A stretch of DNA of 45,545 nucleotides from Pseudomonadota bacterium (GCA_023391905.1 JAEWAD010000382.1:1-45545); one strand, 5' to 3'; numbered from the stretch's first letter, positions 1 to 45,545 are shown. The notes: generated by a model not told the origin, from the sequence alone. Numbers and translations are program-made.

Positions 1-31
1 GTGCCACGCGGCACCGCCTCCGCCGGTTCAC

Positions 32-1162
32 TCAGAGAACGGCCTCGATCGCCGCGACATCGACCGCCTTGTAGTCGTCCGAAAGCTGGAACGCGTCCGC
101 ATCGGCCTTGACCTTGGCATGGTCGAAATCATTCGCAGCCGGGATCAGCTGGTTGGACGTGACGTCCTCCGCCTTGAACACCTTCGACACCTGGCCGATC
201 TCGGCGATGGCGTCGAAGTAGTTCTGCCAGCTCTCCGGATCGTGGAAGCCCCAGGCCTTGCGATTGTCCCAGTTCGCCCGCATCAGCGCGGTCTGCTGCA
301 TCAGCGATTCCGTCGCCACCGTCGGGTTCATCTGGCTGGCGAGACCCGGGAACTGCTCCATGGTGATCTGCGTCGCGGCGCGCGGGTTCTGCCATGCGAA
401 TTCGAGGCCCATGGCCCAACCGCGCAGATACTTCTCATAGGCCGCGACCTTGGCCGGATCGGCGAGATCGGCCTTGCGGATGATGAAGGAGTTGGCCGGG
501 AATTTGGAGACGTTCTTGCCGAGCAGGTAGTCGAAATCGAGCCCCTGCCCGCGCCACTGGGCGCGCAGGCCCTCCCACGACAGCGCGGCGTCCGCCTGCC
601 CCTGCGCCAGCGCCTGGCCCCAGGCGCTGACCTCGACATACTTGACCTTGCTGGTGTCAACGCCGGCCGCGGCCAGCATCGGATTGGTGATCGCCTGCCA
701 GCCGGCCGAGCCGAGCGCGATGGTCTTGCCTTCCAGGCCCTTCAGGTCCGCAGGCGCCTTGCCCTTCGGGAAGGCGAAGTCGAACACGTCACCGGCCATC
801 ACGTGATAGATCGAGACGAGATCCATGCCCTGCTCGAGGCCAAGCGACAGGATGCCGGGAGACGGATAGCCGAAGTCCGACTGGTTCTGGTCGACGAGCT
901 TGACCGTCGCGGTGCCGTCCTGCGGGCCGGCTTCGATCGTCGTCTCCAGGTCGCCGAAATAGCCGTACTTCTTCGCGATCCAGTAGGCGAAGTCGTCGAC
1001 AACCTCGAGCGTGCCGCGCGGCGACACCCAGCGCACCGTGATCTCCTCCTCGGCGAGCGCCGAGCCGGCGGCGCCGATGCCGAGCGCCGAGATCGAAATA
1101 CCGGCCGCCGTCACCTGAAGCAGGCGGCGACGACTGATCGTCATATTCGAAATATTCGTCAT
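32..1162 (-). CDS. ABC transporter substrate-binding protein, SsuA/THI5 (NMT1)-like, Tat-exported
   Basis: Twin-arginine signal (SRRRLLQ...ALA); KKYGYF and DLKGLEGKTIALG motifs typical of NitT/TauT binding proteins; GAGGG RBS before ATG at 1162. Confidence 0.85.
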   Translation of the reverse strand: MTNISNMTISRRRLLQVTAAGISISALGIGAAGSALAEEEITVRWVSPRGTLEVVDDFAYWIAKKYGYFGDLETTIEAGPQDGTATVKLVDQNQSDFGYPSPGILSLGLEQGMDLVSIYHVMAGDVFDFAFPKGKAPADLKGLEGKTIALGSAGWQAITNPMLAAAGVDTSKVKYVEVSAWGQALAQGQADAALSWEGLRAQWRGQGLDFDYLLGKNVSKFPANSFIIRKADLADPAKVAAYEKYLRGWAMGLEFAWQNPRAATQITMEQFPGLASQMNPTVATESLMQQTALMRANWDNRKAWGFHDPESWQNYFDAIAEIGQVSKVFKAEDVTSNQLIPAANDFDHAKVKADADAFQLSDDYKAVDVAAIEAVL

Positions 1163-1198
1163 TGCAGTTCCCTCGTTTCTGTCAGGCAACGGCCGGTG

Positions 1199-2050
1199 TC
1201 AGGCTTCCCAATTGGCCCATTTCTTTCCGACCCAGAAGAAGAAGACGTAGATCGAGATACCAATGATCGCGAGTAGCGTGATGACCGCGAAGAATTGCGG
1301 CATGCGGATCATCGACGAGTAGTAGTTGAGGCGGTTGCCGAGACCTTCGGCGCCGCCCACCATCTCGGCGCCGACCGTCGTCAGCAGGCCGAAGATCGAA
1401 CCGACCATGAGGCCGACGATGATCATCGGCATGGCCATCGGAATGCGGATCTTCGTGAAGATCTGGAAGGTCGACGCGCCGAAGGAGCGGGCCAGCGCGA
1501 TCTTGGCGAGATCGACGCGCCGGAAACCGGTCGCCGAATTGATCATCACCATCGGTCCGGACGCGAGCGCCACGGCGATGATGCGCGGCTCCCAGCCGAA
1601 GCCGAAGCGCAGCACCAGGAGCGGCACGAGCGCCAGCATCGGCGTCGTCACCAGCAGCAGGATGTAGGGCGTGACGATCTTCTCGACGAAGGGAAACTGG
1701 GTGATCACCGCGGCAAGGACGAAGCCGATCGAGGCGCCGATCGAGAAGCCGATCAGCAATTCGCAGATAGTGACGATCAGGTGCGGCCAGATGAACGGCC
1801 ATTCCGTGATCAGCGCCATGCCGATCTGGCTCGGCTTGGGCATGATGTATTGCGGCACGTTGAAGACGCCGAGCAGGATCTCGGCGCCGCCGATAATGAC
1901 GACGGCAACGAGTATGATGACGAAGGTCTCGAACGCGCTGCGGCCACCGCCCGAGGCAAGGGCGGAGAAACCGCCGGTCAGGCCGGACCCGCCCCCGCTC
2001 TCCTGCTTGGCGCCGAACGTCGGAATCTGGTCGCGAAGTTGACTGTCCAC
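1199..2050 (-). CDS. ABC transporter permease (NitT/TauT/SsuC family)
   Basis: Multiple hydrophobic helices; EAA-like loop LARSFGASTFQIFTKIRIP; GLG motif; lies between the ATPase and binding-protein genes. Confidence 0.9.
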   Translation of the reverse strand: MDSQLRDQIPTFGAKQESGGGSGLTGGFSALASGGGRSAFETFVIILVAVVIIGGAEILLGVFNVPQYIMPKPSQIGMALITEWPFIWPHLIVTICELLIGFSIGASIGFVLAAVITQFPFVEKIVTPYILLLVTTPMLALVPLLVLRFGFGWEPRIIAVALASGPMVMINSATGFRRVDLAKIALARSFGASTFQIFTKIRIPMAMPMIIVGLMVGSIFGLLTTVGAEMVGGAEGLGNRLNYYSSMIRMPQFFAVITLLAIIGISIYVFFFWVGKKWANWEA

Positions 2051-2080
2051 GTGAGCTATCCTTGAACTTTGTCGCGACCG

Positions 2081-2917
2081 TCAGGGCCTGCGGTGATCGA
2101 TCATCGCCTTGATGGCATTGACGCGTTCGATGAACTCCGGCGTCGACTGCAGATCGACGCCTCGCGGGCGCGGCAGGTCGACGTCGACGATCTCCTGGAT
2201 GCGCCCCGGCCGGGCCGACATCACGACGATCCGGTCGGCGAGGAATAGCGCCTCGACGATCGAGTGGGTGATGAAGATGATCGTCTTCTTCGTCTCCATC
2301 CAGATTTCCTGGATGAGCAGGTTCATCTCGTCGCGCGTGAAGGCGTCGAGCGCGCCGAACGGCTCGTCCATCAGCAGCACCGAAGGATTGACGGCGAGAC
2401 TGCGCACGATAGATGCGCGTTGCTGCATGCCACCGGAGAGCTCGCGCGGCATCTTGGTCTCGAACCCCTTGAGCCCGACCCGCTCCAGCAAGGCCCTGAT
2501 CCGCGCCGTGTCGGGCGGAACCTTCTTCAGCTCGAAGGGAAGCGCGATGTTCTTTTCGAGATTGCGCCAGGGCAGCAGGTTCGCCTCCTGGAAGATCATG
2601 GCGATCTCCGGATGCGGCTTGAGGATCGGTTCCTGACCGAGGCGGATGCACCCGCCGCTCAACCCATGCAGGCCCGCCATCGACCACAGCAAGGTCGACT
2701 TGCCGCAGCCCGACGGCCCGAGGATGCAAAGGAACTCGCCCTCGCGTACCTCCAGCGAAACATTGTCGAGTGCGTGCACGACGCCACTGCGAGCCTGGTA
2801 GAACTTGCTCGCCCCCTCGACGACCATCTTGGTCGCCATCTTCGATGCATCGCCACGCGATGAATCGAGAGCCCCGTTAGCGTTCACGCCAGCGCCCTCC
2901 ATCTTCCCCGATGCCAC
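2081..2917 (-). CDS. ABC transporter ATP-binding protein (NitT/TauT family)
   Basis: Walker A GPSGCGKST, LSGGMQQR signature, LLMDEPFGALD, C-terminal LPRPR; start uncertain (GTG 2917 or ATG 2902). Confidence 0.92.
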   Translation of the reverse strand: MASGKMEGAGVNANGALDSSRGDASKMATKMVVEGASKFYQARSGVVHALDNVSLEVREGEFLCILGPSGCGKSTLLWSMAGLHGLSGGCIRLGQEPILKPHPEIAMIFQEANLLPWRNLEKNIALPFELKKVPPDTARIRALLERVGLKGFETKMPRELSGGMQQRASIVRSLAVNPSVLLMDEPFGALDAFTRDEMNLLIQEIWMETKKTIIFITHSIVEALFLADRIVVMSARPGRIQEIVDVDLPRPRGVDLQSTPEFIERVNAIKAMIDHRRP

Positions 2918-2978
2918 GCCGGCCCTTGAGGCGCATCCGCAGCTTGTTCCCCAACCGCCTTTAGCGACGGCTCATTCC

Positions 2979-2993
2979 TGAAAGCATGTTACA
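2979..2993. promoter_or_regulatory. Candidate RpiR/HexR-type operator (TGAAA-N5-TTACA)
   Basis: TGAAAGCATGTTACA, one mismatch to the palindrome TGTAA-N5-TTACA, in the divergent ABC/RpiR promoter region. Confidence 0.45.
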
Positions 2994-3165
2994 CAATCGA
3001 ACCTGACGCAAGGGCAAAACAGCATCCAGCCAGGAATTTACCAAACTCTTCTAAGTGTCTGTTTCGAAATGAATAAATTGTATTCGTATGAGGAATTCCG
3101 GCTGACGATCTTCTATTTTCGGCGCCGGAACGACCGCCTGTTCGCTTGCCGCATTCCAAGATTCG

Positions 3166-3180
3166 TGTAATTCACTTACG
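3166..3180. promoter_or_regulatory. Candidate RpiR/HexR-type operator (TGTAA-N5-TTACG)
   Basis: TGTAATTCACTTACG, second copy of the same palindrome about 70 nt upstream of the RpiR start. Confidence 0.5.
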
Positions 3181-3250
3181 TCAGGAGCCGCAACAATCCG
3201 CGTTCGGGATCATCGCGAGCCTCGCAGATCGGGCCAGGAACTTGAACGAA

Positions 3251-4186
3251 ATGACCAAGCGCAGCCCCTCGCAGACGAACGCCGCCATCGACATCGTCTC
3301 GCGCATCGAGCGGGTCGAGGGAGATCTGTCCCCCGCGGAGCGCCGGGTCGCCGAAATCGTCCGGCAGGATTTCGAGGCCGCCACCCGACTGACGATTTCG
3401 GAGCTCTCGTCCAAAGCGGGCGTGAGCCAGCCGACCGTGACACGGTTCTGCCGCTCGGTGGGCTGCTCTTCGTTCAACGAATTCAAACTGGGCCTGGCGA
3501 CCACCCTGACGGTCGCCGCCGTCTATCTGCGGTCCGATCGCGTCTTCAGCGACGACGTCGGCCAGCTGGCGCAGACGATCATGATGCGCGCCGCGACGAC
3601 GGTGCGCGAGACGCTGGACCAGCTGGACACGGTCGCGGTCGGGACGGCGATCGACGCCTTCGCCAAGGCGCGGCGCATCGACATCTATGGGCAGGGCGGC
3701 GGCTCGGCCGCGCTCGCCGACGACGCCAAGCTTCGCCTGTTCCGGCTCGGAATTCCCGTCTCCGCCTATGCCGACAGCCACCAGATGCGGATGTCGGCAG
3801 CCACGCTGCAGCCTGGCGACGCTGTCTTCGCCATTTCCAACAGCGGCCGGTCGCGCGCCGTCATCGAGGCCGTCGAGATCGCCGGCTCCTTCGGGGCCAC
3901 CACCGTGGCCCTCACGCGACCCGACACGCCGCTGGCCGAGGCAGCGCAGGTCTTGATCCCGAGCTCCATCGCGGAGGACGAGAACGTCCTACTGCCGACG
4001 CCGTCGCGCTACGCCCATATGGCGGTGATCGATACGATCGCGGCCGGTGTGGCCGTAAAGCTCGGCAGCAAGGGGCGGGAGGCCCTGCGTCGCGTCCGCT
4101 ACACGGTCGCGAGCATCGGCATCGCCATCCCCACCCCTTCGACCGATCCGGGCCCGCTGACCCGGACCTCAAAGCAGCGGGAGTAG
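3251..4186 (+). CDS. MurR/RpiR family transcriptional regulator (HTH + SIS domain)
   Basis: LSPAERRVAE, GVSQPTVTRFCRSVG..F.EFK HTH; SIS motif FAISNSGRS; ATG at 3251 preferred over the upstream TTG. Confidence 0.92.
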   Translation: MTKRSPSQTNAAIDIVSRIERVEGDLSPAERRVAEIVRQDFEAATRLTISELSSKAGVSQPTVTRFCRSVGCSSFNEFKLGLATTLTVAAVYLRSDRVFSDDVGQLAQTIMMRAATTVRETLDQLDTVAVGTAIDAFAKARRIDIYGQGGGSAALADDAKLRLFRLGIPVSAYADSHQMRMSAATLQPGDAVFAISNSGRSRAVIEAVEIAGSFGATTVALTRPDTPLAEAAQVLIPSSIAEDENVLLPTPSRYAHMAVIDTIAAGVAVKLGSKGREALRRVRYTVASIGIAIPTPSTDPGPLTRTSKQRE

Positions 4187-4228
4187 CGCCCCCCCCCCGC
4201 ACGCGGGTGACGGCGAACCGCGCAGGCG

Positions 4229-4708
4229 TCAACCGAGGATCAGGGGCTCGGCCTGCACCTGGCGCAGCAAATCGCCCAGCCCCGCATCGGAGACCAGATC
4301 GATCGCTTCCGACAAGCCGCACCAGCGGCGCTTGCGCGCGTCGCGCTCGCGCCACTGCAGCAGCGTGCCTCGAACCCGCAACCCGAACATCGTCACGCGG
4401 CAATCGATCGTCGACTGGTCACGCAGGATCTTGTCGTAGCTGTACGAGCCAAACGGGTCCGAGCTGACGTCGCCGAACACGCCGGCCTCCTCGAAGGCCT
4501 CTTGCGCGGCACTGTCGGCCGCGGTCCGGCCCTCGACGATCCAGCCCTTGGGGCAGAGCCAGCGGCCACGCTCGCGCGAGGTGACGAGAAGAATGCGCAC
4601 CTCTCCGCTGCGATTCCGTCGCCACGGCAGGGCGCCGTACTGCTGATAGGTGTCACTCGCCTCGACAAAGCGGTGCCGCGAGGGGCGCTCCAGGATCAAC
4701 TCATCCAT
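4229..4708 (-). CDS. Nudix hydrolase
   Basis: ILLVTSR..GRW..PKG and a Nudix-box-like AAQEAFEEAGV; AAGGAG RBS before ATG at 4708. Confidence 0.88.
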   Translation of the reverse strand: MDELILERPSRHRFVEASDTYQQYGALPWRRNRSGEVRILLVTSRERGRWLCPKGWIVEGRTAADSAAQEAFEEAGVFGDVSSDPFGSYSYDKILRDQSTIDCRVTMFGLRVRGTLLQWRERDARKRRWCGLSEAIDLVSDAGLGDLLRQVQAEPLILG

Positions 4709-5079
4709 CGGCGCGCTCCTTCGCCCGCCATAGATGGCGCGCAACACCGCGCGCGGGTGCGACCCGCCCATGCTCCGACGAAACAAAAGAGGCCCTCGGC
4801 AATTGAGGCTCTCGAGATCCCGGCGTTGAGAAAGAAAATGCAACAAACATCGAAAGCTCCGGTGACGTGCCAATACGAGACACGATCATCTGCCTGCAAA
4901 TCCAGGATCGAGGGAGCCGGAGTGGAAAGAACTGTGCAGACCTCAGTTCACATTTAATCCACCTCCGGAAAAAACGCGCGTTTTTCCGGAGCACCTTGAG
5001 CCCAAGGGGTAAGTCATTCTAGCCATGGACATCTTCATAGCGCATGATTCTGACTGAATTAAGATGGATCTTAGGAAAC

Positions 5080-5095
5080 TGTGAAGTCGGTCACA
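5080..5095. promoter_or_regulatory. Crp/Fnr-family-type palindrome TGTGA-N6-TCACA
   Basis: TGTGAAGTCGGTCACA is an exact match to the CRP consensus, in an AT-richer intergenic stretch. Confidence 0.45.
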
Positions 5096-5408
5096 AGCTG
5101 TCATGACTTGAAATCCGGACAGCGGATGAAGTTGACCAGCCGGCAAGCTCGCCTGGAAAGAAGAGCACAAGGTCTCCCAGGGCCCGGAAATCGGCCGACC
5201 AAGGTAAAATCATCGTCCTTACGCGTTGATCCGACCAGGTCGCGATGGCGCGAACACTGACTGCGCAGGGGAGAGTTGGTGGATCCGGCGTCCACTAAGC
5301 GGCCCGGAGCGCTCGCTGGACGGGCCAAGCGAATCCGCTTCCGCACCAAGCCACAACAAGTCCAGCGCTGTCGCGCTGGCCGGCTATTCATCGATGGAAA
5401 TAAGTGAG

Positions 5409-5485
5409 TGGTCGGAACGGCAGGATTTGAACCTGCGACCCCTTGTCCCCCAGACAAGTGCGCTACCAGGCTGCGCTACGCTCCG
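5409..5485 (-). tRNA. tRNA-Pro (anticodon GGG)
   Basis: Reverse complement CGGAGCGTAGCGCAGCCTGGTAGCGCACTTGTCTGGGGGACAAGGGGTCGCAGGTTCAAATCCTGCCGTTCCGACCA: cloverleaf, GGTTCAAATCC T-arm, encoded CCA. Confidence 0.97.
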
Positions 5486-5668
5486 TCACCAGCGGAAAAT
5501 CCGCATTTCTTCCCAGAGACTTGGCTCTGGCGTGGCCTTGGCCACGCGGTACCGATGGGGGTCGGCAACCGATGCGCCGCTGTTAGCATGGTTCGATCGC
5601 GCTTGTCACCGGCAATTTGCTAACGGCGCTGAACCGCGCGCTCATTTCGGTGGATTGCTCAGAACACC

Positions 5669-6514
5669 CTAGCGCACGTTATCGAGGATGCGCTTGCATT
5701 CGAGCAATTCCATCAACGTGGCACGAAGCTGCTCGCGATCCGAACTCGACAGCATCTGCCCGCCCCGCTCGACCGAAGACGACCTTGTCGTTTCCGCCGG
5801 CTGGCGCGGCTGCGCTGCGGGAACGTAGCCGGACAGATCGTCGGCCGGCTCGGCGTCGGGCTGGAAATGCGGCGTGGCGGGCGGCGCCTGCCACGACCGC
5901 GCGGGTGCTGCCTCCGGCCTCGGGCGATAGTCGTCGGCCGAGGTCTCGAGATCAGGCGGCGCGACCGGAATGCGCGAGGGCCCATTGGGCGGATCGACGC
6001 GACCATCCGGATAGTGGCGAGGCTGACGCTCGACAGCGGCCCGAACCGATGCCTCGAGGTCATCGTCGGATGGGTCCGGAGGCGCGCCGAAGCTCGGCTC
6101 GCGCCGGCCACCGATACCGACCTCGCCATGCGGCGGATCGTCGAAATCCTCGCTCGCATCCGGCAGGTCGAAACCCTGATCCTGGAGAATATCGTCGCCG
6201 TAATCCTCGGCCTCGTCGCCTTCCGGCGCCGGATCCAGGCCAATGCCCTGGCCCGCCCCGATGACGTGCCGCGCGCCCTGTTCCTTCAGGATGCGCTGGA
6301 CACCCTTGATCGTGTAGCCCTCGCCATAGAGAAGGCGCCGGATACCGCGCAGAAGGTCGACATCGTCGGGCCGGTAGTAGCGCCGACCGCCGCCGCGCTT
6401 CATCGGCTTGATCTGCGTGAACCGCGTTTCCCAGAACCGCAGGACGTGCTGTGGCAGGTCGAGTTCCTCGGCCACCTCACTGATCGTCCGGAAGGCATCA
6501 GGACCCTTGGACAT
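5669..6514 (-). CDS. MerR family transcriptional regulator
   Basis: [30 protein letters not shown] MerR HTH; conserved position after ihfA; long acidic/Pro-rich linker. Confidence 0.9.
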
Positions 6515-6556
6515 CAATTCTCACGCTTTGACGCTCGCCTCGGTCGGCTGTGGCGG

Positions 6557-6886
6557 TCACTCGTCCTCGGATGTGTCGTGACCGTTGGGAACGAGCGAGC
6601 CATTGATCCTCTGCTTGAGGACATTGCTGGGCTTGAAAACCATCACGCGACGCGGCGCGATGGGAACCTCTTCACCCGTCTTGGGATTGCGCCCTACCCG
6701 CTCCCCCTTGGAGCGGACCAGGAACGATCCGAACGACGACAGTTTGACAGATTCGCCCCGGACAATGCACGCACTGATCTCGTCGAGAACCAGTTCGACC
6801 AGATCCGCGGACTCCGTCCGCGAAAGACCCACCTTTTGATAAACCGCCTCACAAAGGTCGGCACGCGTCACCGTCTTGCCTGACAT
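6557..6886 (-). CDS. ihfA: Integration host factor subunit alpha
   Basis: [38 protein letters not shown]. Confidence 0.95.
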
Positions 6887-7007
6887 GGTCTCGTTTCCCG
6901 ATGTTCTGCTTGGCGACCAACGACATTTCCCCGCCGGCAAGCCTATTGCCAGAGCGGTGACCGGTCAACGTCCTTGATCCTAAGATGCGGGTATCTCTGG
7001 TTTATTC

Positions 7008-7985
7008 CTACCAGCGCAGCAGAACGGAGCCCCAGGTGAAGCCGCCACCCATGGCTTCGAGCAGCACCAGATCACCGCGCTTGATGCGCCCGTCGTCGCG
7101 CGCGACGGAAAGCGCCAGCGGAATCGAGGCGGCGGACGTGTTTCCGTGCGCCGATACGGTGCGAACCACCTTGTCGCTTTCAATGCCGAGCTTCTTGGCA
7201 CTGCCGTCGATGATGCGCAGGTTCGCCTGGTGCGGCACGAACCAATCGACGTCCGCGGCCTCGTAACCCGTGGCGCGGAACGCATCCTCGATCACGTCGG
7301 TGATCATGCCGACGGCATGCTTGAAGACCTCGCGACCCTCCATGCGCAGGTGGCCGACAGTGCCCGTCGAGGACGGACCGCCATCGACATAGAGCTTTTC
7401 GCGATGCCGGCCATCCGAGCGCAGATGCGTCGTCAGCACGCCGCGATCCTCGCGCGTGCCGTCCTGGACGGATGCACCGAGAATGACCGCGCCGGCACCG
7501 TCGCCGAAGAGCACGCAGGTGGTGCGGTCGCTCCAGTCGAGGATGCGCGAGAAAGTCTCCGCGCCGATGACGAGGATGCGCTTCGCCTGGCTCGCCCGGA
7601 TGAAGGCATCGGCCGTCGACAGCGCGAAGACGAAGCCCGAGCAGACCGCCTGCATGTCGAAGGCGGCGCCATGCTCCATGCCGAGCTTGCGCTGCACCGT
7701 GACGGCCGTCGCCGGGAAGGTATCGTCCGGCGTCGCGGTGGCGACGATGATCATGTCGATCTCGCCGACGGTCAGCCCCGCGTCAGCGAGAGCTTCCTTC
7801 GCCGCGGCGGTCGCCAGATCGGACGTCAGCTCACCTTGGGCCGCGATGTGACGCTCCCGAATGCCCGTCCGCTGGACGATCCAGTCGTCCGAGGTCTCGA
7901 CCATCTCCGACAGCTGGGCATTGGTCAGGGTCTTCTCGGGCAGGTAGCTGCCGCAGCCAAGGACGACCGAACGGATGAAACTCAC
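7008..7985 (-). CDS. fabH: Beta-ketoacyl-ACP synthase III
   Basis: AVCSGF catalytic Cys, [25 protein letters not shown]. Confidence 0.96.
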
Positions 7986-9052
7986 ATCACACCTTCATCG
8001 ACGATCTCGGCGACACTCCGCGCAAAGCCAGCGCGGTGATAGTCGGCGAGATCCTGATTGATCTTCGACAGGAAGTCGTTCTTGGCCATGCTGTAGCCGA
8101 CTTCGATGGCATTGGCGAAGCCGACACCGTCGGTTCCGCCATGGCTCTTGATCACAATGCCGTTCAGTCCGAGCAGGACCGCGCCGTTCGAGGCGCGCGG
8201 ATCGAGCTTCTGGCGAAGCTGCTGGAAGGCGCCCTTGGCGAACAGGTAGCCGATCTTGCCCATCAGCGTGCGGCTCATCGCGTCGCGCAGATGGCTGGAG
8301 ATCTGGCGTGCCGTGCCCTCGGCCGTCTTCAGCGCGATGTTGCCGGCGAACGCCTCGGTGACAACCACGTCGACCGTGCCCTTGCCGATATCGTCGCCCT
8401 CGACGAAGCCCATGTAGCGCAGGTGCTTGAGATCGGCCTCGCGCAGGAGCTGGCCCGCGACGCGGACCTCCTCGAGGCCCTTCATCTCCTCGACGCCGAT
8501 ATTGAGCAGGCCGACGGTCGGCTTCTCGATATCGAGGATGGCGCGAGCCATCGCGCCGCCCATCATGGCGAAATCGATAAGCTGCTGCGCATCGGCGTTG
8601 ATGGTGGCGCCGACATCGAGAACGATGCTCTCGCCGCGCAAGGTCGGCCAGATCGCCGACAGGGCCGGACGCTCGATTCCGGCCATGGTGCGCAGGCAGA
8701 ACTTCGACATCGCCATCAGCGCGCCGGTGTTGCCGGCCGAGAGCGCGGCATCGGCCTCGCCCTTCTTGACCGCCTCGAGGGCGCGCCACATCGACGATTT
8801 CCAGCGGCCCTTGCGCAGAGCCTGGCTGGGCTTGTCATCCATCTGGACGGTCACGTCGCAATGCGTGAAGGTCGAGACGGCCTTGACCCTTGGATAGGAT
8901 TCGAGGAGCGGCAGAACCGCCTTCTCCTCGCCGAAAAGCTGGTAGCGCAGCTCGGGACGACGGACGAGTGCGATGTCCGCCCCCGCGAGCACTGTCGCGG
9001 GGCCGTTATCGCCGCCCATCGCGTCGATCGCTATCTTTATCGCTTGAACCAT
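7982..9052 (-). CDS. plsX: Phosphate acyltransferase PlsX
   Basis: [32 protein letters not shown]; overlaps fabH. Confidence 0.96.
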
Positions 9053-9179
9053 TCCGCCCCTGTTCGACGCGGCCGCTCAGAGCGAAGGCCCGGCGACGAC
9101 GGCGCTGGAAAATAACTATACCGGCCGGTGAGGCAACACTCTTTCAATGACCATGTGGCCGATTCATGGCCCTTCGCTA

Positions 9180-9719
9180 TCATTTGTCGCGCAGTTTAGA
9201 AAGCGCGGCAAATGGCGAGGTCGGTTTATCAACGTCCTCTTCGGCCAATCCGTCGAGGGTGGCGCCCGGCGCCCGCGGATAGGGATCGAGCGCCAGCGCG
9301 AACTGCTCCGTCAGCAGGGCGCCGAGGTCGATGACGCCGCCCTCGAGCGGCTCCGGCGGGTCCTCTTCGTCGTAAACGACGATCACTTCCGCCTCGGCGA
9401 CGGTCTTCGGATCCGCGGCGATGACATCCGCCGGCAGAAAGCTCAGCGAGAAGCGATGATCCATGTGCGACGGGACAGGCTGGAGCGTGACCACGCAGGC
9501 CTGCACGACATCGGCCTTCAGCCGGCCATCGACCTTCACGCCGTGCTGGCCCCAGGGCGCAATGGTGAGATCGGCCTCGAAGCTCGTCAAATCCAGAAGG
9601 TCGAATTCCTGCTTGAGCGACTGCAGCTCGGCTGCATCGGCCGTGACATGCCGGTTCTGGGCGGTGCTGCCGAGGTGGGATACGTCAAAGCTGCGGGTGA
9701 AGGTTTCTTGGGTCATCAT
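9180..9719 (-). CDS. DUF177/YceD family protein
   Basis: VVQACVVTL.P and IDLG..EQFALALDPYPR..SPFAAL motifs; position upstream of plsX. Confidence 0.88.
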   Translation of the reverse strand: MMTQETFTRSFDVSHLGSTAQNRHVTADAAELQSLKQEFDLLDLTSFEADLTIAPWGQHGVKVDGRLKADVVQACVVTLQPVPSHMDHRFSLSFLPADVIAADPKTVAEAEVIVVYDEEDPPEPLEGGVIDLGALLTEQFALALDPYPRAPGATLDGLAEEDVDKPTSPFAALSKLRDK

Positions 9720-10267
9720 GCTGCCGCGGGCGAGGAAGGAAGTTTCGAATAAGCGAGTTCGGCGGAGAGGATCTCGTCGAGCGACTGCGCGGCGAGCGAC
9801 GCGACGGATGATTCGGCGTAGAGCGCGAGCTGCTCCGCCGCGCCTTCCGGCGCACCGTCGGGAAACACGTTGCGCTCGATCGCCGCAACGAGCGCGGCGT
9901 GATCGCCGGCCGTCAGCGCCTCGTCATAGGCACGAACGCGACCGAAGAACACTTCGGCCATCTTCTTGAGCTTCTTCGGGACCGTCAGGTCGCCGACGCC
10001 CATCTCGCGCAGCGTGCCGTCCATGTCCTTCAGGAAGATGTCGAACACCGCCTGGCCGATCGCGCGATTCTGTTCCGTCTCCGTCTTCAGGCGATGGAAA
10101 AGCAGGAATCCGTGCAGCACGATCATGTCGTAGCGGCCGTCAAGCGTGTCGGAAACGCCGAACTCCGTGTAGAGCGCGGGCTGCCTCGCCTGCGCCACGA
10201 TGGCGCCGTAAAGCGAATATGCTATGGCCTCGTTCCTGCGGTTTCGATTGAACAGGCGGCGGAACAT
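9716..10267 (-). CDS. Ubiquinol-cytochrome c chaperone (Cbp3-like)
   Basis: LY..IVAQARQP.LY..GV.DT.DGR.DM, DMD.TLREMGVGD; ATG at 10267. Confidence 0.88.
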   Translation of the reverse strand: MFRRLFNRNRRNEAIAYSLYGAIVAQARQPALYTEFGVSDTLDGRYDMIVLHGFLLFHRLKTETEQNRAIGQAVFDIFLKDMDGTLREMGVGDLTVPKKLKKMAEVFFGRVRAYDEALTAGDHAALVAAIERNVFPDGAPEGAAEQLALYAESSVASLAAQSLDEILSAELAYSKLPSSPAAA

Positions 10268-10425
10268 TCGACCGGTCTCCAGATAGGGTTGGTCAGCGTG
10301 GGCACGCAGGCAGCAGTGCTCCTGCCTGAAATGGTGCCGCTTGCTGTCCGTGCAAGGACGATTGCCACGAGCCCTAGCGCAGGCTAGGGAGATTGCCAAC
10401 CCAGTGACTGGGCGAGGAGAATGGA

Positions 10426-10950
10426 ATGGAGTTCGGCATGAGAGATCGGCGCTTGGCATGCAGCCCAATCGTTCGGCGCGCCAGTGTCGGCATGCTGGCC
10501 GCGCTCGCAATTGTTTCGATGGCGGGTTGCAGCAAGGTCACCGGCGATGGCGGCCTGGGCGGCCTGAACGAGACGTATAATTCCGGTTATGTCCCCCCGC
10601 CGAACGCCGTCGAGCAGGTCCCCATCGGCGCCAGCCGCGAACAGGTGCAGATCGTGCTCGGCTCGCCATCCACGACCGCAGAGTATGATGGCGAGGTGTA
10701 TTACTACATCAGCCAGACGCGGAAGCGCCCGGTCGCCTTCATGAACCGCAAAGTCGTCGACCAGAAGATTCTGGCCATCTATTTCAACAAGAAGAACGAA
10801 GTCGACAAGGTTGCCAACTACGGCATCCAGGACGGCAAGATCTTCGATTACGTCAGCCAGACGACGCCGACCGGCGGCAAGGACCAGGGCTTCCTCGAGC
10901 AGGTCCTGACCGGCACTGTCGGCATGGGCACCAATCCGTTCGGCACCTGA
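10426..10950 (+). CDS. bamE: Outer membrane protein assembly factor BamE (lipoprotein)
   Basis: Lipobox MAGC; GASREQVQIVLGSPST..YYYIS; TPTGG motif. Confidence 0.9.
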   Translation: MEFGMRDRRLACSPIVRRASVGMLAALAIVSMAGCSKVTGDGGLGGLNETYNSGYVPPPNAVEQVPIGASREQVQIVLGSPSTTAEYDGEVYYYISQTRKRPVAFMNRKVVDQKILAIYFNKKNEVDKVANYGIQDGKIFDYVSQTTPTGGKDQGFLEQVLTGTVGMGTNPFGT

Positions 10951-10974
10951 TCCGAGACGGAATTCCAAGAATCA

Positions 10975-11011
10975 AGAGGCCCTCCCGGCGGAATACCGGG
11001 AGGGCCTTTTT
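10975..11011. terminator. Intrinsic terminator between convergent bamE and hppA
   Basis: AGGCCCTCCCGG-loop-CCGGGAGGGCCT followed by a T tract. Confidence 0.85.
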
Positions 11012-11034
11012 CGTTTGGCGCGTCAGGCCCAAGA

Positions 11035-13182
11035 TTACTGCGCCAGGACGGCAAGCAGCAGCAGCGCGACGATGTTGGTGATCTTGATCGCCGGATTGAC
11101 GGCCGGACCGGCCGTGTCCTTGTAGGGGTCGCCGACGGTATCACCGGTCACCGAAGCCTTGTGCGCGTCGGAACCCTTGTGATGGATCTGGCCGTTGGCA
11201 TCGGTGAAGCCGTCCTCGAACGACTTCTTGGCGTTGTCCCAGGCGCCACCACCCGAAGTCATCGAAATCGCCACGAAGAGGCCGGTGACGATGACGCCGA
11301 GCAGCATGGCGCCGACGGTCGAGAAGGCCTCGCTCTTGCCCGCGATCCAGTGGATCAGGAAATAGACGACAATCGGGGCCAGAACCGGCAGCAGCGACGG
11401 CACCACCATTTCCTTGATCGCCGCCTTGGTCAGGATGTCGACCGCGCGGCCATAATCGGGCTTCTCGGTCCCCTGCATAATGCCGGGCTTCTCGCGGAAC
11501 TGGCGCCGCACCTCCTCGACGATCGAGCCTGCCGCCCGTCCTACGGCGGTCATGGTGATGCCACCGAAGAGGTAGGGAATCAGACCACCCAGCAACAGGC
11601 CCACCACGACATAGGGATTGGAGAGGGTGAAATCGGGCACGACGCCCTTGAAGTACTGGAACGCCGTCGCCCCCTCCTTGTTCGCCTCGGCGATGAAGTG
11701 CGTCAGGTCATAGTTGTAGGCGGCGAACAGGACGAGCGCGCCGAGGCCGGCCGAACCGATCGCATAACCCTTGGTGACCGCCTTGGTCGTGTTGCCGACC
11801 GCGTCGAGTGCGTCGGTCGACTTGCGGACTTCCTTGGGCAGGCCCGCCATCTCGGCAATGCCACCGGCGTTGTCCGTCACCGGGCCGAAGGCGTCGAGCG
11901 CCACCACCATTCCGGCGAGGCCAAGCATGGTCGAAACCGCTACCGCCGTGCCGAAGAGGCCGGCAAGCGCGTAGGTCGAGATGATGCCCACCACGATGAC
12001 GAGTGTCGGCAGCGCGGTGGCCTCGAGCGAGACGGCCAGGCCCTGGATCACGTTGGTGCCGTGGCCGGTGACCGAGGCCTGCGAGATCGACCGGACGGGC
12101 CGATAGCCGATGCCGGTGTAGTATTCGGTGATCCAGACGATCAGCCCGGTCACGACGAGGCCGATGACGCCGCAGATGAAGAGGCTGGTTCCGGTGATGG
12201 CGGTTCCGGCCACCGTGCCGATTTCCCCCCAGCCGATCAGCAGCTGCGTCGCCACCGCGAGGCCGACCACCGACAACGCCGCCGACGCGATGAAGCCCTT
12301 GTAGAGCGCGCCCATGATCGACTGGTTGGCGCCGAGCTTGACGAAGAACGTGCCGGCGATCGAGGTCAGGATGCAGGCCGCGCCGATGCCGAGCGGATAG
12401 AGCATGATGCTGCCAAAGGCCGGCGATGCCGCGAAGAAGATCGCCGCCAGCACCATGGTCGCCACCACGGTCACGACATAGGTTTCGAACAGGTCCGCCG
12501 CCATGCCGGCGCAGTCGCCGACATTATCGCCGACATTGTCGGCGATCGTGGCCGGATTGCGCGGATCATCCTCGGGAATGCCGGCTTCGACCTTGCCGAC
12601 CAGGTCGCCACCGACGTCGGCACCCTTGGTGAAGATACCGCCGCCGAGACGCGCGAAGATCGAGATCAGCGAGGCGCCGAATCCAAGCGCCACGAGCGCG
12701 TTGACGACGACGCGATCCTCGGGTGAGAAGCCAGCGAAATGCGTCAGGATCAGGTAGTAGCCGGCGACGCCAAGCAGGGCGAGGCCTGCCACGAGCATGC
12801 CGGTGATGGCGCCCGACTTGAACGCAATCTCGAGACCTTCGCCCAGGCTCTTGGTCGCCGCCTGCGCGGTGCGCACATTGGCGCGGACCGACACGTTCAT
12901 GCCGATGAAGCCGGCGAGACCCGACAGGACGGCGCCGATGGCAAAGCCGATCGCGACCGTCAGCGACAGCAGCCAGGCGACGATGACGAAGATGACGACG
13001 CCGACGATGGCGATGGTGGTGTATTGCCGCTTGAGATAGGCGCTGGCGCCCTCCCTGACCGCCGCGGCGATTTCCTGCATGCGCGCGGTGCCCGCATCGG
13101 CCGCGAGGACCGACCGCGTCGCCCATACGCCATAGGCGAGCGCAAGCAACGCACATAGAATTATGAGATAGATCACGTCCAC
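11035..13182 (-). CDS. hppA: Membrane H+-translocating pyrophosphatase, K+-independent type
   Basis: [35 protein letters not shown] (Lys variant), [19 protein letters not shown] with GTG start. Confidence 0.95.
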
Positions 13183-13316
13183 ATTCCTCCTCTGGCCGGC
13201 CTTGTTACGGCCGCCCGAGGACGCCGCGCCGGCTGAACCGTGCGGCGGGAAAGAGCAACGTTCCTCCCAGCAATTCCCCCCCGTCAGGACGAGTTGAGAA
13301 CGGCTTTACGCGCGGG

Positions 13317-14552
13317 TCAAGCCTCCTCCCCGCGCGGGCTGCGGCGCATCAGAAAGGCCCATGCGAGCGCCAGCAGGGCGACGATGACGACGGGGAAGAC
13401 GATCATGTTGATGAATGCCCAACCGGGCCCGCCGATCAGCTTGCCGGAGAGCAGCGATGCGACAGCCGCCGACCCTAAGACGAGGAAATCATTGAGACCC
13501 TGCACCCTGCCCCGCTCCTCGGGACGGTAGGTATCGCCCAGCATGGCGGTGGCGCCGATGAAGGCGAGGTTCCAGCCGAGCCCGAGCAGGATCAGCGTGA
13601 TCCAGAAATGCGCCAGCGAAAGACCCGACAGCCCGACAAGCGCGCAACCCGTCAGCAGAGCCAGACCCGCGATGACGATTCGTTCCTTGCCGAATCGAAC
13701 GATCAGCCGGCCTGTGAAGAAGCTCGGTCCGAACATCGCCAGCACGTGCCACTGGATGCCGAGCGCCGCGTCGCTCTGGCTGAGCCCGCAGCCGACCATG
13801 GCGAGCGGCGCCGCCGTCATCACGAGCGTCATCATCGCATAGGCCGCGATGCCGCAGATCACCGCCGCGATGAAGCGAGGCTGGCGCGCGATGACGCCGA
13901 GCGGCCGCCCCTTCGCCGCATGATGATCCGTCTCGACCGGGCGAGGCGGCGCGACGTCGCGCACGAGGCTGGCAATCAGCAGCCCGAGGCAACCGAGCCC
14001 GGCGGCCGCCAGGAAGGTGCCCGCGAAGGCGATCGGGCTCAGCCAGCCATTCGTCAGGATGACCGTCTGCGGACCGATGATGGCCGAGAAGATGCCGCCG
14101 GCCATCACGAGCGACATCGCCTTGGTGCGAACGGGCTGGCTGCCGGCGTCAATCGCGGCGAAGCGATACTGCTGGTTGAAGGCGCCGGACATGCCGATGA
14201 GGAACAGCGAGACGGCAAACAGCCAGAACTGCCCCTGCATGAGCGCGAACGTCGCCAGAAGGCCACCCGCGATCGCCGGCGCGGCGCCGATAACGAACCC
14301 CTTCCGGCGACCGATGCGGCTCATCAGGATCGCGGCAGGGATCGTGGTCAGCGCGGATCCGACGGTCGATGCGGTCACCGGCAGCGTCGCCAGCGACTTG
14401 TCCGGCCCGAGCAGGTAGGCGCCCGCCAGGCCGCCCAGCGTCACCGCGATCGGCAGGATGGAGCCGTTGACCGCGTTGGCCGACATCAGAACGACGGCGT
14501 TGCGACGTACCTGCCGGTCGAGTTCGAACGAATTCTCGCTGTCCAAGATCAT
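13317..14552 (-). CDS. MFS transporter
   Basis: About 12 hydrophobic segments; RIGRRKGF loop, QYRFAA, IQWHVLAMFGPSFFTG. Confidence 0.88.
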   Translation of the reverse strand: MILDSENSFELDRQVRRNAVVLMSANAVNGSILPIAVTLGGLAGAYLLGPDKSLATLPVTASTVGSALTTIPAAILMSRIGRRKGFVIGAAPAIAGGLLATFALMQGQFWLFAVSLFLIGMSGAFNQQYRFAAIDAGSQPVRTKAMSLVMAGGIFSAIIGPQTVILTNGWLSPIAFAGTFLAAAGLGCLGLLIASLVRDVAPPRPVETDHHAAKGRPLGVIARQPRFIAAVICGIAAYAMMTLVMTAAPLAMVGCGLSQSDAALGIQWHVLAMFGPSFFTGRLIVRFGKERIVIAGLALLTGCALVGLSGLSLAHFWITLILLGLGWNLAFIGATAMLGDTYRPEERGRVQGLNDFLVLGSAAVASLLSGKLIGGPGWAFINMIVFPVVIVALLALAWAFLMRRSPRGEEA

Positions 14553-14620
14553 CCTCCTGCGGCCGGCCAGACTCGGCGTTCCGCATGCAGAGGCATCGTT
14601 AGCAGAAAATTTTGCTCCGA

Positions 14621-15616
14621 TCAGAAGTGATCGTGGGAAGCACGACCCAGCGCGACCGGATTCCCGTCCAGGCCCAGCACCACGGGGGCGCCCTCGCCCG
14701 CCACGATGCGACCGATGACGGTCACCGGTATGCCGGCGTCTTTCGCGGCCGCCACGTAGCCCGGCAAGGCCTCCGGAGGCAGCGTCACCAGGATCTCGTA
14801 GTCGTCGCCACCGGCCAGGACCGTCGCAAGAGCCGTCGGATCCGCCTCGACGACCGAGCGGGCGGCGCTCGAAAGCGGGAGCCGAGCGGCTTCGACGACA
14901 GCGGAGACGCCGGACGTGCGCGTGACGTGGCCGAGATCGCCAACGAGACCGTCGGAGATGTCGAGCGAGGCATGCGCGAAGCCGCGCACCGCCCCGGCGA
15001 GGCCAAGGCGCGGCTGGGGATGCAGGTAGCGGTCGAGCAGATGCTCCGCCTCTCCGCCTGCGGCCTCGGTGGCGAGCGTTCCAAGGCGAAGGCGCAGGCC
15101 GAGCGCCGCGTCGCCGATCGTGCCCGAGACGACGATGAGGTCGCCTGCCCGCGCGCCGGCGCGTCGCACGATGGTGCCGGCAGGCACCTGTCCGATCGCC
15201 GTCACCGACAGCATCAGACCATCCGGCGACTTGACCGTATCGCCGCCAAGCAGCGGAATGCCGTAGCGCTTCTGATCCTCGGCCAGTCCGGCCGAGAACT
15301 CGGCCATCCAGTCCTCGGTCCAGTCGGCCGGCAGCGCCAGCCCCAGCAGATAGCCGACGGGCGTGGCTCCCTTGGCCGCCAGATCGGAAAGATTGACGCG
15401 CAGCGCCTTTCGCGCGATCGAGGCCGGCGGATCCTGCGCGAAGAAATGAACCCCGGCCGCGACCATGTCCTTCGTGAAGACGAGGTCGAAACCCGGCTCG
15501 GGGCTCAGCGACGCGGCATCGTCCGTGAGACCGAACGCACCGGGATCATCCGCCAATGGCCGCAGATAGCGGGCGATCATCCCGAACTCGCCGGGCCGTT
15601 CACGCCGCTCCGCCAT
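14621..15616 (-). CDS. thiL: Thiamine-phosphate kinase
   Basis: GEF, DDAA, GVHF, VNLSDLAAKGA.P, GGDT, DISDGL, GGDDYE; ATG at 15616. Confidence 0.94.
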   Translation of the reverse strand: MAERRERPGEFGMIARYLRPLADDPGAFGLTDDAASLSPEPGFDLVFTKDMVAAGVHFFAQDPPASIARKALRVNLSDLAAKGATPVGYLLGLALPADWTEDWMAEFSAGLAEDQKRYGIPLLGGDTVKSPDGLMLSVTAIGQVPAGTIVRRAGARAGDLIVVSGTIGDAALGLRLRLGTLATEAAGGEAEHLLDRYLHPQPRLGLAGAVRGFAHASLDISDGLVGDLGHVTRTSGVSAVVEAARLPLSSAARSVVEADPTALATVLAGGDDYEILVTLPPEALPGYVAAAKDAGIPVTVIGRIVAGEGAPVVLGLDGNPVALGRASHDHF

Positions 15617-15617
15617 G

Positions 15618-16139
15618 TCAGTCCTTATCGCCGGTCGGCGCGGAGCCGAACTCCTCGCTGCGCAGCCTGCGGGCGATCGTGTCCAGCACGCCGTTGACGA
15701 CGCGCGGCTCGTCACCGCCGGGGAAGAAGGCGCTGGCGATGTCGACATACTCGGTGATGACGACCTTGGCCGGAACGTCCCGGCGGGCCATCAGCTCATA
15801 TGCACCGCAGCGCAGGATGGCGCGCAGCGTCACGTCGATGCGCTTCAGCGGCCAGTCGGCCGCCAGCGAGACGTGGATCGCCGGATCGAGATTGCGCTGC
15901 TCGCGCACCACGCCGGCGATGATATCGCGGAAGAAGGCCGCGTCGGCATCGCGATACTGCTCGCCGTCCAGCTCCTTGCCGAGGCGGAAATTCTCGAACT
16001 CGGCAACAACCTCGGTCAGCGAGGCACCGCCGACGTCGAGCTGGTAGAGCGCCTGCACGGCCGCGAGGCGCGCCGCGCCACGCTGGTTGGCGGGCCGGAA
16101 CGTTCGCGCGGTCGGGGGCGCTTTGTCGGTAGCGGCCAT
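15618..16139 (-). CDS. nusB: Transcription antitermination factor NusB
   Basis: [38 protein letters not shown]. Confidence 0.95.
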
Positions 16140-16140
16140 C

Positions 16141-16593
16141 TCAGAGGCCGAACTTGTTGCGAAGCGCGATCATGGCGAGCGCGGCTTCGGCGGCAGCACC
16201 GCCCTTGTTCTTCTCGCCGACGCGGGCGCGAGCATAGGCCTGCGCGTCGTTCTCGACGGTCAGGATGCCGTTGCCGATCGCCAGCGATTCGATGACGGCC
16301 ATGTCCATGATGGCGCGCGCCGACTCATTGGCGACGATGTCGTAGTGGGAGGTCTCGCCGCGGATCACGCAGCCGAGCACGACGAAGCCGTCATAGTTGA
16401 CCTCGTCCTCGTCCATCGCCGCGAGCGCCATTGAGAGCGCGGCGGGGATCTCCAGGACACCCGGCACCGAGATCCGCTCATAGGTCGCACCGGCGGCCTC
16501 GATGGCGCCCTTGGCGCCGTTGAAGAGCTCGTCCGAGATGTCCTCGTAGAAGCGTGCGTCGATGACGAGAAGGTGGGGCGCCGTGTCGGACAT
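16141..16593 (-). CDS. ribH: 6,7-dimethyl-8-ribityllumazine synthase
   Basis: [34 protein letters not shown]. Confidence 0.95.
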
Positions 16594-16687
16594 GGTGAAG
16601 CTCTCTCTTTGACCGGTCACCCGATCGGATTGGGCGGCAGGTGAACCATGCGGCCCAGGTGGTGTAAAGGGAAAAGAACGCCGCAGC

Positions 16688-17299
16688 TTACGCGGCTTCG
16701 GTCAGCCGTGCCACATAGCGCGCCATCTGGTCGACTTCGAGGTGGATACGGTCTCCCGCCTTGCGCGCGCCCCAGGTCGTGATCCCTTCGGCCAGGGTGT
16801 GCGGGATCAGCAGAACCGAGAACCGGTCGCCCTCGACCCAGTTCACCGTCAGCGACGTGCCGTCGAGCGCGACCGAGCCCTTGGTGGCAATGAACCGCGA
16901 CAGGCTTTTCGGCGCCTCGAACACGAAGCGGGTCGTCTCGCCGAGGTCCTCGCGACTGACGACCGTCGCGAGACCATCGACATGACCGGACACCATGTGC
17001 CCTCCGAGTTCGTCGCCGATCTTCAGCGCGCGCTCGAGGTTGATTGCCGTGCCGGCCTCCCAGTTGCCGACTTCCGTGAGAGCCAGCGTCTCGGGCGCCG
17101 CCTCGACGTCGAAGCGCGTGCGGCCGTCGGGCTGCGGATCGAGCGCGATGACGGTCAGGCAGACGCCGGCGCAGGCGATCGATGCGCCGATGGCGATCGT
17201 TTCGGCGTCATAGCGGCTGTCGATCGTGATCTTGTTGACGTCGTTGCGACGCTCCACCGCCGTGACCTTGCCGACGTCGGTGATGATGCCCGTGAACAT
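16688..17299 (-). CDS. ribE: Riboflavin synthase (alpha chain)
   Basis: MFTGII N-terminus, [41 protein letters not shown]. Confidence 0.95.
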
Positions 17300-17301
17300 G
17301 C

Positions 17302-18423
17302 TCAGACTGACCTTTCATAACGAACCATGCGGTCTTCGCCGAGGCGCGCTTCCTCGACGCGGCGGAAGCGCGGACTGCGCTCGATCGCGGAGAGGGCCCC
17401 GCCGGCGAGTGCCCGCACGCCGTCCGGCCCGACCACGACCGGCGCGTGAAACAGAACGACCTCGTCGAGCAGGCCGCGATGCAGCAGCGACACGGCGACC
17501 TTGGCGCCGCCCTCGACGAGAAGGCGCGTCACGCCGCGCTCCGCCAGAACCCGCAACGCCGCCTCGATGTCGACGCCGCCGGAACCCGTTCCGACCGTGA
17601 GAACGTCGACGCCACAGGCGAGAAGCTTCTCGCGGTTGACGAGCGGCGCCTCCATCGCGGAGACCACCCAGAGCGCTGTGTCTCCGGCGCCCTTCACCAG
17701 GGAAGATGCGGGCGACAGCCGCGCCTGCGTATCCAGCACGATGCGGATGGGCGAATGGGCCCGAAGTCCGGGAACCCGAACCGTGAGGCTCGGGTCGTCG
17801 ACGAGCGCCGTGCCGATGCCGATCAAAGTGGCGTCGGCCTCGATACGCATAGTCTGCAGCCGAGCGAAAGCCTCGCGTCCCGATACCAGCATCCGCTCGC
17901 CCGCCACACGACCGATCATGCCGTCGGCCGAAACCGCGAGCTTCAGCGTCACATGCGGGCGCCCCGCCGCCAGGACGGTAACATGGCCCGCGTGCTGGCG
18001 CCGCGCCTCGTCGCCGAGCACACCGTTCGTAACGGTGATGCCCGCGTCGCGCATCAGGGCATGTCCCCGCCCCTGCAGCCGCGGATCCGGATTGTCCATG
18101 GCGCTGACGACACGGGAAACGCCGGCGGAAATCAGCGCCTGCGCCGAATCCGGCGACGGCTCCATCGTGGTGAATACGGTCGCGCCGCGGGTTTCGTCCT
18201 GCGCCGCCTGGAGGGCGACCGGCTCTGCATGGGGCGCGCCGCCCGGCCCGGTCGCGCCCCGACCGACTACAATCGGTCCGTCAGGCGTATCGCGAATGAC
18301 GAGCGTTCCGACCGAGGGAGCCGGCGCGGTCGAGCCGAGATTGCGCCGGCCATAGCGCAGCGCAACCGCCATCAGCCGACGGTCCATCTCCGAATCGACG
18401 CTCGCAGTCGGCGTTGTCGCCAT
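17302..18423 (-). CDS. ribD: RibD-family deaminase/reductase; deaminase zinc site degenerate
   Basis: HAE motif and reductase motifs (TLKLAVSADG, GIGT..DDPSLTVR, LLVEGG); EPC..C replaced by EPSPDS. Confidence 0.9.
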   Translation of the reverse strand: MATTPTASVDSEMDRRLMAVALRYGRRNLGSTAPAPSVGTLVIRDTPDGPIVVGRGATGPGGAPHAEPVALQAAQDETRGATVFTTMEPSPDSAQALISAGVSRVVSAMDNPDPRLQGRGHALMRDAGITVTNGVLGDEARRQHAGHVTVLAAGRPHVTLKLAVSADGMIGRVAGERMLVSGREAFARLQTMRIEADATLIGIGTALVDDPSLTVRVPGLRAHSPIRIVLDTQARLSPASSLVKGAGDTALWVVSAMEAPLVNREKLLACGVDVLTVGTGSGGVDIEAALRVLAERGVTRLLVEGGAKVAVSLLHRGLLDEVVLFHAPVVVGPDGVRALAGGALSAIERSPRFRRVEEARLGEDRMVRYERSV

Positions 18424-18473
18424 CCGAAACCCCGCAGATCCGGTGACGCGGCGCAGAACGCCGCGTCACGGCT

Positions 18474-18953
18474 TCAATCGCGTGTGTCGACCTCGGCCAC
18501 GTCCTGAGCCGAAAGCTCATCGAGAACGGTCGAGAAGTCCTTCGCTTCGCGGAAGTTGCGATAGACGGAAGCAAAGCGGACATAGGCGACGTCATCGAGA
18601 CCCTTCAGGGCCTCCATGACATAGACGCCGATCTGCTCGGCGTTGATTTCGCTCTCGCCGCTGCTTTCGAGCTGGCGCACGACCCCGTTGATCATCCGCT
18701 CGACGCGGTCGGGATCGACCGGCCGCTTGCGCAGCGCGACCTGGACCGACCGCATCAGCTTGTCCCGATCGAAGGGAACCCGCCGCCCGCTCTTCTTCAC
18801 GACCGTCAACTCGCGCAACTGAATGCGCTCGAAGGTCGTGAACCGACCGCCGCAATCCGCGCAGACCCGGCGCCGCCGGATGGACGTATTGTCCTCCGAC
18901 GGGCGGGAGTCCTTCACCTGCGTATCGTCGCTGCCGCAATAAGGACAACGCAT
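18474..18953 (-). CDS. nrdR: Transcriptional repressor NrdR
   Basis: MRCPYC..VKDSR..RRRRVC..C..RFTTFE zinc ribbon, ATP cone, [11 protein letters not shown]. Confidence 0.97.
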
Positions 18954-18965
18954 GGCCTGTTCCGA

Positions 18966-20273
18966 TCAGGAGTAAATCGGGAAGCGCGCGGTCAGCGCGT
19001 GGACGCGTTCCTTGACCGAGGCCTCGACGAGCGGGGCCGAGCCGTCTTCCGACTGCGACACGGCGCTCAGGACTTCGGCGATCAGTCGGCCGACCTCCTG
19101 GAACTCCGCGACGCCGAAGCCGCGCGTCGTGGCGGCCGGCGTGCCGAGGCGGATGCCGGACGTGACGAAGGGCTTCTCCGGATCATACGGAATGCCGTTC
19201 TTGTTGCAGGTCAGGCCGGCGCGGACGAGTGCCTTCTCCGACACGTTGCCCTTCACCTGCTTGGGACGCAGGTCGACGAGCATCAGGTGGTTGTCGGTGC
19301 CGCCCGAAACGATGTCGAAGCCGGTGCTCTTGAGGGTTTCCGCAAGCGCACGAGCATTTTCGACGACGTTGTTCGCGTAGAGCTTGAAGTCTGGGCGCAG
19401 CGCCTCGGCGAAGGCAACCGCCTTGGCCGCGATCACGTGCATCAGCGGACCGCCCTGCAGGCCGGGGAACACGGCCGAGTTGATCTTCTTGGCGATCGCC
19501 TCGTCGTTGGTCAGGATCATGCCGCCGCGCGGGCCGCGCAGCGACTTGTGCGTCGTCGTCGTGACGACATGCGCATGCGGCAGCGGCGACGGGTGCGCGC
19601 CACCGGCGACGAGACCGGCGAAGTGCGCCATGTCGACCATCAGGTAGGCGCCGACCGAATCCGCGATCTCGCGAAAGCGCTTGAAATCCCAGATGCGGGA
19701 ATAGGCGGTGCCGCCGGCGATGATCAGCTTCGGCTTCGTCTCCTCGGCGATGCGCTGGATCTCTTCATAGTCGAGGAGCTGGTCCTCGCGGCGCACGCCA
19801 TAGGGCGCCACGTTGAACCACTTGCCCGACATGTTGACCTGCGAGCCGTGGGTCAGGTGACCGCCCGCGGCGAGGTCGAGGCCCATGAAGGTGTCGCCCG
19901 GCTGCAGCAGCGCGAGGAAGACGGCCTGGTTCATCTGGCTGCCGGAATTCGGCTGGACGTTGACGAACTCGCAGCCGAACAGCTTCTTGGCGCGCTCGAT
20001 GGCGAGCGTCTCGACGATGTCGACGAACTCGCAGCCGCCGTAATAGCGCTTGCCCGGATAGCCCTCCGCATACTTGTTCGTCAGCACCGAACCCTGCGCC
20101 TCGAGAACAGCGCGCGAGACGATGTTCTCCGATGCGATCAGTTCGATTTCATGCTGCTGGCGACCGAGCTCCTTGCCGATGGCATCGGCGATTTCCGGAT
20201 CGGCCTCGGCGAGGGTCCGGTTGAAGAAGGCGGAGGTCGAGGAAAGGCTGTCGGCGCGATCCGTCAGAGACAT
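18966..20273 (-). CDS. glyA: Serine hydroxymethyltransferase
   Basis: [35 protein letters not shown] (PLP Lys); start 20273 or 20285. Confidence 0.97.
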
Positions 20274-20367
20274 GGGGCGGTCCATCCTGTTGTCGGCACC
20301 GGATCGAGCCAGAGAGTCGGCGCGTCCGGAACTCGGGCCACGTACCATATGTGGGGGTAGAGGCCAA

Positions 20368-20428
20368 GAAAAAGGGCCTGATCGGCCCTTCAATTCACGC
20401 TTGCCGTTCCGGGCCACCGGCCCGGAAC
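20368..20428 (-). terminator. Tandem hairpins/terminator after the L,D-transpeptidase gene
   Basis: On the minus strand, GTTCCGGGCC-GGT-GGCCCGGAAC then AAGGGCC-GATCA-GGCCCTT followed by T residues. Confidence 0.7.
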
Positions 20429-20449
20429 GCGCGATCTGGTTTGCGACGG

Positions 20450-21745
20450 CTACTGCAGCGCCAGCTGGCCGATGCCGTCATTGTTGTAGATGTCGTCGCG
20501 GAAATGGGTGACGCCGTCGCCCATCGCCCAGGCGCTGATGTACTGCAGGTAGAGCGGCACTTCCGGCTTCGGATTGACGTGCACCTGCTCGCCCGACTTG
20601 AAGATCTGGTCGATCCGCTCGCGCGGGAAGTCCGGATTGTCGCGCAGCAGCCAGCCGATCACCTGGCGGATGTTCTGCACACGGATGCAGCCCGAGGAAT
20701 CGAAGCGCTCGACGCGGCCGAAGATGTCCTTCTGCGGCGTGTCGTGCATGTAGACCTGCTCGTCGTTGTGGAACGAGATGCGCACGCTGCCGAGCGAATT
20801 GAAATCGCCCGGATCCTGCCGGAACATATAGCCCTTGGTCGCCTGGTCGGTGTTCCAGTCGATCGACTCCGGCGGCACCTCGACGCCAGCCGAATCGTAG
20901 ATGCGAATCTGCTTCTTGGTCAGGTAGTCGGGCGACTTCTGCATCAGCGGGATCAGGTCCTTGCGGATGATCGACGCAGGAACCGTCCAATAGGGGTTGA
21001 AGCTGACGCGATAGATCTTGGTCGCGAGGATCGGCGTCGGACGATCGACCTTCCCGACGACGGCGGTGTGGCGCGAGATAACCCGGCCGCCCTCCACCAC
21101 CTCGATCGCGGCGGCGGGAATGTTGATCATCACGTAGCGATCGCCAAGGAAGCCCGACATCGAGCGCAGGCGAACCAAATTGGTCTGCAGCTGCGCGAGA
21201 CGGACCGCCGCGGGGACGTTCATCATGTTGATGGTCGAGGGGCCCGCAACGCCATCGGCCGGCAGGCCGTGACGAGCCTGGAAACGACGCAGCGCCGCAT
21301 CGACGTAGGAATCGAACGTCTGGGAGTTGCCAGCACCCGCCGCCAGGTCGCCCGTCACCGTCAGGCGCTGGCGCAGGATCACGACGTTCGGATCCTTGTT
21401 GCCGAGGCTGAGCTTCTTGTCGCCGGGGACCACCGGCCAACCGCCGCGCGCGACGATGTCCGTGTAGTTCTGAATGGCGTACTCGGTGGTGGTCGCCGTC
21501 TCGGGCGACAGAATCGGTGCCGATGTCCGGACAGAGGCGGCGCCGCTCGAGGCGGCATCGAACCCGTCGGACCAGTCATTGCTGCGATTCTGCAGAACCT
21601 GGTTGATCGGATCGACTTCCTGGGCGAGCGCGGAAAGCGGCATCGCGACCGAAGCGGCCATGGCGCCGGCGATCGAACGCAGGGCGCCGCGTCGCGTCAT
21701 CGCCGCGGGTGCCGGGAGGAGAAATGTCTTCTTTGATCCGCTCAT
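20450..21745 (-). CDS. L,D-transpeptidase (YcbB/LdtP-like) with peptidoglycan-binding domain, Tat signal
   Basis: TRRGAL Tat motif; [20 protein letters not shown]-binding domain; YMHDTP...SSGCIR catalytic His/Cys. Confidence 0.92.
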
Positions 21746-22066
21746 GACACTACTTCTGGAAGCTCGCTGTAGATGGGCGTCGCGAAATCATCGCCGCCCG
21801 GATTGTCCCTGCGGCTGGCACGCGCCGCGAACTCGTAATCGAACTGCTGGCAGACCCGGCCCGCGACATCGGCAACCGCACGACGTAACGGGCACGCAAC
21901 TCCGGCGCGTGAAAAACACAAACGCCCCCGACTGGCAACATAGCTGAGCCGGCATGCTTCGTTTCCACGCCAGTATGGCGCTTTGATGTCGCACCCTTGC
22001 GCAGCACTCGCCGCAAGATTGAGGCCATCATGGTTACCGGATTCTTTCACCAGCATGACGGCAAAC

Positions 22067-22095
22067 AAAAACCCCGGCCTCGGGCCGGGGTTTTT
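22067..22095. terminator. Intrinsic terminator downstream of ldtR (symmetrical)
   Basis: AAAAACCCCGGCC-TCG-GGCCGGGGTTTTT. Confidence 0.9.
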
Positions 22096-22115
22096 CAGAG
22101 AACCGTTACCGCCGA

Positions 22116-22628
22116 TCAGAGGCGATAGAGGATCTGGTCGGTCCAGAAGCGATCGAGCCGCTGCATGGCGCGGTTGAGCATCTGGAAGTCGTCGGCGGCG
22201 ATACCGCCCACCTGCTCGATGGACTTCATGTGGCGCTCGTAGACGCCCGCCACGATGCTGGCGATTTCCTGGCCCTGCTCGGTCAGGCTGACCCGCACCG
22301 AGCGCCGGTCCATCCGCGAACGCTGGTGATGGATGAAGCCCATCTCGACCAGCTTCTTTAGATTGTAGGAGACGTTCGAACCCAGATAGTAGCCGCGGCT
22401 GCGAAGCTCGCCGGCGGTCAGCTCGGCGTCGCCGATGTTGAAGAGAAGCAGCGCCTGGACGCTGTTGACGTCGGACCGGCCGGAGCGCTCGAACTCGTCC
22501 TTGATGACGTCGAGCAGGCGGCGGTGCAGCCTTTCCACCAGCGTCAGCGCTTCCATGTAAAGCGGCTTCAGATCCGGTGTATTGTTCTGCTGGATGACTG
22601 GTTCAACTGCTCGCGTCGCGCTGATCAT
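22116..22628 (-). CDS. ldtR: MarR family regulator, LdtR-like
   Basis: LVERLHRRLLDVIKDE..QALLLFNIG..ELRSRGYYLGSNVSYNLKKL; directly upstream of an L,D-transpeptidase as in rhizobial ldtR-ldtP. Confidence 0.82.
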   Translation of the reverse strand: MISATRAVEPVIQQNNTPDLKPLYMEALTLVERLHRRLLDVIKDEFERSGRSDVNSVQALLLFNIGDAELTAGELRSRGYYLGSNVSYNLKKLVEMGFIHHQRSRMDRRSVRVSLTEQGQEIASIVAGVYERHMKSIEQVGGIAADDFQMLNRAMQRLDRFWTDQILYRL

Positions 22629-22815
22629 CTTTCCGGCCTCTCTGTTGCGTGGCAAGTATTCCTCTCGCCTGATGAGACCGGACCTTAGAGCGACCATTTG
22701 AATATGATCTTAAATATCACGCTTAACGCAGGCTTACCCGGGCTGACCCGCCTCAAAACGGCGCTTATCGTTAAAAAAGCTGCTACGCCGCCGGGAATCG
22801 GCGCGCAGACGACCG

Positions 22816-23238
22816 TCAAGCCGAGGCGGCTTCGTGCCGTTTGCTCATGACCAGGAGGGCGACGAAGACGAGCAGTGTCACGACGTGGAAGGCGACGATG
22901 AGCAGGTCCAGGCCAAACGTCTCGGCAAACACCGTGTGCATGGCGATTTCGAACAGCGCCACGTAGATCCAGATCACATTGCCCCAGGCCACGCGCATCC
23001 AGAGCCCGACGGCCGCGACGAGGTCGACGACCGCGAGTTGAATGGTCACCGCCCGCCAGGGCGTCGACATCGTCTCGAAGCTCCAGCCCGGATCCTGGAA
23101 GACGCCGGCGATATAGAGCCAGTGCCGCAGCCCCAGCAGCAGAAGCATCGCCGCCACGCCGCGAAGATAGATCGTCAGCGCCAGATCGTAGGGATTGTCG
23201 GGCTCGCTCGGGAGCTGGGTGACTTCATTGTCGATCAT
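22816..23238 (-). CDS. Small membrane protein (DUF6163-like)
   Basis: Four hydrophobic segments; DLVAAVGLWM..AWG.VIW motif; overlaps the upstream gene's stop. Confidence 0.75.
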   Translation of the reverse strand: MIDNEVTQLPSEPDNPYDLALTIYLRGVAAMLLLLGLRHWLYIAGVFQDPGWSFETMSTPWRAVTIQLAVVDLVAAVGLWMRVAWGNVIWIYVALFEIAMHTVFAETFGLDLLIVAFHVVTLLVFVALLVMSKRHEAASA

Positions 23239-24275
23239 GGTAGCGGCAGATCTCCTTCGGGCGGCACCACGAAGTGCCTATCGACGGCCTCGGGGTCAAC
23301 ATCCGCGAGCGTCGCCGGTTTCCAGACCGGCGCCTGATCCTTGTCGATCAGCACCGCGCGCACGCCTTCATAGAAGTCATGCCCGTCCAGAATTGCACAG
23401 GCAATCCGCCAGTCCAGGCGGATGCAATCCTCGAAGGAAAGGGCGCGCGCGGCGCGAATCTGCCGCAGGGCGACGCGCAGGCTGGTCGGCGACTTCGCCC
23501 GGATAGCCTCCGCGATCTGCCGCGCCCATCCGGCATTCGCACCCGTGAGCGTCTCGAGGCGGGCGACGATCGATTCGACGGAACCGGTCGCGAAGAGGGC
23601 GTCGATGTCGCCAAGCAGGCCGGGCAGCGTCTCCGCCTCGACGACCTCGGCATGCTCGGCCAGCACGGCGTCGACCTCGCTCGTTTCGGCAAGACGCGCG
23701 ACGATGGCGTCGAAGCGCGCCGCCGGAACGGCATGGGTAGCGATCCCCGCCAGCATCGCATCACCCCGGCGGAGCCTTGCCGCGGCAAGCGCGCAATAGA
23801 CGCCGGTTTCGCCCGGCATGCGCGCAAGGAAGAAGCTCGATCCGACATCGGGAAAGAAGCCGATGCCCGACTCGGGCATGGCGAATACGGCACTCTCGGC
23901 GAAGACACGATGCGAGCCATGAACCGCGATCCCCGCGCCGCCACCCATGATGTAGCCATCGACCAAGGCAACATAGGGTTTCGGAAAGGCCTTGATGGCG
24001 GCGTTCAGGCGATACTCGTCATGAAAGAAGGCCTTCTGTTCCGGAGCCCCCCTGCCCGCCTCACAGACGGCGCGGATATCGCCGCCGGCGCAGAAGGCTC
24101 GCCCCTCGCCCCGAACGATCACGACATGGACCGCCGGGTCGTCGCGCCACGCCGCGAGCCTCGTCGCCAGCGCGGACACCATGCCATGCGACAGGGCGTT
24201 CAGCGCGCCGGGGCGACTGAGGGTGGCAATGCCCGCATGTCCCTGACGCTCGAAACGGATCTCGGGCTCGGCCAT
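23235..24275 (-). CDS. Enoyl-CoA hydratase/isomerase family protein (3-hydroxyisobutyryl-CoA hydrolase-like)
   Basis: RP.ALNAL, AFCAGGDIR, MGGG.G, AMPE.GIGFFPDVG, DFYEGVRAVLIDKD; GGAG RBS before ATG at 24275. Confidence 0.9.
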   Translation of the reverse strand: MAEPEIRFERQGHAGIATLSRPGALNALSHGMVSALATRLAAWRDDPAVHVVIVRGEGRAFCAGGDIRAVCEAGRGAPEQKAFFHDEYRLNAAIKAFPKPYVALVDGYIMGGGAGIAVHGSHRVFAESAVFAMPESGIGFFPDVGSSFFLARMPGETGVYCALAAARLRRGDAMLAGIATHAVPAARFDAIVARLAETSEVDAVLAEHAEVVEAETLPGLLGDIDALFATGSVESIVARLETLTGANAGWARQIAEAIRAKSPTSLRVALRQIRAARALSFEDCIRLDWRIACAILDGHDFYEGVRAVLIDKDQAPVWKPATLADVDPEAVDRHFVVPPEGDLPLP

Positions 24276-24545
24276 ATTCGTCTCCGTCATGATGCCGCCG
24301 ACAGTAAGCGGTGGCTGCGGCGCGACAAGCGCGATCGGCCGTCGTCCCCACCTGATTGCCCCCGAAGGAACTGTCATCTCTCCGCTGGCGGGAACCCGTC
24401 GGCTTCGGTATGATCGCCCGCATGTCGACAGCAGCAGCGAAGCAGCATTCCGGGGCAGGGCCGCACGGCCGTGCCTGCCGGCTTCATTTCCGTGGCCGGA
24501 CCGTCATGATGCCTCCCCCGATGATCGCCATCCGCTAGACGATCC

Positions 24546-25838
24546 ATGCCCTGGCAAGACATCCTGATCATCGCTGTGTTGATCATGTTCAACGGCTTCT
24601 TCGCGCTGTCGGAGATTGCCGTCGTCTCCTCGCGCCCGGCACGGTTGCAGATGCTGGCCAGCGAAGGCACCCGCGGCGCGACCGCGGCCCTGCGCCTTGC
24701 CGAGGATCCGACCGGATTCCTCTCCGCTGTCCAGATCGGCATCACCCTTGTCGCCATTCTCTCCGGCGCCTATGGCGAGGCGGCGCTGGCCACGCCGCTG
24801 AACGATTTCCTGCTCGGGCATTTTCCCAATCTCGGCAGCAAGGCCTCGACGATCTCCACGGTCGTCGTCGTGGTCGGACTCGCCTATTTCTCGCTCATCA
24901 TGGGCGAGCTCGTGCCAAAGCGCCTCGCACTGACCAATCCCGAGCGCCTCGCCTGCTTCGTCGCCGGCCCCGTGGGGGTTCTCGCCCGCGTCGCCTTGCC
25001 GATCGTGTGGTTCCTGCGTCTTTCCACCGAGACCGTCCTGCGCGTGCTCGGCCAGAAGGACAAGGACGACCGCTCGGTCACCGAGGAAGAGGTCAAGACG
25101 ATGATCGCCGAGGGCACCGAGGCCGGCGTCTTTCATCAGGCCGAGCGCGACATGATCGAGGCGGTGATCCGTGTCGCCGATCGTTCGGTTCGCTCGATCA
25201 TGGTGGCGCGGCCGGACGTGGTGTGGCTCGACATCGAGGACCCGCCGGCCGACATCCGCGACGCCGTCATCCACTCCGGCCACTCCCGCTTCCCGGTCAG
25301 CCGCGACGAGATCGACGCCGTGATCGGCATCGTCCACGCCAAGGACCTGCTGGAGCAGATCTACAGCGGCCAGACCGTCGACCTCGCACCCGTCATCCGG
25401 GAGCCGCTCTATGTCGACGAGCGGATGCCGATCCTCACGGTGCTCGACCGCTTCAAGTCGTCGAACGTGCACATGGCGATCGTGCTGGACGAATATGGGA
25501 GCTTCCAGGGCGTGGTCACGCCGATGGACATCCTGATCGCCATCGCCGGCGACATGCCCGAGCACGAGGGCGACGAAATCCCGGACGCGGTCCAGCGCGC
25601 AGATGGCTCCTGGCTGATCGACGGCAGCGCCGCCATCGACACGGTCGAACGGACGCTGGGGTTGAAGGCGCTGGGCAGCGACGGCGACTTCGCCACCCTC
25701 GCCGGCTTCATGCTGCACCACCTCGGCCACATCCCGGTGCCCGGCGAGTTCTTCCACCACGAGGGCTGGATCTTCGAAGTGGTTGACCTCGACGGCCGCC
25801 GGATCGACAAGGTTCTCGCCCGAAAGGGCGACTCCTAG
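24546..25838 (+). CDS. Hemolysin-family/CNNM protein (DUF21 + CBS + CorC)
   Basis: NGFFALSEIAVVS, FLSAVQIGIT, GELVPK, HSRFPV, VLDEYG, VDLDGRRIDKV. Confidence 0.92.
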   Translation: MPWQDILIIAVLIMFNGFFALSEIAVVSSRPARLQMLASEGTRGATAALRLAEDPTGFLSAVQIGITLVAILSGAYGEAALATPLNDFLLGHFPNLGSKASTISTVVVVVGLAYFSLIMGELVPKRLALTNPERLACFVAGPVGVLARVALPIVWFLRLSTETVLRVLGQKDKDDRSVTEEEVKTMIAEGTEAGVFHQAERDMIEAVIRVADRSVRSIMVARPDVVWLDIEDPPADIRDAVIHSGHSRFPVSRDEIDAVIGIVHAKDLLEQIYSGQTVDLAPVIREPLYVDERMPILTVLDRFKSSNVHMAIVLDEYGSFQGVVTPMDILIAIAGDMPEHEGDEIPDAVQRADGSWLIDGSAAIDTVERTLGLKALGSDGDFATLAGFMLHHLGHIPVPGEFFHHEGWIFEVVDLDGRRIDKVLARKGDS

Positions 25839-25899
25839 CCCGCTCGCCTACCCGAAGGCGCGACAGCGCTGCGCTTGCCGCCGGAACAGCCGGTGATAA

Positions 25900-26952
<1,053 letters not shown>

Positions 26953-26965
26953 TCGGAGCGCGCCG

Positions 26966-28342
26966 ATGAGAGGGGCCGCCAGACCGGCCGCAATCATGGC
27001 GCTCCTCTTCTGCGTGGCCACCCTGCTGGCCGCGTGCAGTTCGGTCGACCGCCAGCAGGCCCGCGTCTGCGTGGCGGTCGCCACAGCCGTCGCCCCGGCC
27101 GGCCAGAAGGTCTCCATCCAGTCGGTGATCCCGCTCGAAGGCGTGAGCCACGCCGTCCGCGTGAACTATACCGTCCCGAACATGCACCTGCCGCTCTATG
27201 TGGACTGCGCCTTCGGCGGCGGTCCGCTCGAGATGGGGCGCAGCGAGGTGATCGGGGTACGGGGCTATTCCGGCGCCCTCTCCGAACGAGAGCTGCTGAC
27301 GCTGCACCGCTGGTTCCTTGGCCAGAGCGGCGCCATTTCGCGTGCCATCGCGGAGACCAACTGGAAATCGCCGAGCATCGAGGTTACCTCGATCGCCCTC
27401 CCGAAGGAGGTCGGCTTCGCTCTTCAGCAGATCCTCAACATTCTCAATCTGGCGGCCCTCTATGCGCCGCTGGCCCTCGCCTTCGCCCTCATCTACGGGC
27501 TGATCCGACGGATCCACATGGCGTTCGGCCAGATCGCCATCATCGGCGGCTATGGCGCGATCATCGGCCTGGTCATCGCCATCAGCATGCCCGCCCTGGG
27601 ACTTGTGGCGTCGATCGGCATCGTCCTGGCCCTGGCCGGCGGGCTCGCGGCGCTGTGGGGCTGGCTCGTCGGCCGGGCCGTCGTCCTGCCGCTGTCCGGC
27701 GGTCCCGATCGCGCGTTCATCATCGCCACCATCGGCCTCGGCATAGCCCTTTCCGAGATGCTGCGCCTGACCCAAGGGGCGCGCGAAATCTGGGTGCAGC
27801 CGATCCTGGATACCCCCATCATCCTGACGCAGGGCCAGTTTCCGGTCGTGATCACCGAGATGCGCCTGCTGATCATCGTCGCCGCCTTGGCGATCATCCC
27901 CGCCACCCTGGTGCTGATGCAGTATTCCGCCTTCGGGCGTGCCTGGAGGGCCGTCTCCGACGACCGCGTGATGGCGCGCCTGAACGGCATCGACCCGGCT
28001 GCGATCACGGGCCTGACGCTGCTGCTGGCCTCTGCGCTCGCGGCCGGCGGCGGCGCCGTCCTCGCTCTCAGTTACGGCACCATCAGCTATTCCATGGGTC
28101 TGATGGTCGGACTGAAGGCACTTCTCGCCAGTCTCATCGGCGGCGCGGGCTCGCTGCTCGGCGCCGCCCTCGGCGGCCTCTTGATCGCGACGATCGAAAT
28201 ACTCTGGACCGCCTACTTCGATTCCACCTCGCGCGACATCGTCGTGCTCGCCGTCCTGACCCTGCTCTTCCTGTTCCGACCGAACGGCCTGCTGGGCCGC
28301 GGCCGCGCCATCGAGGAAGGCCGGACGGTCCGTCCGTTCTAG
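26966..28342 (+). CDS. LivH-like branched-chain amino acid ABC permease with N-terminal lipoprotein-like extension
   Basis: LALAFALIYG..HMAFG, FGRAWRAVSDD..MARL.GID, GLKA..A..IGG.GS; N-terminal LAAC lipobox. Confidence 0.82.
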   Translation: MRGAARPAAIMALLFCVATLLAACSSVDRQQARVCVAVATAVAPAGQKVSIQSVIPLEGVSHAVRVNYTVPNMHLPLYVDCAFGGGPLEMGRSEVIGVRGYSGALSERELLTLHRWFLGQSGAISRAIAETNWKSPSIEVTSIALPKEVGFALQQILNILNLAALYAPLALAFALIYGLIRRIHMAFGQIAIIGGYGAIIGLVIAISMPALGLVASIGIVLALAGGLAALWGWLVGRAVVLPLSGGPDRAFIIATIGLGIALSEMLRLTQGAREIWVQPILDTPIILTQGQFPVVITEMRLLIIVAALAIIPATLVLMQYSAFGRAWRAVSDDRVMARLNGIDPAAITGLTLLLASALAAGGGAVLALSYGTISYSMGLMVGLKALLASLIGGAGSLLGAALGGLLIATIEILWTAYFDSTSRDIVVLAVLTLLFLFRPNGLLGRGRAIEEGRTVRPF

Positions 28343-28356
28343 CTACCGGAGCCGCC

Positions 28357-29589
28357 ATGTCCGATCCCAAGCTGCCATCCATCCCGACCCTGGAGGACAT
28401 TCGCGACGCGGCACGCCAGATCGACGGAGTCCTGATCCGCACGCCGTTCCTGCCGGCGCCGCGCCTGTCCCGCCTGACCGGGGCCGAGGTCCATGTCAAA
28501 TACGAGAACCTGCAGGTCACCTCGTCCTTCAAGGAGCGCGGCGCACTGGTGAAGCTGCTGTCGCTGTCACCGGAGGAGCGCCGGCGCGGCGTGGTCGCAA
28601 TGTCGGCCGGAAACCACGCCCAGGCCGTCGCCTATCATGCGCAGCGTCTCGGCATCCCGGCCACCATCGTCATGCCGAAGACGACCCCGTTCGTGAAGAT
28701 CGAAGCCACGCGGGACTTCGGGGCGCGGGTCGTCGTCGAGGGAGAGACGCTGGCCATCTGCCAGGCGCTGGCCGGCACGATCGCCGACGAGACCGGCGCG
28801 GTCTGGGTCCATCCCTATGACGACCCGCATGTGATCCGCGGCCAGGGCACGATCGCACTGGAGATGTTCGAGGACGGCCCGCCGCTCGATTGCATGCTGG
28901 TGCCGGTCGGCGGCGGCGGCCTCATCGGCGGCATCGCCATAGCGACCAAGGCGCTCGCGCCGCAGACCCAGGTCATCGGCGTCGAGACCGAGCTCTATCC
29001 CTCGATGCGTGCGGCGCTGGACGGCAAGGAGAGCACGTGCGGCGGCAACTCGCTGGCGGAGGGCATCGCGGTCAAGAATGTCGGCGCCCTGACCCTCGAA
29101 ATCGCCCGACGCTTCGTCGACGACGTCGTGCTGGTGCCCGAGGCGGCGATCGAGCGCGCCGTCAACGCCTACCTGACCTTGCAGAAGACCATGGCGGAAG
29201 GGGCCGGGGCTGCCGGGCTGGCGGCCATGCTCGCCGATCCCGACCGTTTCCGTGGCCAGCGCGTCGGCCTCGTGCTGTGCGGCGGCAACATCGACCCGCG
29301 CCTCGCCGCCTCGATCATGGTCCGCGAACTGGCGCGCTCCGAGCGGATCGTCGCCGTGCGCATCATCATTCCGGACCAGCCGGGCGTGCTCGCCGACATC
29401 GCCGCCACCATCGGCGCTTGCGGTGGCAACATCCTCGAGGTGTTCCATCACCGCAATCTGCTCACCGTGCCGGCCAAGGGCGCCAGCGTCGACGTGACGA
29501 TCGAGACGCACGGGCCGGAGCATGCCGGAGAGATCGTCACGGCACTGCAGGCCCGAGGTTATACCGTGGAGCGGATGGCCCCACCCTGA
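28357..29589 (+). CDS. ilvA: Threonine ammonia-lyase with C-terminal ACT domain
   Basis: KYENLQVTSSFKERGA (PLP Lys), SAGNHAQ, PVGGGGLI, CGGNID, ACT motif PDQPG.LA; GGAG RBS before ATG at 28357. Confidence 0.88.
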   Translation: MSDPKLPSIPTLEDIRDAARQIDGVLIRTPFLPAPRLSRLTGAEVHVKYENLQVTSSFKERGALVKLLSLSPEERRRGVVAMSAGNHAQAVAYHAQRLGIPATIVMPKTTPFVKIEATRDFGARVVVEGETLAICQALAGTIADETGAVWVHPYDDPHVIRGQGTIALEMFEDGPPLDCMLVPVGGGGLIGGIAIATKALAPQTQVIGVETELYPSMRAALDGKESTCGGNSLAEGIAVKNVGALTLEIARRFVDDVVLVPEAAIERAVNAYLTLQKTMAEGAGAAGLAAMLADPDRFRGQRVGLVLCGGNIDPRLAASIMVRELARSERIVAVRIIIPDQPGVLADIAATIGACGGNILEVFHHRNLLTVPAKGASVDVTIETHGPEHAGEIVTALQARGYTVERMAPP

Positions 29590-29675
29590 TCGGGGGCAAG
29601 CATAGGTCCCGCGTTCTTGTAGGATCGGGAACGCTTTCCCATCTGATTCACCAGGCAACTCAACCAGGGACTTCC

Positions 29676-30176
29676 ATGACGCACTATGATGACGCCTATC
29701 GAGCCGCCGGTCAGGTATTCGACCCGGTACGGGAGCCCGAGCTCTTCGACGGCGTGCTGACGAAGCGCTTCTTCGCGTTCATCGTTGACGCGATCCTGAT
29801 CGGATTCTTCCTGCTGCTGGCGTCGATCGTCATCCTGGCGATGGGCGTTGTCACGCTCGGCGTCGCCTGGTTCCTCTTCGCGCTGCCGCTCTTCGCGATC
29901 GTCGCCCTCCTTTATGTCGCCCTGACGCTGGGTGGCCCCAAGGCGGCGACGCCAGGAATGCGGCTCGCCGGCGTCACCATCCGCTCGACGGATGGCGAGC
30001 GCATTGGCGCCATCATCGCTTCGGCGCATGCCCTTCTGTTCTGGTTCTCGGTCTCGATCCTGACGCCGCTGGTGCTGCTGGTCGGGCTGTTTTCGAACCG
30101 CAAGCGCCTGCTGCACGACATGCTGCTCGGCACCGTGATCATGAATGTCGATCCGCTGGCGCGCACCCGGCGCTGA
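29676..30176 (+). CDS. RDD family membrane protein
   Basis: KRFFAFIVD, ATPGMRL, RLLHD; ATG at 29676. Confidence 0.88.
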   Translation: MTHYDDAYRAAGQVFDPVREPELFDGVLTKRFFAFIVDAILIGFFLLLASIVILAMGVVTLGVAWFLFALPLFAIVALLYVALTLGGPKAATPGMRLAGVTIRSTDGERIGAIIASAHALLFWFSVSILTPLVLLVGLFSNRKRLLHDMLLGTVIMNVDPLARTRR

Positions 30177-30254
30177 TCCCGCGCATTTCGCACTTGGCTT
30201 CGACGGACAACGTACTATCGTCTGTCGAAGCATATCGTCCGGGCCCTTCGCGCC

Positions 30255-31001
30255 ATGACCCAGCACTCCACCGAAACGCCGCAGTTCTTCCTGACGGCGC
30301 CCTCGCCTTGCCCCTACCTCCCCGGCCAGATGGAACGGAAGGTGTTCACGCACCTGGTGGGTGAAAAGGCCTCCGCGCTCAACGAGATCCTGACCCAGGG
30401 CGGCTTCCGGCGCAGCCAGAACATCGCCTACCGGCCCGCCTGCGAGGCCTGCAAGGCGTGCGTGTCCGTGCGCGTTCCCGTCGAGGGATTCGCGATGACG
30501 AAGAGCTTCCGGCGCGTGCTGGACAAGAACCAGGACCTGATCGGCACCCGGGTTGACGCTGCGCCGACCTCGGAACAGTACTCGCTGTTCCGCGCCTATC
30601 TCGACGCTCGCCATGCCCAAGGCGGCATGGCCGACATGACCGTGCTCGACTACGCGATGATGGTCGAGGATACGCATGTCGACACGATGCTGGTCGAATA
30701 CCGCTTCCGCGGCCCGGACACGGCATTGACCGGCCAGGGGGACGGCCCGCTGATCGCCACGGCGCTGACCGATCTGCTCTCCGACGGCCTGTCGATGGTC
30801 TATTCGTTCTACGAGCCCGACTATACCGACCGCTCGCTCGGCACGCTGATGATCCTCGACCATATCCGCCGCGCGCGGCGCATGGGGCTGCCCTACGTCT
30901 ATCTCGGCTACTGGGTCGAGGGATCGCGCAAGATGGCCTACAAGGCCCGCTTCAAGCCGCAGGAACATCTCGGGCCGCGCGGCTGGGAACCGGCGGCCTA
31001 G
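30255..31001 (+). CDS. ate: Arginyl-tRNA-protein transferase family (Ate/Bpt)
   Basis: [45 protein letters not shown]. Confidence 0.93.
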
Positions 31002-31013
31002 TCGCCGGCCCCT

Positions 31014-31144
31014 TTCTCCCTCCCCCTTGTGGGGAGGGCCGGGGTGGTGGCACCACCTCGATAGCGGGAATTGGGACGACACAGACCCACTTGGATAGGC
31101 GGAGCCGGTACCCCCTCCCTAGCCCTCCCCCCAGGGGGAGGGAA
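31014..31144. repeat. Palindromic REP-like element with CCCTCCCC..GGGGAGGG hairpin arms
   Basis: Arms CCCTCCCCCTTGTGGGGAGGG (31018-31038) and CCCTCCCCCCAGGGGGAGGG (31123-31142) with flanks in inverted orientation, between convergent ate and parC. Confidence 0.8.
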
Positions 31145-31181
31145 TTTCCAAGTTCCCTTGCGCGCGAAGGAGCTACGGCCC

Positions 31182-33440
31182 TTACCGCAGCTGCGGCGTG
31201 CCGAAGCTGTTGGTCTTCGGGAACTTGTCCGGCGGCAGCCGGCCCGCCTGGCCGCGCTCGGCGACCCAGGGTTTTAGCTCCTCGGCGGTCCGCGTGTAGC
31301 TCCGTCCGGACGAGTCCATCCAGGTCAGGCCCTCGGCGGCCGAGAAGGTCCTGACGTCGGACGGCCCGCCGTCCTTGTAGCGCTGCAGGCGGACGCCCTT
31401 GCCGCGCGTCATCTCCGGCAGCTGCTCCGCCGGGAAAATCAGGAATTTGCGGTTCTGGCCGATGATGGCGACGAAATCGCCGCCCGCCTCGACGCAGATC
31501 CGCGCCTCCTCGGTGCCGTCGACGTTCAGCACCTGCTTGCCCTTGCGGGTATTGGCGATGACCTCCGTCTCCGGCACGACGAAGCCGCGCCCGTCCGTCG
31601 AGGCCAGCAGCAGCTTGCGGCCGGGCTTGTGCACGAAGACGGTGACGATGTCCTGCGCGTTGTCCATGTCGACCATCAGGCGGATCGGCTCGCCATGGCC
31701 GCGGCCGCCGGGCAGCTTGTCGGCGCCGAGCGTGTAGAACTTGCCGCCGGTGGAGAAGACCAGCAGCTTGTCCGTCGTCTCGGCATGCAACGCGAGCTTC
31801 AGCCCGTCATCGGCCTTGAAGGTCAAGGTCGACGTGTCGGTCACGTGGCCCTTGAGCGCGCGGATCCAGCCCTTCTCGGAGACGACCACGGTGATCGGCT
31901 CGCGCTCGATCATCGACTGCTGGATATCCTCGACGTCATGTTCCGGCGCATCGGCGAAGCCGGTACGGCGCTTGCCGAGCGGCGTGTCGGGCCCGAAGGT
32001 CTTGCGGACCTCCTTCACCTGCCAGGCCACCGTCTGCCACTGCTTTTCCTCGGAGCCGAGCAGCGCCTCGATCTGCTCCATCTCGGCCGACAGCGAGTCG
32101 TGCTCCTTGCGGATCTCGAATTCCTCGAGCTTGCGCAGCGAACGCAGCCGCATGTTCAGGATCGAGTCGGCCTGCAGCTCGGTGAGCGAGAAGGTCCGCA
32201 TCAACTCCTGCTTCGGATCATCCTCATAGCGGATGATCCGGATCACCTCGTCGAGGTTCAGATAGGCGACGAGGTAGCCATCCAGCACTTCCAGGCGGTG
32301 CTTGATCTGCGCCAGCCGGTAGGCGGAGCGACGCACCAGCACCTCGCGGCGATGCTCCAGCCACTCCTTCAGCACCTCGGCGAGGTTCATCACCTTCGGC
32401 ACGACGCCCTTGGAGAGGACGTTCATGTTGAGCGAGATGCGGCTCTCGAGCTCGGTCAGCTTGAAGAGCGATTCCATCAGCAGCGCAGCGTCGACCGTGC
32501 GGGCGCGCGGCTCCAGCACGACGCGGATGTCCTCGGCCGACTCGTCGCGGACATCGGCCAGCAGCGGCACCTTCCGCGTCTGGATCAGCTCGGCGATCTT
32601 CTCGATCAGGCGCGACTTCTGCACCTGATAGGGGATCTCGGTGACGACGATCTGGTAGGTGCCGCGGCCTTGATCCTCGACATGCCAGCGGGCGCGGACG
32701 CGGAAGCCGCCCTTGCCGGTCCGGTATGCCTCGGTGATCTGGGCGCGGTTGTCGACGATGATGCCGCCCGTCGGCAGGTCCGGCCCCTGGACGTGCTGGA
32801 CAAGGTCCTCGGCCGTCGCGTCGGGGTTCTTGATCAGCAGCAGGGCCGCGTCGCAGAGCTCGGCGATGTTGTGCGGCGGCACCGAGGTCGCCATGCCGAC
32901 GGCGATGCCCGAGGTGCCGTTGGCGAGCAGGTTCGGAATGCTCGCCGGCAGGACCACCGGTTCCTTGAGGTCGCCGGAATAGTTCTCGCGGAAGTCGATC
33001 GCGTCTTCGTCGATGCCTTCGAGCAGCATCTGCGCGACTTCGGTCATGCGCGCTTCGGTGTAGCGGTAGGCCGCCGCGCCATCGCCGTCGATGTTGCCGA
33101 AATTGCCCTGGCCGTCGACGAGCGGATAGCGCGACGAGAAATCCTGGGCGAGGCGCACGAGCGCGTCGTAGATCGACTGGTCGCCATGCGGATGGAACGA
33201 GCCCATCACGTCGCCGACGATCTTGGCCGACTTCTTGAAGGCCGCGTCGGGGCTGAGGCGCAGCAGATGCATGCCGTAGAGGATGCGGCGGTGAACGGGC
33301 TTCAGCCCGTCCCGCGCGTCCGGCAGCGCCCGCCCCATGATCGTGGAGAGAGCATAGGCGAGATAGCGCTCTTCAAGCGCCTCGCGGAGATTGATGCTTT
33401 CGACATGGCCGCCCGACGGCGGAATCAGCGCTTTTCCCAT
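31182..33440 (-). CDS. parC: DNA topoisomerase IV subunit A
   Basis: [34 protein letters not shown]; 752 aa with a short ParC-type C-terminus. Confidence 0.95.
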
Positions 33441-33502
33441 GCTTGATGGGAGTATCCGCTGCGCATCCCCGATTCAAGGAAAAGCGGCGGACTGCCGCCA
33501 TT

Positions 33503-34414
33503 TCACGCAGGCCTGTGGTGCGCGTGCCAGTGCCAGGCGATGTCGATCCGACGCGGGATCCAAACCTTCTCCTTGGCGAGCACGTAGTCGATGAAGCGCG
33601 CCAGCGCCGCGGCGCGGCCGGGCCGGCCGACGAGACGGCAATGCAGCCCGACGCTCATCATCTTCGGCGAACCCTGCTCGCCTTCCTCGTAGAGCACGTC
33701 AAAGGCGTCCTTCAGATAGGTGAAGAACTGGTCGCCCGCATTGAAGCCCTGCGGCGTCGCAAACCGCATGTCGTTGGTTTCGAGCGTGTAGGGAATGATC
33801 AGGTGCGGGCCGTTCGGTCCCTTGATCCAGTAGGGCAGGTCGTCGGCGTAACTATCTGAGGTATAGAGGAAACCACCCTCCTCCATCAGGATCTTGAGCG
33901 TGTTGTCGGACGGCTTGCCCTGGTAGAAGCCGAGCGGCCGGGAACCCGCCACCTCGGTGTGCAGGCGGATCGCCTCGTGGATGTGGCGGCGCTCCTCCTC
34001 CTCGGAGAAGTCCTTGTATTCGAGCCAGCGCAGGCCATGGCTCGCGAGTTCCCAATCCGCCTCCTTCATCGCAGCGACGGCTTCCGGATTGCGCGCCATC
34101 GCCTGCGTGACGCCGTAGCAGGTCACCGGCACGCGCCGGCTGGTGAACATCCGCCAGAGCCGCCAGAAGCCGGCGCGGGAGCCGTACTCGTAGATCGACT
34201 CCATGTTGAGATTGCGCTGGCCGACCCAGGGCTGGGCCCCGACGATCTCGGAGAGCAGCGATTCCGAGGCCTTGTCACCATCGAGGATGCTGCTCTCGCC
34301 GCCTTCCTCGTAGTTGACGACGAACTGCACCGCGACATTGGCGCCGCCCGGCCACTTCGGATCGGGCGGGTTGCGGCCATAACCGATCAGGTCACGCGGA
34401 TAGGATGTCGTCAT
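33503..34414 (-). CDS. puuE: Allantoinase PuuE (polysaccharide deacetylase fold)
   Basis: YPRDLIGYG, NYEEGGE, ESIYEYGSRAGFWRL, PYTL..NDMRF, GLHCRLVGRPGR. Confidence 0.93.
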   Translation of the reverse strand: MTTSYPRDLIGYGRNPPDPKWPGGANVAVQFVVNYEEGGESSILDGDKASESLLSEIVGAQPWVGQRNLNMESIYEYGSRAGFWRLWRMFTSRRVPVTCYGVTQAMARNPEAVAAMKEADWELASHGLRWLEYKDFSEEEERRHIHEAIRLHTEVAGSRPLGFYQGKPSDNTLKILMEEGGFLYTSDSYADDLPYWIKGPNGPHLIIPYTLETNDMRFATPQGFNAGDQFFTYLKDAFDVLYEEGEQGSPKMMSVGLHCRLVGRPGRAAALARFIDYVLAKEKVWIPRRIDIAWHWHAHHRPA

Positions 34415-34621
34415 GCTGGTCCCGCTCTTGGCGAATGGCTCTTAGCTAGTGGCTCTTGGCGAATGGTTATCGCCCGAGAAGCGGCGGCGGCGGCTCGTGG
34501 CTGGAAAACTGGATTCACAGCGTTAACGCGCCCCGCCGATTCACGCGGCGTTAACCTACATGGCCCAGAATCTAAACAATTGGTAGCGACGCCTGCTGCC
34601 GCCCGTCCGAAGGAGGACCGA

Positions 34622-34822
34622 ATGCAGATCGCGCACCCGCAGTTCCAGGCCACCAGCCTCCCCGCAGACGACCCGCGCTTCATGGCGGCCCTCGACCTGC
34701 AGATCGCGCAGATGCGCCGCGTTCTCGAACTGATGGCTCCGAACGCTGCCGACGCCATCGATGGCGCCTTCGCCCATGTTCCCTATGACGAGCGCATGCA
34801 GGCCGTCGCCAGCCACGGCTGA
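34622..34822 (+). CDS. Small hypothetical protein (66 aa)
   Basis: Strong AGGAGGA RBS, ATG at 34622, GC3-rich codons, followed by a terminator. Confidence 0.75.
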   Translation: MQIAHPQFQATSLPADDPRFMAALDLQIAQMRRVLELMAPNAADAIDGAFAHVPYDERMQAVASHG

Positions 34823-34843
34823 CGCCAAGCCCTTTCCCAATTG

Positions 34844-34879
34844 AAGAAGCCGGTGGGCGGGCCCACCGGCTTTTCTTTT
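34844..34879. terminator. Intrinsic terminator between the small ORF and pssA
   Basis: AAGCCGGTGGG-CGGG-CCCACCGGCTT followed by TTCTTTT. Confidence 0.88.
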
Positions 34880-34880
34880 G

Positions 34881-35729
34881 CTAGATGCTGTCGCCGATTT
34901 CGGTCTCGGCCGATCCGGCAGCCGCTGCCTGATCCTCGCGTCGATGCTTCTTCCAGGCGCGCCAGCCGATCGGCAAGGCCGCCAGATAGATGAAGGCGCC
35001 CGCCGCCAGCAGATGCCACGGGTAGCTCAACAGCGAAGCGGCCAAAACCACCACCAGCACGAAAAGCGGCAGGACGGCCTCGCGCGGCACGCGGGCGCCG
35101 AACTTCTTGCCGGACCAGGTCGGCAGCCGGCTGACCATCAGCAGCCCGACCGCGATGGTGTAGACGAGCACCAGCGGAGCCGTGAAGCTGTTGTGCGGCA
35201 GGTCGAGATATTCGAGATAGACCGGAAGCAGGACGATCAAGGCACCCGCAGGCGCCGGCACGCCGACGAAGAAATTCGCCTGCCAGTCCGGCTTGTTCGG
35301 GTTGTCGATCGAGACGTTGAACCGCGCCAGCCGCAATGCCGCGCAGATGGCGAAGACAAGCGCCGCGATCCAGCCGAGCGATCGCACCTCGTCCAGCGTC
35401 CAGACATAGAGCAGGATCGCCGGCGCGACGCCGAAATTGACGAAGTCCGTCAGCGAATCGAGCTCGGCGCCGAAGCGCGAGGTCGAACGCAGCAGCCGCG
35501 CCACCCGCCCGTCGATGCCGTCGAGCACCGCCGCGATGACGATCATCGAGATCGCCTCGCCATAGCGCGCCTCGATCGCCATGCGGATCGCCGTCAGTCC
35601 GGCGCAGAGCGCCAGAAGCGTCACGAGGTTGGGCAGGATCATCCGGATCGGAATCTGCCGCACCTGGCGCAGGCGTGGACGATGGCCGCCCTCGTCATCC
35701 GGATCGAAGGGCGGGAAGATCGTCTCCAT
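34881..35729 (-). CDS. pssA: CDP-diacylglycerol--serine O-phosphatidyltransferase
   Basis: LPNLVT, DGIDGRVAR..S.FGAELDSL.D..FGVAPA, LRLARFN, F.GVPAP. Confidence 0.94.
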   Translation of the reverse strand: METIFPPFDPDDEGGHRPRLRQVRQIPIRMILPNLVTLLALCAGLTAIRMAIEARYGEAISMIVIAAVLDGIDGRVARLLRSTSRFGAELDSLTDFVNFGVAPAILLYVWTLDEVRSLGWIAALVFAICAALRLARFNVSIDNPNKPDWQANFFVGVPAPAGALIVLLPVYLEYLDLPHNSFTAPLVLVYTIAVGLLMVSRLPTWSGKKFGARVPREAVLPLFVLVVVLAASLLSYPWHLLAAGAFIYLAALPIGWRAWKKHRREDQAAAAGSAETEIGDSI

Positions 35730-35730
35730 G

Positions 35731-36432
35731 TCAGTCGACCCGAACGCCGGTGATCGCGCCGCCCTGGCCGAAGCGGGCCAGCACCGTCTCGCCGGCGACG
35801 GCGGGCTGGCCCTCGGCCACGAGCGGCACGGCGCCTTCGGGCAGGTAGACGTCGAGACGCGAGCCGAAGCGGATCAGGCCGTAGCGCTCGCCGGCGGCCA
35901 GCTGCGATCCCTCGCGGGTGAAGCAGACGATGCGGCGCGCGACGAGGCCGGCGATCTGCACGACGCCCAGCTTGCCGTGGACGCCGTCGATGACGAGGCC
36001 GTTGCGCTCATTGTCCTCGCTCGCCTTGTCCAGCTCGGCATTCAGGAACTTGCCAGGCTTGTAGGCGATGCGGTGCACGCTGCCGGCGACCGGTGCGCGG
36101 TTCACGTGGCAGTTGAACACGTTCATGAAGACGGAGATCCGCACGCGCGGCGCCGTTCCCAGCTCGAGCTCCGGCGGCGGCACGACGGGGCCGACCGCCG
36201 AAACCCGGCCGTCGGCAGGGCTGATCACCAGATCCGGGTCGATCGGCGTCACCCGCGACGGATCGCGGAAGAAATAGACGCACCACGCCGTCACGATCAG
36301 ACCGAGCCAGAACAGCGGTCCCCACAGCCAGCCCAGGAAGAGCGTGACGAAGGCGAGGATCGCGATGAAGGGGTAGCCCTCGCGGTGGATCGGCACGAAG
36401 TTCGCCCGGATCGATTTCAGCACAGAATCCAT
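35731..36432 (-). CDS. psd: Phosphatidylserine decarboxylase
   Basis: [30 protein letters not shown] cleavage motif. Confidence 0.95.
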
Positions 36433-36501
36433 GCCTTGCCCTGTCTCCTTGGATAAGCAGCGGTTCGGTAGATCACGGATAGGCCGAAGTGTGAAGCCGG
36501 A

Positions 36502-38439
36502 CTAGCCAACCGTCTCCAGTTCCGCCTTCGGTCCACGCGTCACGACGCCCAGCGTATCGGTCTCCTGGACCTGCCGCAGCCGCTCGGCCGCCTCGTCGGC
36601 TTCGCGCTGCCGATCCCACATGGAGGCATAGAGTCCGCCAAGCCGCATCAGCGTGTCGTGGTTGCCGCGCTCCAGGATCTGGCCGGCTTCGAGCACGATG
36701 ATTTCGTCGGCCGTCACAACTGTGGACAGACGGTGCGCGATCACGAGCGTGGTGCGTCCCGATGACACCCGGTCGAGTGCGCCCTGAATCTCCCGCTCGG
36801 TATGCGTGTCGAGCGCCGACGTCGCCTCGTCCAGCACCAGGATGGGCGGCGCCTTCAGAATCGTACGGGCAATCGCCACGCGCTGCTTCTCGCCGCCCGA
36901 GAGCTTCAGGCCGCGCTCGCCGACCTCCGAATCATAGCCATCCGGCAGCGCCTCGATGAAGTTCCCGATCTGGGCCATCCGCGCCGCCTCGTACACTTCC
37001 TCCATGGTGGCGCTCGGCCGGCCATAGCGGATGTTGTAGGCGATCGTGTCGTTGAACAGCACCGTATCCTGCGGGACCATGCCGATCACGGCGCGCACGC
37101 TTGTCTGCTGAACGTCTCGGATGTCGACGCCGTCAATGGTGATGCGACCCGCCGTGACATCGTAGAAACGGAACAGCAGGCGCGAGATCGTCGACTTGCC
37201 GGCGCCGGAGGGGCCGACGATGGCGACCGTCTTGCCGGCGGGCACCTCGAAGTCGACGCCCTTCAGGATCTCACGCTGCGGATCGTAGTGGAACGACACG
37301 TTCTCGAAACGGACCGTGCCTTCCGAAACCGCAAGCGCCGGCGCGCCTGCCTTGTCCTGCACCTCCTCCGGCATGTCGAGCAGGCGGAACATGGCCTCGA
37401 CGTCGGCCAGGCCCTGCTTCAGCTCGCGATAGACGGTGCCGATGAAGTTGAGCGGGAACGACAGCTGGATGAGCAGCGCGTTGATCATGACGAAATCGCC
37501 GATCGTCTGCTCGCCGCGCATGATCGCCATGCCGCTGAGCGCCATGCAGACCGTCATGCCCGTCGTGAAGATCACCGTCTGGCCGAAGTTCAGCCAGGCG
37601 AGCGACGTCCAGGTCTTGATCGAGGCGGCCTCGTAACGCGCCAGCGACTTGTCGTAGCGCGCCGCCTCCATCGCCTCGTTGCCGAAATACTTCACCGTCT
37701 CGTAGTTGAGCAGCGAGTCGACCGCCTTCGAGTTGGCGTCCGTGTCGGAGGCGTTCATCTCGCGGCGGATGGCGATGCGCCAGTTGGAGGCGACCACCGT
37801 GAACCAGACATAGGCGACGATGGTCAGCGAGATGACGATGACATAGGAGAAATTGAACTGCCAGGCGATGACGACGGCCGCCAGCAGGAACTCAAGCAGG
37901 GTCGGGAACGTGTTCAGGATGATGTGGTCGACGATCGAGTCGATGCCCTTCATCCCGTGGTCCATCGTCCGCGACAGGCCGCCGGTGCGGCGCTGCAGAT
38001 GGAAGCGCAGCGACAGCCGGTGCATGTGCACGAAGGCGCGGTGACCGAGCTTGCGGATCGCGTTCTCGCTGACGCGCGCGAACAGCGCATCGCGCAGCTG
38101 GTTGAAGGCATTGAGCAGGATGCGGCCGACGCCATAGGCGATGACGAGCATGATCGGCGCGGCGACGATCAAGGCGAAGCCCGACTTGTCGCCGGCGGCA
38201 TTCGCGGGCGAGACGAGCGCGTCGGTCGCCCATTTGTAGAGGAAGGGGATGCAGACGGTCAGGACCTTGGCCAGCACCAGGATGACCAGGGCGCCGGCAA
38301 CGCGTACCTTCAAGTCGGTCCGGTCCTTCGGCCAGATATAGGGCCAGAGGGCGGCGATGGTGGAGAACGCCGTGGCGTCTCGTTCTTCGACCGGCGGGTT
38401 CTTGCCCGCCTTCGGCTCGGCGCTGTTGGTCGCGCTCAT
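36502..38439 (-). CDS. ABCB-family ATM1-like exporter (fused permease/ATPase)
   Basis: LSLRFHL.RRTG, DSLLNYETVKYF, GPSGAGKST, VPQDTVLFN, LSGGEKQR. Confidence 0.93.
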   Translation of the reverse strand: MSATNSAEPKAGKNPPVEERDATAFSTIAALWPYIWPKDRTDLKVRVAGALVILVLAKVLTVCIPFLYKWATDALVSPANAAGDKSGFALIVAAPIMLVIAYGVGRILLNAFNQLRDALFARVSENAIRKLGHRAFVHMHRLSLRFHLQRRTGGLSRTMDHGMKGIDSIVDHIILNTFPTLLEFLLAAVVIAWQFNFSYVIVISLTIVAYVWFTVVASNWRIAIRREMNASDTDANSKAVDSLLNYETVKYFGNEAMEAARYDKSLARYEAASIKTWTSLAWLNFGQTVIFTTGMTVCMALSGMAIMRGEQTIGDFVMINALLIQLSFPLNFIGTVYRELKQGLADVEAMFRLLDMPEEVQDKAGAPALAVSEGTVRFENVSFHYDPQREILKGVDFEVPAGKTVAIVGPSGAGKSTISRLLFRFYDVTAGRITIDGVDIRDVQQTSVRAVIGMVPQDTVLFNDTIAYNIRYGRPSATMEEVYEAARMAQIGNFIEALPDGYDSEVGERGLKLSGGEKQRVAIARTILKAPPILVLDEATSALDTHTEREIQGALDRVSSGRTTLVIAHRLSTVVTADEIIVLEAGQILERGNHDTLMRLGGLYASMWDRQREADEAAERLRQVQETDTLGVVTRGPKAELETVG

Positions 38440-38568
38440 TGGACGTATCTCCAGATTGGCTGCCGTCGCGCATCCCGCGCAACGTCAAATCCGCGCCGGA
38501 AGGCTCTTCCGGGCGCGGATTTCAAGGGACGCGCGGCGGCGCGCCCCGACACATGTGGTGGCTGTCGT

Positions 38569-40068
38569 TCAGTTAGTCCAGTTGGAGTCCCCGGCCGGCA
38601 GAACGAAGGTCTGGCCCGGGTAGATCAGATGTGGACTGCGGATCTGATCGTGATTGGCTTCATAGATGGTGGAATAGCGGATACCGCGGCCGTAGAGCCG
38701 GCGCGAGATCGTCCAGAGATTGTCGCCGCGACGGATGATGACGCTCTGCGGCGCCGGAACGTTGCCGTCCGCCGACGCGCCGCTGCCGCCGCTGCCCGTC
38801 GCCACGACCGGCGCCAGCATCGCCACGTCCTCGGTGCGCTCGAACGGAACCTCGGCGCGCTCGACGACCTTGCCGGACCCGTCGGCCTCGACCTGGTCGG
38901 CGCGAACGATGCGACGGCCGGGCTCGACCGTGCGCTTGGTCTCCAGCAGCCAGCGGCCGTTCTCTTCCGGCTTCGCCTCGCCAACCAGCTTGTCGTCCAT
39001 GTAGACGCGCACCGGCGCCTTGGACTTGGCCGATCCGGCGACAAAGAGCTTGCCGTCCTCGACTTCGACCGCGTCGACCGTGACCTTGGGTTCGGTCGCG
39101 GGTGCGGAAGCGTCGGCCGTCGTCGCAGCCTTGTCGGCGGGCGCCCCCGCCTCGGCCGCCGGCTTACCGTCCGTGGAAGCCGGCGTCTGCGAGCCGGCGC
39201 CCTGCCCAGCCTCGGCGGCAACCTTCTGGCCGGCATCGGCGGCATTGCCTTCAGCCTGCGCGGTCGCCGTGCCGGCGCCCGCCTGTTCTTCGGCCGGCGC
39301 GGCCTTGTCCCCGGACGGGGCGGCCCCTGCGGCAGCGGGAGTTGCGGCTTCGGAAGAGGATCCAGCATCCGGCTTGGCCTGATCCGACGCCGCGGCGGCC
39401 ACCTGCTGCTCGCCCGGCGCAGCCGGCTTCTGCAGCACCTTGCTTGCCGTCTCGGGCGTGTTCAGCACCACCAGTGCCTCGCCCTTGCCGGGCTCCTGCA
39501 CATGCACGGCCACGCTCTGCTCGGAGAGCGTTTCGACCTTCTTGTCGGCTGACGTCGTGCGGATCGAGAGGTCGTGCGTGCCCGGGGCGAGCGGCTTCTC
39601 GATCGCCATGGCCCACTCGCCGCGCTCGTTCGCCTCGGCGGTCGCGACCGTCGACGAACCATCGAGCAGTTCAACCTTGGACTGCGGCGCGGCCAGGCCG
39701 GCGACCACGGTCTCACCGGTCGGCTCGACGCGGACGATATCGAAGCTCGGAACGGCACCTTCGGCCGGAACCTCGGCCTTCTGCTCCGCTCCGGCGCCAG
39801 GCTTGGCCGCGGCGCTCTCGCCTTCGGCGGCAGTGCCAGTCTCGGCGGCCTTTGCGGCTTCCGGCGCCTTGTCGGCATTCGCGGTCGGATCGGCCGGCGC
39901 CTTGGCATCGGCCGGAGGCGCGCTCGCTTCCTGCTCGGGGGCGGACGCCTTGTCGGTTGTCGGCTTGGCAATCAGGCCGTAGTACCCCCCGACCAGGATC
40001 GCAGCGACGGCGACGATGCCGGCGACGCGAGCAGATGTCTTGGGTCCGGGAGGTGTCTGCTCAGCCAT
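38569..40068 (-). CDS. LysM peptidoglycan-binding protein with N-terminal membrane anchor
   Basis: C-terminal LysM (IRRGDNLWTISRRLYGRG..IYEAN..I..P.LIYPGQ); two similar beta-rich modules separated by Ala/Pro-rich linkers. Confidence 0.88.
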   Translation of the reverse strand: MAEQTPPGPKTSARVAGIVAVAAILVGGYYGLIAKPTTDKASAPEQEASAPPADAKAPADPTANADKAPEAAKAAETGTAAEGESAAAKPGAGAEQKAEVPAEGAVPSFDIVRVEPTGETVVAGLAAPQSKVELLDGSSTVATAEANERGEWAMAIEKPLAPGTHDLSIRTTSADKKVETLSEQSVAVHVQEPGKGEALVVLNTPETASKVLQKPAAPGEQQVAAAASDQAKPDAGSSSEAATPAAAGAAPSGDKAAPAEEQAGAGTATAQAEGNAADAGQKVAAEAGQGAGSQTPASTDGKPAAEAGAPADKAATTADASAPATEPKVTVDAVEVEDGKLFVAGSAKSKAPVRVYMDDKLVGEAKPEENGRWLLETKRTVEPGRRIVRADQVEADGSGKVVERAEVPFERTEDVAMLAPVVATGSGGSGASADGNVPAPQSVIIRRGDNLWTISRRLYGRGIRYSTIYEANHDQIRSPHLIYPGQTFVLPAGDSNWTN

Positions 40069-40293
40069 GAATGCTCAAACCTGTCGCTCAAAACGGAACG
40101 TCGTTTCGCGTCCCGCGCCCGAGGGCCTGTTTCCCCTGCCGGTTGCCGATTCCTCGGTGTTCCCGGCCTATTCTCCGCCTTGTTATACCCGCTTTCAAGG
40201 ACGCCACAAGGCGACGAAACCGCAGTTTCCAAGGCACTGCGGCAGATTGGCCGCAGCTTGACGGTCGCCCGCCCCGGATGCGAGGAAGGCGTC

Positions 40294-40899
40294 ATGACCG
40301 AGCTTTCTTCGATTTGCGTCTATTGCGGCTCGTCCGCGGGTGACGACCCGATCTACGCGGCATCCGCCGAGCATCTTGGCCAGGCGATGGGCGAGGCCGG
40401 CATCGGTCTCGTCTATGGCGGCGGCGCCATCGGCCTGATGGGCATCACCGCCCGCTCGGTGATGGCGGCCGGCGGCCACGTGACCGGAATCATCCCGCAG
40501 TTCCTCAAGGAGCGCGAGGTGATGCTCGAGACGGCGCACGAGCTCGTCGTCACCAACGACATGCATGAGCGCAAGCGGCTGATGTTCGAGCAGTCCGACG
40601 CGTTCGTCGCGCTGCCCGGCGGCATTGGCACACTCGAGGAACTGGTCGAGATGATGACCTGGGCGCAGCTCGGCCGGCACCGGAAGCCGGTCCTGATCGC
40701 CAACATCAATGGCTTCTGGGACCCGCTGATCGCGCTGCTCCGGCACATGTCGTCGGCCGGCTTCATCCGCAGTGGATTCGAGGTCAGCTACCTCGTCGCC
40801 GACAGCGCCGCCGACATCCTGCCGAAGCTCCGGAAAGCGAGCGCCGAGGCCGCTGCCCCCGCGCTCGCCATCGAGCCCATGCCGATCGCTGATCTCTGA
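40294..40899 (+). CDS. LOG family protein (TIGR00730 Rossmann fold)
   Basis: SICVYCGSS, LVYGGG..GLMG, MHERK, LPGGIGTLEEL; ATG at 40294. Confidence 0.93.
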   Translation: MTELSSICVYCGSSAGDDPIYAASAEHLGQAMGEAGIGLVYGGGAIGLMGITARSVMAAGGHVTGIIPQFLKEREVMLETAHELVVTNDMHERKRLMFEQSDAFVALPGGIGTLEELVEMMTWAQLGRHRKPVLIANINGFWDPLIALLRHMSSAGFIRSGFEVSYLVADSAADILPKLRKASAEAAAPALAIEPMPIADL

Positions 40900-40932
40900 G
40901 GCCGGAAGGCGGCCTCCGAGAGAGGGCACGTC

Positions 40933-40963
40933 CCGTCACCCCTCCCTGAGGGAGAGGTGACGG
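40933..40963. terminator. GC-rich hairpin between convergent LOG and cimA
   Basis: CCGTCACC-C-CTCCC-TGA-GGGAG-A-GGTGACGG; no U tract. Confidence 0.55.
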
Positions 40964-40984
40964 AAGCGCGTCCACGGGGCAGCC

Positions 40985-42589
40985 TCACCCATGCGCCGGC
41001 TTGGCGCCCGACTTGATCAGCTTGTAGATGATCGAGTCGTGCAGCGCCTCGAACGAGGCGTCGACCACGTTTTCCGATACGCCGATCGTCATCCAGCTCT
41101 CGCCGGCGCCGTCGCGCGTCTCGATCAGGACGCGGGTGACCGCCTCGGTGCCGCCATTCAGGATGCGGACCTTGTAGTCGATCAGCTCGAGGTCCGAGAT
41201 GATATCCTGGTAGACGCCGAGGTCCTTGCGCAGCGCGCGGTCGAGCGCGTTGACGGGGCCATTGCCCTCCTCGACGGTCAGCAATCGGGCGCCGCCGACG
41301 ATGAGCTTCACAACGGCCTCCGAGACCGAGATCTGCTTGCCGACCGCGTTGAAGCGGCGCTCGACGGTGACGTGGAAGCTCTCGACGGTGAAATAGTCCG
41401 GGACGCTGCCGAGCGTGCGGCGAGCCAGGAGCTCGAAGGACGCGTCGGCGCCCTCGTAGGAATACCCGACCGCCTCACGCTCCTTGACCTCGGCCAGCAA
41501 CGCGTCGAGCCGGCGATCGGCCTTGTCGACCGTGATGCCGAGGCGCGACAGCTCGGCCAGCAGGTTGGAGCGGCCGGCCTGGTCGGAGACGAGCACGCGG
41601 CGGTGATTGCCGACCAGCTCCGGCTTCACATGCTCGTAGGTGCTGGGATCCTTGACGATCGCCGAAGCATGGATGCCGGCCTTGGTCGCGAAGGCGGAAG
41701 CGCCGACATAAGGCGCCTGCCGGTTGGGGGCGCGGTTGACGATCTCGTCGAAGCGATGCGACAGCGCGGTAAGCCCCTTCAGGCCCTCGGCCGTGACGCC
41801 GATCTCGAAGCGGTCCGCATAGGCCGGCTTCAGCATCAGCGTCGGGATGATCGAGGTCAGGTTGGCGTTGCCGCAGCGCTCGCCGATGCCGTTCAGCGTG
41901 CCCTGGATCTGGCGCGCGCCGCCTCGGACGGCGGCCAGCGAATTGGCGACCGCCTGCTCGGTGTCGTTGTGCGCATGCACGCCGAGATGATCGCCGGGGA
42001 TCGTCTTCGCGACCTCGCGGACGATCGCCTCGACTTCCTCCGGCAGCGTGCCGCCATTGGTCTCGCAGAGCACGACCCAGCGCGCGCCGGCGTCATAGGC
42101 GGCCTTGGCGCAGGCCAGCGCATAGGTCGGGTTCGCCTTGTAGCCGTCAAAGAAGTGCTCGCAATCGACGAGCGCTTCCTTGCCGGCCTTCACGGCGGCC
42201 TCGACCGACTGGCGGATGCCCTCGAGGTTTTCCTCCTCGGTCGCCCCGAGCGCCACCTTGACCTGGTAGTCCCAGCTCTTGGCGACGAAGCAGATCGCGT
42301 CCGAGGCCGAGGCGAGCAGCGTGTTGATGCCGGGATCGTTGGAGAGGCTGACCCCTGCCCGCTTGGTCATGCCGAAGGCGGTGAACTTCGCCCGGTTCGT
42401 CCGCTTCTCGGTGAAGAAGCGGGTGTCGGTCGGATTGGCGCCAGGATAGCCGCCCTCGACATAGTCGACACCGAGCTGGTCGAGCAGCCCGGCGATCAGC
42501 ACCTTGTCCTCGACCGAGAAGTCGACGCCGTTCGTCTGGGCCCCGTCGCGCAGGGTCGTATCGAAGAGGTAAAGTCGCTCTTTCGTCAT
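40985..42589 (-). CDS. cimA: Citramalate synthase
   Basis: DTTLRDGAQ, EGGYPGANP, KSWD.QV, DCEHFFDG, HAHND, GERCGN, GNGPVNALD, LIDYKVRIL; CimA-type rather than LeuA-type motifs. Confidence 0.9.
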   Translation of the reverse strand: MTKERLYLFDTTLRDGAQTNGVDFSVEDKVLIAGLLDQLGVDYVEGGYPGANPTDTRFFTEKRTNRAKFTAFGMTKRAGVSLSNDPGINTLLASASDAICFVAKSWDYQVKVALGATEEENLEGIRQSVEAAVKAGKEALVDCEHFFDGYKANPTYALACAKAAYDAGARWVVLCETNGGTLPEEVEAIVREVAKTIPGDHLGVHAHNDTEQAVANSLAAVRGGARQIQGTLNGIGERCGNANLTSIIPTLMLKPAYADRFEIGVTAEGLKGLTALSHRFDEIVNRAPNRQAPYVGASAFATKAGIHASAIVKDPSTYEHVKPELVGNHRRVLVSDQAGRSNLLAELSRLGITVDKADRRLDALLAEVKEREAVGYSYEGADASFELLARRTLGSVPDYFTVESFHVTVERRFNAVGKQISVSEAVVKLIVGGARLLTVEEGNGPVNALDRALRKDLGVYQDIISDLELIDYKVRILNGGTEAVTRVLIETRDGAGESWMTIGVSENVVDASFEALHDSIIYKLIKSGAKPAHG

Positions 42590-42798
42590 TCTGCGTCTTC
42601 TTCCGGTGCGGCCTTGCGATCCCAGGTCGTCCAGAACTCGCCGGTGACCTCGTCCTTGCCGTCGATGATGACCAGCCCCATCGCGTCGAGCTGCTTGCGG
42701 ATCGCGTCGGCCTTGGCGAAGTCCTTGGCCTCGCGCGCCGCAATGCGGTCGGCGATCAACTGTTCGATCAGGTCTTCGTCGAGCGGAATGCTGGTCAT
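42586..42798 (-). CDS. Stand-alone CysRS C-terminal (anticodon-binding-like) domain protein, 70 aa
   Basis: 28/53 identities, ungapped, to the C-terminus of the adjacent CysRS; stop overlaps the cimA start (ATGA). Confidence 0.82.
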   Translation of the reverse strand: MTSIPLDEDLIEQLIADRIAAREAKDFAKADAIRKQLDAMGLVIIDGKDEVTGEFWTTWDRKAAPEEDAE

Positions 42799-42918
42799 CG
42801 TGGTGTCTTTCTGTTGGCAGCGCGCTTCAACGCGCGCGTGAACTCTGGCGCGGGGCAGTGGGGCGGTCGCGACGAACGAGGCGGCCTGAAGCTGTGTCGA
42901 CAACAACACCCTCCCCCC

Positions 42919-43029
42919 TCATCCCTGCGAAAGCAGGGATCCATTCAGCGGGAGCCTTGGGTATTGAAGTCACTACCTTGCCAACCTCGATGAACCCAGC
43001 GGCATGGATCCCTGCTTTCGCAGGGATGA
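42919..43029. repeat. Palindromic miniature element with perfect 26-bp terminal inverted repeats (RPE/dRS3-like)
   Basis: TCATCCCTGCGAAAGCAGGGATCCAT (42919-42944) and its exact reverse complement (43004-43029); each arm is itself a hairpin. Confidence 0.88.
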
Positions 43030-43098
43030 CGGCGAGCGTGGTGCCGGCGCCGGAGCCAACCGCAACGGCGTCGGAAAAGGCAGAGACGACGACCGCCC

Positions 43099-44604
<1,506 letters not shown>

Positions 44605-44611
44605 TGATCGA

Positions 44612-44691
44612 TCCCGATGAACAAAAGCCCGCCGGCCGGGGCGTTCGTCTCTATCGGAATGGAACAGAGGAACGGCCTCAGCCAGCGCGTG
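44612..44691 (-). promoter_or_regulatory. Putative attenuator RNA between the leader ORF and cysS
   Basis: Alternative pairings: AACGGC/GCCGUU; CGUUCCUCU/AGAG..GAACG; UUCCGAU..GAACGCCC/GGGC-UUUU-GUUC-AUCGGGA covering the cysS SD-like GGGA. Confidence 0.55.
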
Positions 44692-44748
44692 CTAGCCGGT
44701 AATAATCCCGCAGCAGTAAATGCCGTTGAAACGCGGAAAAGCCGTCAT
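44692..44748 (-). CDS. Putative leader peptide MTAFPRFNGIYCCGIITG (Cys/Ile-rich)
   Basis: ATG...ATT TAC TGC TGC GGG ATT ATT ACC GGC TAG, ending 87 nt upstream of cysS; too short for the ORF track. Confidence 0.68.
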   Translation of the reverse strand: MTAFPRFNGIYCCGIITG

Positions 44749-44754
44749 GCGAGC

Positions 44755-44783
44755 GTGATGACGGAATTCGGCCGTAGCGTCAA
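44755..44783 (-). promoter_or_regulatory. Candidate sigma70 promoter for a leaderless leader-peptide transcript
   Basis: TTGACG-17 nt-CATCAC-6 nt-ATG; good -35, weak -10, no SD before the ATG. Confidence 0.4.
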
Positions 44784-44955
44784 GGCGGGAAGATGGCGGC
44801 GGCGCGCCGATACGGTGACCAAACCGCTAAGATCGGGACAATTTTAATCAATTCGCAAGAATTCCGAACGATATCTGAACGCAGGTTTCAGGTCGGGTTC
44901 AGCTGTGGGGGCGCAGGATCCCGCCATCGATTTGGGCCTTTTGGAGTACCGCGTC

Positions 44956-45138
44956 ATGGCCACTCGTTCGTTCTTCGCCGTCACCTTCTTTGCCACACTC
45001 GTCGGCATCGGCCTCGCCGAGCTCGTCCAGCGCCCGTCCCATTCGGAAATCCGCGACGCCCGCGCTTCAGCCGTCAGCCTGTGCATGACCAAGGGCATCG
45101 CCTGCGGTGCGACACGTTCGGGCTACGCCGCTTTCTGA
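44956..45138 (+). CDS. Small hypothetical membrane-anchored/secreted protein (60 aa)
   Basis: GGAG RBS, ATG at 44956, N-terminal hydrophobic helix, two Cys near the C-terminus. Confidence 0.6.
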   Translation: MATRSFFAVTFFATLVGIGLAELVQRPSHSEIRDARASAVSLCMTKGIACGATRSGYAAF

Positions 45139-45230
45139 TACCGCTTCGCTCGCGTCGCCTGCTCTGATCGGTTAGGACGGTTCACGGCAGCGGAAGCAGC
45201 CGTCAACTCGAATAATCCGCAGGCAGGGTC

Positions 45231-45545
45231 ATGACCGAAAACAGCACGGTGGGCGCCGATCTCGACGAGAGCGCGCTTTTCTTTCATCGCTTCCCGCAGC
45301 CGGGAAAGCTGGAGATCCGGGCGACCAAGCCGCTCGGCAATCAGCGCGATCTGGCACTCGCCTATTCTCCGGGCGTCGCCGCCCCCTGCCTCGCCATTGA
45401 AGCCGACCCCGCCAAGGCCTTCGACTACACGTCGCGGGGCAATCTGGTCGCCGTCATCTCGAACGGAACCGCCGTGCTCGGCCTCGGTGCCATCGGCGCC
45501 CTCGCCTCGAAGCCGGTGATGGAAGGCAAGGCCGTCCTCTTCAAG
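45231..45545 (+). CDS. maeB: NAD(P)-dependent malic enzyme, N-terminal part (runs off the window)
   Basis: Manual translation: [66 protein letters not shown]. Confidence 0.93.

Follow-up and report, generated by a model that had tools for sequence, protein, structure and literature searches.

A probable leaderless leader-peptide attenuator with isoleucine and cysteine inputs upstream of cysS-cimA in an alphaproteobacterial order

The window analysed here, a 45,545-nt stretch of DNA from a Pseudomonadota bacterium (GCA_023391905.1, JAEWAD010000382.1:1-45545), carries upstream of cysS a short open reading frame that, judged from comparative sequence evidence, is probably part of a ribosome-mediated (leader-peptide) attenuator with two inputs, isoleucine and cysteine. 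A sequence-only reading of the window had proposed a dual Cys/Ile attenuator for cysS-cimA, and the proposal is supported by the conserved ORF, the promoter geometry, the codon content, covarying helices and the co-occurrence of Ile codons with cimA. The leader ORF, MTAFPRFNGIYCCGIITG*, is a candidate leaderless gene that lies at 44692..44748 on the minus strand, is seen in the sequence and is kept in relatives; it has 18 codons (ATG ACG GCT TTT CCG CGT TTC AAC GGC ATT TAC TGC TGC GGG ATT ATT ACC GGC TAG). Its Ile codons are at 44719-44721 and 44701-44706 and its Cys codons, a tandem UGC UGC at codons 12-13, at 44710-44715, all on the minus strand. A recount on the minus strand confirmed the ORF at 44748-44692, and the other positions given in the sequence-only reading are right as well: TTGACG at 44783-44778, AACGGC at 44727-44722, GCCGTT at 44676-44671, UUCCGAU at 44659-44653, AGAG..GAACG at 44652-44642, AUCGGGA at 44618-44612 and the cysS ATG at 44604.

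Downstream, as had been claimed, lie the genes for a Cys-tRNA ligase and CimA, both scoring above the cutoffs of their family models: cysS (43099..44604, minus strand) with TIGR00435 at 388.7 bits (cutoff 340) and cimA, encoding citramalate synthase (40985..42589, minus strand), with TIGR00977 at 619 bits (cutoff 450). Between them, a small minus-strand ORF (42586..42801), whose stop overlaps the cimA start, resembles the C-terminal anticodon-binding domain of CysRS (PF23493 CysS_C, 29.7 bits). The gap between cysS and this small ORF contains a 37-nt inverted repeat of a dispersed element (42916..43032, no strand assigned), an 18-mer of which is present in 18 copies spread over 16 of the genome's contigs. 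Also between cysS and cimA is a site that weakly resembles a terminator. The dispersed repeat may interrupt the cysS-cimA operon in this genome; because of the repeat and the terminator-like site, the reach of the leader to cimA, and with it control of cimA by the leader in this particular genome, is uncertain. Since both upstream neighbours of the leader, a 60-codon ORF (44956-45135) and the N-terminus of a malic enzyme (45231-45545, PF00390), are on the opposite strand, the leader lies in a divergent intergenic region.

Conservation was assessed at the cysS loci of 30 relatives and of 80 further genomes of the window's order (110 loci), the latter being ten lower-scoring genomes and, at about one per genus, a selection from the roughly 150 best-scoring of 385 that matched. 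A short, Ile/Cys-rich ATG ORF, picked by composition and ending 40-260 nt 5' of cysS, was present in 97 of the 110 loci, in a sample that leans to CysRS nearer to that of the window since the 80 genomes were drawn mostly from the best-scoring places; the 13 loci without such an ORF are L026-L029, L045, L061, L063, L070, L078, L094, L100, L103 and L104. Because this first pick used composition, the ORF search was redone by promoter geometry only, with TTGAC followed 30-39 nt further on by the ATG of a short ORF. This search found an ORF in 89 of the 110 loci, and in 89/89 it was the ORF that composition had picked. The same picker applied to the reverse complement of the 110 upstream regions gave no Ile+Cys ORF and two Cys-only ORFs. 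Across the order, the leader is 13-21 codons long, and its length changes in whole codons with the frame kept open. Judged from these comparisons, the leader ORF is more than chance. An ORF, Cys/Ile codons and covarying stems, for which the sequence-only reading had suggested an alignment, are kept across the order, in the 97 loci and in the paired-helix covariation described below. In a scan of the window's own genome for other short ORFs arranged as TTGAC-N29-32-ATG and carrying amino-acid runs, the cysS leader was the only convincing case; two other ORFs with this arrangement were rejected as they are antisense inside genes. In four genomes, one TGA had been flagged inside cysS; tblastn, applied to two of these, did not reproduce it.

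The promoter elements are a -35 box, TTGACG (44778..44783), and a -10-like CATCAC (44755..44760), both on the minus strand, the latter separated from the preceding -35 box by 17 nt and from the ATG by 6 nt. The putative function of the -10-like sequence follows from its spacing; as CATCAC or GATCAC it is kept within the window's genus. The TTGAC-to-ATG spacing is kept across the order, the distance being 35-37 nt in 83 of the 89 loci. With a spacing of 6 + 17 + 6 + ~7 nt, the expected transcript start is the A of the leader ATG, and an SD-like 4-mer precedes the leader ATG in only 5/97 loci versus 63/97 for cysS. We conclude that the leader mRNA is probably leaderless, as predicted from these sequence features. 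The earlier suggestion that TTGACG places the start near the ATG agrees with this conserved spacing, the start itself being a prediction. In two RNA libraries, Logan contigs identical to the window bridge the leader and the start of cysS at a depth of 2-3. Contig X14 (44571-44809) extends 61 nt upstream of the leader ATG, and the second of the two X13 contigs (44483-44633 and 44625-44775) extends 27 nt upstream of it. If these contigs represent RNA, at least some transcripts are not leaderless; the upstream reach is weak evidence, reflecting either longer transcripts or DNA carry-over in the libraries.

In order to define the RNA pairings, 82 leaders were aligned with MAFFT with no structure fitted. 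Since RNAalifold recovered no more than 4 helix A pairs from this alignment, the helices to be scored for pairing and double changes were defined manually. A hairpin designated P1, GGCUAGC-ACGC-GCUGGCU (44679..44697, minus strand; -10.2 kcal/mol), has the UAG stop codon in its stem and excludes helix A. Its strands (GCUAGC/GCUGGC in the alignment) are paired in 84.2% of cells versus 15-46% with slid partners, and they show 23 double changes versus 7.2 in shuffles, a value reached by 0/500 shuffles, a control that ignores relatedness where the slid-partner control does not. The long 2:3 hairpin (44630..44688, minus strand; -31.8 kcal/mol in the window), the proposed ON state, consists of helix A (GCUGGC/GCCGGC), helix B (GGCCGUUC/GAACGCC) and helix C (CUCU/AGAG). 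For helices A and B together, helix A reading GCUGGC/GCCAGC in the alignment, 79.2% of cells are paired versus 24-45% with slid partners, and 55 double changes compare with 29.9 in the shuffles, again with 0/500 shuffles reaching that number. The 2:3 pairing of the sequence-only reading is therefore kept and covaries across the order. The helix set of that reading was incomplete, the conserved stop-codon hairpin P1 and the competing helix A having been overlooked.

Region 1, the 5'-terminal UGACGGCUUUU (nt 2-12, including the AUG; 44737..44747, minus strand), pairs with region 2, GAGGCCGUU, which is the 5' strand of helix B and can base-pair with the ORF's first 12 nt. The duplex has a predicted energy of -12.5 kcal/mol in the window. 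Across the order, the leaders' own partners give a mean of -12.58 kcal/mol, compared with -9.67 (sd 0.24) for shuffled ORFs and -10.92 (sd 0.20) kcal/mol for permuted partners, and the duplex begins within nt 1-12 in 76 of the 82 leaders; a covarying example is provided in one family by GAAAACCG/CGGUUUUC. In the sequence-only reading, region 1 had been the AACGGC at codons 8-9 (44722..44727, minus strand). This second copy does offer the proposed 1:2 pairing in the window (-9.6 kcal/mol) and is confined to the window's clade, but the order-wide partner of GCCGU is the 5' end and not codons 8-9. The 3:4 structure, UUCCGAU..GAACGCCC / GGGC-UUUU-GUUC-AUCGGGA (44606..44665, minus strand; -23.2 kcal/mol), is the proposed OFF state and is predicted to cover the SD-like GGGA (44612-44615). 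Such a fold burying GGGA had been put forward before, and in the model it forms part of the unconstrained minimum free energy (MFE) structure of the whole window leader, which consists of P1, 1:2 and 3:4, i.e. the proposed OFF fold. The whole-leader MFE is not exceptional (z-score -0.82). Mutually exclusive helices are present, as GCUGGC is needed by both P1 and helix A, and region 2 is a partner of the 5' end as well as of region 3; we infer that the choice among them depends on the position of the ribosome. Rfam gave no match at E up to 10 within 43000-45545, the specifier-loop and T-box models included, and a T-box leader was rejected; at 16 related loci, searched at E up to 1, the only hit was a TPP riboswitch, in L143.

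The codon content of the leader differs from that of the genes it precedes. In the window, all three leader Ile codons are ATT, whereas cysS has 24 ATC and no ATT and cimA 26 ATC and no ATT, so the contrast drawn in the sequence-only reading holds without exception in these two genes. In the 79 leaders with cimA downstream, Ile accounts for 25.4% and Cys for 10.2% of codons versus 4.5% and 1.3% in cysS, and the Ile codons ATT/ATC/ATA number 211/114/3 in the leaders versus 166/1237/29 in cysS; the leader is in this respect a short 5' ORF enriched in codons tied to the genes that it would regulate. It contains 1-3 Cys and 3-7 Ile codons, with a single Cys in 33 of these 79 leaders and none in one, and across the order the tandem Cys is not the rule. 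The regulatory codons lie within the last ten, and beyond position -10 Ile and Cys are at background. Among 78 distinct peptides, the third-last codon is Ile in all 78 (ATT 71, ATC 7), the fourth-last is Ile in 78%, position -2 from the stop is Cys in 42% and Ile in 22%, and position -1 is an NGC codon (Gly 35, Ser 21, Arg 13). Since the last codon is NGC and its residue varies, it appears to be fixed at the RNA level by P1 and not at the peptide level. Since both ATT and ATC occur at the third-last codon, it is the amino acid or its tRNA that is selected and not the bases, and this synonymous variation points to selection on decoding by tRNA-Ile.

The invariant third-last Ile, together with the frequent Ile at the fourth-last position, could also be read as the mark of a peptide that is itself active, either as an arrest peptide in which a C-terminal I-(I/C)-x-stop stalls termination on some ligand or as a trans-acting peptide like peTrpL of Sinorhizobium, and in the available text of one report a leader peptide from this same order acts in trans (PMC7298713). 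Elsewhere in the peptide, however, residues are not conserved, and from genus to genus Ile and Cys differ in number and place, as codon counting would lead one to expect. Its length also varies from 13 to 21 codons, and the last residue changes (Gly/Ser/Arg) just as an RNA-fixed NGC codon would have it. We therefore regard an active peptide as quite improbable and favour a ribosome that counts Ile and Cys codons.

A further argument for two inputs comes from the gene that follows cysS. A fixed leader classification, corrected for L039 and L080, was applied to all 110 loci sampled from the order. Ile+Cys leaders have cimA downstream on the same strand in 77 cases, lack it in none and stand at contig ends in 3; Cys-only leaders have cimA downstream in none and lack it in 11, with none at a contig end; where no leader was called, cimA is downstream in 9 loci and not in 10, again with none at a contig end. 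The Cys-only leaders all come from one part of the window's genus, in which cimA and the small CysS_C ORF are found 60-120 kb away, behind a homologous neighbour (G011, G012 and G014). The displacement looks like a single relocation, while the CysS tree does not join the relocated-cimA species as one clade (support 90/65). The leaders of this lineage have 0-1 Ile codons and 2-4 Cys codons, with Cys up from 2 to 3-4, and TGT makes up 18/40 of their Cys codons versus 2/77 in cysS. An Ile-only leader, sought before the relocated small-ORF-cimA unit in the same three genomes, was not seen there. The association of Ile codons with cimA is shared ancestry plus essentially one relocation, and is thus one natural experiment and not a statistic. 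cysS and cimA are adjacent in 86 of the 110 loci of the order and in 36 of 60 families of other orders in the class. Across those 60 families, the four Ile+Cys candidate leaders all have cimA downstream (4/4), and the seven Cys-only candidates have it in five cases and lack it in two, so that the link, as seen in these sequences, is not clear outside the order.

These data bear on a simpler explanation, namely that the element is a cysteine-only attenuator of cysS, as in Rhodobacterales, with incidental Ile codons (e.g. as an AU-rich unstructured spacer) and cimA controlled separately. In its favour, the accessible text of two papers already describes Cys-containing ORFs before cysS (PMC8632094, PMC4007540); the terminator-like site and inverted repeat between cysS and cimA in the window, and the five Cys-only candidates outside the order that do have cimA downstream, would also fit. 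Yet Ile is the steadier of the two residues (third-last Ile in 78/78, against a single Cys in 33/79 leaders and none in one), both ATT and ATC serve at the third-last codon, and the lineage in which cimA moved lost all but one or two of its Ile codons, with Cys codons rising from 2 to 3-4. We consider the cysteine-only explanation unlikely. It is very improbable that the ORF is untranslated and that the helices are those of a small RNA or of an element acting as RNA alone, such as a riboswitch or a leader bound by a protein or tRNA. The rarity of Shine-Dalgarno-like 4-mers before the ATG (5/97 loci) would be expected on that account, but the ATG keeps its fixed distance from the -35 box (35-37 nt in 83/89), the frame stays open through whole-codon length changes, the Ile codons vary synonymously, the codon content tracks the downstream gene, and the leader matches no Rfam family at E up to 10. 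A translated leader that senses both Ile and Cys thus remains the preferred explanation.

The layout suggests a classical four-region switch with one addition, Ile and Cys codons placed close to the stop-codon hairpin P1; the transcription start, the stalling, the assignment of the ON state and the type of output in the following scheme are all inferred. Transcription would begin with the A of the leader's ATG or a neighbouring base, and a ribosome would translate the 18-codon ORF. When Ile-tRNA and Cys-tRNA are plentiful, the ribosome would reach the UAG and leave, allowing P1 to form. With the ribosome gone, the 5' end would pair with region 2 and leave region 3 free for the 3:4 structure, in which a weak GC hairpin with a U-run forms and the cysS Shine-Dalgarno is covered, giving the OFF state. 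Under a shortage of charged tRNA-Ile or tRNA-Cys, stalling would occur at those Ile or Cys codons that fall among the ORF's final ten. Since these codons are very near the stop, a stalled ribosome would cover the 5' strand of P1, so that GCUGGC could pair with GCCGGC and the long 2:3 hairpin could zip up. The 2:3 hairpin would disrupt the terminator or sequestor, and cysS would be expressed, together with cimA where the two are co-transcribed. The Cys codons would in this way report the substrate of CysRS and the Ile codons the product of the CimA pathway. A ribosome stalled at codons 10-16 of the window's ORF would not reach region 1 at the 5' end with its footprint, so that the exclusion of region 1 would have to be steric or kinetic.

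The output step is less well marked than the sensor. The sequence-only reading had envisaged a hairpin with a U-run and a buried GGGA; both are predicted in the window, where a weak terminator-like core, GCCCC-GGCCG-GCGGGC followed by UUUUGUUC, lies at 44619..44642 on the minus strand. The core is weak (-7.4 kcal/mol), however, a terminator scan of the window did not flag the leader, and of the 82 leaders only 14 have a U-run after helix A. The modelled effect on the ribosome-binding site is small too: accessibility changes from 0.398 to 0.459 with a stalled ribosome (up in 57 of 87 loci) and from 0.445 to 0.486 with region 3 sequestered (42 up, 19 down, n=77). Translation control, weak intrinsic termination and Rho are all possible outputs. 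That the same sensor acts through a purely translational or Rho-dependent output instead of intrinsic termination is a serious contender, which we nevertheless place somewhat below an even chance. The scarcity of U-runs speaks for it, as does the 3' end of helix A, whose median distance from the cysS start is 25 nt; where their text is available, one report has leaderless polycysteine sORFs of mycobacteria unmasking the RBS (10.1101/834739) and another proposes Rho for actinobacterial Cys leaders (PMC1262725). The small predicted changes in RBS accessibility speak against it, as does the window's own clade, which carries a GC stem followed by UUUUGUU.

To follow the element beyond these loci, a covariance model, R1, was used, which matches the window at 44608-44703. 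Of 151 genomes drawn evenly from the order, R1 matches 83, in 57 of 95 genera; this is a lower bound since the model misses divergent versions such as the GGUGGC family. The match is single in 81 of the 83. In all 42 matched genomes with listed cysS coordinates, many of which are in the seed alignment, it is on the strand of cysS and no more than 180 nt upstream of that gene; the 41 matched genomes outside the seed are without listed cysS coordinates. Outside the order, R1 matches 2 of 150 genomes, both upstream of cysS, with the leaders MKTIAAQCRCICTIIIS and MARSFNHCCLIITG; this tally and that of the 60 families include G445, a genome marked unpublished, in which R1 has no match. The DNA motif was found in named genomes in at least 120 stretches, and among the matches listed 100 of 120 have cysS less than 400 nt downstream. 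Among these 100, cimA follows in 74, the sequence ends in 25 and cimA is not seen downstream in one, a Tardiphaga MAG; the other 20 of the matches listed are mostly chance matches in other phyla. Named carriers among the matches listed are Bradyrhizobium, Rhodopseudomonas pseudopalustris, Nitrobacter, Rhodoplanes, Stappia, Roseibium and Amorphus.

Multivalent attenuators are known from E. coli, where the thr leader responds to Thr and Ile and the ilvGMEDA leader to Ile, Leu and Val, and the pheST leader controls an aminoacyl-tRNA synthetase operon; these leaders have a Shine-Dalgarno sequence as well as a strong intrinsic terminator and sense amino acids of one pathway. Attenuation of aminoacyl-tRNA synthetase operons has reportedly been surveyed by Lopatovskaya et al. 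in 2010. As in thr and ilvGMEDA, one leader peptide would here count codons of more than one amino acid, but unlike in thr, ilvGMEDA and pheST, Cys and Ile stem from pathways that are unrelated, the cysS-cimA pair being all that links them. Among the closest published systems is the uORFC-8-2 motif, a Cys-codon uORF upstream of cysS in Rhodobacterales for which ribosome-mediated attenuation has been proposed (Brewer et al. 2021, PMC8632094). Going by the accessible part of that description, it shares with the window's element an AUG uORF with Cys codons directly 5' of cysS in Alphaproteobacteria and a tandem Cys, at codons ~14-15 compared with the window's UGC UGC at codons 12-13 (PMC8632094). 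In the same text, uORFC-8-2 is restricted to Rhodobacterales, uses Cys codons only and has two stems and a U-run in all cases (PMC8632094). Compared with this published description, the window's element is in another order, is dominated by Ile, has a U-run in 14/82 leaders, and has the stop-codon hairpin and the 5'-end pairing.

In Deinococcus deserti, dRNA-seq places the transcription start of cysS at the AUG of a Cys-containing leader ORF (de Groot et al. 2014, PMC4007540). The start at the AUG of a short Cys-containing ORF is the feature that the window's leader, with its predicted start, would share; as far as the available text goes, the D. deserti ORF differs in having ten codons with two Cys and no Ile, in the absence of cimA and in belonging to a different phylum (PMC4007540). 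Cys leaders are also known in Actinobacteria, according to the accessible text of PMC1262725, and for the mycobacterial 'Cys ribulon' of leaderless polycysteine sORF attenuators, RBS unmasking was shown experimentally (Canestrari et al., 10.1101/834739). In the parts of that work available, the resemblance lies in a leaderless sensory sORF (predicted here), stalling at Cys codons and RNA remodelling downstream, and the difference in poly-Cys tracts before cysteine metabolic operons, compared with Cys plus Ile before a synthetase and an Ile-pathway gene (10.1101/834739). The window's leader does not have a polycysteine tract as its sole sensor; it has two Cys and three Ile codons, and its predicted RBS effect is small. 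Sinorhizobium meliloti trpL, of the same order as the named carriers, is likewise a leaderless ORF beginning at a 5' AUG, as is predicted here, and is translated in Ribo-seq (PMC10117765). Going by the text at hand, it differs from the window's leader in its Trp codons, trpE(G) control, proven terminator and trans functions (PMC10117765). In the literature, subscription papers and supplements apart, we found no Ile+Cys leader and no cysS-cimA operon leader. The sequence-only reading's statement that it knew no characterised Cys+Ile leader for cysS-cimA therefore stands, while Cys leaders of cysS as such had, in the accessible text of two papers, already been published (PMC8632094, PMC4007540). 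The leader-peptide principle is known; the two-amino-acid version with Ile and Cys is apparently undescribed.

A broader claim, to which we give just short of an even chance, is that the leader represents an order-wide, leaderless, two-input attenuator of distinct architecture. In such an element, the last 3-5 codons would be the point of decision: a ribosome stalled there hides the stop-codon hairpin, and its partner strand is freed into a long anti-sequestor helix, the 5'-terminal AUG being the other competing strand. Operating largely without an intrinsic terminator, it would link tRNA-Cys charging with isoleucine synthesis by way of citramalate and would explain the adjacency of cysS and cimA in many Alphaproteobacteria. 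If the two-input reading is correct, an unannotated, probably translated regulatory gene precedes an essential aminoacyl-tRNA synthetase in a large order, and its single leader peptide would, as few others do, count codons for two amino acids that are metabolically unrelated. Cultivable, harmless model strains would allow a direct test. The leader would also provide sequence-level evidence that the cell treats CimA as an isoleucine-controlled enzyme, and may offer a reason for the widespread cysS-cimA gene pair.

In those loci of the genus where cimA has been relocated and the leader is of the Cys-only type (L013–L022), the rare codon TGT accounts for 18 of the 40 leader Cys codons, compared with 2 of 77 in cysS. 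This use of rare TGT parallels that of rare ATT in the Ile+Cys leaders.

A stand-alone small ORF on the minus strand (42586–42801, possibly starting from 42909) resembles the C-terminal anticodon-binding domain of CysRS (PF23493, 29.7 bits), and in the window its stop overlaps the start of cimA. In the genus, this CysS_C-like ORF either sits between cysS and cimA or accompanies cimA where the latter has moved, and most genomes carry extra paralogous copies at other places. As for CysRS itself, its alignment is split into two pieces (∼1–425 and 447–501) in many species of the genus (loci L010–L022), both pieces falling within open frames of 545–680 aa; this pattern suggests a variable insertion ahead of the C-terminal domain.

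The leader promoter shares its intergenic space with the upstream region of a divergent 60-codon ORF on the plus strand (44956–45135; MATRSFFAVTFFATLVGIGLAEL...), whose N-terminus is hydrophobic and signal-like and which has no Pfam match. On the other side, 3′ of cysS, lies a weak terminator-like site (43098–43084), and between cysS and the small ORF is a 37-nt inverted repeat with arms 89% complementary (42916–42952 and 42996–43032). This repeat appears to be a dispersed REP/MITE-like element, since one of its 18-mers is found at 18 places, spread over 16 contigs, in the same genome. One genome from a different order (L143) has a TPP riboswitch close to cysS, on the minus strand (948–1048; RF00059, 66.7 bits).

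Same-strand adjacency of cysS and cimA was found in 36 of 60 families from other orders of the class (L120–L179). Since most of these 36 pairs have no recognisable leader ORF, the cysS–cimA pair is both older and more widespread than the leader.
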